Source: Octopus vulgaris (Eukaryota). Taken from it: a DNA stretch of 64,000 nt. The position numbers and the translations under genes are program-made. Within the stretch, counting starts at the first letter, position 1. Each line of letters starts with the position of its first letter. Below are positions 1 through 64,000 of this stretch, one piece after another. The stretch is from the NCBI GenBank assembly GCA_951406725.2, contig OX597825.1, forward strand, positions 83,762,001-83,826,000, in the 5' to 3' direction. A model generated the notes under the pieces. The model ran no database searches. It was not told the DNA's origin and saw only the letters and a list, made by a program, of their open reading frames with translations.

Positions 1-336
1 GCGCTGCTCAGGTTTGTTTCGACCCTTTAGAATTAGAACGTTTGAAAAATAAAAATTTTGCATTATGTAGCTTGTTATTCTCTTTAAGGGAACATTTTTC
101 AGGTTGAAACACACCGAAAAATGGCGACACAGCAGTCAAAAAATCGTAAAAAATAGGGCTTTTCATAGAAAAAAAAGTACCATTTCGATGTAAATAATTT
201 TTGGTGTTAACATGGCCTTCTTCTATCATACTCTCAATTTTGGCCAATTTGCGCCGCAGGGTCTCCGAGGAGATAGTGTTAGTTGAAGGCTACCAAACCT
301 ACCATACACAGACGACTTCAGCTTTATATATAGAGA
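1..336 (-). mobile_element. Non-autonomous Helitron-like element, 3' end cut by window start
   Basis: Minus strand starts TCTCTATATATAAAGCTGAAG (5'-TC Helitron-type terminus at 336); bases 1-12 look like part of the subterminal GC hairpin; no coding capacity. Confidence 0.6.
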
Positions 337-837
337 CTTGTGCATTTGAAATTGTTATAACTGCTTATGAAGAAGGGCTATTTTTAACCGTCTAAAACGC
401 ATAAAGTTATTTTATTCTTTTTCCACCAGCTGCAATGTATGTGGCATAATCGATTGTGCGTTTTCTAGAGCCGATGCCATACAAAATTTAATGCAGTGAC
501 ATGAACTACGATATTTTGAAAAACTTTTGCTCTTGATGCGGTTTAAATGTGTTTAAAGGACTTACGGTAGGTGGAGAGTGCCTCTATTTGTTCACTTAAG
601 AGGCTAGAAATAGCAATTAAATCTACCTCAAGACTGCGTTCACAACTGAAGGAAATATTGCGTAATGTAGTCGTGGGTATGTTGGCTCTTCAAAACGAAA
701 AGATAAAAATTAGACGGTATGATAGTGGCTGCGGGTCGTCCTTTGATGAAACGTCTTCACGCTTTAGGGCCAACCAGATGTTAAACTGCATTGATCATAA
801 TATTTCTTTGTATTATAGACACATAGCTTGAAATAGT

Positions 838-1253
838 GGAGGACGGGGTTAGTCAATGACATTGACTCAGTACTCGACTGGTTCTTATTTCAGTGACTCT
901 GAATTGGGGTAAGACAAAAATCGACTTCGACATCATTTGAATCAGGAAGCAAAAACCGGAGACTATACCGCTAAGCAAAAAACCGGAGGCTATAACGCTA
1001 AGCAATTCTGCCGGTTCGCCACCTTAAAATTAACAATAACATGGATTTCAAATTCTGGCACAAGACTAGCAGTTCCGGTTGGAGAGAGTAAGTTGATTAA
1101 CATCGACCTCAGTGACTAACCGGTACTTATTTTATCGATCCTGAAAGAATGTAAGGCAAAGTCGACCCCGATAGAATTTGAACTTAGAACATAAAAACGG
1201 ACGAAATGCCACAAAACATTTTGCCTAGCATCGTAACGATTCTGCCAGCTCGC
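838..1253 (-). mobile_element. Two decayed Nin-domain-like SINE copies
   Basis: Reverse complements of the window's main SINE (ggcaaagtcgac, aatttgaac, ctgccagctcgc); first copy carries a ~27-bp tandem duplication at ~948-1003. Confidence 0.7.
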
Positions 1254-1766
1254 ATTCTTATAAATTGACAATAACATTGACAAACATCGACATCTGAAGC
1301 TGATTATGCACGAAGGTTCGTTGAGATTGAAATAACATGAAATCGGATATATGGCTATGGTGGTACCCGAGTTTGAACCAGGAACCACTAGTATATTTGT
1401 CAGGCACGACACTCTTCTTATTAATTCACCAAAGTTATGACCTCGCAAAAACAAATAAGTATAATGTATTGATCTCGAACACAAAATCTAATATCCCTCA
1501 CGCTTCTTAGACAAATAATATCTCAAAGACATATTTCGACTCAGTGTAACTTTTGACCTTTCCTGTTAAACGAATAATCTGGATCTAGCTCCGGTTTCGT
1601 CTCGTCGTCTTGGATTTCTTCAAATGAAAATCAATATGCTATATTTGATAAGCTGTTTGTCTCTCTCCCAACGGAAAGAAATCATATCTTTATCTATTTG
1701 GATTTTGCCTGCCGCCGCTGCATCGGCATGGAGTTTTGATCCCTTGATCAACATTGTATACACGTG

Positions 1767-1829
<63 letters not shown>

Positions 1830-2436
1830 ATAACTCAGTGAATAAATTCATGTGTGCACGTATATATATATATATATATAGATATACATACATACATACA
1901 CACAAGTATGCATGTATGTATGTGCATGTGTGTGTATGATTGCGTGTTATGGATCCATAGAACGCTGTGTGATTACTTTGGTGTGCGTCGTTGCTTGCAT
2001 TCAATGTGACGCTTGTTTTTGACCCTCACCCCACCCCCACCCCCAATGAATATTCCAACATTACACAAACATTGACAACCAGACCAATATTCTTTTAGCT
2101 ATTCCTAGCTTCCAAATCCCCCCGGTCCACGTCCACTGCCACCACCTCGTTTTCCTCCTTCTCCTCCTCCTCGCATTTGCAATTTCTCCGACGAAGACCT
2201 GCGACTACAGCAAACTTGTTAACGCAGAGTAAGCATCTATTTTAATAAACTTCAATTAGAACTGATTCTAACTTCAAACTGCAGAACCGATACGTAATGC
2301 ATTGATGTCTGGCCTACTTGTACACACACAAACGGTACGTTTGTGCATATATGTATATATGTATATGTATATATTTATATGTATGTATTATGTATGTATG
2401 TATGTATCTATTTATCTATCTACTTATCTATCTATG

Positions 2437-2601
<165 letters not shown>

Positions 2602-2914
2602 GTAAAAGTTCAGGATTCTTGAGAATCAGGTAATTAAATAGTAAAGCACAAAGTTCGGATCAAAACGTAGCTATCGTGTACAAAATAAAATTATAGGAAC
2701 ATATATGTGTGTACTGGTGTACAGACGGATTAATATTCCAGTTTCATTTAGGATCACAAGCGCCTAACTGGATATACCACGTGTCTCAAGGCTGTACTTA
2801 GGTACAAACATTGCACCAATTGTACTGCACTTAATAATTTCCAGCTCCACACTAATTGCTGGTTCCGATTAAAGTGAAAATCAAGCAGATAACAATGGAT
2901 GATAGCAGTTCATA

Positions 2915-3004
2915 CACTACAGCTGTTTCAAACGAGTTTTGTTTTTCTATTTTGATTAATAGAGTCATTACATCATGCGAAAATAAAAACACTTTCGTCA
3001 GGTG
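2915..3004 (-). ncRNA. Minimal type-I hammerhead ribozyme motif, intact core
   Basis: Minus strand: cac CTGACGA aagtgttttt...aaaactcgttt GAAA CAGCTG TA gtg; stem I cac/gtg; palindromic stem III ACAGCTGT; GUA triplet. Confidence 0.7.
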
Positions 3005-3240
3005 ATTACACATGAATTTTCTGGCTAACGTCGGTTAAAGAGTAAGAATTCATTGGCTGAAGCTAGCCAGGGAATCTTGAAGTGCCACATAATGTTGTTT
3101 CTTGGAATGTTTCTTTTTAAATGTTTAATTTGTGAATACTCGCCTGATCAACAAGAAAAGCTCAGCTACTGTCAATTGTTTATATATATATATACACATA
3201 TATATATATAGATAGATAGATAGAGAGAGAGAGAGGGGGG

Positions 3241-3549
3241 GGTTATGAGAGGTAATGTTGTCAATAGGACCCAAAGGTTTCAGGTAATGCTGTGTAAGTG
3301 CTATGGACAGACTGTAGTTAAGCTCCAGGTTCGGTGATTATGTGAATGAGGAGTCCAACGTAGGTCATATATTAGTAGGTGTATATATAAAAAAAGTTTC
3401 AGAATCTAAAATAACTATTGCTTAACCATTTTCTCACACCGTCTCAGATGAAGGGATATATAAAATATCCTGGAAACAGCTGTAAGGCCTTCTATTTATA
3501 AATGTTATAAAAGCTTTCACAGGCTTGGATTTTTTATCGCATTCTGAAA

Positions 3550-3550
<1 letters not shown>
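3241..3550 (+). mobile_element. Short HHR-bearing element between microsatellites (PLE pLTR/retrozyme-like)
   Basis: Bounded by (TA)/(GA)n and (TA)n; both ends recur in an internally deleted copy at 55814-55870; carries HHR motif at 3441-3488. Confidence 0.6.
3441..3488 (+). ncRNA. Minimal hammerhead motif with one core change (U4A)
   Basis: gtct CAGATGA a GGGATAT ataaa ATATCCT g GAAA CAGCTG TA aggc. Confidence 0.65.
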
Positions 3551-3615
<65 letters not shown>

Positions 3616-4559
3616 GTGTGTGTGTGCGTGTGTGTGTGTGTGTGCATAAGTGTGTGTGTATGTATATACATATATATATATATATATATACAATGTATCT
3701 ACAAACTTTTGTAAAAATGAATTGATACACCTCCAATAATTAGAAAAGGATTATTTCCTGGGAGAATCGGATACTTGAATAATAACCACCAGGTAGAGTT
3801 GCACTAACTTGTGGTCACCACGTATGGTTGACTAAATATCCAATAGAATGTTCAGGCTTTGCACACAGAGAAAAAACCAACCCCACGAGTATTTAGCACC
3901 TAGGGTTTGGTCCAAAGCACACGTATTGGTCATACGTAGATGGTACGTTGATCACCCGTGTCCGACGAGTCGCGTATTCTTATGGTGTTTTATGATTATA
4001 ATCAAATGAAAAAAAACAATCGATGAATAAATTTCGATTCATTAAAGCCGTTTCTTACGCATTTTTAATAGCAGAATGAGTAAATTACATCTTTGCAAAA
4101 AATCGTAATCAACAGATGAAACATATAATTTCAAAATAATATTCCAAGAACAAAATGAAGCCAGCTGAAGCTGACCATGGTCAGCTTAGATTCAAAATAC
4201 GTAAGAAATAGCCGTAATGAACAGTCCATTCTCTGTCGTCTGTTTTTATCCATTTGATTTTGTGTATACATGTATGTGTATGCGTGTGTGTGCGTATGTG
4301 TGTTTATGTATGTATACATATACCTGTATCTGTGTGTGCTTGTCCCTCACCAACGCTTGACAAAGTGTGATGTTTTCTTTACGCCTCCATAACAGAGTAA
4401 TTCGGCGAAAAAAAAAAGAGAGCCCCATAGACAATGTTCCGAGCTCCAAACATACGATCAGGGATTGATCTGTTCGTCTAAGACCCTTTCTAGTCGGGGC
4501 CCCAGTAAGGCTGTAGTTCAAAGACTGAAACAAGTAACGAGAAAATAGGAACGTTAACA

Positions 4560-4630
4560 ATTTAAATGGCGGTGCCCCAGCATGGCCACACCTCGTGAGC
4601 TGAAACTAGATAAAATAAAATAAAATAAAT
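4560..4630 (+). mobile_element. 3' tail of CR1-group LINE or related SINE with (TAAAA)n
   Basis: aaatggcggtgccccagcatggcc...gctgaaactaga(taaaa)n; same motif ends the CORE-like SINEs at 39452 and 58722. Confidence 0.55.
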
Positions 4631-5262
4631 TAAACGCACCACTTCATCTAATAAATAATACTTAGCTTTGTTGTTTCATTAGGATAGAATCTCAAGATAA
4701 CGCAATAGCTTCCGACATGATATGATGTATGCAGTGGCCACTTCATCGAATCATACTTTACCTTGGCATCTCTTTATTCATTAATGAAGAGAGCTATTGC
4801 AAGTCTAGAAAACGTAATGACCAGTTGGAATTATTATATTGTCTCGATCGGCTTTAGATCCTTTCGTGATCGTTATAAATTAATTAACTAGATGTTTGTT
4901 CTTTTATTAAAATTACATTTCTAGAAGGATCCAATTTATTTCGAATTAAAAACTTTTTAAATTGCATGCAGTTGGAATATGTGTGTGCGTATGTGTGTGT
5001 GTGTGTGTGTGAGCATGTCTGTCTCTATGTATGAGAGTGCATGTATATGTGTGTGTGTGTTCGTCTGTGTGTTCTTTCATTTGAAGAGGAGTAAAATTTT
5101 GGAATACGAGCTTTTCCAATTTTCTGCAATTTCAACGTGTGTGTGGGTGGGTGTTTAAAGAGACAAACAGACAGTTAGACAAGCAGATAAACAGACAGAC
5201 AAAGAGACACAGTCACACACACAAATAGACAGGTGGATGTGCATACACACACATATATATAT

Positions 5263-5320
<58 letters not shown>

Positions 5321-5896
5321 ATATACATATGCATATAGTTGTTAATATTAACGGCAGGATGCGAACTAACACACGGGACAAACACACTTACACTTAGGTG
5401 CACACGTACACACTCATACAAGCACACATAATTTTCTTGCCGGTGATCATGATCACAATGCAAAGCAACAAAGTTCTGACGCAAACCCAGGATCCCTACG
5501 TGTCAGTAGAGAGAAAAATGATCAGTCCCATTCATAGTTATAAAAAAAGGATCCCCAAAACGTAGAAGATCATATAAAGATTTAATATTGGATTCATTAT
5601 GGAATCGTGCTGTCTTGTGGACATCCTAAGATTTTCATTAAAAAAAGGAAGTCTCACAATTACTATTTGCATTTGTATCGCTCGTTATCGTGCAACAGAA
5701 GCATGCGCCGATATTTTATTTTCGCCATAAAATGAAATTAAAAATGGTTTCGTGTTCGCCGTGACTTTTAATTAAATACATCAGCAGTAAATTATTTAGC
5801 TGAAATTAACGAAGAGAATTATTTCAATTTCTGACTTTGAGTAAGAATGGTTGGATTCTAGTTTATTTTAATTTTATCAATTTACACAGACATATA

Positions 5897-5907
5897 TATC
5901 TATCTAT

Positions 5908-5974
<67 letters not shown>

Positions 5975-6178
5975 CATATATATATATATATATGTACATA
6001 TATATATATGTACATATATATACATATATACATATGTATATATGTACATATATATACATATATATACATATGTATATATGTACATATACATATACACATT
6101 AGCAAAATTTTATATATATATACATAAATACGTACACATATATATATATATATTTAAATATGTGTGTGTGTGTGTGTT
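5897..6178. repeat. Compound (CA)/(TA)/(TG) microsatellite
   Basis: Direct reading. Confidence 0.95.
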
Positions 6179-6637
6179 TGCGTCTCTGTGTGTGAGTGTT
6201 ATTTCATTATGCATTTTTTAGGATTTGTTGTTTCACAAGTTTTAGTAAAACTAATTAAATGCGTTCGGTAAACTTGTGAAGGAAAATTATTACTTTGTTA
6301 AAAATCTTTTTCACCTTTGATTTGATTTGGATTGTTTTAAATCAGTTTTAATGTAACTAAAGGTTAACATGTTTTCTATAACTTATAGCAAACCAAAAAA
6401 AAAAGGAGAAGACAACTCTGATACAATCTGAACGATCAGAGATTTTTGAAATCTTTAATGAAAGAGACTGAAATTAATTATATATTAATGAAATTATTAT
6501 TTAGTAACGAATTTATTATTAATAATTAAACAGTAATTAAATACGTTTATCCGCGTTAGACAACAGCATTTCTCATGTAACTCAATAGATTGTAGAGTAC
6601 TACATAACCTATTACTGTTGTTGCTGTTGATATTATT

Positions 6638-7193
6638 GAGTGAGTGAGCAGTGCATGCCATCAAAGTGACACTGGGGTAAAATATACGAAGCCCAGTATA
6701 CCCATCATGACTACCTGTCTGATAAGGGTACACAAGGTACATGCACTACAACTATATGTGTGCGATATTGTGATCCCATATCAAGATAAACTGCACATGA
6801 CCTTGCAGGTGGGGCCCAGTTAGAATTTCTTCTGGTCGAGTAACCCATCCCGCTCAAAAGGTCCCTGAATAAGGATTGTTTAAGGATGTTGAGCGAACCA
6901 CCCATGTTTCCAAAGGTGAATTATCCAAACCCCAAAGAATTCCTTTCAACACGCGGCTATGATGCTCCCCCACTACCTCTGCTCATGATCAGAGATGCAC
7001 ATATCGTCAGCCACTAAGGGACATGCTCAGCTGGTTAAGTTCAAACAACTGACAAGCACATCTGTGACGTTGAGCAGAATATTTGCTGTAGCCCATCTTT
7101 TATAGCAAGACAAAGAACAATGTACATGATAAAACTTCCAATCAGTTAAGATCAGAAGCCATGAGAGCCACCGCCTGGTACTGCATTAGGGCA

Positions 7194-7195
<2 letters not shown>
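6638..7195. mobile_element. Unclassified ~560-bp interspersed repeat embedded in (ATT)n
   Basis: GC-richer block with sharp edges flanked by tattatt and (ATT)n; resembles a repeat I recall from octopus DNA, but only one copy is in the window. Confidence 0.45.
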
Positions 7196-7268
<73 letters not shown>

Positions 7269-7283
7269 CATCATTATTATTAT
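7196..7283. repeat. (ATT)n microsatellite
   Basis: Direct reading. Confidence 0.97.
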
Positions 7284-7319
7284 TAGACAGTATGAAGAGC
7301 ACGATGTAATTGCAATAGA

Positions 7320-7700
7320 TATTTTATTGGTCGAACGATATCTCGACAGCAAGCCCGTTTTTGTTGAGTTCAAAATAAAGTGGGATAAAAATTCAAAATT
7401 ATAGAAATTCAAATCCAAAATATGAACGAGAGCATCCAGCGTCCACACTTTGATTGAATGACATCACCAATCTTTAAGTTTCACTTTTGTATCAATCTTA
7501 CTAATCCCACTGATGGACCATTTTATTGATGTTAATGCTGTTGGTGAGAACATTTATTTCTAAGATACTGATGGCATTATTTCTGTATTTCGCATTAAGT
7601 TCGCTCTTTCGGATAGTTGTAACTCTACGATAATATTTTAAATTTTTTTCGCGATCATATTATTTGATGTTGGTAGATTTGCCTGTCTATATGTTGTTCG
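7320..7700 (-). pseudogene. Decayed R4/Dong-clade LINE RT C-terminal fragment
   Basis: Minus-strand pieces YYRRVTTIRKSELNAKYRNNAISIL and KWSISGISKIDTK resemble the KSxLNAxNxIxAIN...WT..EL..LD.K segment of R4/Dong RTs; frameshifted. Confidence 0.55.
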
Positions 7701-8018
7701 TTTCAGGGGTTTTCTCTCGAAGAATGTGACTTTAAAACATTCAGCAAAGCCGAAATCCACTTCAACATTGACTGAACTGCTTTATCACAGTTTAAATTTG
7801 TTCCAGTTGTTGATCATCTATTGGCAACAGCTTTATCTCATCCTAATTGTTATTATCGTCGTTGCTGCTAATGCTGTTGTTGTTGTTGTTGTTGTTGTTA
7901 TTGTTGTTGGAATTTACGGCATTTCTTCCGGTTTTACATTCCGAGTTCAAATTTTGCCGAGGTCGTGTTTGGCTTTCATCATTTCGGGATCGCTGAAACA
8001 TGTACCAATGGAGCACCG

Positions 8019-8021
<3 letters not shown>

Positions 8022-8092
<71 letters not shown>

Positions 8093-8104
8093 CTCGCTCT
8101 CTCT
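8022..8104. repeat. (CT)n microsatellite ending a decayed Nin-like SINE (~7900-8015)
   Basis: Direct reading; upstream gagttcaaattttgccgaggtcg. Confidence 0.9.
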
Positions 8105-8459
8105 CCCCTCATAAACGCATGACCTTGCGGCAAACTTAGAAAGAATCATTGTTATTATTTAGGAACCGATAACGACACTTAGCAATGGTGAAAAATTCTC
8201 TTCGTAGTCCTTAGTTACGTCCTTTTGTATTTTGGATTTATATCCTGTCGGAGTCGGCTATGATAAAGCAGTACCAGGGAAGCACTGAAATCATCTGCAT
8301 TGATATATCCTTCCTTGAGTAATTCCAGCCAAGTACTTGGAATACTTAGATCTTACGTGACTATATTTTTAATAATATTAAATACTCGTCAATAAAGACA
8401 AGATTTTTCTGCAGCAATTACTATACAATAACACTGCGATGTAATTTCAAGTTGAGAAA

Positions 8460-8760
8460 TGCGGATGGAATTCTGTTTTCGTGATCACTAGGATGCCCGG
8501 AAATGAGCGGGTCGATGGCTTATGTCGATTGCATCGTCTGGAATTGGCGCTAACCTCTTGTTCTTTCACTCTATTTTGGTAGGTTTTAGTTGATTTTTTT
8601 TTTTGTATCTTCTTTCTATTTGTAGCTAAATATCGATCTTGTACAGCTAAAATCTGACATTCCATTTCTACCCTAAGGTTAGAAACGTTGCATTATTGTT
8701 GCTGTTCGTATTGGCTCACTTCCTCTCTGTCCAGTTTGCAAGATTCTGATCGTGGGGAGG
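8460..8760 (-). pseudogene. Decayed R4/Dong LINE fragment before the zinc knuckle
   Basis: LRVEMECQILAVQDRYLATN resembles the ExxIxAxQDQxLxT motif. Confidence 0.5.
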
Positions 8761-9908
8761 ATTTTTCCTTTCCTATTTTCAGATTCCAGTACGATTATAT
8801 TTATTTATTCATTTAGTTTTTCTTACATCATCGCTTTTCCTTCGACGAAAAAAGCAGCTCTTAGCGGCGAATTTGCAGTCATGTTTTTGTACGTTTTTTA
8901 TTTGTTATTTTTATACGATTTGTTTCAAACATGGCTTGAGGTCATCGGAGCATCAGAGATTACAAAGAAGGAAAAGCAGGAGTGGCCTACAAATTTAAAA
9001 GGTGTCCATTGACAGAACGCCTAAAGACAGAATATCAAAGACTAGAGGAAAACAAGACGATAGTAGTGAGTTCCAGAGAGCAGCAGTTCGTTAGACTATC
9101 CAGTAGAACACTTAGATATATTTGCTCCGACTCTCTGTTCTCTGAATCCAAATCTAGCCAAGATCAAATTTACCTTTAGTTGGGGTGGAGGTAGATAAAT
9201 AAAAGACCGCTCTAGAACAGCGATTTTGTCAGAAATATATATAGAGCATCTAACGAGTTCTTTTGAGGTATATGCCAAGGATCATTGAGTGCTGACGGTG
9301 TTGACTCCTATGACACAGACGCCAAGCTTTATCGGCCAGTTTTGCCTTTCTCTTGAGCATCATCGGTGGCATTGAGTGGGGAGTTTTGCATGCCATTTAA
9401 CTGCCGGCCTCCCCTCAGAAAACATAGAGACCTGTACTTTGGAAGAAAACTTTCTATGTATAGATCCATATCATGGAACATCCGAAGGCTCCAGTAGTGG
9501 TTTCTAATTTGTACTTTATCGGAGTTTTCTCAGTAGTTGGGTCTAGAAGAAATTAATGCACGCATGGCACCTGCAGCCCTCTAAAACCGGAGATATAGAT
9601 TTCCTTAACGTCCATGTTCAAGTGCTACAAATTGTCAATTTTAAGAGAGACAGGATGTGGACAAGAAATAATTTCCTGCGAGATGAAGTTCTGAGCAGAA
9701 GAGTTCGGAAAAATAGTTCGATGTCTGTTGATGCAATAATTATTTGTGAAGAATATCCGTGAGAAACGTTAGAGGAGGTTCTTACCTGAGCTTTCATGTG
9801 ATTAGGTAGCTTATTAGCTGGTTCTACTGTAATGTGAATAGAAGAAGCCGGTTAAGTGGACAGAATGTCCATCAGTGCGACGCTTGCAGAGGTGGTATTC
9901 ACGAATGA

Positions 9909-10190
9909 CTTCATCATCATCATTGTTCAACCGTGGTCGAGACAATGGAATTTACCATGCTACGCCAGGCTTCACGGTCCATCATAGCATTACGGAGGTC
10001 CTGTTGCTGGATGCCTGTATCCCTGGAGATTACATCAGGGTAGGAGAGTGTGCGCCCTCTGGTATCGCCAGCAGATGGCTTCCAGGGAAGAAGAGTAGAA
10101 ATTACCTCTTTTTCAGCTCTACAACAATGTCCAGCAAACTGGACTTTTCGACCTTTCACAAGAGATGATACATGTGGTAGTTTCTCATAT
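9909..10190 (-). mobile_element. 5'-truncated RTE-clade LINE 3' end with (TGA)n tail
   Basis: ORF 9920-10159 ...QFAGHCCRA...RGRTLSYPDVISRDTG...AMMDREAWR...* is a typical RTE C-terminus, followed by tgatgatga. Confidence 0.85.
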
Positions 10191-11477
10191 ATTTGTACTT
10201 TGGTTGTACTTCATAACTATCACTCAACCCCAGCATTCCAATATATAGCAGTGGAAAGTCGCTTCCTTTTATGTTATTTTACTTTACCCATCAATCTTTG
10301 TGGCTAAGAATCCCTTTTAGTTCTACAGTGGTTACTTTCAAATAGCCTTCAATTTGTTTCGAGTGTTGTTCTTAGTTGACTTTGCGGCAAACACAGCTTT
10401 AAGATGCTGTCTTCTGCCTGCAATAAGATATGTTCTACATCGCCTAACAAACCTTTTCACTTCACTGCATCACCGATTAATTACAATGAAGCTGTGTCAT
10501 GATGGGTGATGTATTTACAATAGTTATACCTACAACCGTTTTTTTTTTTCTGTATTTCCATTTATCATTAATTTGAATAGCCTGATGTATTTGTAATATT
10601 GTTGCCGAATCCGCTATAATTTTTTTCTTTTATATTTTTGCCTGATTTATCTTATCCATTTCATTTCTCTCACAATGCATCTTTCTGTTATAATTCTCCA
10701 ACTCCAGTGTCTAAAACTAACTTAATTTCATCAGTTTTAATTAAATTACTTATTATTAGATGAGTTGTTGCATATTTATGTAATTCCAAACAAATTTTGA
10801 TTTCACAACTGAATTCAACTCGTGTTTCGTTAACCTCTCCTTCGTGGAAGTTTCTTTGTAAATTATTCAAATTCAACAGAGAGAAGTGTGAGCATAAAAT
10901 ATGTAGCCATAGAGTAGCAGTTGCTAATGTTTTTTGTTTACCCTGGGGTCAGCTTTGATCAAACTGATTTATGATGAAATGCATTCCAACCATGACTATA
11001 CGATGTTTCAGTTATATGCACTATACGCCCAAAGTAGTCCTTTATTCACATAATGTATACATGATTACTTTAACAAATCTATCCTTCCAGTCTAAATCTA
11101 CTCCGTCGATTCGTGGAGGTCTGTTCGTTGTTATTAGCTGATCACAAGAGTGAGGACAAAGTTAGATATTCTCCTGAAGAATTTCTCTTTTAGGAAATAA
11201 AGATGGTTTTTATGAACTCATGGTAGATTATTCCCTGCCACACTTATGTTCTTGTTTCTCATTGTGATGCCTTTCAAAATTGTTTAGTTTACACCAAACA
11301 ATGCATCGATTGCATGGAGACAGTACTTCCATCTATTATTAAAAAGATATCTTCTTATTCAAATTAATCTTAATCTTGAATATGTCGTCAAATGTGATGA
11401 AATATTTCCTAGTCCTAATCGCTGAACCAAAAGAATGGCATTCGAAAATGCCTTTCGAAAAAGCACAAATGCAACGA

Positions 11478-11880
11478 TTTTATGGGGAGGGAAATTCAAT
11501 TGCATCAACTCTAACACTTGACTGTTACTTTATTTTATCGACCCCGGTCGAATTAAAGACAAAATTGGCTTCAGAAGAATCTGAACTCAGAACGAAAACA
11601 CCAGAAAAAAATTCCGCCAAGCATTTTGCGCGACGCGGTAACAACTATGCCAGTTCACCGTCTCGATCCCAAATAAAGGTTTCCAGTTTTATCATATGAC
11701 CAGAAAAAGACTAAATTGATTACATCAACCCCAGTACTTGACCGGTACTTATTTTATTGACCCCCACCCCGGTAAAGATAGAAGGCAAAGTCGACCTCCT
11801 CGAAATTTTACTCAGAATGATAATTATAAGGTGGAACAAATGCCGCTCAACGTCTTGTCCAGCGTGCAAGCGGTTCAACC
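11478..11880 (-). mobile_element. Two decayed Nin-like SINE copies
   Basis: tacttattttatcgaccc, tgaactcagaacg and aggcaaagtcgacctc motifs. Confidence 0.7.
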
Positions 11881-12569
11881 AAGAAAGGTCTTAATATCAT
11901 TCAAAAATAATAATGACCTATACAGAAAATATACACAGCTACAAAAGGACAAGAATATTGACCTGGCAAGTATTTAGAATAATGTTTTTAAAATAATTTG
12001 CCAATCAATGGTAGCACAAGAAAGATGTACCAATCACGGTTATATCGTAGGAATAAGTGAAGCATTTGAAGGAGGAAACACACTACATTATAAAGTCAGC
12101 AGTGAACATAAAACGGATGAAACGCTTTTGGCTTGGAAATAACAGGTAGGAGAAAGCACGACGTTATAGTTTCCGAGAAGTGCTCACACTGTACTGCTGA
12201 AAAAACAAAACAAGATCATAACACAAGTAAATGTATTTTCTTAATAACAGTAGTAACAGATATCCCGGTACACACTTCAAAAGATATTTTAAAAGGTCGG
12301 AATTAGATAACACAGGAATGTATGGACAGATACAGCAGTGACAGGATGCTAAGAATATAAGAGTTACCACAACAAGCAGCCACTCAACAGAACACAGGCG
12401 TTTACAAAGAGGGATTTATCGATGAAACAAGACCGACCAACAGATCGAATAATTCGAATAATAGATGCAAAATGAAATGTACTTGTCAGAATAACTAAAT
12501 TAGTAACCTAAATGATCTCGGGCATGAAACTTGAGTTGTGGCAAATCAGACGCATTATACATGCATACA

Positions 12570-12600
<31 letters not shown>

Positions 12601-13814
12601 GTATATCAGTGTCATATCGTCGTTGTTGTATTGGGTATGCCACACCCAAGGCCACCAAATGTTCAAGCAGGAACATAACAAAGGTTTTCTATTAAGATTT
12701 GTGATTAAATTAATAGGTAAGGTTAATATTTATCACGAATTTGCCATTTTCGATGGCAGCGCAGTCTTAGCACACGCGGAACATACGCCCTTGATGTGTG
12801 TGTGTGCGCGCATGCGTCCAATAGGTTATCATAGACTTTCTTTCTAACACAATTTATCCAAAAGGCCTTGTCTTACTCAAAGCTATAAGACGTAGAAAGT
12901 AACCATCATCTGAGAATGTTATATTATAACCAGAATCTCACCGATGCGAGTCTAACTCTTTAAACATTTGGCAACACTTCCATCCATATTTTCTAAATTC
13001 TGAACATGGTGCTTACAGAATGACTGTAACTCATTTCGAATTGCAGCTCATTTAATAATAGAAAAGAAAAAGAAGCAAAGACAGAACTCTATTTCCAGAA
13101 AGAAAAAAAGTCGTTTTATCTTTTTTGATTTTACTTTTGTAATTTTATTTTTCTCTTCATTAATTCAAGCTTTGCTGCAACATCGCTCTAATTATGCTGT
13201 AAAAAATATTTACCAGATAATCCATTGTAAGCGAAGAATAAGGCCAAAAATCACGCAGAAGTGAGAAAAAAATGATAGAAGATAAAGAGAGATAGGGAAA
13301 AGGAGAGAATGAAGTGTACAGAGAGATTAAGAAAAAACAATAAGGAACAGATTAAGAAAAAGACACAAAATGAGATCGGTTGAAAATATGAGTTAAAAAC
13401 AATGCGAGATGGAGAAGAGTTAATTCAAATATATGATGACTATCTCTACCATGCTAAAAAAGAAAAAAAGGTGGTCTATAGTTCACCACAATAAGCAAAG
13501 GTTTCATAGAAATTACTGAGGTTTTTCTTAAATACTACACCGTTTGCACCTACCAGTGACTGTTCAGCTTGTCACTCATTGCAGTAAAACTCACTGGAAA
13601 CAAAAGCCCGTGCTTGGTCATCCGACATACTGGAAATAGCAGCTAAATCCCTTTCTAATCGCACTCTGCTTTGTTATAAAAGACGTGTATATTGTTTTAT
13701 GCAGACTAAGAAACACAGTGGCTGGGGGAAAATACCCTAGATATGATTTAAATCTAACCTTTGTAGATTATATTCAACTCACGTAGCATGATGCGATAGT
13801 TATTAGCCTCAAGG

Positions 13815-14040
13815 GCGAAATGCTTAGCGGTATTTCGTCTGCCGTTACGTTCTGAGTTCAAATTCCGCCGAGGTCGACTTTGCCTTTCATCCTTTCGGGG
13901 TCAATTAAATAAGTACCAGTTACGCACTGGGGTCGATATAATCGACTTAATCCGTTTGTCTGTCCTTGTTTGTCCCCCTCTGTGTTTAGCTCCTTGTGGG
14001 TAGTAAAGTAATAGGTATTTCTTCTTCTTCTGGCGTTACG
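13815..14040 (+). mobile_element. 5'-truncated Nin-like SINE (tail type A) with 16-bp TSD
   Basis: B-box gagttcaaattcc; Nin-like core gcctttcatcctttcggggtc; gttattagNctcaagg at 13799, 14040 and 14059. Confidence 0.9.
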
Positions 14041-15429
14041 TTATTAGACTCAAGGGCCGTTATTAGTCTCAAGGTTAAAATTACCCCTACACAACATTTG
14101 TGATCATACAGCAGACATATTGGTTAATTGTTTATAAAAGTCTGGTTTCGTTTAGAAGGGAGCATGTAAACACCCCTTGCCTCGCCTTTGCTGGATGCCA
14201 CACTGCAAAACTCGACAAAACATTTAGTTAGCTTTCGTACGAGTGGCACAATGTAACTGCTTAGGTTTCTTGCATTTTCTCCGCCCTCCAGCCCGGATCA
14301 TCCAATCTAATTTCAATCTAGAACTACATTATCCAATGCGTTCTTCTTTTATTCAGTGGAGGGACTGAGGTAACCATAACATAGTGGGTACCGGAAATGA
14401 GTAATTTATCCTCCAACAAAAGACTCAATCAAAATATCTGCAACAGATTTGACCCCCACGCTAAAGCCATTTAGGTGTTTCATAGTAGAGGTTCACAGAG
14501 CCATGATTCAAGCCAACTAGCCAAAACTCAGAAATTCAATCTGAATAAAACTGTTGCTGTTGGTGTTGTTATTTAATTTAGAGTGAATCCTAATCGACTG
14601 GATTTATAGTGAAAGGTGTTCCACTAGTAATAAACCCGTCTCTTTAGATCTACGTGTAAGGTTTTGGTCGATGAGGGTTAATCGTGTTTCGTATATCGTG
14701 GGCCTGTTCCTCTAGAACAGCAGTTTCTTGTTGTTGAGAAGTCTAGTGCGAGGGAGAAGGCAGAGCTAAAATACAGGATTGGGATGCCCTGACTTGACAT
14801 AAGACGGAAAGTTGGCTGCTATTTCTTTCAATATGAATCAGAGACAGCCTCTGCATTGCACCTCGGGGTAACCTTTTCCTCTTGATTTCCATGTTCTCTC
14901 TTTCTCTCTCTCTGTTTCTGCCTATAATTCAAGCTCTCTCCTTTTCTTCATTTCTATCTCCCTTCTCTCTATCCCCCTCTCTCTCTGTTCTCTGACCCAT
15001 CCTCTCTCCCTATCTCCTCCTCTCCCTCTTTCACACACACACACACACATACACACACACTCACATACGTCTATACATGCTTCTTCTCAGAGAAATCTAT
15101 GTAAAGTTACGTGACCTTGGCCAATCAAAGTTAATTGTATTTGTAATAAACTCAAGTCAGAACTATTAAAGAGATGCGATATGTTTCCAGCGTTGTTATA
15201 GACAGTCTGTCACCGTGTTGACTAGACTAAATGCAGCAATCAATTCTCACTTGCTATAATCAAATATACATTTAGGAGTAAAATGTAAAATTTCTTAAGC
15301 TTCTCTGCGGTGGAGACCTGCTCCAAATGCTTGTTACAAAGAAAAATAAATGGGTTTCCGTTGATTTCGACGATGATTATTCCGGTTGCTAGAATCCATC
15401 AAACTAAAAGGATGACAAGCAGAGTCAAC

Positions 15430-15605
15430 TGATACTTGTTTTATCGACCCCAAAAGGATGAAAGGCAAAGTCGACCTTTGCAGAATTTGAACTCAGAACG
15501 TGAAGACGGACGAAATACCTATTTTTTACTACCCACAAGGGGCTAAAAACAGAGGGAGCAAACAAGGACAGACAAACGGATTAAGCCGATTACATCGACC
15601 CCAGT
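15430..15605 (-). mobile_element. Nin-like SINE: type-A tail fused to a second SINE body
   Basis: Minus: ...ccccttgtgggtagtaaaaataggtatttcgtccgtcttcacgttctgagttc... Confidence 0.8.
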
Positions 15606-15859
15606 GCTGTTGGGGACAGCTAGGATTTTGAGATTGGTACTTGGATGTTGACTGTCTCGCACAATAATTAAGAAACAATTATCAAAGCTTATAAAGTGTG
15701 GAAAGAGACCCCGAGAGACGTCTGACAACAGGCTGCTGTCCGCTCTCACAGAATCTATCAGAACAAACAAGACCGAACATTCCGAGAAGTAAAACAATAA
15801 TAACAATAATAGTGCTCATGGAAACTGCCCATAACCTACGTAAAATACTGTTTGTGTAA
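15606..15859 (+). mobile_element. Two stacked R4/Dong LINE 3' ends separated by an (AAT/AAC)n tail
   Basis: LLGTARILRLVLGC* plus 3'UTR and aataataacaataat, then VLMETAHNLRKILFV*. Confidence 0.75.
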
Positions 15860-15968
15860 GCCCGAGCCTATAGTAGAAGACACTCACCCAAATTGTCACG
15901 CAGTGGGACTGAACCTGGAACCATGTGGTTGGGAAGCCACTTCTTTCCACACACCCACACCTGCGCCC
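15860..15968 (-). mobile_element. Head of CORE-like tRNA SINE
   Basis: Matches the 5' portion of copies at 40115-40196 and 59125-59233. Confidence 0.8.
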
Positions 15969-16254
15969 ATATTTATTACCTTAAATAAAATTAAATAAAA
16001 CAAATTTCTCATTTGCATATTTTCAATAACTATGTTATTATTTTTACAAAGTATAGTAATATAAAGTCTATTCCTTCAAAGACCTATCTCTTAGAAATTT
16101 CATTTAAAAAATGTTATTAGAATTAAAATAGTTGTGGGCGTAACAAATTAGAAATGCACTCATCTTCCACTGTTTATATTAAATCTCTACATATCTCGGT
16201 TTTACTGGACATCAACCATCCAACCAACTGGCCAACATTATCGGCTATTATTAA

Positions 16255-16675
16255 CAGGAATGCTGAGAAGCATTTCGTCCGTCTTTTCGTTCTGAGTTCA
16301 AATTCCGCTGAGGTGGAAATTTGCCTTTCATTTTTTCGGGGGTCGATAAAATAAGTGCCAGTTGGAGTACAGGAAGGCGATGTATTCGACTTATCTCCAC
16401 CCCCAAAATTGTTGGATTGTGCCAAAATTTGTTGGATTGTGTCATAATTACTAGAAATCACGGGGGTAGCAAGATGGCTGAATCGTTAACACGTCAAACA
16501 AAATACTTAATGGCCTTCCTTCTGCCTCTTTATGTTCTGGGTGGAAACTCCACCGAGATCGACTTTGTTTTTCATACTTTCGGGATCGATAAAGTAAATA
16601 GCAATCAAGTATTTGGAGTCAATGTAATCGGCTCAAACCCTCTCCTAAATTTGAGGGCCGTGTGCCAAAATTTTA
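16255..16675 (+). mobile_element. Two tandem decayed Nin-like SINEs (tail type B)
   Basis: gttctgagttcaaattccg and ggggtcgataaaataagt cores; ccccaaaatt...tgtgccaaaattt tails. Confidence 0.75.
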
Positions 16676-17052
16676 CACAGTTATCAATAGAAATTATCGA
16701 GTTCAATATAAAAGTGCAGACAGTAATAAAGATTTAAAACTATTTCCGCTACACCCATCCCAGGTTGTTCTAACAAAATTTCCCTCATGAAATTCTGAAA
16801 TTTAAGCTTAGGCGAAATGTTCCGAGGTTCAAATAGACGGATCTGAATATATTGCGTATGAAAAAAAATGGCGGCTATTAAGCTCCTTTAAAAGGAAGCA
16901 ATTTAATTTAATTTAATTAAAAGTGAAAACATTAAGTTGGATTTAGACAGGGAATTAGAACTCGTTTGAACAAGGATTTACATGGTTGAGGATTACCTAC
17001 GGCTAAAGGACGATACACACAAGCAGACTTACACAAACAGGTGTACATACGA

Positions 17053-17086
<34 letters not shown>

Positions 17087-17314
17087 ACAGACACACACAA
17101 AAACAAGCGCATCCACAGAAATATCCACACCCACACCCATTCACAAATACACAATTGCTCAGATCACAAACATCCTTGAATTCGAAACACCAAAACACAC
17201 ACACTCATACATAGACACTCACACAAACACAGACATACGGACACACAAATACAAATACACATAGACATACAAAGCTACTCTCAATACGTCCTTCCAATCG
17301 CCAAAACATACAAG

Positions 17315-17364
<50 letters not shown>

Positions 17365-19960
17365 GTATATGTATGTATATATATATGCATTTATATCAAT
17401 ATCTATATATATATATATATTCTCTATTGTATATATTTACATATGTGTGTGTGAGCGTATGCTTCTATATGTATGTATATATATATAAGCATAAATGTAA
17501 ATATTATGTGTGTGTATATTTATGCATGTATATGTGTGTAAATATATACATATATGAATTATGCGCGCACGGACACAACACACACAACACACACACATGC
17601 GCGCGCACAAAAATATGGCAAATATTATGGCTAAGAACAATAAATTAAATTTTTTAAACTTTTTTGGAATAAAGTACCATATTTTAGTCTTTAATGAAAA
17701 CAAACTCTCCACCCTCTTTCTCTCTCTTTCTCTCCCACTCTCTCTCACTCTCTCTTTCTCTCTCTCTCTCTCCCACTCTCTCTTTCTTTCTCTCTCTGTC
17801 CCCCTCTTTCTCTATCTTTGTATTCCTTCTTCATTAATTTCTGCATTTTTTTGTATTTTTCTCATATATTTTGTTCTACAATTTTACAACCTTGCTTTCA
17901 AATTTTAATTTTATATTTTATCTCATTATATTTTAAGTCCGTCTCGAAGTAATTTTCTTTGTTTTAAGAATTACAATTTTTTTTTAAATATTTTTTATTG
18001 ATATTTATATTTTCATATTTATTTTATTTTTTATTTTTTTCCACTGATTGTTTGAAGTCAATTTTCTGTTTGGCACGGATTAAGTAATTGATTTCATGTT
18101 ATTTTTAACTGTTGGTAGTCTGCGCTGATATTTATTTATTTTTTTTTTCATATTTATGTTTTTTTTTAATTTTATTTTATTTGATTCTATATCGTGCTAA
18201 CACAAATGTAGGTTTATATTTGCAATTTCTTTATATCTTATTAAACTTTTATTACTTTGGCATTTCCATTAGCGAATATGCCTTAAGATCAACACCACAA
18301 ATGCCTTATAGTTGTAATATAGTAAATCTTGAGTGTTTCTTCTTTAGCGGCTGGCTGTATGCTTTATAGAAAAAAAAAATAGAGACAGTTTTTTTTTTCT
18401 CTCGACGTTAACATTTTAACGTAAAATCAAATTAAGTATTTTTTATGTGTGGTTCTTGTTTTTTGTTTTTGTTTTGTTTTGTTTAAACTTTAAATTAAGT
18501 GACAGACAGAATCCGTGACCTGGTTTAGCACGGCTAACTAACCTATGAAAGCGTTCAGTGGATTTTACGCAGTTAGCAGTGTTTGAACCCCAGAATCTGA
18601 TCTCGTGGTTCAAGATTATGATCATGGATGTTAAGTTGTTTTTTTTAATTGTGCAAGCATGGATTTTGTGCTTAAATCGTTTACATTGCAACCATGTGGA
18701 GCTAGGTTCGATCCCATTATACAGTATCTTCTACCTCCCAGTTCTCGTGAGGCATCACTCAAAGCCTCTAACGCCATAGCAATTCATCCGAAACTAAAGC
18801 GGGCATCCGTGATGGACCGATTCGCCATCGAACAGATACTGATGTACAATGTGGCGCTCCATCTTTTCAGGGTGGAACTGGGGCTGGTAGTTCTTAAGAC
18901 CACTGCCAGGTGGCAATACTTGATTCTGGCGTAAGTTTTAGACTAACTCAAATACATACGTGTCCTACTGGAGCTAGATTTCTGCCCGATTTATTCTACG
19001 ATGTATCGCATTAGATAGAAGTTGTTACGAATGGATGTGCTGGGGATTATACAAATTTGCACGTCTTCGAGAACACTACAGGTGACTAACAACAACCTTT
19101 TTAAGAGAGCCTTTTCTAAAACTTCCATTTCTGTCTTAAGGAGAATTATAGACTCTGAAAATGTTCTTGTTAGGATATTTTCTCAGCAACATCCCCAGTC
19201 GTTGGCTGACATGACTGCGAACGCTCCCAAGCTCGCAGAATACTAGACATATGATTAAATGCATAATAACTGACTTCAATTGTCATAAATATTACGCACA
19301 ACTTCGTCTAATATTACCTTCTCATTTTAAAGAAGCAGTGTTAATCTGAGAGAAATTGACTGTTACGTCATGCCGTTCAAGCGACCATGTATAGGCTCGC
19401 TACTTGGTTGATGGATGTAAATAACAATAATTAACGAAGGGTTTGTGTTAGGGTACATCAAATCGCTGCTCCAAACTTAGATGTCTTGTTTCTGTAGCGG
19501 ACTATAAACGTAAATGTTCCCCCTTTTTAAAAAGTAACTTGCTAATTCTACGGTAAAAATATGTATGGTGTAATGTCTAAGAGGTTGTAGTTACCTCTGG
19601 CTGGAACATTGAACATCAGTGCGCTTTGTAAGAACTGAACACAGGTTAACAACTAAGAACTATACCACTAACAACACTAATACCTATAGAGGACGTGTTG
19701 TATAATCTTTACAGTTGTGTAGAATGCTTTACATTCTTTGTTCCGACCCTCCTTGCTTTGAGTTCAAATCCTGCTGAAGTTAATTTGACTTTCATTATTT
19801 CAGAGTTGATAACAAATATCAATCCATTATAGAGGAATTTGTGGAATTGTCCGAACGTGTGATCAGATAACTTGTGGTACCTGCTCCGGCTTTCTGAGTT
19901 CTGAGTTCAACTCTCCTCGGTGGTATAAATTAATCCGTCGCCTAGCTTAATACCCCCAAA

Positions 19961-20190
19961 AGGCGACGAGCTGGCAGAAACGTTAGCACGCCGGCTGAAA
20001 TGCTTTGCGATATTTCATTTGCCACTACGTTCTGAGTTCAAATTCCGCCGAGGTCGACTTTGCCTTTCATCCTTTCGAGGTCGATTAAATAAGTATCATT
20101 TCTGCACTGGGGTCGATATAATCGACTTAATCTGTTTGTCTGTCCTTGTTTGTCCTCTCTGTGTTTAGCCCCTTGTGGGTAGTAAAGAAA
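19961..20190 (+). mobile_element. Full-length Nin-like tRNA-derived SINE (type A) with 17-bp TSD
   Basis: A-box tggcagaaacgtt, B-box gagttcaaattcc; TSD tagcttaatacccccaa at 19943-19959 and 20191-20207. Confidence 0.92.
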
Positions 20191-21317
20191 TAGCTTAATA
20201 CCCCCAACAAATATTATGACTACTTTTCATGGCGTCCCTTCTGTTGCAAGCATTCGGGACACGACTCCTATTTCAGAAAATCTCCCTCACTACATCCTTT
20301 CTCTCCCACCAGTCTCGGAAATCTGTAAAATAGCCTATGAGCAGTGCCCTAGCTAAATGACAAAGAAAGAAATATATGGGCTTTGGGACCTTATGCTAAT
20401 GTGACAAATTAATATTAGTTCTTATCTACATTAACCGAACTTTTCATCTTATTCGTGTATCCTCTTGTTATTGCTTTGTTAACTTTAATGTTGAACTGCT
20501 TCTACGAGTGTCCGGTGATTAAGCAAAGGTAGTCGACATTTTCCATTCCACTTCATTTATTTGACTCGTAATTGGATCACAAGAGCAGGAAGTGGCAATC
20601 TATTGAATTACTAAGTTGCTTTTACAGTAAACGGTGCAATTAATATTGTTTCCCCTTCGTTATTTCAACCGTATGCTTAATTTGTTGACTAACGTAGACT
20701 AGACTTCAAGCTCGTCTGTCTACACAGCTTATTTCCGTGTGTAATTGGAGAAGTCCCAAGGGAGTGAACTTCTGTGTTTTCTAAACCACGTTGAGCGGGT
20801 CTGGCGAAGCAGTAAAACATGGTTAATGTTGAAATGTTGAAATGAACGCAATTACTGAAGATTTATTAAATGTTTTATTGCAAAGATAAATTGTGAATAT
20901 GGGGAGTGGAAACAGACGTATCATTTTTTTATTATTATTTTTCTGGCAGCTAATAGCATTCGATGATTTTTAGTTGCGCTGGATACGCACATATATACAC
21001 GACACACACCTATATATATACATATATATATATGTATATGTATGTATATATATATATTATATATATATATATATATATATGTGTATGTATATGTATGTAT
21101 ATATGTATGTATGTATATATGTATGTATGCATGTACGTATATATATATATATATATATATACATACATACATACATACATACATACTATTCATATATACA
21201 TATATGTATGCATAAACGTAAGCATAGGCATAATATATATACGTATATATATGTATATATATCAATCTATATATAAAGAGAGAGAGGGGGTGAGAGATGG
21301 TTCGTCAGGCAGGCAGG

Positions 21318-21562
<245 letters not shown>

Positions 21563-22012
21563 TTTAAATGAATTATTATAATGAGGCGAAATACACATGA
21601 TAGAATCTGATCTGCAAATTCCAGCAAATAATGCAATGAGGATGGTTTTAAACGAAAAGAATATGTCTGACATTCTTAGCCTGCAAATAATAGTTTGGCG
21701 TCAGATAAGTTCTACATATCTTTGAGAAGATATTTTGAGCTTCACTGATAGAAAAGTTTCTGTTTCTTGGGGAATTAACGAAACCAAATATTTGCCTCTA
21801 TTTCTCCGAGTTGGGAGGCCACAGCAGACATGTGGTTAGAATGTTGCAGGGAAAAATCGCAACACAGATTCTTGAAGCCGAACCGATAAGGAGGACAGTT
21901 AAGGGTTGACCAATAATGAGATGGTTGGAATAATAGACATAGTCTCAATCGGTCACACTTTCAAACCGGAAAGTCCCATGATGTTTGCTTCCGCTAGGTT
22001 CCGGAAGTCTCT

Positions 22013-22250
22013 ATACCTATTTCATTACTACCCACAAGGGGCTCAACACAGAGGGGACAAACAAGGACAGACAAACTGATGAAGTCGATTATATCGACGC
22101 CAGTGCGTAACTGGTACTTATTTAATAGACCCCGAAAGGATGAAAGGCAAAGTCGATCGGCGGAATTTGAACTCAGAACTCAACGACAGACGAAATACGG
22201 CTACGCATTTCGCCCGGAGTGCTAACGGTTCTGCCAGCTCGCCGCCTTAA
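22013..22250 (-). mobile_element. Full-length Nin-like SINE (type A)
   Basis: Reverse complement of the 19961 copy. Confidence 0.9.
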
Positions 22251-22870
22251 ATCCATTAAGCATCTATGGGTTGATAGATTCGATTGAACGTTGAACAAAT
22301 TCGTGATTGGGTGTCATATAAGATGGCAATGCGTAGCAGATTATGCAAATCTGTTGACAAAAATGTTGGTGGATGGTAAAAACGGAAATGAGTTGGCTCA
22401 AACGCCTTGCTGCTTTAGTTACATCCCTGGACGTTCTCAGTTCCATTTGCGCCAGAGTCGACTTCCGATAGAATGAATTAGCATCTAAGTAGTGGAGCTG
22501 ATCTTATTGACCATATCCACACATAAACTTTGTGATCTTGTGCAATTGTTGTAAATCAATATTTAGATTTTGTAATAAACTGGTATGCCGCAACCACTTA
22601 ATACTTATCTGGAGGTGTAAATGAGAATCAAATAGCTGTAGTCCCGATCTGTTTAAATAAAACTTCCTTCTACTTACACTGTTAATATTCTTCTAATAGT
22701 AAAACCGATATTTCCTAGACAGAACACCAAACTCCTAATGTTTTTATTTACGTTGCAAAGTTGTGCATTTTAAACAAAAATATAATATTTCTGAGAACTT
22801 ACAGAAATAGTATTACTTTTATTATATTAAACAAAGAATTATCATCATCATCTTCATCTTCATCTTCATT

Positions 22871-22908
<38 letters not shown>

Positions 22909-22936
22909 TAATATTATTATTATTATTATTATTATT

Positions 22937-23160
22937 GGTGGTAAGCTGGCAGAATCGTTAGCACACCGGCCAAAATTTTTAGCGGTATTTCTTCTGTCTT
23001 TGTGTTCTGAGTCCAAATTCCACCGAGGTCGACTTTGCCTTTTATCGTTTCAAGGTCGATAAATTGAATAGCAGTTGCGTACTGGAGTTGATCTAATCGA
23101 CTGGCTCCCTACCCCAAAATTTCGGGCCTTGTGCCTAGGGCAGAAAAGGTTATTATTATT
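22937..23160 (+). mobile_element. Nin-like SINE (type B) inside (ATT)n
   Basis: Same head and core; tail ccccaaaatttcgggccttgtgcctag then (tta)n. Confidence 0.88.
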
Positions 23161-23748
23161 TCCTTCTTCAAATTTTCTTCCGTTATCATCATCATCATCA
23201 TCATTATTATTATCATTATTATTATTGTAGCATTAGCGCCAAGTACTTATGTAATTGTTGCAATGATTGAAGATTTCTTCTTATTGGCGATCTAACCATC
23301 CAACCCATCCACAGATCATTACAACGATAGCATTTTCAACGAGAACAGATATAGGGTCATAAAATATGTTGATTGTGCAACTGGTTATGAAAAACTTCTT
23401 GCAAGAATCAATACTCTGCTACAAGTATATTTATATCGTTCGATGGAGTCGTTGACCTTTTTTTTTTCGCCTTCCACTTATTACGAATGATGCAATCTCC
23501 CATTTACGTAACGCTTGTCAATTATGAATATGTTTATCATAAATCCACGGCACCCCGTAATCAGTTTGTCTGTATTGTGTTAGAATAAATAACGATTCCT
23601 ACATTTTATATAAGAGAAATTTTTTTTTGACATTTTTGGATATTTTTTGTATCTTCTCGTGGAATTTCTCGTTATAAATATAAATATAAATAAATTTTAT
23701 AGTAGACGTGTTATTGTTGCTGCAGTTGTTGTTGTTGCTGCTGTTAAC

Positions 23749-23797
<49 letters not shown>

Positions 23798-23799
23798 AA

Positions 23800-24232
23800 G
23801 GAGGCGGTGAGCTTGCAGACTCGTTAGCGCGCCGGGCAAAATGCTTTGCGGCATTTCGTCCGTCCTTGCGTTCTGAGTTGAAATTCCGCGCAGGTCGACT
23901 TTGCCTTTCAACCTTTCGGAGCTGAGTACTAGAGTCGGTATAATAGGCTATCTCCCTCCCGCAAATATCAGGACTTGTGCCTATACTAGAAGGGTTATCA
24001 TAATTATAAACAAGGCGGAGAGCTGGCAGAATAGTTAGCACGCCGGATAGATGTTTAGCAGTATTTCTTCTGTCTTTACGTTCTGAGTTCAAATTCCACT
24101 GAGGTGATCTTTACCATTCATTCTCTCGGGATCAATGAAATAAGTACCAGTTGAGTACTTGGGTCGATGCAATCGACTTACACCTTCCCCCAAAATTACT
24201 GGCTTTCCAAAATTTGTAACCGTTATTATTAT
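23800..24232 (+). mobile_element. Two tandem Nin-like SINEs after (TAT)n
   Basis: Heads ggcggtgagcttgcag (~23803) and ggcggagagctggcag (~24014). Confidence 0.85.
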
Positions 24233-24443
24233 TATTGCTCTTGTTGTGTCGTTGTTGCTTATCGCCCTTCTAGGTCAAACCCGATCCAGAGGTTTTGAGT
24301 TAAGGTTAACCCTGAACCAGAAAACCACCGATAAAGAAACCTACCAGAATTCTATGGTACTGTTTCTTTTCTTTTGTTTTTACACCTTGTTAGAAGGTAA
24401 GTCTAGAGAGGGCGCGGGCCAAAATTACGCACCCTTCCCCTCC

Positions 24444-24548
24444 ATTGGTCAGGTGAAGTTTAAATTGTGTCACGTGGCAGTTAGCTGGCGCTACCTGCTG
24501 AAGCCTACCGGCGAGTATTTATAAGGTAATTGGGCAGGATGGTCATTC
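24444..24548 (+). promoter_or_regulatory. Putative Pol II core promoter (CCAAT, E-box, TATA, Inr)
   Basis: ATTGG 24444, CACGTG 24471, TATTTATAA 24516, TCATTC with A at 24545 (TATA start at about -29). Confidence 0.4.
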
Positions 24549-24623
24549 ACCCGCTGACATTCGCTGATGCTGCTGCGAAACCACCAAAGAATAAAGGGCC
24601 AAAGAAAAAAGGGAAAAAAATTC

Positions 24624-24688
24624 ACTCAACACCGAAGATGAAATCACCTCCGAAAGTGAGGGAGCCACGTCGAAATCGGTAGATGAGT
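24624..24688 (+). ncRNA. Degenerate minimal hammerhead motif
   Basis: actcaaca CCGAAGA t ga...tc GAAA TCGG TA gatgagt; actca/tgagt stem I; stem III one change from palindrome ACCGGT; U4C. Confidence 0.5.
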
Positions 24689-26004
24689 AGGAACCAAAAC
24701 CGGACGTGGTTCCTCCTCATGATATCCTTAGCCAGTGGATCCTATAAAGGATCTGTTTAGGTAGCGAACCACAAATCTTGGTTGGAATTCTTCTTTTGTT
24801 CATTCATATTCTATGACCATATCTTCTTAAAAATGCCAAAAAGGATTCAAGATATATTTGGCTGTTATTTGTAGCAATGACAGCCTAAAGGCTTCCTTGT
24901 TATTTCGTATATTTTAAAGTGGAAGCTTGTGAAGGAAGAGAGAGTTTACCAGCGCTGCAGGTCATTTGTGGACGTTATAATCAGAACCGAATTCCTAATT
25001 CAACACCACGACAAACCAAGGTGAATGTAAAGGCTACAATCAAAATAAATTTCATGAAGATTTCCGGCTACTTTTCCAGAAACAGAGAAGATATTGAACT
25101 AATGAAGCTGTTTGACGAGTACAGCGCCGCCTAACAATTAGTTACCAAAAACCCTCTAAAAAAGGTAAAATCGGACGGAACTTACGGGATGACTTGTACA
25201 AAACTTGTCTCTTATACAAGAAATATATTTATTTCCCTCTTGACACGACAGAAATCGAAGAGCAGACCTGCATTATGGAATCATACATACTTACGTACAT
25301 GTATAGAAATGTATATAGACAAACGGACAGACACAGGTAATGGCTGCAATGATATTTCGTTCAATGCCATCGATTGTTTGATTTCCTTAACATAAACAGT
25401 ACAGATATGTTTTTTCTGTTCTGCTAGGGGCCTACACTTTTTACACTAGTTTTACAACGATAGCCACCTCTTAGAATAGGGGTGCATTGGGCTTACTCTG
25501 TACGTGGAAGCATGTCTTCGCTCCATCATGGAATTTTTCATTGTGTTTTGCTTTTTCTGTGTTACGGATCGCCAATCAAGCAACTCAATATGGAGATGTT
25601 AACAAAGGCGTTAAAATCAAATTATGCCTATGCTTAAAGCTTTTTACAATGAAAGAGAATAACTACGGACAATTGTTTCGAAACCTCCAGCTTCTATACC
25701 CAGATTGTAAACTCGAATTTGTACTAATACTAATGAATCCACTTGGTTTCGTGAGTAAATGACTGAGTGACAATCTAGGGTTTTGTTAAAAGGAAAACAA
25801 TTAGCTAAATCACACATTGCAAGTGCATTCTGTATGCGGAACAGTTAAAATATGCAAGAGTTTTCTCAGTTTCAGAATGGGGATTTTATCTATGCCTTTT
25901 TTGAAACCAGGTTTTTCCTTACAGAATGAATTGAAATAATTAATAACAGTATAGAGCATACATACATACATATATAGATACATACATAAACGCACACATA
26001 CATG

Positions 26005-26067
<63 letters not shown>

Positions 26068-26145
26068 TGTTTGTTTGTTTTAATGTTACGTTGTAATAAA
26101 AACGACTTTACATTAACATGAAATGTTCCTCTACACGTATATAGC

Positions 26146-26192
26146 CACCGTCTGACGATGGCTTATTTGACCGAAACCTTGCAGTCACCGTC
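26146..26192 (+). ncRNA. Minimal hammerhead motif, intact core, weak stems
   Basis: caccgt CTGACGA t GG cttatttga CC GAAA ccttgcag TC accgtc; island between (TG)n and (CA)n. Confidence 0.55.
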
Positions 26193-26228
26193 AACAACAT
26201 TCCTGTGAAAGAATTATACACACACACA

Positions 26229-26285
<57 letters not shown>

Positions 26286-26691
26286 TTGCTTTTATAACGA
26301 TAATGAAACTATAAAAGGTTTTACTGAACAAACCTGCATCTTACTTGTAATAAATGAAAAGTGACGTTGTCGAAAGTGAAATATATAAATTTTTAATCTG
26401 GCTTTAACATTAACGGATTTTCAATTTTAAATAATTGTTTTTACTTGGTTTTACGAAACACTTAAGTTTTTTTCTAGTTTTTCTTTTTTAAATGTCTTCG
26501 AGAATCTGGTATTGGCATTTGCATATGACGTTCTCTTAAAAAATGGAAGAAAAAATTATTTGAAGTTTTAGAAATGTAGGAATAAAGTGATATTTTAAAA
26601 TTAAGGTGGAAAAATTACTTTCATTCTTCGACATATAAAAGACGCCATTAAGAATACTAATAACAGTTGACCATTATATATTTGATGTTTA

Positions 26692-27117
26692 AGGCGGTGA
26701 GCTGGTAGAAACGTTTATCGACCCCGTCTGTCTTTACGTTCTCAGTCCAAATTCCGCCGAGGTCGAGTTTGCCTTTCATTCTTTCGGGGTTGATAAATTA
26801 AGTACCAGTTGTGTAGTGGAGTTGATCTATTCGACTGCCTCCCTCCCCCAAAATTTACGGCCTTGTGCCTATAGCAGAAAGGCGGCGAGCTGGCAGAAAC
26901 GTTTGCACGCCGGGCGAAATGCTTAGCGGTATTTCGTTTGCCGCTACATTCTGAGTTCAAATACCGCTGAGGTCGACTTTGCCTTTCATCCTTTCGGGGT
27001 CGATTAAATAAGTACCAGTTACGCACTGGGGTCGATATAATCGACTTAATCCGTTTGTCTGTCCTTGTTTGTCCTCTCTGTGTTTAGCCCCTTGTGGGTA
27101 GTAAAGAAATAGGTATT
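26692..27117 (+). mobile_element. Tandem Nin-like SINEs: type B followed directly by type A
   Basis: Second head ggcggcgagctggcag at 26881 abuts the first tail tgtgcctatagcagaaa. Confidence 0.9.
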
Positions 27118-27129
27118 AGTATTTTTACT

Positions 27130-27630
27130 GTAAACACTTTACTGGATATTTATTACTCGATATTTTCTTCGGATGACAAGATAGCTCCGACTTATCTGAA
27201 AGTTTTCGTAAGTCTGGGATAATACGTTTGGTCATTCTAGCTTGGTTCGCAGCACCTCTGTAGCATTCAATTCTGTCAATAATTTGATATTTATAGCAAC
27301 CTATATCATTAATGTGGGTTTCGAGAACATTTCTTCCCTGTTCGTCTATTAAATATGAACATTTCTTTCGATCAAATTCCATTCCTTCATTGAGTGAAAA
27401 TGGATTTATTTTAGTTATTAGCTTCTCTGTTCAATAAATATTTTCTGCATAGTTCTTTAATTCGCCTGCAAAGAAATTAGTGATAACAATGTTGTCTCCC
27501 GATGTTGTAGAACTTTACACAACTGCATTGAATCATTTTAAACAAATGACTGTGGGGATCGAACCAAAATAAACAGAATCATAGACAGTTTGTCGCCTAG
27601 GAATATTCCCTTGGAAACATTTATAACATC
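27130..27630 (-). pseudogene. Decayed R4/Dong LINE reverse-transcriptase core
   Basis: VSKGIFLGDKLSMILF (cf. GIFQGDSLSPLLF), FFAGELKNYA (cf. LFMDDLKLYA), FSLNEGMEFDRKKC and CYKYQ (cf. YKYLG), in the correct order with stops. Confidence 0.75.
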
Positions 27631-27939
27631 GATGAAATTATTTTGCCTTCAGCTACAAATATGAGAGCTGTTGACTAAATCTTTGAACTTTACAGCGCCA
27701 ACAGCTACAACAGCAGGGGGCTCCAACAAACACAATCGGAACCGAATCGAATGCCTTTCTATTGCCAAGCCATACTGTCATCAGGTTTCAACAGTGTTTT
27801 CTTACTTGGGACTCTACAGCTTATTTACGTCCCAACATTTATTCACCACAGCAGACATTTTCCCTTACATATTCCTCAATCACTGCTTTCTTGGAATCGC
27901 AATATTCAGAGAAGAATTAGTTAAAAGTTTTTTTTGTTA

Positions 27940-28105
27940 AGTTTCAGCTCAGAGCTGCGGCCATGCTGATGCACCGTACAACAGGGGTCGACACCACTCC
28001 CTGCCGGAGCCTTGTGGAGCTTCAGATATTTTCGCTCAAAAAACACACGCAACCCCCAGTCTGGGAATCGAAACCGCGAGTCCGCTGCCCTAACCACTGG
28101 GCCAT
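27940..28105 (-). mobile_element. V-domain-family SINE head joined to a CR1-type tail
   Basis: Matches the 53079 head (aatggcccagtggttag...gtttcgattcccaga), then gcatggccgcagctctgagctgaaac. Confidence 0.65.
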
Positions 28106-28702
28106 TAACGTTTAGACTAGCAATTGTCCAGGAATGAAAACACTGCCATGTCATTTTTCCACTTAAATATTTACTAATGTAGCCAAGTACGTCAATAATT
28201 ATAAGTATAAATGTCATTTTATAATCTGGACAGAGAACTTGCTTTCGACAGAGCTATTCACCACTGTACATTTACACAGCAGTTGACCACTGTAACAATA
28301 CAAAACTTTATATTTTCTGTACCAAACAACTAATCTAACCAGCTATGTCTCCATTTGGTGTCAGTCTTGTTGGAAATATTCCTGTAATGTCTCTTTCTAG
28401 TGAAACATGTGTATACTCATCAACAGAAATGCACAATTTTTCTCAAGTTAGTCTTTCCTACCTACAGACAGCGCTGAGTGTTCTGTTAGAAATAACATCG
28501 TGGTGCGCTGGAATAAAAGCTGCCGAAGAATTTTAATATCTTTCACTAAAATATAATGTAATCGATATTTTTCGTCACATCTTGAGACTATTTCATTCAT
28601 TTACTCTCTCCTACCATTGGACTGCAGTCATACTGGGGTACCGCGAGTATCACATGCACACACGCACACACAAACGCACGCACACAAACACGCACAAACA
28701 AA

Positions 28703-28760
<58 letters not shown>

Positions 28761-28848
28761 CATAAGTGTATGTGTGCGCATGGACCGCTGAAATCTAGAT
28801 GTGTTTTTCATTCTCTCTCTCTCTCCGTTTGTTTATTTTCTCTTATTG

Positions 28849-28884
28849 CTTTCTGTTGAAGAGCATAGGCTCGAAACGTAAAAG
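28849..28884 (+). ncRNA. Very compact hammerhead motif with A6U change
   Basis: cttt CTGTTGA a GAGC atag GCTC GAAA CG TA aaag; stems I and II perfect, palindromic ACGT. Confidence 0.65.
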
Positions 28885-29129
28885 ACTTTTTCATTTTTCC
28901 CGAGTGTCAAACGAATTGCACTTGCTTGTTGCTCATACGCCTCTCTATATCGAGTTTGCTTTCATTCATCTTGTTGTCGATGAATTAAAACACTGAAGCT
29001 GATGAAGTCTACTTAGTTTCTTCCTGAAATTTAAGGGCTTCTGACTTGGGCTTATGTTTTTAGTCAAATGTCCACACGCTGCTATTTATAGCTTTATAAG
29101 CTTCGAGTTTTCACTTTCTAAAGAAGAAT

Positions 29130-29462
<333 letters not shown>

Positions 29463-30089
29463 GTGGATGGATGTATATTGTGTGTATTGTGTATCAGTGT
29501 AAGCATGTATATGTGTATGTGTATATTAAATATGCATGCGTATCCCACAGACGTTTATTATATATTCTGTAACCATTCATAATTGTTGTTGCTTTTTATC
29601 CTGATCATGATCATGATGATGTTTGACATCGCTTTCTGTTTTATTTCTTCCGTTTCTCTCATAAAATCATTGAAAGCTTAATTTCCCGTTTATTGTAGAC
29701 AGGGTCATATTTTACAAAGAGTACCTACTTCTCGGATGTACTGGCTAATAAATAATTGATCTAGGACGAGTGAACCTACGCATTTTCCTACAGATATCCG
29801 TTCTCGTCCCATTTCGTCTTGCTGTTATTACTGTTGTTGTTGTTTATATTCATTAGAATTCATAAAGTGTGGGCGGCGGTAAACAGGAAAAAAATGTCAG
29901 AGCAACGTTTCCTAAATGCTAGTTTAGTTCCCAACGAGATCCATGGAAAATTCTGGATTCTGCGGGACAAGGCATCCTAACATAAATGTGTGTGTGTGTG
30001 TGCCTCCCTGTTTGTTTGTCTGTACGTGTGAGCATGCGTGCACGTGTTGCTCGTCAGTAGGTTTGCGTGTATATGCATATATGTATGTA

Positions 30090-30149
<60 letters not shown>

Positions 30150-30169
30150 TGTGTGTGTGTGTATGTATG

Positions 30170-30204
<35 letters not shown>

Positions 30205-30529
30205 GCATAAGTAGAGACCTATATGTTTATATGTATATATAAAGGATCGTGGGTAAGGCTAGAACAATGCAAAGAAAAAGCAAGGCAAATCACAAGAAGA
30301 CAAATATGTGAAGTATTGTAAACTTACCCTGCATCCAATATTTCGGGGTTATGATCCCATCCTCAAGGAATTAATGAATTCTGCAGATGTGCCTGTGTGT
30401 GAAGAGGTCATGTGCGGAAATTTATTGCTGTAGCAACCAGCTAGCTTACTCTAACTCACTTCTTTTGTTGATGGTTGGTTTCCTTTGGTGTATGAGGGTC
30501 AATAAACCCCGGAAGAACCCTCATACTCC

Positions 30530-30897
30530 CAAGTCCGGCACGTGCTTCCTAAAGCTACCACACTTTGATGACATAACTAATGTAGCGATACAACCCACAG
30601 TCCGCAGGGAAGGACTCGACATGCAGATAGTGCACACCGGCCCATCCTTGAGAAAAGCTCTGTCCACGAACAACACCTTTCACTACTCTGAGGAGGGACA
30701 TTATCAAACTGCTCCATAAATGACCCTGAAAAATGTCAGATGATCTAAGTTGTATACGAGATCATCTGCGGCAAATGTCGCGCTCCAACACAGGAAGCAC
30801 AAGAAAATTGCATATATGCATTAAGGGACACATGCAAACAGAATCTTCCGTGGGGAAACATCTACGAAAATGCCAGACCCGGGAATTCACAGCGCAC
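30530..30897 (+). pseudogene. Penelope-like element remnant: post-RT linker plus GIY-YIG endonuclease
   Basis: FLKLPHF...VRREGLDMQIVHTGPSLRKALS, then VVYEIICGKCRAP / TGSTRKLHICIKGHMQTESSVGKHLRKC (VVYxIxCxxC..YIGxT.R.L..R..EH pattern) with a stop and a frameshift. Confidence 0.8.
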
Positions 30898-30998
30898 ATC
30901 ATCATCATCATCATCATCGTCGTCGTCGTCGTCTTCGTCGTTGTTATTATTAATATTATTATTATCAATGTTACTATTATTATTATTATTATTATCAA

Positions 30999-31094
<96 letters not shown>

Positions 31095-31097
31095 CAA

Positions 31098-31131
<34 letters not shown>

Positions 31132-31198
31132 GTCAATGTTATTATTATCATTATTATTATTATCATTATTATTATCATTATTATTATCAATGTTATTA
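30897..31198. repeat. (ATC)/(GTC)/(ATT)n compound microsatellite
   Basis: Direct reading. Confidence 0.97.
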
Positions 31199-31289
31199 AT
31201 TAAAATAATCGACTTAATTCAGGTTTGGTGTTATTCCTTGAAAAAATTATATGCGTAACTGGTTACTACCTGTAGTCTTAGGTATTCAC

Positions 31290-32300
31290 AATCTCTGAAT
31301 AATGTTTCAAGTGCTCAAAACCCTTCTAATAATCGTTCCAGTTCCTAAGAGGCAACCTTTCTGTGGGAGCTGTACAGGGTGTTCCATTCCAATCTCCTCC
31401 AACCATTTGTCTATATCATTACACACGGTCCCTAATGCCCCAAATATTATGGGCACTTCTTTTCCTACTACCAATTCTCGCAATTTCAGATTTTAAGCAA
31501 TTGAATTTTTTTTAATTTTCATCTTCTTGCTTTTTACTCTTAGAATCAAACTCACGTGATTCATCAATTTGTAAGCAACTCCGGTTTTTTTTTCTTATCT
31601 ATTATTGTTATATATGGTTTATTATTTTTTTTTCTTCGCCGTTTGAATTGGAAAAGGCCATAAAATCTTGCATTTTCCCGACTAAAGCACCCTTCCAACT
31701 CGATGATCATACCAAGTACTTCCAGCTTTAAGTCCTCATTTTCTACTGAGCTTCCAGTGCAAATCTTTCACAAATTGATTATGCCTCCATTTCGTATAGC
31801 CTCCCTGGGGCAACTTGGAATTTTCTGCCTCTATTTCTGCCATTGTCTGTCCACAAATTCCACAGGCTCTACATTTTGTTGACACCTCCCCATAGACATA
31901 CATTCAGAAGTTGATTGTTTTTAACGCTGGGTTTTGAGCTGCTAGAGTAAGGCTAACGAAGTTCAGGATTTTCTTCCAAATACATCATTAGCCCTCCAAA
32001 ACTGACCATATGAATGTTTCTCTTTAATTCGTTTAACATGCACTCTTTGACTTCCACCCGTGTCCTTTTCTCCTATCCCACACTTGATCACCATTTCTTT
32101 ATTCACTACCTTCAGTAATATCTCGGTGCTGTTCTATACATATTCTAGCAGATATTTTCCTTTCATTTGTACACACATTTTCTTAGCAAATAAGCCTCTT
32201 CCACCCTGGTTTCTCTTCAAGTGCAATCGGTTAATATCAGCTTTCGGTCTGTACATAGTCAACAGCTTTCTAGTATTTTATAGCAAATGTAATCGCTTGA
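31290..32300 (-). pseudogene. Old R4/Dong LINE 3' region (RT thumb to restriction-like endonuclease)
   Basis: DINRLHLKRNQGGRGL, EKHSYGQF, RHNQFVKDLHWKL and VPIIFGALGTV...LLGTGTIIRRVLST*; many stops. Confidence 0.8.
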
Positions 32301-32305
32301 TACTT

Positions 32306-32836
32306 TATTATTATTATTATTATTCAGTAGTTTTATTTTTATAGCGTGCTTTCACTTCACTACCGAGCGCAGCTCTGTGTGCCTTGGGTATGTGCTGTGA
32401 TTTGTTGTGATGCTCTGATGGTTATTGTATGGAAAGTGTTCTGCGTAGGATATGTGCAGTGCCTAGTAGTGCAATTTTCTGTATGTTATATGTGTTTGTA
32501 AGTCCTGGTGTTTTTGTTATGTATTTGTCTGAATATTTTTTATCATGCCTAATGCACCTACTATGATAGGAATTGTTTCTGTTTTCAGATTCCACATTCT
32601 GGTTACCTCTATTTCCAGGTCTTTGTATTTTGATAGTTTCTCCATTTCTTTTAGAGACACGTTGTCATCTGCCGGTATTGATACATCAATTAGAAAGCAT
32701 TTTTATTCTTCATGTTCTCTGACAACTATATCTGGTCTGTTGGCCTTAATTTCTCTATCTGTGTGTATCGGCATATCCCAGAGTATGGTTGCTTTCTCGT
32801 TTTCTATGACCTTTTCTGGTGTGTGCCTATACCATC

Positions 32837-32838
<2 letters not shown>
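32306..32838 (-). mobile_element. Younger 5'-truncated Dong/R4 LINE inserted in (TAA)n
   Basis: WYRHTPEKVIENEKATILWD...RPDIVV...LIDVSIP...EKLSKYKDL...PIIVGALG...LLGTAHILRRTLSIQ*, ~100-bp 3'UTR, (TAA)n on both sides. Confidence 0.9.
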
Positions 32839-32881
<43 letters not shown>

Positions 32882-33226
32882 GTAGTAGTAGTAGTAGTAG
32901 TAGTATTATAAACGCTGTTTCCTAGGATTCAGTATTTTTCTCCAAACGTAAAGATTTTGAATGAAATCTTCGAAAGAGTATCGAAGTACATTTCTAAATA
33001 TGCATAATAGATGAGGAGATTCCTGAACAAGAATTAAAGCATTGTGTTGATGTTACATCAAGAATTAGCAGCTCGTAGAAGGTGGATGAGGTGAAAGGGA
33101 CAATACAGCGTGAGAAGTAAGATAATGAGGCAAGCTTCGAGCAATGACTAACAGACTATTTTGACAGAAATAAAGTATTAAGAGATTACATTAACCATAA
33201 GGCACAGAAAGTATAGTCTGGATATT

Positions 33227-33333
<107 letters not shown>

Positions 33334-33471
33334 TGTGTGCGTGTGTGTCTGTGTCTGTGTGCGTATATCTATGTCTGAGTGTGTGTGTGTGTGTATGTAA
33401 GAACATGTCCAAAGCTTGAGTGTGAATTTTCCGTTCATTCCTTTGTCGTCTGCAATTTTTGAATCTCAGTA

Positions 33472-33484
33472 TATATAAATATAC

Positions 33485-33534
<50 letters not shown>

Positions 33535-33569
33535 TTAATAATTATATATATATATATAAAATTACTAAT

Positions 33570-33618
<49 letters not shown>

Positions 33619-33628
33619 ATTATATATA

Positions 33629-33672
<44 letters not shown>
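33472..33672. repeat. (TA)n tract with aattaataatt interruptions
   Basis: Direct reading. Confidence 0.95.
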
Positions 33673-33675
<3 letters not shown>

Positions 33676-34219
33676 CACTTATAATTTTTATACCGTGCTC
33701 ACTACCTGGTAATCACTAACGTGATTTTCATCCTTATTTTATTATATATATATGTATGTATATATCATATATGTATACATATTTTTATTTACACACACAT
33801 GCACACACACATATATATATACACACACATACATGCACATATATATATGCATCTCCATATATACATATATACTTGGATATACTCCTTTACTATTTAGTTA
33901 TTTCTGTCATTTGACTGCGGCCATGCAGGAGCACCGCCATATATATATAAAGTTAGATAGATATACGGACAGAAGGACAAACAGACAGACCGAAACATAT
34001 ATATATATATATGCACATATATACATATACATTAATATACATATACATACACGAACGTACCTATATACACATACACACGTACATAAGTAGTTCGTCTACA
34101 TGGAGTATATACACACACACCTACATATACACTTGCATACAGACTTATATACATAAACACTCGTAAGAATAAACGTTTAATTGCATAAAATATAATATAA
34201 TATAATATAGGGGCAATAA

Positions 34220-34279
<60 letters not shown>

Positions 34280-34558
34280 ATTTGTATACTCAGCTGCATA
34301 CTATAAAAATAAGGTAATTTGGAAAAGAAGCAAGGAGTTATAAAACCATTTATGTAAATAGCAACGTACTAAAATTATAAGAATTTAGAATATAGAAGAA
34401 TATAAAAAGAATGTGAATATATAACATTAAGGGTCAAAATAAATTGAGAAATATAAAATATATTGACATATAGTGGGTTTATGAAATCATATGTCCCGTA
34501 GGGGAATTAGAGAGTATAATATAAAGATCTATATAAATTATATATACATATATATAAT

Positions 34559-34826
34559 TATTCTGTTGTATGTGGGGAGAGTCATTCTCTTTTGGTGCCT
34601 TATAATTTAACACACTCACCGGTAAAATTTCCACTTATTTCTTGTTTATTCTTCTAAAATTTTCGTTGCATCTTGTAAAATTTTTGAACTTTTCAATATT
34701 GAAAAGGTTGCAAGACGCAATGAAACTTTAGAAAAATAAAAAAGAAATAAGTGGAAATTTTACCGGTGAGTGTGTTAAATTATAAGGCACCAAAAGAGAA
34801 TGACTCACCCCACATACAACAGAATA
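34559..34826. repeat. Fold-back inverted repeat, ~130-bp arms, no spacer, with U3-A8 hammerhead-like motifs at the centre
   Basis: tattctgttgtatgtgggg...ttttcaa TA ttgaaaa...ccccacatacaacagaata; + arm TTGAAAA g GTTGC aagac GCAAT GAAA. Confidence 0.9.
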
Positions 34827-34964
34827 TGCTTCAACACAAACCAAATCCTAAAAGGAAATATATATATATTAATAATAATAATATAACAAAAGAACGAATG
34901 AGGCCTCGATATTATGTAAAATAGAGGAATTTATCTATAAATATAATATGTGACAATTAGCTGG

Positions 34965-35039
34965 TTGTCTTATTAAAACTCGGAGTTTCGGATACAGGGA
35001 CTGAAGTCTGCTCTGGCATCACATCAGTTATTAAGACAA
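34965..35039 (-). ncRNA. Hammerhead motif with A9U change
   Basis: Minus: ttgtcttaataa CTGATGT gatgccag...ctgtatcc GAAA CTCCGAG TT ttaataagacaa; ~12-bp stem I with two mismatches. Confidence 0.7.
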
Positions 35040-35049
35040 AACGCTACTT

Positions 35050-35124
35050 TTGTCTTAATAACTGATGAGATGCCGGAGCAGACTTCATCCCCGGTATCCG
35101 ACACTCTGAGTTTTATTATTACAA
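35050..35124 (+). ncRNA. Hammerhead motif with A14C change
   Basis: ttgtcttaataa CTGATGA GATGCCGG...CCGGTATC c GACA CTCTGAG TT ttattattacaa. Confidence 0.7.
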
Positions 35125-35244
35125 CCAACTAATTGTCATATATATATATATATATATATATAGGGACAGAGAGAGGGAGAGACAATGAGACATGGAAGGA
35201 GGAGGTTCAATCCATATTATATCACGATTATATTATATATTTTT

Positions 35245-35412
35245 TATGCTCTGGACACAAGGCCCGAAATTTTGGGGGAGGTGTCAGTCGATTAGATCAA
35301 CCCCAGTACGCAACTAGTACTTAATTTATCGACCTCCAAAGGATGAAAGACAACGTCAACCTTGGCGGAATTTGAACTCAGAACGTAAAGACACACAAAA
35401 TACCGCTAAGCA
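35245..35412 (-). mobile_element. 5'-truncated Nin-like SINE (type B)
   Basis: cacaaggcccgaaattttgggg...ggcggaatttgaactcagaacg. Confidence 0.85.
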
Positions 35413-35424
35413 GTTGATTAAAGT

Positions 35425-36440
35425 TGATTACGCATTCTGGATTGGAAGTTTCGAGATGTTGAACCTTTATAGGTAAAGCTGTTAGCATTAGTTGTTATAT
35501 TACACTTGCAAACTATATTATTAACTAAACAGTTCCTATTAATCGGACAAGTGTTCGCTGCTGAGACGCTTCCGAAATAAGAAAAGCCGCTGGAAAACCG
35601 ATTATAACAGCAACTCCATCGATTCCTAGGGATATCTGAAGAAGGAATTTTTATTCCAAAATATATCAGATTATGGATGATTAAATTACATCGTTTGTAT
35701 TATAGTGCATTGTTGTGCAATTCAAAACAGTTTATTCTTTACAAACAATATTGACATACAAATCGTTTAATATACTTTGCAGTATATTATGGTTGCAAAT
35801 AGCTGCCACGCACCTACTGATACTGTCATCAATATGCAGTTCCTTGTTGTTGATAATGATAGCCTTAATCGAGCTGGCGTACATAGAACCACTGGAGCCA
35901 AGACTGAGGAAGGTCCAATTAATCGTACAGGTATTTGTGTCATGACAGTTGCACATTCTAGGAGCAACTAGGCTAGGACTATCACCGTTGCTATATAAGC
36001 TGTATGAAGTATGAAGACTAGTATAACTTGAAGTATTAAGACAAATACTGATGCCCTAAAATTGTAATAAATCTGATATGATTGAATTTCATGCATCTGC
36101 GCATGTTCATTTAAACTATGAGCATCCTGCTACTGTTAGCAATAATAATGATGCTAGCCATAGAAGTACTGTTATTGAATCTTCAAGTCATTCTATTAGT
36201 CTTAATACTTCATCTAGCTTATATAATAATGGTGATAGTTCTTACCTGGTTTCACCTAGAATGTGCAACTGTCGTGACACGAACACTTGTACGATTAATA
36301 GGAACTGTTTAGGTAATAATATAGTTTGCAAGTGTAATATAACAACTAATGCTAACAGCTTTACCTATAAAGGTTCAGCATCTCGAAACTTCCAATCCAG
36401 AATGCGTAATCACCTTTTATTTTTTAAAGGATTCTTTTCA
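35425..36440. pseudogene. Rearranged Penelope-like (Neptune-type) GIY-YIG remnants in both orientations
   Basis: + strand CNCRDTNTCTINRNCLGNNIVCKCNITTNANSFTYKGSASRNFQSRMRNH (CNCR..CP..G.CL..VVY...YIG...FK.R..NH pattern); 35425-35557 is an inverted copy of 36280-36412; ~35912-35996 is a diverged inverted copy of ~36221-36305. Confidence 0.8.
35631..35672 (+). ncRNA. Minimal hammerhead motif with G12A change, inside the PLE remnant
   Basis: gatat CTGAAGA a GGAAT tttt ATTCC AAAA TATA TC agatt; palindromic ATATAT; change consistent with CpG decay of CCGAAA. Confidence 0.65.
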
Positions 36441-36720
36441 ACTGTCTACAAACAGATCCAGGCTGAAATAATTAATTCATTCTTCTAGGTGCGAATAAAA
36501 CGATTCTCAACCTTGATACTAACATGGGCCGCCATATATGGATTCTAATGGCGCAGGAGCCCACTTGACATCGGGCATGATGGTAACCTGGCTAGTCCAC
36601 CACGCCACTGGGTATATACCCAATAATGTTACACCGTTATATTTAGTGGCCATTCTATAGCAATTCTGAAGAGGTAAGATTAAAGCTTAATGTATCCAAG
36701 ACTACAATAACCTGAATATA

Positions 36721-36925
36721 AGGCAGCGGGATGGTAGGATAATTAGAACGGCTGCTTACAGTATTTCATCGAACTTTACGTTCTGAAATTCAAATTTCTC
36801 TGGGCTCGACCATGCCTTTTTATCTTGGTCGATAAAATAACTATCAGTCGAGCACTAAGTTTGATCTATTTGACTTACCCCGTCCCCGAAATTGCCGGCC
36901 TTGTTCCAAAATTTGAAATCTCTAT
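36721..36925 (+). mobile_element. Decayed Nin-like SINE (type B)
   Basis: ttacgttctgaaattcaaattt...gtcgataaaataa...ccttgttccaaaatttgaaa. Confidence 0.7.
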
Positions 36926-37366
36926 TACTGGATTATGTCTTCAGCCATTTTTAAGAAAACAAGGTGTGTGATGAAACAGATCTGTTGCTGCTATTTTTAA
37001 CAAGATGGTACACCGGGTTCGAGTAAAGCATGCATACCGTTTCCTAAAATATGTAGAAGGAAGTCTAAAACGATTTACAATATGTTAGCTGGATTTAGCA
37101 TTTTGTGAAGGAAAAACCAAAAAGAAAACAAAAACAGGTTGCTGTAAAGAAGAAAATAAACGACAAGGTTCTCCTCTTTAATTGAAAATGTTTCTACATG
37201 AAATATATTCCCCATTCGTTTCAAAGATCTCTCACTCTAACTCTATCTCTCTCTATCTCTCTCTCTCTGTCTATCTCTACTTCTATCTCTACTTCTATCT
37301 CTCTATCTCTCTCAATCTATCTATCTCTGTCTCACTCTATATATCTCTATCGCTATCTCTCTATCG

Positions 37367-37413
<47 letters not shown>

Positions 37414-37478
37414 ATCAGATAGAACTGATGAAACTCGTGACGTACAAATAATTGTGATTTCACTCAATAAGTACTGTG

Positions 37479-37556
<78 letters not shown>

Positions 37557-37762
37557 TGTGTATGTGTGTATTTGTGTCTGTATGTGTTTGTGTGTGTATT
37601 TACGCATCAGTTTGTGGTCGATAAATTTTAGTCATGAAAAGACATACATACATACAGACAGACAGACACAAGCATATATGTATGTATGTGATTATATATT
37701 ATATGCCTGTACTCACTGACATTACATACGTATGTTGATATATAACTACAAATGCATTATCC

Positions 37763-37805
<43 letters not shown>

Positions 37806-38367
37806 CGTGTCTGTGTGTATTTACATGTCTATATATATACATACATGCACGCATACATATACACATACATTTTCCATAGATTCTTCGAAGAGAGAATTAT
37901 CAAAGCTATTGTTTGTTATAAATTAGAGCTGAAATATCCTTCTCACTTTCTCCAGTCCGGTCCTGACAAATTTCGGCAGCCATTACGAGAGCTTCAAATC
38001 AAAGGTGTATCGAAATTAATGAGAAAAGCGACAAAGACAATATATATAATGCTGCTTGGGTTACACAAATCAAACGACAGAGAGACAGGCAGACAGAGAG
38101 ACAGAGTAAGAAATAAGAGACAGCAGTGACTGGGATAGAGGGAGATATGAAGACACGCAATTCTAGCGCCATATTTCGCTGGACGAGATTCACTGACAAA
38201 TACAATCTACGTGGGCGTCTGTCTCCGATTTAATGCATAACGTGTCAGGCAACAATTGATGTATTTCCCGAGATTTTCAAGTTTTTCGTTAAGATGAAAC
38301 AAACTCTGGTGGGCGTTGCGTATTGTTTGTCAATAAGATAGTCCAGTATGTTATATATGCATGTGTA

Positions 38368-38399
<32 letters not shown>

Positions 38400-38614
38400 C
38401 ATGTGTGTGTGTGTATGTGTGTGAGCAGGCATACACAGGTGAAGAGTACATCTTGTATGTGAAATGAATATACTTTTTTACTATTTTGTAATTGAGTTAG
38501 TGTATATCATTTGTCTGCACACAGAAACACAAACATACACACACACATACACACACGCACACAAACACACACACATACATATATAGCTACATATATATAC
38601 ATATACATACACAC

Positions 38615-38675
<61 letters not shown>

Positions 38676-38884
38676 TATATAATCGGTCTTCTATCATTTT
38701 TTAACTTCTACCAGTTTAAAGTAAAATTATATATACATACATATATATATGTGTGTGTGTATGTTATATATAAAGAGAGTGGGTGATAAAAAACACAGAG
38801 ACAGATATTCATGTTATCCTGTTTGAACAATTTAAGCTATGTATGTATGTGTGTATGTATGTATATATATATACATATATATAA

Positions 38885-38932
<48 letters not shown>

Positions 38933-39451
38933 GTATGCACACACGCACATACATCCATATAAATGCACCGACATACATATATATACATATGTGTATATTA
39001 ATCTATGAACTTTCATCTATATTTACACATATGTATATATGCGTATATATGTTTTCGCACATATGCACACATGCATGTATATACATGTGCGTGTGTGTGT
39101 GTGTGTGTACGTGTATGTCTGTGCATAACCACATTTACAGATAAATGCTTTCAAATTTTAATGGCTGTCAAGATCAAGGACGCAATACATGCGTTGACTA
39201 ATATTTCCAACAACTCGTTTGCGTTGGTTTTGTCAATCCTCTTCTGCTTTTCTCTTCTGATGTTTGAATAATCACCACCGACCAATCATTGAAGTCACTG
39301 AGAATACCATTCCTATATGAAATACATATACACGCATACACACACACACACACACACACATTCACACATATATGTCTGTGTGTGATGTGTGTGTATAGAT
39401 ATGTGTGTGTGTGTGTGTATAGATATGTTTGTGTGTGTGTAAATCTATATA

Positions 39452-39658
39452 TTCTCTTTTTTTACTCTCTTTTTCTTGTTTCAGTCATTTGACTGCGGCC
39501 ATGCTAGAGTACCGCCTTAAGTCGAGCAAATCGACCCCAGGACTTATGCTTTGGAAGCCTAGTACTTTTTTTATCGTTCTCATTTGCCGAACCGCTAAGT
39601 TACGGGGACGTAAACACACCAGCATCGGTTGTCAAGCAATGTTGGGGAGACAAACACA

Positions 39659-39750
<92 letters not shown>

Positions 39751-40196
39751 TACGACGGGCTTCTTTCAGTTTCCGTCTACCAAATCCATTCACAAGGCTT
39801 TGGTCGGCCCGAGGCTATATTAGAAGATACTTAGAAGACGTTTAAGGCAGCGAGCTGGTTTAAGGCGCGAGCTGGCTTAAGGCGGCGAGCTGGCAGAAAC
39901 GTTAGCACGCCGGGCGAAATGCGTAGCCGTATTTCGTCTGCAGTTACGTTCTGAGTTCAAATTCTGCCGAGGTCGACTTTGCCCTTCATCCTTTCGGGGT
40001 CGATAAATTAAGTACCAGTTACACACTGGGGTCGATGGAATCGACTTAATCCCTTTGTCTGTCCTTGTTTGCCCCCTCTGTGTTTAGCCCCTTGTGGGTA
40101 GTAAAGAAATATATATTAGAAGACACTTGCTCGAGGTGCCACGCAGTGGGACTGAACCCAGAAACATGTGGTTCGTAAGCAAGCTACTTACCACAC
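39452..40196 (-). mobile_element. CORE-like tRNA SINE with internal microsatellite, interrupted by a nested SINE
   Basis: Minus: gtgtggtaagtagcttgc...gggttcagtcccactgcgtggcacctcgagcaagtgtcttc...(TA)n(TG)n...gcatggccgcagtcaaatgactgaaac; collinear with 58722-59233. Confidence 0.88.
39841..40111 (+). mobile_element. Nested Nin-like SINE (type A) with triplicated 5' end and 17-bp TSD
   Basis: TSD tatattagaagaYactt at 39816 and 40112. Confidence 0.92.
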
Positions 40197-40616
40197 GTAG
40201 ATTCTGTAGATTGTAACTCCACACTATATTTTATGATAAAGGATTTACGTCTGCGTCGAAATAAAAAGAAGAATAAGTCTCGACGAGAAGAACATATCGA
40301 GAAAAATAGATGTTAGACAAAGATATAGAATCGTTGACAAAAGACTTCAGACAATTCTCTAAACCAGGAATAAAAATACAAAGAAATCGTCTCCATTTCT
40401 GACAAAAACAGAAATACCTCCTGACAATAGGGTCGTGATGTGACTTATCTCGAGCGACACAGAGGTGTATAACCGCAAATGCCGGAACACGAGCTTTTGC
40501 ACGGAAAAGATACAATTGATATGATAAATATATGCATCTGTCTACTGTAATATATATAGGACAATTGTCTTCTTGCTATACATCACATATCTATATTTAT
40601 TTCAATTAAGACACAC

Positions 40617-40722
<106 letters not shown>

Positions 40723-40790
40723 AATATATACATAAATATATAAATACATACATATATATACATATATACATACATACATACATACATATA

Positions 40791-40846
<56 letters not shown>

Positions 40847-40860
40847 TATATGTATGCGTA

Positions 40861-41731
40861 TCTTTATATATATAAAACTGAATTGAGAATGTGTCTATCT
40901 GTCAGTCTGTCTATCTGTGTGTTTCCCTAAAACTTGAGAACTACACAACCAGTTTCATTCAAATTTTACACATGCCTTACTTAGGGTCCATGTAGTTTCA
41001 TGGGCAAAAAAATGCTCAACTACTTGCCTAGAGTGAGCCCATAGCAATATCATATCTTCTCCACTATTTCAGTATTACGTGTTAAAAGTGAAACAAAAAC
41101 ATTTCTCTATTTTATGTCAGATACTTTCACTTTAACAATAAAAATAATAATAACAATTGAATTATACGTAGTAAGTAATAATTAACATCAAACTAAACTA
41201 TATTATAATCGTAACATAAAAAAGTAAAAATAGCAACTGGTATAAAATTGCATCAATTACTTGAACTTGAATAAGTGGTTTCACATGAATGGGAATAAAT
41301 AAAAAAATAAAATTTAAGTGCAGAAATGGAATAGTCTAGATGGATAATAAGAAATTAAATTAAAGAAAAGACTATTGTCTATAAAGTATACAATGTAGAG
41401 AAAAAAGAAGATTTGAATACATGGAGGAAAGCACCTTCGAAAAGTGTCTTGGTGCGACTATGAAAGTTATCTAATCAGAGGCGGTAAATTCGCCACAATA
41501 GTAGCAAGTTTCGAGTCAACGGAGCGTGCAAGGGAGTACTCGACTCAAACTTGCAAAGTGGAAATAATTTATTTTGACCTTTATATCTGGGACGTAGGAC
41601 GTCCCGGAAAAAAAATTTTAATGCCTTCCCCCCAGAAGTAGGGGTAGGCTGGATTGTAGCCACACTTCTATACAAGAGGGAGGACAAGATACAATTGAAC
41701 GAAATTACAAGAGACGGGCTAACAATTCCAG
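40861..41731 (+). mobile_element. Non-autonomous Helitron-like element
   Basis: A|TCTTTATATATATAAAA start, then (tctg)-like tract; ends acgggctaacaattCCAG|T (degenerate CTAG). Confidence 0.55.
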
Positions 41732-41905
41732 TCTGTTATATAATTTGAGTATTGTTATCACTAGCGATATCAAGATATAACTTTGTATTTTGTATTTTAT
41801 GTGTAGATGTATATATATAGATGTACATGTTATATGTACACATATATATACACATATATATATGCACTAGCACTATGATCCGGCAACGACGGGTCTGTAA
41901 TGCTA

Positions 41906-41952
<47 letters not shown>

Positions 41953-42382
41953 CATATATACATATATATATATACATATATATACATATATATGGCAAAT
42001 GAAAGACGGAAGATGGAATATACGAGAATTTATTATTAATCACGACAACTGTTTCGACACATCTAGCATCGAACCCTTACGTGTGAGACACTCAGCAACT
42101 GGTTCAGGGTTTACTATCAGTTCCCCAGAGATATTCTCCTTCCCCACAGTTTTTGAAGAGACATTCACATCCACGTTGTGGTTGAGGTGGGGGTCAACTG
42201 AACCCTATCGAGATCCCCCAAAACTATATCTAGCCTGTTGTGCTTACACATATGTATATATGTAGATATGTATTAATATCCATCTATCTATCTATATATA
42301 TATATATATATACACACAGAAACACATATATATGTATGTGTGCGTGCATGTGTATACGCACGTAGGCACACACGCGCACGCA

Positions 42383-42421
<39 letters not shown>

Positions 42422-43439
42422 GCACACCGTATACACAGCGTATACACACACAGCGTATACACACACAGCGTATACACACACAGCGTATACAAAATAATGA
42501 GTGTGTATGTATGTAGCCGTGTTCGTCTGTGTGTCTGTATATGACCGAAACTGGCTGTGTGTGTTTCTGTGCGTGTGTGTCTATCTGTATAAGCTTATGT
42601 GAATGTGCGTGTGCTCGTATATGTGTGTGTGTGTGTGTGTGTGCGTGCACGTGTGTGTGTGTGAGTGTGTTTGTCAATGAATACCTGCGTGTAAGTGAAG
42701 TATTTCGATATATCACGTATCTGCCATTCGTTATAATAAGATGGAGGCGGGATAATTTTACCGTTGTCTTTTCTCCTTTCTTCTGCTGAGATTAATCACA
42801 TCTCGCCAACTTTATAATAGGAAGAAGAGCAAAGGAAAAACTATTCCAATCTACCATGGCCACATACCTACCGTGCGGCGCAATTAGTTTAATACTTGTC
42901 TTCACAAAATGATGAATAAATTGATATGTTAGTGGTAGTGGTGGCGGCGGGGATAGCGGTGATGGTGGTAGTGGTGATGGTGGAGGTGATAGTGCTGGTG
43001 GAAGCGTCGGCGGTGGTGATAGTGGTGTGTAAAGGTAAGTCTTAAAGTATAAATGTAAATCTTTAACCAATCCATAACAATCTTAGTCATCCTGTCCCAT
43101 AAATTCCTCCCGACCGTATTTCACAAATTAATCTTGCTTTATGTTTATCTCACCTACGAATTTCTCAATAAAATTGTCCCTATATTCTTCATCGCACCCT
43201 TGAAATTTCGCGCCGATATATCACGCCGCCTATCTTTGTACAAGCATTCATCCTACCCAGTACCTTCAATATCCATCCATCCCACTATTCCAGGGAGGCT
43301 TAGACTCCACAACACTTCCACGGTGTTTATCAGAGTCAACCAATATTACACTTTCCAGATGGATTCTTAAGCGAGAGCGGCTGATGACTATGGACATCAT
43401 CCAACTATCATGTTCTTGGTTTACTCCTAGGTCTCCTGA

Positions 43440-43650
43440 TGTTAGCTCGGCACCGCTATTTGGTGTTGCTACATTATTTTGCTTCCCGAATGCTTTTTAG
43501 CAATTGACATTTGGTGCACGAGAGAGTTTGATGCAGCTGCCTTCATCTGCACCTCCTGTCGCGAAGTTGGTTCATCTGGGACACCTGACAGGAAGAGGTC
43601 CAGCTTTATTTTGAAGACACCAACATACCCCTTCCAGGATTGAGGAATTT
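43440..43650 (-). mobile_element. CR1-group LINE 3' end
   Basis: VFKIKLDLFLSGVPDEPTSRQEVQMKAAASNSL...* (FKxxLDxFLxxVPDEP motif). Confidence 0.75.
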
Positions 43651-45017
43651 GTCTTGAGATTCTTTCCTCGTTCTAACCACATGTCTGTGGTACCGGAGCT
43701 GTGACTTTTTAATACGGAAATGTTTCGTTTCGACTTACAAAGACTCCCTGATTCCATCTGCGCATCATACCAAGTGACGTTTCTCCAGAGATCCTTCCAA
43801 GGAACCTCAATTCCGCCACTTGTCTTCGCAATTGTACTCTTTCGGTCACTGACTTCAATATAATAGATTTTTATTGTATGAAATAAGAAATACCAAAATA
43901 TTTACATTTCTGTCGAGTCCCCATTTCATTTTCTCCGTGATTCATACGAATGTAGATTTATGGCGTCATAACATCAAAAAACTAATGACAGCTCAAAATC
44001 ACTTATGTTATTTAAACTGTTATTTGTTGATATTTCTGGTTACATCACATCACATACAGAAACACACACACACACACACATCACACATACACACACGTAG
44101 TGTTACGTAAAATCTATAGCTGTCACTCGTGTTGTTTTATAGGCATCAAAAGATCTTTGTCTATTCCCTGATCAACGACGACATACAATATCGTTTGCTC
44201 TTCTCTACGCAACAACAGCCGATCTAAAAATTGACCTTCATAAAACTCCAGTTTAGAAATCCAATGCTTTATATCCTTCCACGAAATTACATCTTAATTA
44301 TAACAGAGATAAAAGAAAAAAGAAGGAGATTATGGGATCAAAGGCAACGAAGGGATTTTCGGGGGGAAATGTTTTTCCCTAGCGAACAACCCCTCTAACG
44401 AAAATTATATATCAGTTGGCCTGAGTCAATAGAAATTAAATAATCTTTTTTATGACCGCTCGACCTTCTGATACGTATAAATTTCACAGTAGATATTGCT
44501 TGCCTTATTTCCTAAACAGAGAACTTGTCCGTGTCGATGCTTTTATTTTTATAGTTTTCTTCTATTTCATGCATTTTTCCATATCGTTAGTATCGACATA
44601 TTATTGGATAGGGAAATAAATAACCTAAAACTTGGAAATATCTCCGAGCTATCAATCCCTCGCGGACAAGTATTATATTATGAATCTATGCTTTCATATG
44701 TTATTCGATAAGCGTTCTTCAAACGGACAAACCTTGTTGCATGCAGAGAATAACAGTTTGTTGCCTGCGGCCAATATAAATTAAGTTTACACTCCAAATC
44801 ATTTTTTATGCACATGCACCTAAAAACAGAAGTATACGGTTTAACATTCTACAGAGACCGTTAAAGTTGCGTAATAGAATTTCTGAGAGAATTACATTCT
44901 TGGTTACTTTGGGAATTACGATGTGTTGCCAGAGAGATATCAACATTGATAAATGATATTATGTAAGTCAACTATAAGCGGAATTATTATATGCCAAATA
45001 GAGGATATATATATACA

Positions 45018-45140
45018 CTATGTATGTATGTATGTATGTATGTATGTATGTATGTATGTATGTATGTATGTATGTATGTATGTATGTATGTATGTATGTA
45101 TGTATGTATGTATGTATGTATGTATGTATGTCTGTATGTA
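45018..45140. repeat. (TATG)n microsatellite
   Basis: Direct reading. Confidence 0.97.
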
Positions 45141-45362
45141 TACAGTGACTGGTTTACAGGATCGCCAATAATGTATATAATATGCATATACTCTTCTTCA
45201 AATAGTATTTTATAGTTAGTTTCATTCTGTACATGTAGAACTTGTCCTCACGAACGAAAACACAAGTATATATATGTGTGTGTGTGTATGTGTGTGTGTG
45301 TGTGTTTGTGTGTGTGCATGTATGTATGTATGTATATATATATATATATATATATACATATG

Positions 45363-46499
45363 TAAAATTTAATGGAGACAAGAAGTGGAACGAACCGATA
45401 AATCGAAACGAACCTGACGCGAGGCGCTGTCAGACAATAATGTGATAAATAAAAATATATACATACATACAAACATATATGTACGTACCTACATCTACAT
45501 GTATATATACATGCACATATAAATAAATATACGTAAGTACAGGACGCCACAACAAGACGTAGAAACGGGAAAAACAAAAAAATTTTACAAGTACAGGACA
45601 GGCTACACAAGGAAAAATCCAAAATTTTTTTATAACAAGAAAACAAGTACAGGACAAGCTACACAAGGAAAAATCCACCGCCATCAGCTGTCGCTAGTTA
45701 ACTCAGGCGTGTTTCGAAGGCAAGACAGGACACTCGTTAACTAGGCCTTCCTGCGAGAGAATTAAAATAAAATTCCAAGCAGCGGGGTAAAGCGGGTAAG
45801 AACACAAACAGGATGTGACAATAAAACTGCGCAATAAAATACAAGATAAAAATACATGTACAAAAAAATACAAGACGAGAAATAAAAAGGGAATACAATA
45901 CGGGAAATCAAACAAACAAGAGGACAAATGAGAAAAACCAAACAGACGAAAAAGGCCTTTTTTTGGCTAGACGAAAGATGTTGTGTGGCAGCGTGTGGAA
46001 AGCAAGACTTTTCAGTAGCAGAGGCGGCGTGCGAAGGAAAGAAATTTTTTGGCTAGGAGTGAGAAAGAAGGAAGGAGGAGGGGGACACGCGGCTAAGAGA
46101 GAGAAAAGGGGAAGAGTGAGAGGGAGAGAGAGTGGAGAGGGTAAAGCAAAGGGAGAGAATTTCGCGTCTTAAATATTTATATAAAATTTAATGGAGACAA
46201 GAAGTGGAACGAACCGATAAATCGAAACGAACCTGACGCGAGGCGCTGTCAGACAATAATGTGATAAATAAAAATATATGCATACATACAAACATATATG
46301 TACGTACCTACATCTACATGTATATATACATGCACATATAAATAAATATACGTAATTACAGGACGCCACAACAAGACGTAGAAACGGGAAAAACAAAAAA
46401 AATTTACGACAAGTACAGGACAGGCTGCACAAGGAAAAATTCAAAAATTTTTTACAACAAGAAAATAAGTACAAAACAAGTTATACAAGGAAAAATCCA
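45363..46499. repeat. ~315-bp direct repeats (45363-45677, 46182-46499) around a ~500-bp spacer
   Basis: Both start taaaatttaatggagacaagaagtgg and end aaggaaaaatcca; each has an internal ~57-bp tandem. Confidence 0.92.
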
Positions 46500-47050
46500 A
46501 AACAAATGACGTAACGTATACCGAATGTAAAAGCGAGCGTGAGACAAACAAGATCCGTAATTCTTCATCGGTTATCGACCAATTGTTAATATTAAGTTTC
46601 GCACCTTTAACTGAGTGCTTCCTGATTGGCGGTGCCTGCAAAAACAAAAGTTTTCTTGCGGAGAATTAAGGACAAGAGCAAACAAAACGAAAAGCAAAAC
46701 GACACAGAGAGTGGTTTTGGACGAGGAAGAACAGTCGAACAAAATACGGCCTTGGGACCAAAGAGAATAGTCTGTACTGTAATGCTTAGAAAATGTCTTG
46801 AAGGATGGAGAACGGAAAGTGAGACAGTCAGCTATGGGACAAGGGGATCAACTGGCCGCTGGCCATGCGACAGCAGCAGACAAAGGAGAAAGAGCTCAGG
46901 GGAGAAGAAGTGACAGAGAAGAAAAGGAAAAGGATGAGAGTGAAGGAGAAAGGCTAGGAATACAGGAGGGGGAGAGAAACGGAGTAAAGTAGAAAGGCTA
47001 GAATAGAATAGAATAGAATTGCAGTCTTATTAAAATAACACACTCACACA

Positions 47051-47118
<68 letters not shown>

Positions 47119-47558
47119 TACATATATACATATAGTAGGAGATTGAGAGAAAGAAAAGGGGAGAATATGAAGGTAAGAGAGAGAAAGTCCCTCGGGTACG
47201 TAAAAAACTTACATGTTGATACAAATTCGGTGTGAGTTGCATTTCCTTACTTGATAAATGAGAAAATGTATAAAGAACCGACGTGACGTATACCGAAAGT
47301 AAAAATGAACGGAAGACAAAGAGAAGGTTCGTAATTCTGTACTTCTTACGGAAACTTGTTTGTCGTGTATATGTTACGACAGTCCATGTTGTCATGGTAT
47401 TTGTAGAGGTAAACAAGAGGCATATCGGGCGATAGTCTCTTAGATCCTGTTGTATCACACGTTTTAAGAAGAATGCATGTGTATATACATACATTTACAT
47501 GTGTGTATACATATATATATATATATACAATACAGATGTTTATTTATATGCATGCGTT

Positions 47559-47616
<58 letters not shown>

Positions 47617-47656
47617 CTCTTACATTGTTGCAGTCTTATTAAAATAACACACTCAC

Positions 47657-47739
<83 letters not shown>

Positions 47740-47744
47740 TATAC

Positions 47745-47777
<33 letters not shown>

Positions 47778-48464
47778 TATATACATATATACATATACAT
47801 ATATATACATATATATATTCATCTTTAACAAATTATACGAAAGCAAATGATGTGAGTGTATATAAAGTACTTAGTATTTAACAATCTCATTCGCAATGAT
47901 TTCATTTCATGCTGTTTGTTATTAGAATCGTGTTAACATTTATAAATGTATAAATGTCAATTTATCGAAGTGTATGATAATAAAATTACCCCAAATATTT
48001 TGTAGTATTGAACGACGGCGACATTCAATTGTTTAATTTAGAAATAATGCCAAAAGCATATTAAACGAAACCTGAGAACTATTCAAAATACTTCACAAGC
48101 TAGCAAGTATTTCTCTATATCAATAATTCTTTGTGTGTTTTTCAATAGCAATATCCGTTTTATTTGTGTTAATAATTTTGAAGATAAAATTGTATTATTC
48201 AAATTTTCATTTATTTTTCAGTTTTAAATGTACGTGGATGTGTTCTAAGAACTCTTTTTTTATATATATATGTATTTTAGAGTTATTCTGGTAGTTAGTT
48301 CTGTCTGGTTTTCAGCTGTTATTTTTCCATTATTTTATATATTTAATATTTCTAATTTTCGCTTGAAATTTATTCATTTTCTTAAGTATATATTGTCAGG
48401 TTCTTCTTAATACTAATTTGTTATTCATTTTTAATCTTTTTTATCATTTATTATTAAGATAAAG

Positions 48465-49350
48465 TACGCCAAACTGGCAGAAGCTTTAGCGCGTCAGACG
48501 AAATGTTTGTCGATATTTCTTCCCACGTTTTATATTCTGAGTTCAGTCCTGCAGAAGTCAACTTTGTCATTCGTCCTTTCGGGTTCGATAAAAGAAAGTA
48601 CCAGTGCGATACTGGAGTCGATTTGATCGACTATTCCCTTCCCGCAAAATGTCAAACCCTTTGCCTAGAGTAGAAAGAATTATTAACACTACTAAGTACA
48701 TTGAGGCGGCGAGCTGGCAGAATCGCTAGCACGCCGGGCGAAATGCTTAGCGGTATTTCGTCTGCGTTACGTTCTGAGTTCAAATTCCGCTGAGGTCGAC
48801 TTTGTCTTTCCTCCTTTCGGGGTCGATAAATTAAATACCAGTTACGCATTGGGGTCGATGTAATCGTCTATCCTCCTCCTCCTCCAAATTTCAGGCCTTG
48901 CGCTTATCGTAGAAAGGATTATTATTAAGGCGGCGAGCTGGCAGAATCGTTAGCACGCTGGACGAAATGCTTAGCAGTATTTCGTCCGTCACGATGTTCT
49001 GAGTTCAAATTCCGCTGAGGTCGACTTTGCCTTTCATGCATTCGGGGTCGATAAGATAAAGTACAACTTAAGTCATGGGTCGATAGCATCAATTATCCCC
49101 CTCTTCAAAACTGCTGGCTTTGAGTAAAAATTTGAAGCAATTATTACGTGCGGTAGATTGGTCGAATCGTTAGACTATCGTGCAAAATGCCCTGCAGTAT
49201 TTTGTCTACTTCTTTAAGTTTTATGTTCAAAACCCACCTTGATCATCTTTACCTCTCACCTTTTAACGCTTGATAATCAGTTAAGCATTGCGGCCGATTC
49301 TATCGCTAACTTCTTCCCATCAAATTGTTTTCCTTGTACCTAAAGCAGAT
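48465..49350 (+). mobile_element. Head-to-tail array of four Nin-like SINEs
   Basis: Heads near 48465, 48705, 48929 and 49148; the first three end in attatt; a fifth truncated head lies at 49551-49595. Confidence 0.85.
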
Positions 49351-49595
49351 TGAAGTAATTACCAGTAGCTACGATATAGAAAATTGTTGCTATATTTACG
49401 CTCTCGCTATAAATCTTATATAAATACAATTTAAAAGGTGAGGTGAGTGTCTTTTGTACAGAAAATCCTCTGCGTACACACAATGCATTCACAGATTGGC
49501 ATGCACTCCGGAACCGATGACATTAATGCTGTAAATATTTTGCCGCTCGTCGGCGGTGAGCAGGCAGAATCGTTAGCACGCCGGACGAAATGCTT

Positions 49596-50319
49596 AGAGC
49601 AGGAAAATTACAACAAAAATCCTCACAGAAGATATACGTCCAAACTAATATTGTATTAATAGACATGTGTATAAATATATAAAGTATGGTTATTTAAAAG
49701 GTTTAAATGTTTGAAACATCTTACGACCGTTTCGTGACTCCATTACCCTTAGAAATCGGATCTAAAATTGTAGTCAATCGAATGCAATTTAAAAATATAT
49801 GAAAAAGATGTTTAAAGATGCTGTTTAAAAGTTACTGGCGTAGATATGCGTTGGTACAATTTTGTGCTAAAAATTTTGAAGAAGAATATACATCCGTGGT
49901 AAAATACTCTGCGGTAATCCGTAATGGCTGTATGTAATATAAATCCCATAATTCTGTTCTCTTCAATGTGTGAGCCATAAATACAGAAAATGAAAATAAT
50001 TAAATTTATACCTTTTATATTTGTATATTTACAACTGTATTTACAACATCTTCAATCATCTTTTCATATATTTTTAAATAGCATTCGATTGACTACACGG
50101 AATTTTACCCTCTTTCTCTCTGACGAGTGGATGTATTACCTAATAATGATAATCAGTTTTAGATCCCATTTCTAAGAGTAATACATGCACGAAACGATCG
50201 TAAGATATTTTAAACTTTTAAATAATCCTACTTTATATATTTATACATCTATCTATTAATACAATATTATTGTGCACGTATATCTTTTGTGATGACCTTT
50301 GAAGTAATTTTCCTGCTCT
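49596..50319. repeat. Diverged inverted repeat (49596-~49830 / ~50035-50319) carrying a hammerhead
   Basis: agagcaggaaaattac...gtagtcaatcgaatgc versus gcattcgattgactac...gtaattttcctgctct. Confidence 0.88.
50115..50207 (+). ncRNA. Type-I hammerhead motif, intact core, long stem II
   Basis: tctct CTGACGA GTG g ATGTATTAC (loop) GTAATACAT g CAC GAAA CGATCG TA agata; palindrome ACGATCGT; predicted cut after 50202. Confidence 0.8.
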
Positions 50320-50323
50320 TATG

Positions 50324-50363
<40 letters not shown>

Positions 50364-51447
50364 GTGTGTTATGTGCTCACTCGCGTCTGTGTGTATTTAT
50401 GTATGTATAAAACATAAATGTAACTTAGATATGAATCTAAGCATTTGTAAATGACAGACACTTTGGAGCATCGTTATCACCGTAAATGTTGTTAACTAGA
50501 ATATTTTAAAGTATCTACTCGGAAATATTCAACGACTTCCTTTATTATATTCGCTTTTTTTTCCTCTCATTCTTCGAGGAGAGAGTGGCGTGTTTTTGTC
50601 AACATTCACAAACAAAAATAAATATCAATCATTGTCTGATTAAGATCGAAGTAGAATTTTAACATCATTTGTCATTGTTTAGAACAATCTACAAGAAAAT
50701 TTGTCATATAACCACACAATGTCATGTTTGTTTGTTTGCTTGTTTTTTTTTACTTTTGAGAGCAAAACTAAACTGAATGTCGTCTGATCTTTTGTAACAA
50801 AACGTTGCTCTAAAAGCGAACAACAAAGAAACATGATGCAGAGAATCTTTTGAATAAAGTTGAATTGGAATTGTCAACTTTTAATGTACATTTATTTCTT
50901 TGACATCTTATTCGCCGACTCTCTCTCTCTCTCACTCTCCCTCTCCCTCTCTCACTCTTCCTTGCTTTTTCTCTATTTTTTTACCATTATACAGAATTGA
51001 TTGTTGCTGATTTGAAGAGCATTGTTGTTGGGTTCGCATAACTCACACTCTAGCCATCTTCCTAATTTTGGAGATCGTCAAAGCAATCGGCGCCAAAAAT
51101 AATTATTAAAGAAATCTTTTAAATTCTGAAGTAACGTGCCTGTTTCTATAATTTCCTGTCCGGAAAAGGGAGTAAATTGAACGAAATTAGAGCTATGCCT
51201 ATAGATAAACAGAATAACATCTTTTTAACATGTGAACATGTCGTTCTTTCAGTTTATAGTCGAAGAAAATGGTAATCAATTCTTAGCTTAATCGTTCGTA
51301 CAATTTAAGGGACACCATTACAAAAACAGTATGGATTCTTCGAGCAATTTGGTTGCGTCAGGAAGTAGTTCTTAACGGTTTTTACTATCAGCTATTTGCT
51401 TCGGTTCCAATTTTTCCTTCCCTTACCAAATATCAATTCTTTTCTTA

Positions 51448-52057
<610 letters not shown>

Positions 52058-52483
52058 ATTTGATCTTTGCGTAAAGTTTCTTATACTCGGAACTTTTATT
52101 CTTCATCTTTACTTCCATTCTAACTCTACTTTTTATTTAAATTTTTATATTTGTATATTTTGTTTTTGTTTATACGTTTTAATGTCGTCTACCTCACTTT
52201 ATTGATTTTTGTTTTTGTTTTTCTTTTTCTTACTTATATTTTCTTTGACCTTTTAGTTTTATTATTTTTTAGTGGGTTCTCTTTTTTTTTTCCTACCTGA
52301 CAAGACATCTTCCTACCATCTTCATTTCTTATGCGTTTTCTGTTCTGTTGTGCATTTTTATCTATTTTTGTCTATTTTTTTATCTTTCTTTTCGTTTTAC
52401 TATGATTTGCTATTCGACTTAATTAAATGTCTTCTATGCTAACTCTTACTGCAGTGGCCACCAATTCCGAATCACACACAAAC

Positions 52484-52514
<31 letters not shown>

Positions 52515-52784
52515 GAAGCACTCACACACACATGCGTATGTGAGAGTTGATGTGTAGGAAAATATAGATGCAGCGCTTTAGGCGTATCTGCCTCTGCTTG
52601 ATTGGAGTGTTACCAAGTATAAGTAACAAACGGTTCGCCAATTCGATGCTGTGCTTTACAGCATAATACAGACTTATCGTCTATAGTAACAAGAACTCTG
52701 CTCTATATAATTTTAGTTAAAACAATCACACAATACAGTTAAGTGGTCTAATTACAAGCAATATTGCCCATATAGATGCTCGTT

Positions 52785-52940
52785 TGGCTGTGTGATAAGA
52801 AACTTGCTTCCGAACAACATGGTTCCGTGTTCAGTTCTACCGTGTGGTACCTTAGGTGAATATCTTCTACATTAACCTCGGGTCCACCAAAGCCTTGTGA
52901 ATGAATTTGCTATACAGAAACTGAAAGAAGCTCATCGCAT
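52785..52940 (+). mobile_element. Decayed head of CORE-like SINE
   Basis: tggctgtgtgataagaaacttgcttc...aaagccttgtgaatg...aaactgaaagaagc. Confidence 0.75.
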
Positions 52941-53078
52941 GGTGTACAAGTTGCAAATATCTTAATAATTAATATACAAAATTTCGTCGACTCATTAAAT
53001 TACATGCGATGTAATCTACTGGGCTACTAGTGTATATGTGTGTGTTCTGTATTTATGTTTGTGCATGTGTGTATATAT

Positions 53079-53380
53079 GAGGCGCAATGGCCCAGTGGTT
53101 AGTAGACTTGGGATCGGAGGATTGCGGTTTCGATTCCCAGACCGGGCGTTGTGTGTGTTTATTGAGCGAAAACAGCTAAAAGCTCCACGAGGCTCCAGCA
53201 GCGGGTGGTGGCTACCCCTGTTGTACTCTTTCGCCACAACTTTCTCTCACTCTCTCTTCCTCTTTCTTGCGGAACGCTGCGATGGACTGGCGTCCCGTCC
53301 AGCTGGGAGGAACACATACGTCACAGAAACCGGGAAACCGGGGCCCATGAGCCTAGCTAGGCTTGAAAAGGGTGACGTTT
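53079..53380 (+). mobile_element. tRNA-derived SINE with V-domain-like core
   Basis: A-box tggcccagtgg, B-box gtttcgattcc, core ctgcgatggactggcgtcccgtccag...cagaaaccggg. Confidence 0.8.
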
Positions 53381-53824
53381 ATCGTTATGTGTATATATTT
53401 CGGAATACACTGGTTATACACATCGCATAATCAACATGTGATATGCATTTATCAAACGAACCGACATGTCATAGAACCAACGTGTGTGCACACGAACGTG
53501 GGTGCATGTATGAATATATACACATACATACATACATGGGTGTGTATGCGTAGGGATGTGCGCATATATATTTATATATATTATTTGCGTCATAAGGATT
53601 TAAAAACTATGAACGAAGTGAAATAATTTTTTCTCTGAACAGTGAAGCTTGAAGTAAATAAGCTATAAATGTAGCGTGTAAATGTCGGGTTTAAAACCTT
53701 TGGAGAAAAAAGATAAGACCACTTTCTCCTTTTTGTATCCAGTTAGTTCTTACACCAATATCTATATACTGCATATGTAGCATTATCTACTTCGAGTTCC
53801 ACAGTTAAAAACGAAATATATTGA

Positions 53825-53984
53825 TGTATATATGTGTGTGTGTATGTATATATAATATATCTAGAGATATTATACACACACACATATCATACAATATATA
53901 TATGTATATATATATATGTAAATATGTATATATGTATATATATATATGCATATATGTATATATATATATATGTGCATATATATG

Positions 53985-54018
<34 letters not shown>

Positions 54019-54164
54019 TATGTATATTTATGTATATATATGTATATATATGTATATATGTTTATATATGTATATATATTTATGTATATATATGTATATA
54101 TATGTATATATAAGTATGTATATATGTATGTATATATATGTATATGTATATATATATGTATATA

Positions 54165-54229
<65 letters not shown>

Positions 54230-54268
54230 GTGTATATATATATGTATATGTGTGTATGTATATATGTG

Positions 54269-54305
<37 letters not shown>

Positions 54306-54350
54306 TTGTGTGCGTGTGTGTGTATGTATGTGTATATATATGTATATGTG
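53825..54350. repeat. Compound (TA)/(TG) tract
   Basis: Direct reading. Confidence 0.95.
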
Positions 54351-54999
54351 CGTGTGAGGTTGATTCGCTCATTTTCAAAGCCCTGTTTAGTGAAAATTGA
54401 GATTGACGTGTTTCGGAATGGTTAATAACATCTATTTTGACTCCATTGTATAAAGGCTGTGGCGCCTACATTTCATCACATTCGAACCCGCATTATCGTA
54501 TTTACGATTTCAAGTGACTTTTGTTAGGGCAATATATAATCAAAAGTTTCCAAAATACTAAAAAGATCTTCAAACGCTGCTTTTCAATATCGGCGCCTTA
54601 CAATGAATAACTGTCATGGCGTCGGTTTGTTTATAAACAGAAAAGAGCGGAAAATCGTCTACGAGATTATTGCACACGCTCGGGAATTTCGATCTACAGG
54701 GACAATGTTCTGTGTATGGAGAGGATTTTCCGTTTATTAATTTTCGTAAATAAACGCTTCTATTTTATTCTATTTTAGACGAAACAGCATACATACAAAA
54801 GCAATGTTTGCATTCAATATGTAATGTCATCAGCATCATTATCATCATCATCATCACTCTTCATAATCGTCATCATCAGCATCAGTATTATCATCATCAG
54901 CATCACTCATCATCATCATCATCATCATAGTCATTATCATCATCATTACTGCTAAGGTGACGTGCTGGGTAGGGCACTTCCAACAAAAGACCGACGAAT

Positions 55000-55610
55000 G
55001 GGGCACATCCTGAAAAAGTCGGAGGGAAGGGAAGGAAGGACTTTTCCGGGAAAGGTACGTGGAAGGGGGTTGTCCTGGAAAACTCCGAGAGGAGGAAAGA
55101 CTTTTCCAGGAAAGATCGAGGGGTACTTCATGGAAAAGGCCAAGGAAGGGGAGGACTCTGGAAAAGTCCAAGGAGGGGAAGAGGGAAGTACTTCCTGGAA
55201 AACTCTGAAGATGAGGTAGGAAAGGAAGGACATACTGGAAAAGGGGTACGCCCTGGAAAAATCCAAGGAGGAGGAAGGAGATGAAGATCTTTCTAGAAAA
55301 GTCCAAGGAGGAGGAGGAAAGATTTCCTGGAAATCTCCAAAGATGGATCCACTTCCTGAAAAAGTCTAAGGAGGGGGAGGAATACCTTCTTGCAAATGTC
55401 CGAGGAGAGGGAAGGGGACGAACGGAGGAAGGACTTCTTCGAAGAGTCCGAGGAAAGGAGCACATCCTGGAGACATCCGAAGGGGTGGAAGAGGAGGAAG
55501 TCCAAGGAGGGGAAAGAAGGACTTCTTGGCAATGTCCAAGGTAGGGGAGGGAGGACCTCCTGGAAAACACCAAGGAGGGCTGCACTTCCTAGAAAAGTCC
55601 AATGGGAGGG
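55000..55610. repeat. Degenerate purine-rich ~33-bp minisatellite (~18 units)
   Basis: Recurring cttcctggaaaagtccaaggagggg-like unit. Confidence 0.75.
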
Positions 55611-55876
55611 TAAGTGTCCGAAGACGGTGTAGGGAGGAATAAAACGTATATATTTCCGTTTTATTTATTATTTTGCACATTACTTAATCATTGTTATATG
55701 TTTTATCTTATATGTGATCTTTCTATAATATATTTTTCTAAATGGTATAATCTAAATTGGCAAAATGACCATTCCGAAATATAACAATACATGTATCTAA
55801 ATATATATATATAGGCTATGAGAGGTAATGGTATCACAGCCTTGGTTTTTTTATCTCATTACGGAAAAAATTATAT

Positions 55877-55938
<62 letters not shown>

Positions 55939-56090
55939 GAAGGCTTCCACACAGTTTTCCTCAGCCAAGTTCAGTCGGTCGCAAAACATTAGTCTGCAAG
56001 AAGCTATAGAAGACATTTGCCTTAAGCAATATTTGAAAGGTAATGTACGAGCGCACGTGCGTGTGTATGTGTTTGTCCTCCGTGTATGAA

Positions 56091-56122
<32 letters not shown>

Positions 56123-56309
56123 TGTGTGTGTGTGTCTGTATGTGTGTGTGTGTGCGTGTACTGGTGCATTCGTACCTTTGAGTTTCTTGCAAGGACGTAA
56201 AAAAAACTGGAAGTAAATAAAAGGGAAATAAAATCATTTCTAAGACGTTGAAAGGGAATTTTGTGGATGTCTGTACCTAATGAGTGTTTGTTAGTGTATG
56301 AGTATATGG

Positions 56310-56970
56310 ATGAGTGAGTGAGAGAGTGATTGAGTGAGAGAGTGAGTGAGTGAGTGAGTGAGTGAGTGAGTGAGTGAGAGAGTTAATAAATGAGTCAGTG
56401 AGTGAGTGAATGAATGAATGAGTGAATGAGTGAATGAGAGAGTGAGTAAATGAATGAATGAATGAATGAATGAGTGAATGAGTGAATGAGAGAGTGAGTA
56501 AATGAATGAATGAATGAATGAATGAGTGAATGAGTGAGTGAGTGAATGAATGAGTGAATGAATGAGTGAATTAATGAGTGAGTGAATGAATGAATGAATG
56601 AATGAGTGAATGAGTGAGTGAGTGAATGAATGAGTGAATGAATGAGTGAGTGAATGAATGAATGAATGAATGAGTGAATGAGTGAGTGAGTGAATGAATG
56701 AGTGAATGAATGAGTGAGTGAATGAATGAATGAGTGAATGAATGAGTGAGTGAATTAATGAGTGAGTGAATGAATGAATGAATGAGTGAATGAGTGAGTG
56801 AATGAGTGAGTGAGTGAGTGAATGAATGAATGAATGAATGAGTGAGTGAATGAATGAATGAATGAATGAGTGAATGAGTGAGTGAATGAGTGAGTAAGTG
56901 AGTGAGTGAGTGAATGAATGAATGAATGAATTAGTGAATGAATGAGTGAGTGGTAAGTCAGTCAGTCAGT
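56310..56970. repeat. (GAGT)/(GAAT)n tract
   Basis: Direct reading. Confidence 0.97.
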
Positions 56971-58503
56971 GCAGGAAGGAGGAAGACATTCTAAAATAAC
57001 GAGTAGGACAGAAATTATCAGAGAAAAAAAGAGACGGCCGATATGTTAATGTATACAAAGAGAGGTTTTGAAAAAATACTTTCTCTTACAGTCACAAGGA
57101 GGGACTTTTAGGCGGTCACAGCGATCTCCGTATTCAGTTATTTTATTGCCCTTGCTCTGGTGAAAGGAAAAGTCGAAGATGAAGGTAGACGCAATGCTGA
57201 TAAACATTTCGTCTTGTCCGGCATGTTTACGATGTTGCCAGCTCACTGTCCTGGTTTTGAATAAGAATAAAAGGAATTAAATAACCACGGTACGAAGAAA
57301 ACGAGGAGAACCTCGAGAAACAGGCGGACACCGTGCAGGGAGAGCACAGGGCTTGAGAGGCTGGAGATCATGTCAGATTGTACGAGATGCAACAAGAGGA
57401 AGATGAGCTAAATATAGTGGAAATCAGTTAGGCTATATGAAGAGACATTTAAGAAAATTGAGATGAGAAATGGAGAGATGCGGAGAGGTGTGTGGGAGGA
57501 GGGAGGGAGTGAAGGAAAGAACCAGGAAGTGAGAGAGTGAGTGTGTGTAGAGGTGAGTGTGTATGTCAGTGATTGAGTGAGTGGTTAGGTGACTGAGAAA
57601 GTGAATGACTGAGTGAGTGAGAGAGAGAGGGAGAAATTGTGTGAGAAAGAGAGTGAGTGAATGATTATTAGATTTAGTAAGAGAGGGATTATTAAATTTA
57701 GTAAGGGAGTGATTATAAGAGATAGTAAGGGAGTGAATGAATAAGTGAGTGAGTGAGTGAGAAATAAAATGGCAGCTAACAATGAAGAAAGAGAAAGAAT
57801 GTGAACAGAAAGAAGATGCGGAGAAGTACCTGGAGGGCAAAAATATAACTGAAGAACAAAGGATAAGAAGCAGAGAATAAATCAGATACAGAATGGTAAT
57901 AAGGTTTCTTAATGAGACTCGTGCAAAAATATCAAAGATTTAGAATCTAAGATAAAGAGTTGCTGCAAGATTAGAAAACGTAAGTAAAGAACGAAGCAAT
58001 GGACGGCGAAGAAATGGCAGAATTAGAGCTGCTGAGAGAACAGGAAATGAAGGCAAAGGGGAGATAATTGCTAGGAGATTATTATAATGCTGAGAACATG
58101 AGGTAAACACAGCCATGCTGGGTATAATACATAATTAATTTTATCATTTTCTGAATCAAATACCGAACGATAATCCTGTGGAAAACTTATTGAACTATAT
58201 CAATACTTACTTGCTGATAAATGCAGCTGTGATGATTTATTGAATAACTGCTGTCGTGAAGATTAGATCCTTCAATATCGCCGTTTTCTGGAATACTTGA
58301 AACGCATTATGAGTTACCTGTTTGTGTTTTCTTTTTTGTAACAAGATTAGATCTTACAACGCAGCACTTATGTCGACTTCAATGCACCAACCTTCCAGCC
58401 TTCCACCCCTAATATTAATGAACATGCACGAAATAATAGTAATTTACTTCCAGGAAAGGGGATTACAGCATCACTTTAATATGTTGCTTCGTATATAACA
58501 TAG

Positions 58504-58716
58504 TGGAGACGCGTGGCTTAGTGGTTAGGGTGTTGGCTCATGATCGTAAGATTGTGGTTTCGATTCCTGGACCGCGCGATTCGTTGTGTTCTTGAGCAAG
58601 ACACTTCATTTCATATTGCTCCCATCCAGACAGCTAGGGAAAAGGAGTAATCCAGCGACGGATCGGCGTCGCATCCAGGTGAGGAGTACATACGCCATGG
58701 AAACAGAGAAACTGAC
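58504..58716 (+). mobile_element. Related V-domain-like SINE
   Basis: tggcttagtggttag...gtttcgattcc...cttgagcaagacactt...cagcgacggatcggcgtcgcatccag. Confidence 0.75.
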
Positions 58717-58721
58717 CGTAT

Positions 58722-58967
58722 TCTTTTCTGTTCTTTTATTTGTTTCCGCCATTTGACTGCGGCCATGCTGGAACACAGTCTTTAGTCGAACAAATCGACC
58801 CTAGGACTTATTTTTTGAAAACCTAGTACTTATGCTATCGGTGACTTTTGCCGAACCGCTAAGTTACGGGGACGTAAGCACACCAGCATTTGTTGTCAAT
58901 GGAGGGGAGGTGCACACACAGACACCCAAACATACACAGACGCGCGCACACACACACACGCATATAT

Positions 58968-58998
<31 letters not shown>

Positions 58999-59005
58999 TA
59001 CATAT

Positions 59006-59068
<63 letters not shown>

Positions 59069-59233
59069 CACGACAGGCTTCTTTCAGTTTCCCTCTACCA
59101 AATCCATTCACAAGGCTTTGGTCGGTCCGAGGCTATAGTAGAAGACACTTGCCTAAGTTGCCACGCAGTGGGACTGAACCCGGAACCATGTGGTTGCTAA
59201 GCAAATTACTTACCACAAAGCCACTCCGGCGCC
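58722..59233 (-). mobile_element. Full-length CORE-like tRNA SINE with internal microsatellite
   Basis: Minus starts ggcgccggagtggctttgtggtaag; collinear with the 39452 copy. Confidence 0.88.
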
Positions 59234-59808
59234 TATATGAGTTTATATTATGTGTACTATCTATCTATCTATATATATATATATACCATATATTATGTAT
59301 ACCATATATACACCCGTCGCTATATCTTGATTTATGTTCACATTGATGACTAAAGAAGCGCTGAGGTCTCAGAAATGTTAGCAAGTCGGACAAAAGCTTA
59401 GCGACATTTCGTCTGGATCTTCTGTGTTTAAATCCCACTGAAGTAATTTCTGACTTCCATCCATTCGGGCATCGATAAAATAAAGTACCAGTCATGTACT
59501 GGGGTTGCTGTAATCGGCTTGTTCCCTTCCCCTCAAAAGTTGCTCATATTGAGCCCTACAATGGACTGGCGTCCCATTTAAGGGAGTTGTTGTGATCTCG
59601 GTCGCTTAGACGCAGTGGAAACCTCATCGTAGAACTGGAGAGAAGAAAACAGGTTACTTGGAGAAGAACAAATAAACGTAACACTGTGACAGCATTCGAA
59701 GAATCGAAGAATATTTTGAAGTGGCATCTTCTGAACAATCATGTTTATGACATCTCTAGACGTATCATAAAACTAGTTTCAGCATTGGCAAGTTATTAAT
59801 CCTGTTTA

Positions 59809-60010
59809 CGTGGTGGTGGTGGTGGTTTTGGTGGAGGTAGTGGTATTGGTGGCGACGGCGGTGGTGGCGTCAGTGGTGGTGGTGGTGGTGGAAGTGGTGG
59901 TGGTGGTGGAGGTGGAGGTGGTGGTGGAGGTGGTGATGGTGGCGGCAGTAATGGCGGTGGTGGTGGTGGTGGTGGTGGAGGTGTTGATGGTGGCAGCAGT
60001 GGTGGTTTTG
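59809..60010. repeat. Degenerate (GGT)n tract
   Basis: Direct reading. Confidence 0.93.
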
Positions 60011-60381
60011 ACCATGATGAAAGCTGTCCTTCAGATCAAGCCCGATCGATCAGACTAATGATCAAAAACGTTCCAGCCGGAAGCACAATGTCTTTTGGTA
60101 TACCATGTCTCCTTCCCTTTTCTAAAGCAGTAAGATGTTATTTGAGGGAGATTAGGCTAGTAATTCTAGGAGACCGATTGACCACGTAAAGGCTTCTACT
60201 TAGGACAGAACAGAATTCTCGGATCGAAATTTCGACACAAAACCGTCTCCTGTTAGTTCGATATGATATCTACTTGTTTTTCTGCTGATCCATTCAAAGT
60301 ACCTGCGTGTTTCGATTTTCTATTTTCTTTCATGAGATATATTTCTTTGTGAAATTTCTTTTCAGTAAACGAAACAGATAA

Positions 60382-60800
60382 AGGCGGTGAGCTTGCACAA
60401 TCGTTACGGCGCCGGGCAAAATGTCCAGTGGCATTTCGTCCGACTTACATTCTTAAGTTCAAATTTCGTCAAGGGCGACTTTGCCTTTCGTCCTTTCGAG
60501 GTCGATAAAATAAGTGACTTCTAATCGACTTATCTCCTCCCCTGATATTGCTGGCCACGTGCCAGAATTTGATACCAATGTATTGAACAGATAAAGGTGG
60601 CGAGCAGACAGAATCGTTAGCGCACCGGGCAAAAATGCTTAGCGGCATTTTCTCCGTCTCTACGTTCTGAGTTCAAATTCCGCTGAGGTCGTCTTTGTCA
60701 ATAATTTTAGGGTCAATAAAATAAGTACCAGCTGAAGAATGGGGTCGATGTAATCGATCAGCCCTCGAAACTGTTGGCCTAGTGTCAAAATTTGAAACCA
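60382..60800 (+). mobile_element. Two tandem Nin-like SINEs, each preceded by aacagataaa
   Basis: Heads at ~60383 and ~60596; aacagataaa at 60373 and 60586 is a probable TSD. Confidence 0.85.
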
Positions 60801-61391
60801 ATCTACTAAACGGATACAGAATACTGAGGCCATGAAATAATTTTTTTTTGTACAATTGCTGAAAAACAAACATCAATGAACAACACAATATGCATCAACA
60901 GATCGTTGAAGAACCTATATTTTTAGTGAATGAAAAGGAAATCTAATGCAACTGCCTTCTTTACCTACACAAGAGCAAGAATACATAAATGTCACAGCAG
61001 ACTATTTTTTCTAAATATTTAATGTTCCAACTTAATATTTTTCTCAAGACATTAAATGCCATAAGATATTTTTCTAAAAACTCATAAATGTCCACAATAT
61101 ACTGTTTTTCTAAAGATACCAATCTAAAAAATACCATTTTTTATTGATACATATAAATTTCCTGATATTCGAGGTTTCTAAAGGCGACAAGATATTTTAT
61201 CTTTCTTTTGGCATCATAATATAACATTATTTAAGACACGTTTTAATGTAAAGTCACAATATTGCATCGTTTTAAGGGCGTCATAGCATGTTAATTTTCA
61301 AATACAGTTTTCCATTATTGTTCATGGACGTCAGAGCTTGTTATTTCTTTAAAGACTTCATAATACTTCATTGTTTTAAGGAAGTCATTGT

Positions 61392-63151
61392 TTACAGACG
61401 TTAGAATATGATTACAGATGTTACAATATGATTACAGACATCACAATATGATTACAGATGTCACAATATGATTACAGACTTTACAATATGATTATAGATG
61501 TCACAATATGATTACAGATGTCACAATATGATTACAGCCGTTACAATATGATTACAGATGTCACAATATGATTACAGACATCACAATATGATTACAGATG
61601 TCACAATATGATTACATACCTTACAATATGATTACAGATGTCACAATATGATTACAGATGTCACAATATGATTACAGACCTTACAATATGATTACAGATG
61701 TCACAATATGATTACATATGTTACAATATGATTACAGACGTTACAATATGATTACAGACATCACAATATGATTACAGATGTCACAATATGATTACAGAAC
61801 TTATAATATGATTACAGATGTCACAATATGATTACAGATGTCACAATATGATTACAGATGTCACAATATGATTACAGCCGTTACAATATGATTACAGATG
61901 TCACAATATGATTACAGACGTTACAATATGATTACAGACGTAACAATATGATTCCAGACGTTACAATATGATTACAGATGTCACAATATGATTACAGACG
62001 TTAACCATATGATTACAGACGTTACAATATGATTACAGATGTCACAATATGATTACAGACGTTACGATATGATTACAGACGTTACAATATGATTACAGAC
62101 GTTACAATATGATTCCAGACGTTACAATATGATTACAGATGTCACAATATGATTACAGATGTCACAATATGATTACAGACGTTACGATATGATTACAGAC
62201 GTTACAATATGATTACAGACGTTACAATATGATTACAGACGTTACAATATGATTACAGACGTTACGATATGATTACAGACGTTACAATATTATTACAGAC
62301 GTTAAAATATGATTCCAGACGTTACAATATGATTAGGGATGTCACAATATGATTACAGACGTTACAATATGATTACAGACGTTACAATATGATTACAGAT
62401 GTCACAATATGATTACATACGTTACAATATGATTACAGACGTTACAATATGATTACAGACGTTACAATATGATTACAGATGTCGCAATATGATTACAGAC
62501 GTTACAATATGATTCCAGACGTTACAATATGATTACAGACGTTACAATATGATTCCAGACGTTACAATATGATTCCAGACGTTACAATATGAATACAGAT
62601 GTCACAATATGATTACAGCCGTTACAATATGATTACAGACGTTACAATATGATTACATACGTTACAATATGATTACAGATGTCACAATATGATTACAGAC
62701 GTTACAATATGATTACAGACGTTACAATATGATTACAGACGTTACGATATGATTACAGACGTTACAATATGAATACAGACGTTACGATATGATTACAGAT
62801 GTCACAATATGATTACAGATGTCACAATATGATTACAGACGTTACAATATGATTCCAGACGTTACAATATGATTCCAGACGTTACAATATGAATACAGAT
62901 GTCACAATATGATTACAGCCGTTACAATATGATTACAGACGTTACAATATGATTACAGACGTTACAATATGATTACAGATGTCACAATATGATTACAGAC
63001 GTTACAATATGATTACAGACGTTACAATATGATTACAGACGTTACGATATGATTACAGACGTTACAATATGAATACAGACGTTACGATATGATTACAGAT
63101 GTCACAATATGATTACAGATGTCACAATATGATTACAGACGTCATAATATG
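61392..63151. repeat. 20-bp tandem array, ~88 units, consensus GTYACAATATGATTACAGAY
   Basis: Uninterrupted 20-bp period with one 1-bp insertion near 62005; no spacers. Confidence 0.98.
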
Positions 63152-63925
63152 CCATTGATTTTCAGGAAGTCATAGTTAACACCCCTTTTTAGAGGTGTCC
63201 GTATACTCAAAATATGTGTGTGTGAGTGTGGTTGTTTTGTGTAAATAAAAAAGGAAAAGTGAGACTCTAATTGATGTAACGATCGTTTTAGAAAATGTAG
63301 AAGGACTGGACCCAGAACCACATAGTTTACAAAACGAGACGGCCACAATTAGTTTGCCATTCATCATCGTCCACCATGATTCTCTTATGAAATTTCAAGT
63401 GGGCTGAGAAAGATCTACAACCAAATATTTTTTTAGGAAACAGTGCGCTAACCAATTAATTATTGCCCACTTAAACTCTGGAATTTTGATTCTCAGAGAC
63501 CAAACATTCCAGTTATAAATTAGAATTTAGATCAGTTATGAAAAATCCAAAATTCTAGAATAAAGAACTGCAACGTTGAGTAGTAATAGAAATACAATAT
63601 TACATACACTTGAATATGTCTCGATATTTCTTCTTTTCTATAAATTTACAAGAATTTTTGTTGTGATTAATCACTAGACTGAGTTAATTAACGATTCGGT
63701 ACGCTGTATGCTATTTAAGTTAGCAAGTAAATATTATCTCTTTAGGCACAATGTCTTTTTGTCTACAACATCTGTCAAATTTTCGTGATTTGTAAAGTGC
63801 AATATTTAACCCGCCGGAATATTTTCTTTGTACGTTGATTTTTTTATCATTGAAACTCTGAAAATAATTCAACCGCTTTTAATTAATAACTAATCAGGAA
63901 GCTTGTGGCATATACACCATTCGTT

Positions 63926-63967
<42 letters not shown>

Positions 63968-64000
63968 CATGAATGCATGTACGTATGTATATGTGTATAT

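Follow-up and report, generated by a model that had tools for sequence, protein, structure and literature searches.

How did a long hairpin with hammerhead-like sequence at its axis arise in an AT-rich stretch of the Octopus vulgaris genome, and is it a ribozyme locus in its own right or the debris of a transposon? In the 64,000-nt stretch of DNA analysed here (the window), a preliminary description had singled out positions 34559-34826 as a spacerless 268-bp hairpin whose axis is a hammerhead variant with a U3-A8 instead of a C3-G8 pair. The hairpin itself is real. Self-BLAST recovered the palindrome over 278 columns at 87.05% identity (E 1.5e-93), with the arms 92% identical to one another over 126 columns, and no unrelated spacer lies between them; its RNA is calculated to fold at -177.8 kcal/mol (z -27.7), with none of 200 shuffles equally stable. 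The centre, however, is asymmetric: a perfect 18-bp palindrome at 34689-34706 (axis 34697/34698), which holds both U3-A8-like cores, is centred 5 nt rightward of where the outer arms have their axis (34692.5), beside a 9-nt surplus on the left arm (34559-34697, - strand). Nor does 268 bp describe the full feature, as the right arm (34698-34826, + strand) runs on for another 31 nt (34827-34857) before an (AT)n tract is reached, while the left arm ends straight in AT-rich, microsatellite-like repeats (~34540-34558). This one-sided extension, the outer boundary of which is fixed solely by the onset of (AT)n, is composed of 74% A+C, compared to 49% in the window.

The two arms have not diverged evenly. 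Nine difference events fall in the inner 45 nt and only one in the outer 84 (Fisher p 3.2e-4, or 1.7e-3 when the first 13 nt are left out), a clustering at the tip which poorly fits simple uniform decay; among the differences between the arms is a G/A change inside an A-run of the U3-A8 arm. An AT microsatellite borders the hairpin on both sides, and a target-site duplication cannot be told apart there, the longest repeat common to the flanks being (AT)n of 9 nt. The palindrome starts and ends with TA, but within AT-rich DNA. An extra segment of the left arm (34676-34687, - strand) is complementary at 11 of 12 positions to 34651-34662, the GAAA and helix III side of the same arm, which it masks in the predicted fold; this near-complementarity suggests a templated insertion at the junction.

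Both strands carry the 8-nt core motif at the axis, as had been described, each copy 1 nt from the local axis (34699 on the + strand and 34696 on the - strand). The continuation reported for the + arm is also as stated: in the motif at 34699-34729, the core (34699-34705) precedes a single unpaired G at position 9.1, a 5-bp helix II (34707-34721, with 34707-34711 pairing to 34717-34721 and including a G10.1-U11.1 wobble) and GAAA at 34722-34725. On the - arm (34654-34698, core at 34696) the matching helix II had been read across an ellipsis; the omitted 13 nt replace the 4-nt 5' strand of this helix, which is broken by the 9-nt surplus and is absent. Stem I, predicted earlier as cta/tag, is missing altogether from the + arm and amounts to two A-U pairs on the - arm, where the third pair is not present. 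Positions 15.2/16.2 are C/U and non-complementary on the + arm, which together with the absence of helix I makes it fail a full type I descriptor. The - arm has complementary A/U at these positions and is the sole UUGANAA site of seven in the window with two contiguous helix I pairs, both A-U; it is also one of the seven to match a relaxed descriptor, through a bulged helix II, and matches no stricter one.

Against the make-up of the minimal type I hammerheads of Penelope-like elements (PLEs), the locus thus offers a core box with a paired 3-8 position and a GAAA box (as one effective copy), a helix II starting from G10.1 after an unpaired base on the + arm but not on the - arm, and complementary 15.2/16.2 followed by U16.1-H17 on the - arm but not on the + arm. 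In the thermodynamic model, helix II of the + arm forms with a pair probability of 0.78-0.88 when the arm is folded alone and of 0.0 within the whole hairpin, whereas G10.1-C11.1 of the - arm has a pair probability of 0.0009 and its hammerhead fold costs +3.8 kcal/mol. None of the three Rfam matches to 34696-34770 at E up to 10 was a hammerhead, and the + arm motif stays below the gathering threshold of Hammerhead_1 (RF00163). The 3-4-bp helix III closed by A15.1-U16.1 that marks the Hydra clade is not seen either, A replacing U16.1 in both arms in this register. Two other readings of the axis, one with a Hydra-type helix III and one as a standard core that has suffered one-base deletions, were set aside, as each calls for more changes than minimal U3-A8 does.

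Shuffling the arm gave a compact half-motif starting within its first 20 nt in 6 of 200,000 cases and at any position of the arm in 19 of 50,000; over the whole window, one real half-motif stands against 0.15 on average in 40 shuffles. All of these are flattering figures, as the descriptor was drawn after the motif had been seen. A looser UUGANAA scan of the window discriminated poorly (four real sites against 2.3 in 30 shuffles). We conclude that the axis motif probably descends from a hammerhead, the two arms being defective in complementary ways, and that neither arm is a complete ribozyme; the motif is predicted by these folds to be inactive at this locus. The hammerhead descent claimed in the preliminary description is supported, and the U3-A8 reading comes down to one effective copy of the core.

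With good but not complete confidence, we regard the hairpin as a heavily 5'-truncated PLE insertion, in which an inverted and a direct terminal repeat stand head-to-head and are followed by a 31-nt tail, and the axis motif is likely the minimal type I hammerhead ribozyme of the source element. PLE insertions are often 5'-truncated, have an adjacent inverted truncated copy and bear a 30-40-bp tail at one end (PMC8557442, in the parts consulted), and they are biased to microsatellites and (TA)n (PMC8557442; PMC8969392). Correspondingly, the inverted 5'-truncated copy at 34559-34697, which has no tail, adjoins a direct terminal repeat at 34698-34826 that may be the 3' part of a pLTR, and the putative tail is found at one end only, 31 nt long and followed by (AT)n. 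We infer PLE membership from this arrangement. Octopus vulgaris has PLEs, and these have been active in recent times (PMC13282606).

The closest anatomical parallel comes from Adineta vaga. Its Penelope copies bear a tail of 31 bp, inverted and direct pLTRs that overlap by 15 bp, and palindromes of 18 and 38 bp at pLTR 5' ends (PMC3846280). Like the Pen2/Pen3 EN+ insertions of that species (scheme in PMC8557442), the hairpin combines inverted and direct terminal repeats, an 18-bp junction palindrome, a 31-nt one-sided tail and an AT-rich or (TA)n site; unlike them it has no ORF, only ~130 nt per arm and no resolvable target-site duplication. The A. vaga pLTR holds 12 aa of the ORF, or 22 with the tail; the possible ORF start of the hairpin, an ATG at 34800 (34800-34859, + strand), gives 9 codons within the arm and 19 to the tail end. 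For this frame no convincing protein homologue emerged, a word search with a 42-aa arm frame yielding no candidate. The single phmmer match of a 31-aa frame (E 5.5e-4), an internally repetitive protein that belongs to no Pfam family, was dismissed as uninformative. A consensus-like 5' splice donor is present in the distal arm at 34767-34772. Introns are possible in PLEs.

In the anole element PAc, a Poseidon element of Anolis, the ORF begins at helix II and reverse transcription (RT) starts in an AC-rich stem-loop 111-118 nt further on, with the tail lying between two RT start sites (PMC11167929). Counted in the same way from helix II, the arm of the hairpin ends at +120 and its AC-rich tail at +151, so that PAc and the hairpin agree closely in the distance to the RT start (+111-118) and share an AC-rich tail. 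They differ in that PAc has a C3-G8 core and a tested, protein-assisted ribozyme. The PAc protein cuts AT-rich DNA, cutting and extending both strands, and insertion in vitro proceeds without a need for ribozyme cleavage (same source). Two other comparisons are instructive. The hammerheads of Hydra-clade PLEs, among them Hydra-1 from Octopus bimaculoides (PMC8557442, File S2), share the (TA)n target with the hairpin, which has no U16.1 in either arm in that register, and U3-A8 is found in none of the File S2 rows consulted. Non-LTR retrozymes (bioRxiv 10.64898/2026.07.22.740005) resemble the hairpin in being non-coding, in carrying a type I hammerhead and in their proposed derivation from PLEs, but they consist of head-to-tail tandem units with complete hammerheads; the single head-to-head pair and incomplete motifs of the hairpin do not fit this assignment.

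No family consensus, as had been proposed, could be built: BLAST and nhmmer found the two arms and no other copy of them in the 64-kb window (the next nhmmer match had E 3). An exact 29-nt search returned no match among the genomes of bacteria and archaea, as expected of animal DNA. Distinctive motifs of the arm or of its neighbours had no match in the parts searched of the supplementary PLE consensuses of PMC8557442; the 8-nt core was counted eight times among them, the two occurrences displayed both lying inside long consensus sequences, and an 11-nt motif matching a GC-rich sequence was taken as chance. Among 150 of the 237 stop-free stretches in the window scanned against Pfam, no family rose above the cut-off and no RT or GIY-YIG domain was detected, the four weak matches below the cut-off being to neither; the lack of such an ORF is expected of a truncated copy. 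The window, with a GC content of 25-42% per 2 kb, is filled with microsatellites and has no tRNA gene, and the miRNA-like hairpin matches of an Rfam scan were below threshold among the best 150 of 284. It reads as non-coding animal DNA. Elsewhere in it we observed a dispersed, SINE-like high-copy family of 70-95% identity (13813-14019, 19959-20193, 22013-22250, 26725-27119, 35242-35415, 39877-40119, 48474-49146, 60373-60819 and others), a minisatellite with a 20-nt period (61249-62192) and, at 54001-58000, low-complexity repeats with a strong G skew that reaches 0.64.

Whether U3-A8 is a genuine core is a separate question from that of PLE origin. The preliminary description was right that U3-A8 is an established natural covariation (PMC3088659, in part), and it is known in PLEs, with ~1,300 matches in those of Schistosoma mansoni (PMC4209133). 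In the alignment of the latter paper, as far as it was accessible, U3-A8 occupies two of 56 rows, U3-G8 one and C3-G8 the other 53, and U3 appears in none of three mollusc rows; one of the two U3-A8 rows, S. mansoni family 4, has a 7-nt core identical to that of the hairpin. A literature search covering few subscription papers located the covariation only in these two sources. As G-U at 10.1/11.1 is found in several published rows, the wobble of the + arm is no defect, and an unpaired base between 9 and 10.1 is likewise published for PLE hammerheads (same paper). Helix I of 2 bp occurs in six rows, all G-C. Besides the shared core, the S. mansoni Cercyon hammerheads (Sm3/Sm4, PMC4209133, in excerpt) resemble the hairpin in the unpaired base at 9.1, the G at 10.1 and the opposite-strand pairing, and its - arm in the minimal helix III. 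The hairpin has G at 9.1 where Cercyon has H, and its helix I is absent or made up of two A-U pairs, compared to 3-5 bp there. In schistosomes, minimal hammerheads paired on opposite strands lie 100-700 bp apart, in contrast to cores 2 nt apart here, in a different animal lineage.

Because both cores of the hairpin are inside one 18-bp palindrome, they count as one effective observation. Given a hammerhead origin, we incline, by our own estimate and by no wide measure, to U3-A8 as the core of the parent family. Possible, but clearly less likely, is the same PLE origin with a standard C3-G8 parent, in which U3-A8 would have come about through decay and junction repair and been copied to both strands by the palindrome (our weighting here is its share of all outcomes, this being a sub-case of the PLE explanation). 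The single-observation status of the cores speaks for such decay, as do the nine differences in the inner 45 nt, including the G/A change in an A-run, the kind of change that would turn a standard core to A8; so do the 53 of 56 published C3-G8 rows and the fact that core positions are decaying in each arm of a neighbouring palindrome. On the other hand, two changes would be required that happen to preserve the 3-8 pair, S. mansoni family 4 has this very 7-nt core in the published alignment, and the insertion looks young, its outer arms differing at one of 84 positions.

That neighbouring palindrome (34929-35161, 84% identity, spacer-poor) has C3-G8 hammerhead cores on both strands (+ 35062 and - 35027), 17 nt from its axis, with an 11-pair helix I on the - arm, a long helix I starting at the axis and one core defect per arm. 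Its 4-bp helix III with a 1-nt loop is of the Hydra-clade type (PMC8557442, File S2, rows listed). A possible tail of this palindrome is directed at the (AT)n tract that the hairpin's tail also faces. A third inverted repeat (49596-50319, ~720 nt) contains a complete standard C3-G8 core at 50120, ~180 nt from its centre, in a hammerhead (50114-50208, + strand) with a 12-pair, long-looped helix II and a palindromic helix III; Rfam Hammerhead_1 scored the repeat at 18.5 bits (E 0.032), below the threshold of 34. The inverted copy within this repeat lacks 58 nt including the first core box, and the hammerhead at 50114-50208 is, of those in the window, the most promising for a test of cleavage. 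The U3 of the hairpin lies 1 nt from the inversion point; with distances from core to axis of 1, 17 and ~180 nt, two of the three at the 5' edge of the ribozyme, there is no fixed rule that places the axis at the core. Other structures of the window include an inverted repeat at 35911-36306 (arms of ~125 nt, 82%, spacer of ~147 nt), in which motif scans found no hammerhead core and which is enclosed by a 141-nt inverted duplication (35417-35557 and 36280-36420, 96% identity, ~720 nt apart). There is also a standard hammerhead core at 3001 (~2915-3005, - strand) with a palindromic helix III, a 3-bp helix I and a weak helix II, possibly a solo remnant.

Starting from the observed anatomy (the palindrome, the offset 18-bp palindrome, the one-sided extension, the AT flanks and the incomplete helices), we infer a sequence of nicking, cDNA synthesis and joining. 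The GIY-YIG endonuclease of the element would nick both strands of AT-rich DNA, and its reverse transcriptase would copy the element RNA from two adjacent internal starts, one with the tail and one without, back across the hammerhead. Short annealing or fold-back could then join these two short cDNAs head-to-head, leaving the junction palindrome and removing the 5' strand of helix I, and the inner arm would afterwards accumulate most of the differences. This bias may stem from the repair of a hairpin that had extruded, from conversion acting on the outer arms, from the use of two different template copies, or from wrong bases at the tip. The ribozyme of the parent element may have acted as a dimer or with help from protein. 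A transcript running through both arms of the present locus would form a 130-bp duplex that buries the hammerhead motif.

Cleavage by a type I hammerhead falls 3' of its core. Self-cleavage would thus have removed the core, which is retained, and cannot have set the axis. A bolder extension of the PLE reading, which we hold to be doubtful, is that the hairpin stems from an undescribed and recently active cephalopod-like PLE family with a U3-A8 consensus, whose insertions would favour the hammerhead's 5' edge as their point of inversion; the fold, and not cleavage, would set the point of cDNA stop or fold-back, and 130-bp dsRNA hairpins would be seeded genome-wide.

Explanations outside a truncated PLE fare worse. 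It is unlikely that a DNA element of the foldback or MITE type, spacerless and with a hammerhead-like centre by chance, inserted at TA and that the 31-nt extension is host DNA. Such an element would account for the long terminal inverted repeats without coding sequence, and MITEs are part of the octopus annotation (PMC13282606, in part); the TA at both ends of the palindrome would also suit it, within AT-rich DNA as these are, and the hairpin is single-copy in the window. Against such an element, the half-motif at the start of the arm is rare by chance (the 6 of 200,000 given above, with its flattering descriptor), the tail length and junction palindrome agree with PLEs, and neighbouring inverted repeats hold standard hammerhead cores. 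Rather improbable, too, is a functional locus, whether as a U3-A8 ribozyme that is active or as a non-autonomous palindromic unit that is mobile and has its axis set by the ribozyme. The + arm has no helix I and a non-complementary 15.2/16.2, the fold of the - arm is unfavourable, and the helix II that is predicted to form on the isolated + arm (pair probability ~0.8) is abolished in the full hairpin. Both G-U at 10.1/11.1 and a 2-bp helix I can be found among published rows, although all six of these short helices are G-C, and PLE ribozymes can be protein-assisted (PMC11167929, excerpts); against this, only a single copy exists in 64 kb.

We think it very improbable that the structure is an artefact of assembly or sequencing, either a fold-back chimera or a real palindrome with base errors at its tip. 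A chimera would mirror everything, so the 9-nt indel and nine further changes between the arms, the unrelated flanks and the tail on one arm only all count against it; the points in its favour are that PLE inverted structures are noted as troublesome for assemblies (PMC8557442, in the parts consulted) and that the differences concentrate at the tip, several of them in A-runs. A gene for a miRNA or endo-siRNA hairpin is scarcely credible. The hairpin is very stable and Rfam miRNA models do match it, but such matches are expected of any long hairpin, all 43 of the local ones are below their gathering scores, and the best are to plant miRNA families; any small RNA that a PLE hairpin gave rise to would count as a by-product.

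Each feature of the hairpin has a published precedent, and we take it for ordinary transposon debris and no new RNA enzyme, the expected by-product of a PLE inverted end plus tail, a larger context missed by the preliminary description. On present evidence it adds one to the Penelope-type remnants, and its value is modest and practical. Scans for CUGANGA miss U3-A8 families; if a true U3-A8 family exists here, the known range of the covariation would be widened beyond schistosome PLEs, to a second animal lineage with a U3-A8 core. In <300 bp, minimal head-to-head insertions of this kind preserve the two RT starts together with the junction, and a genome-wide set of them would bear on the formation of PLE inverted repeats and on any part that the hammerhead may play in it.
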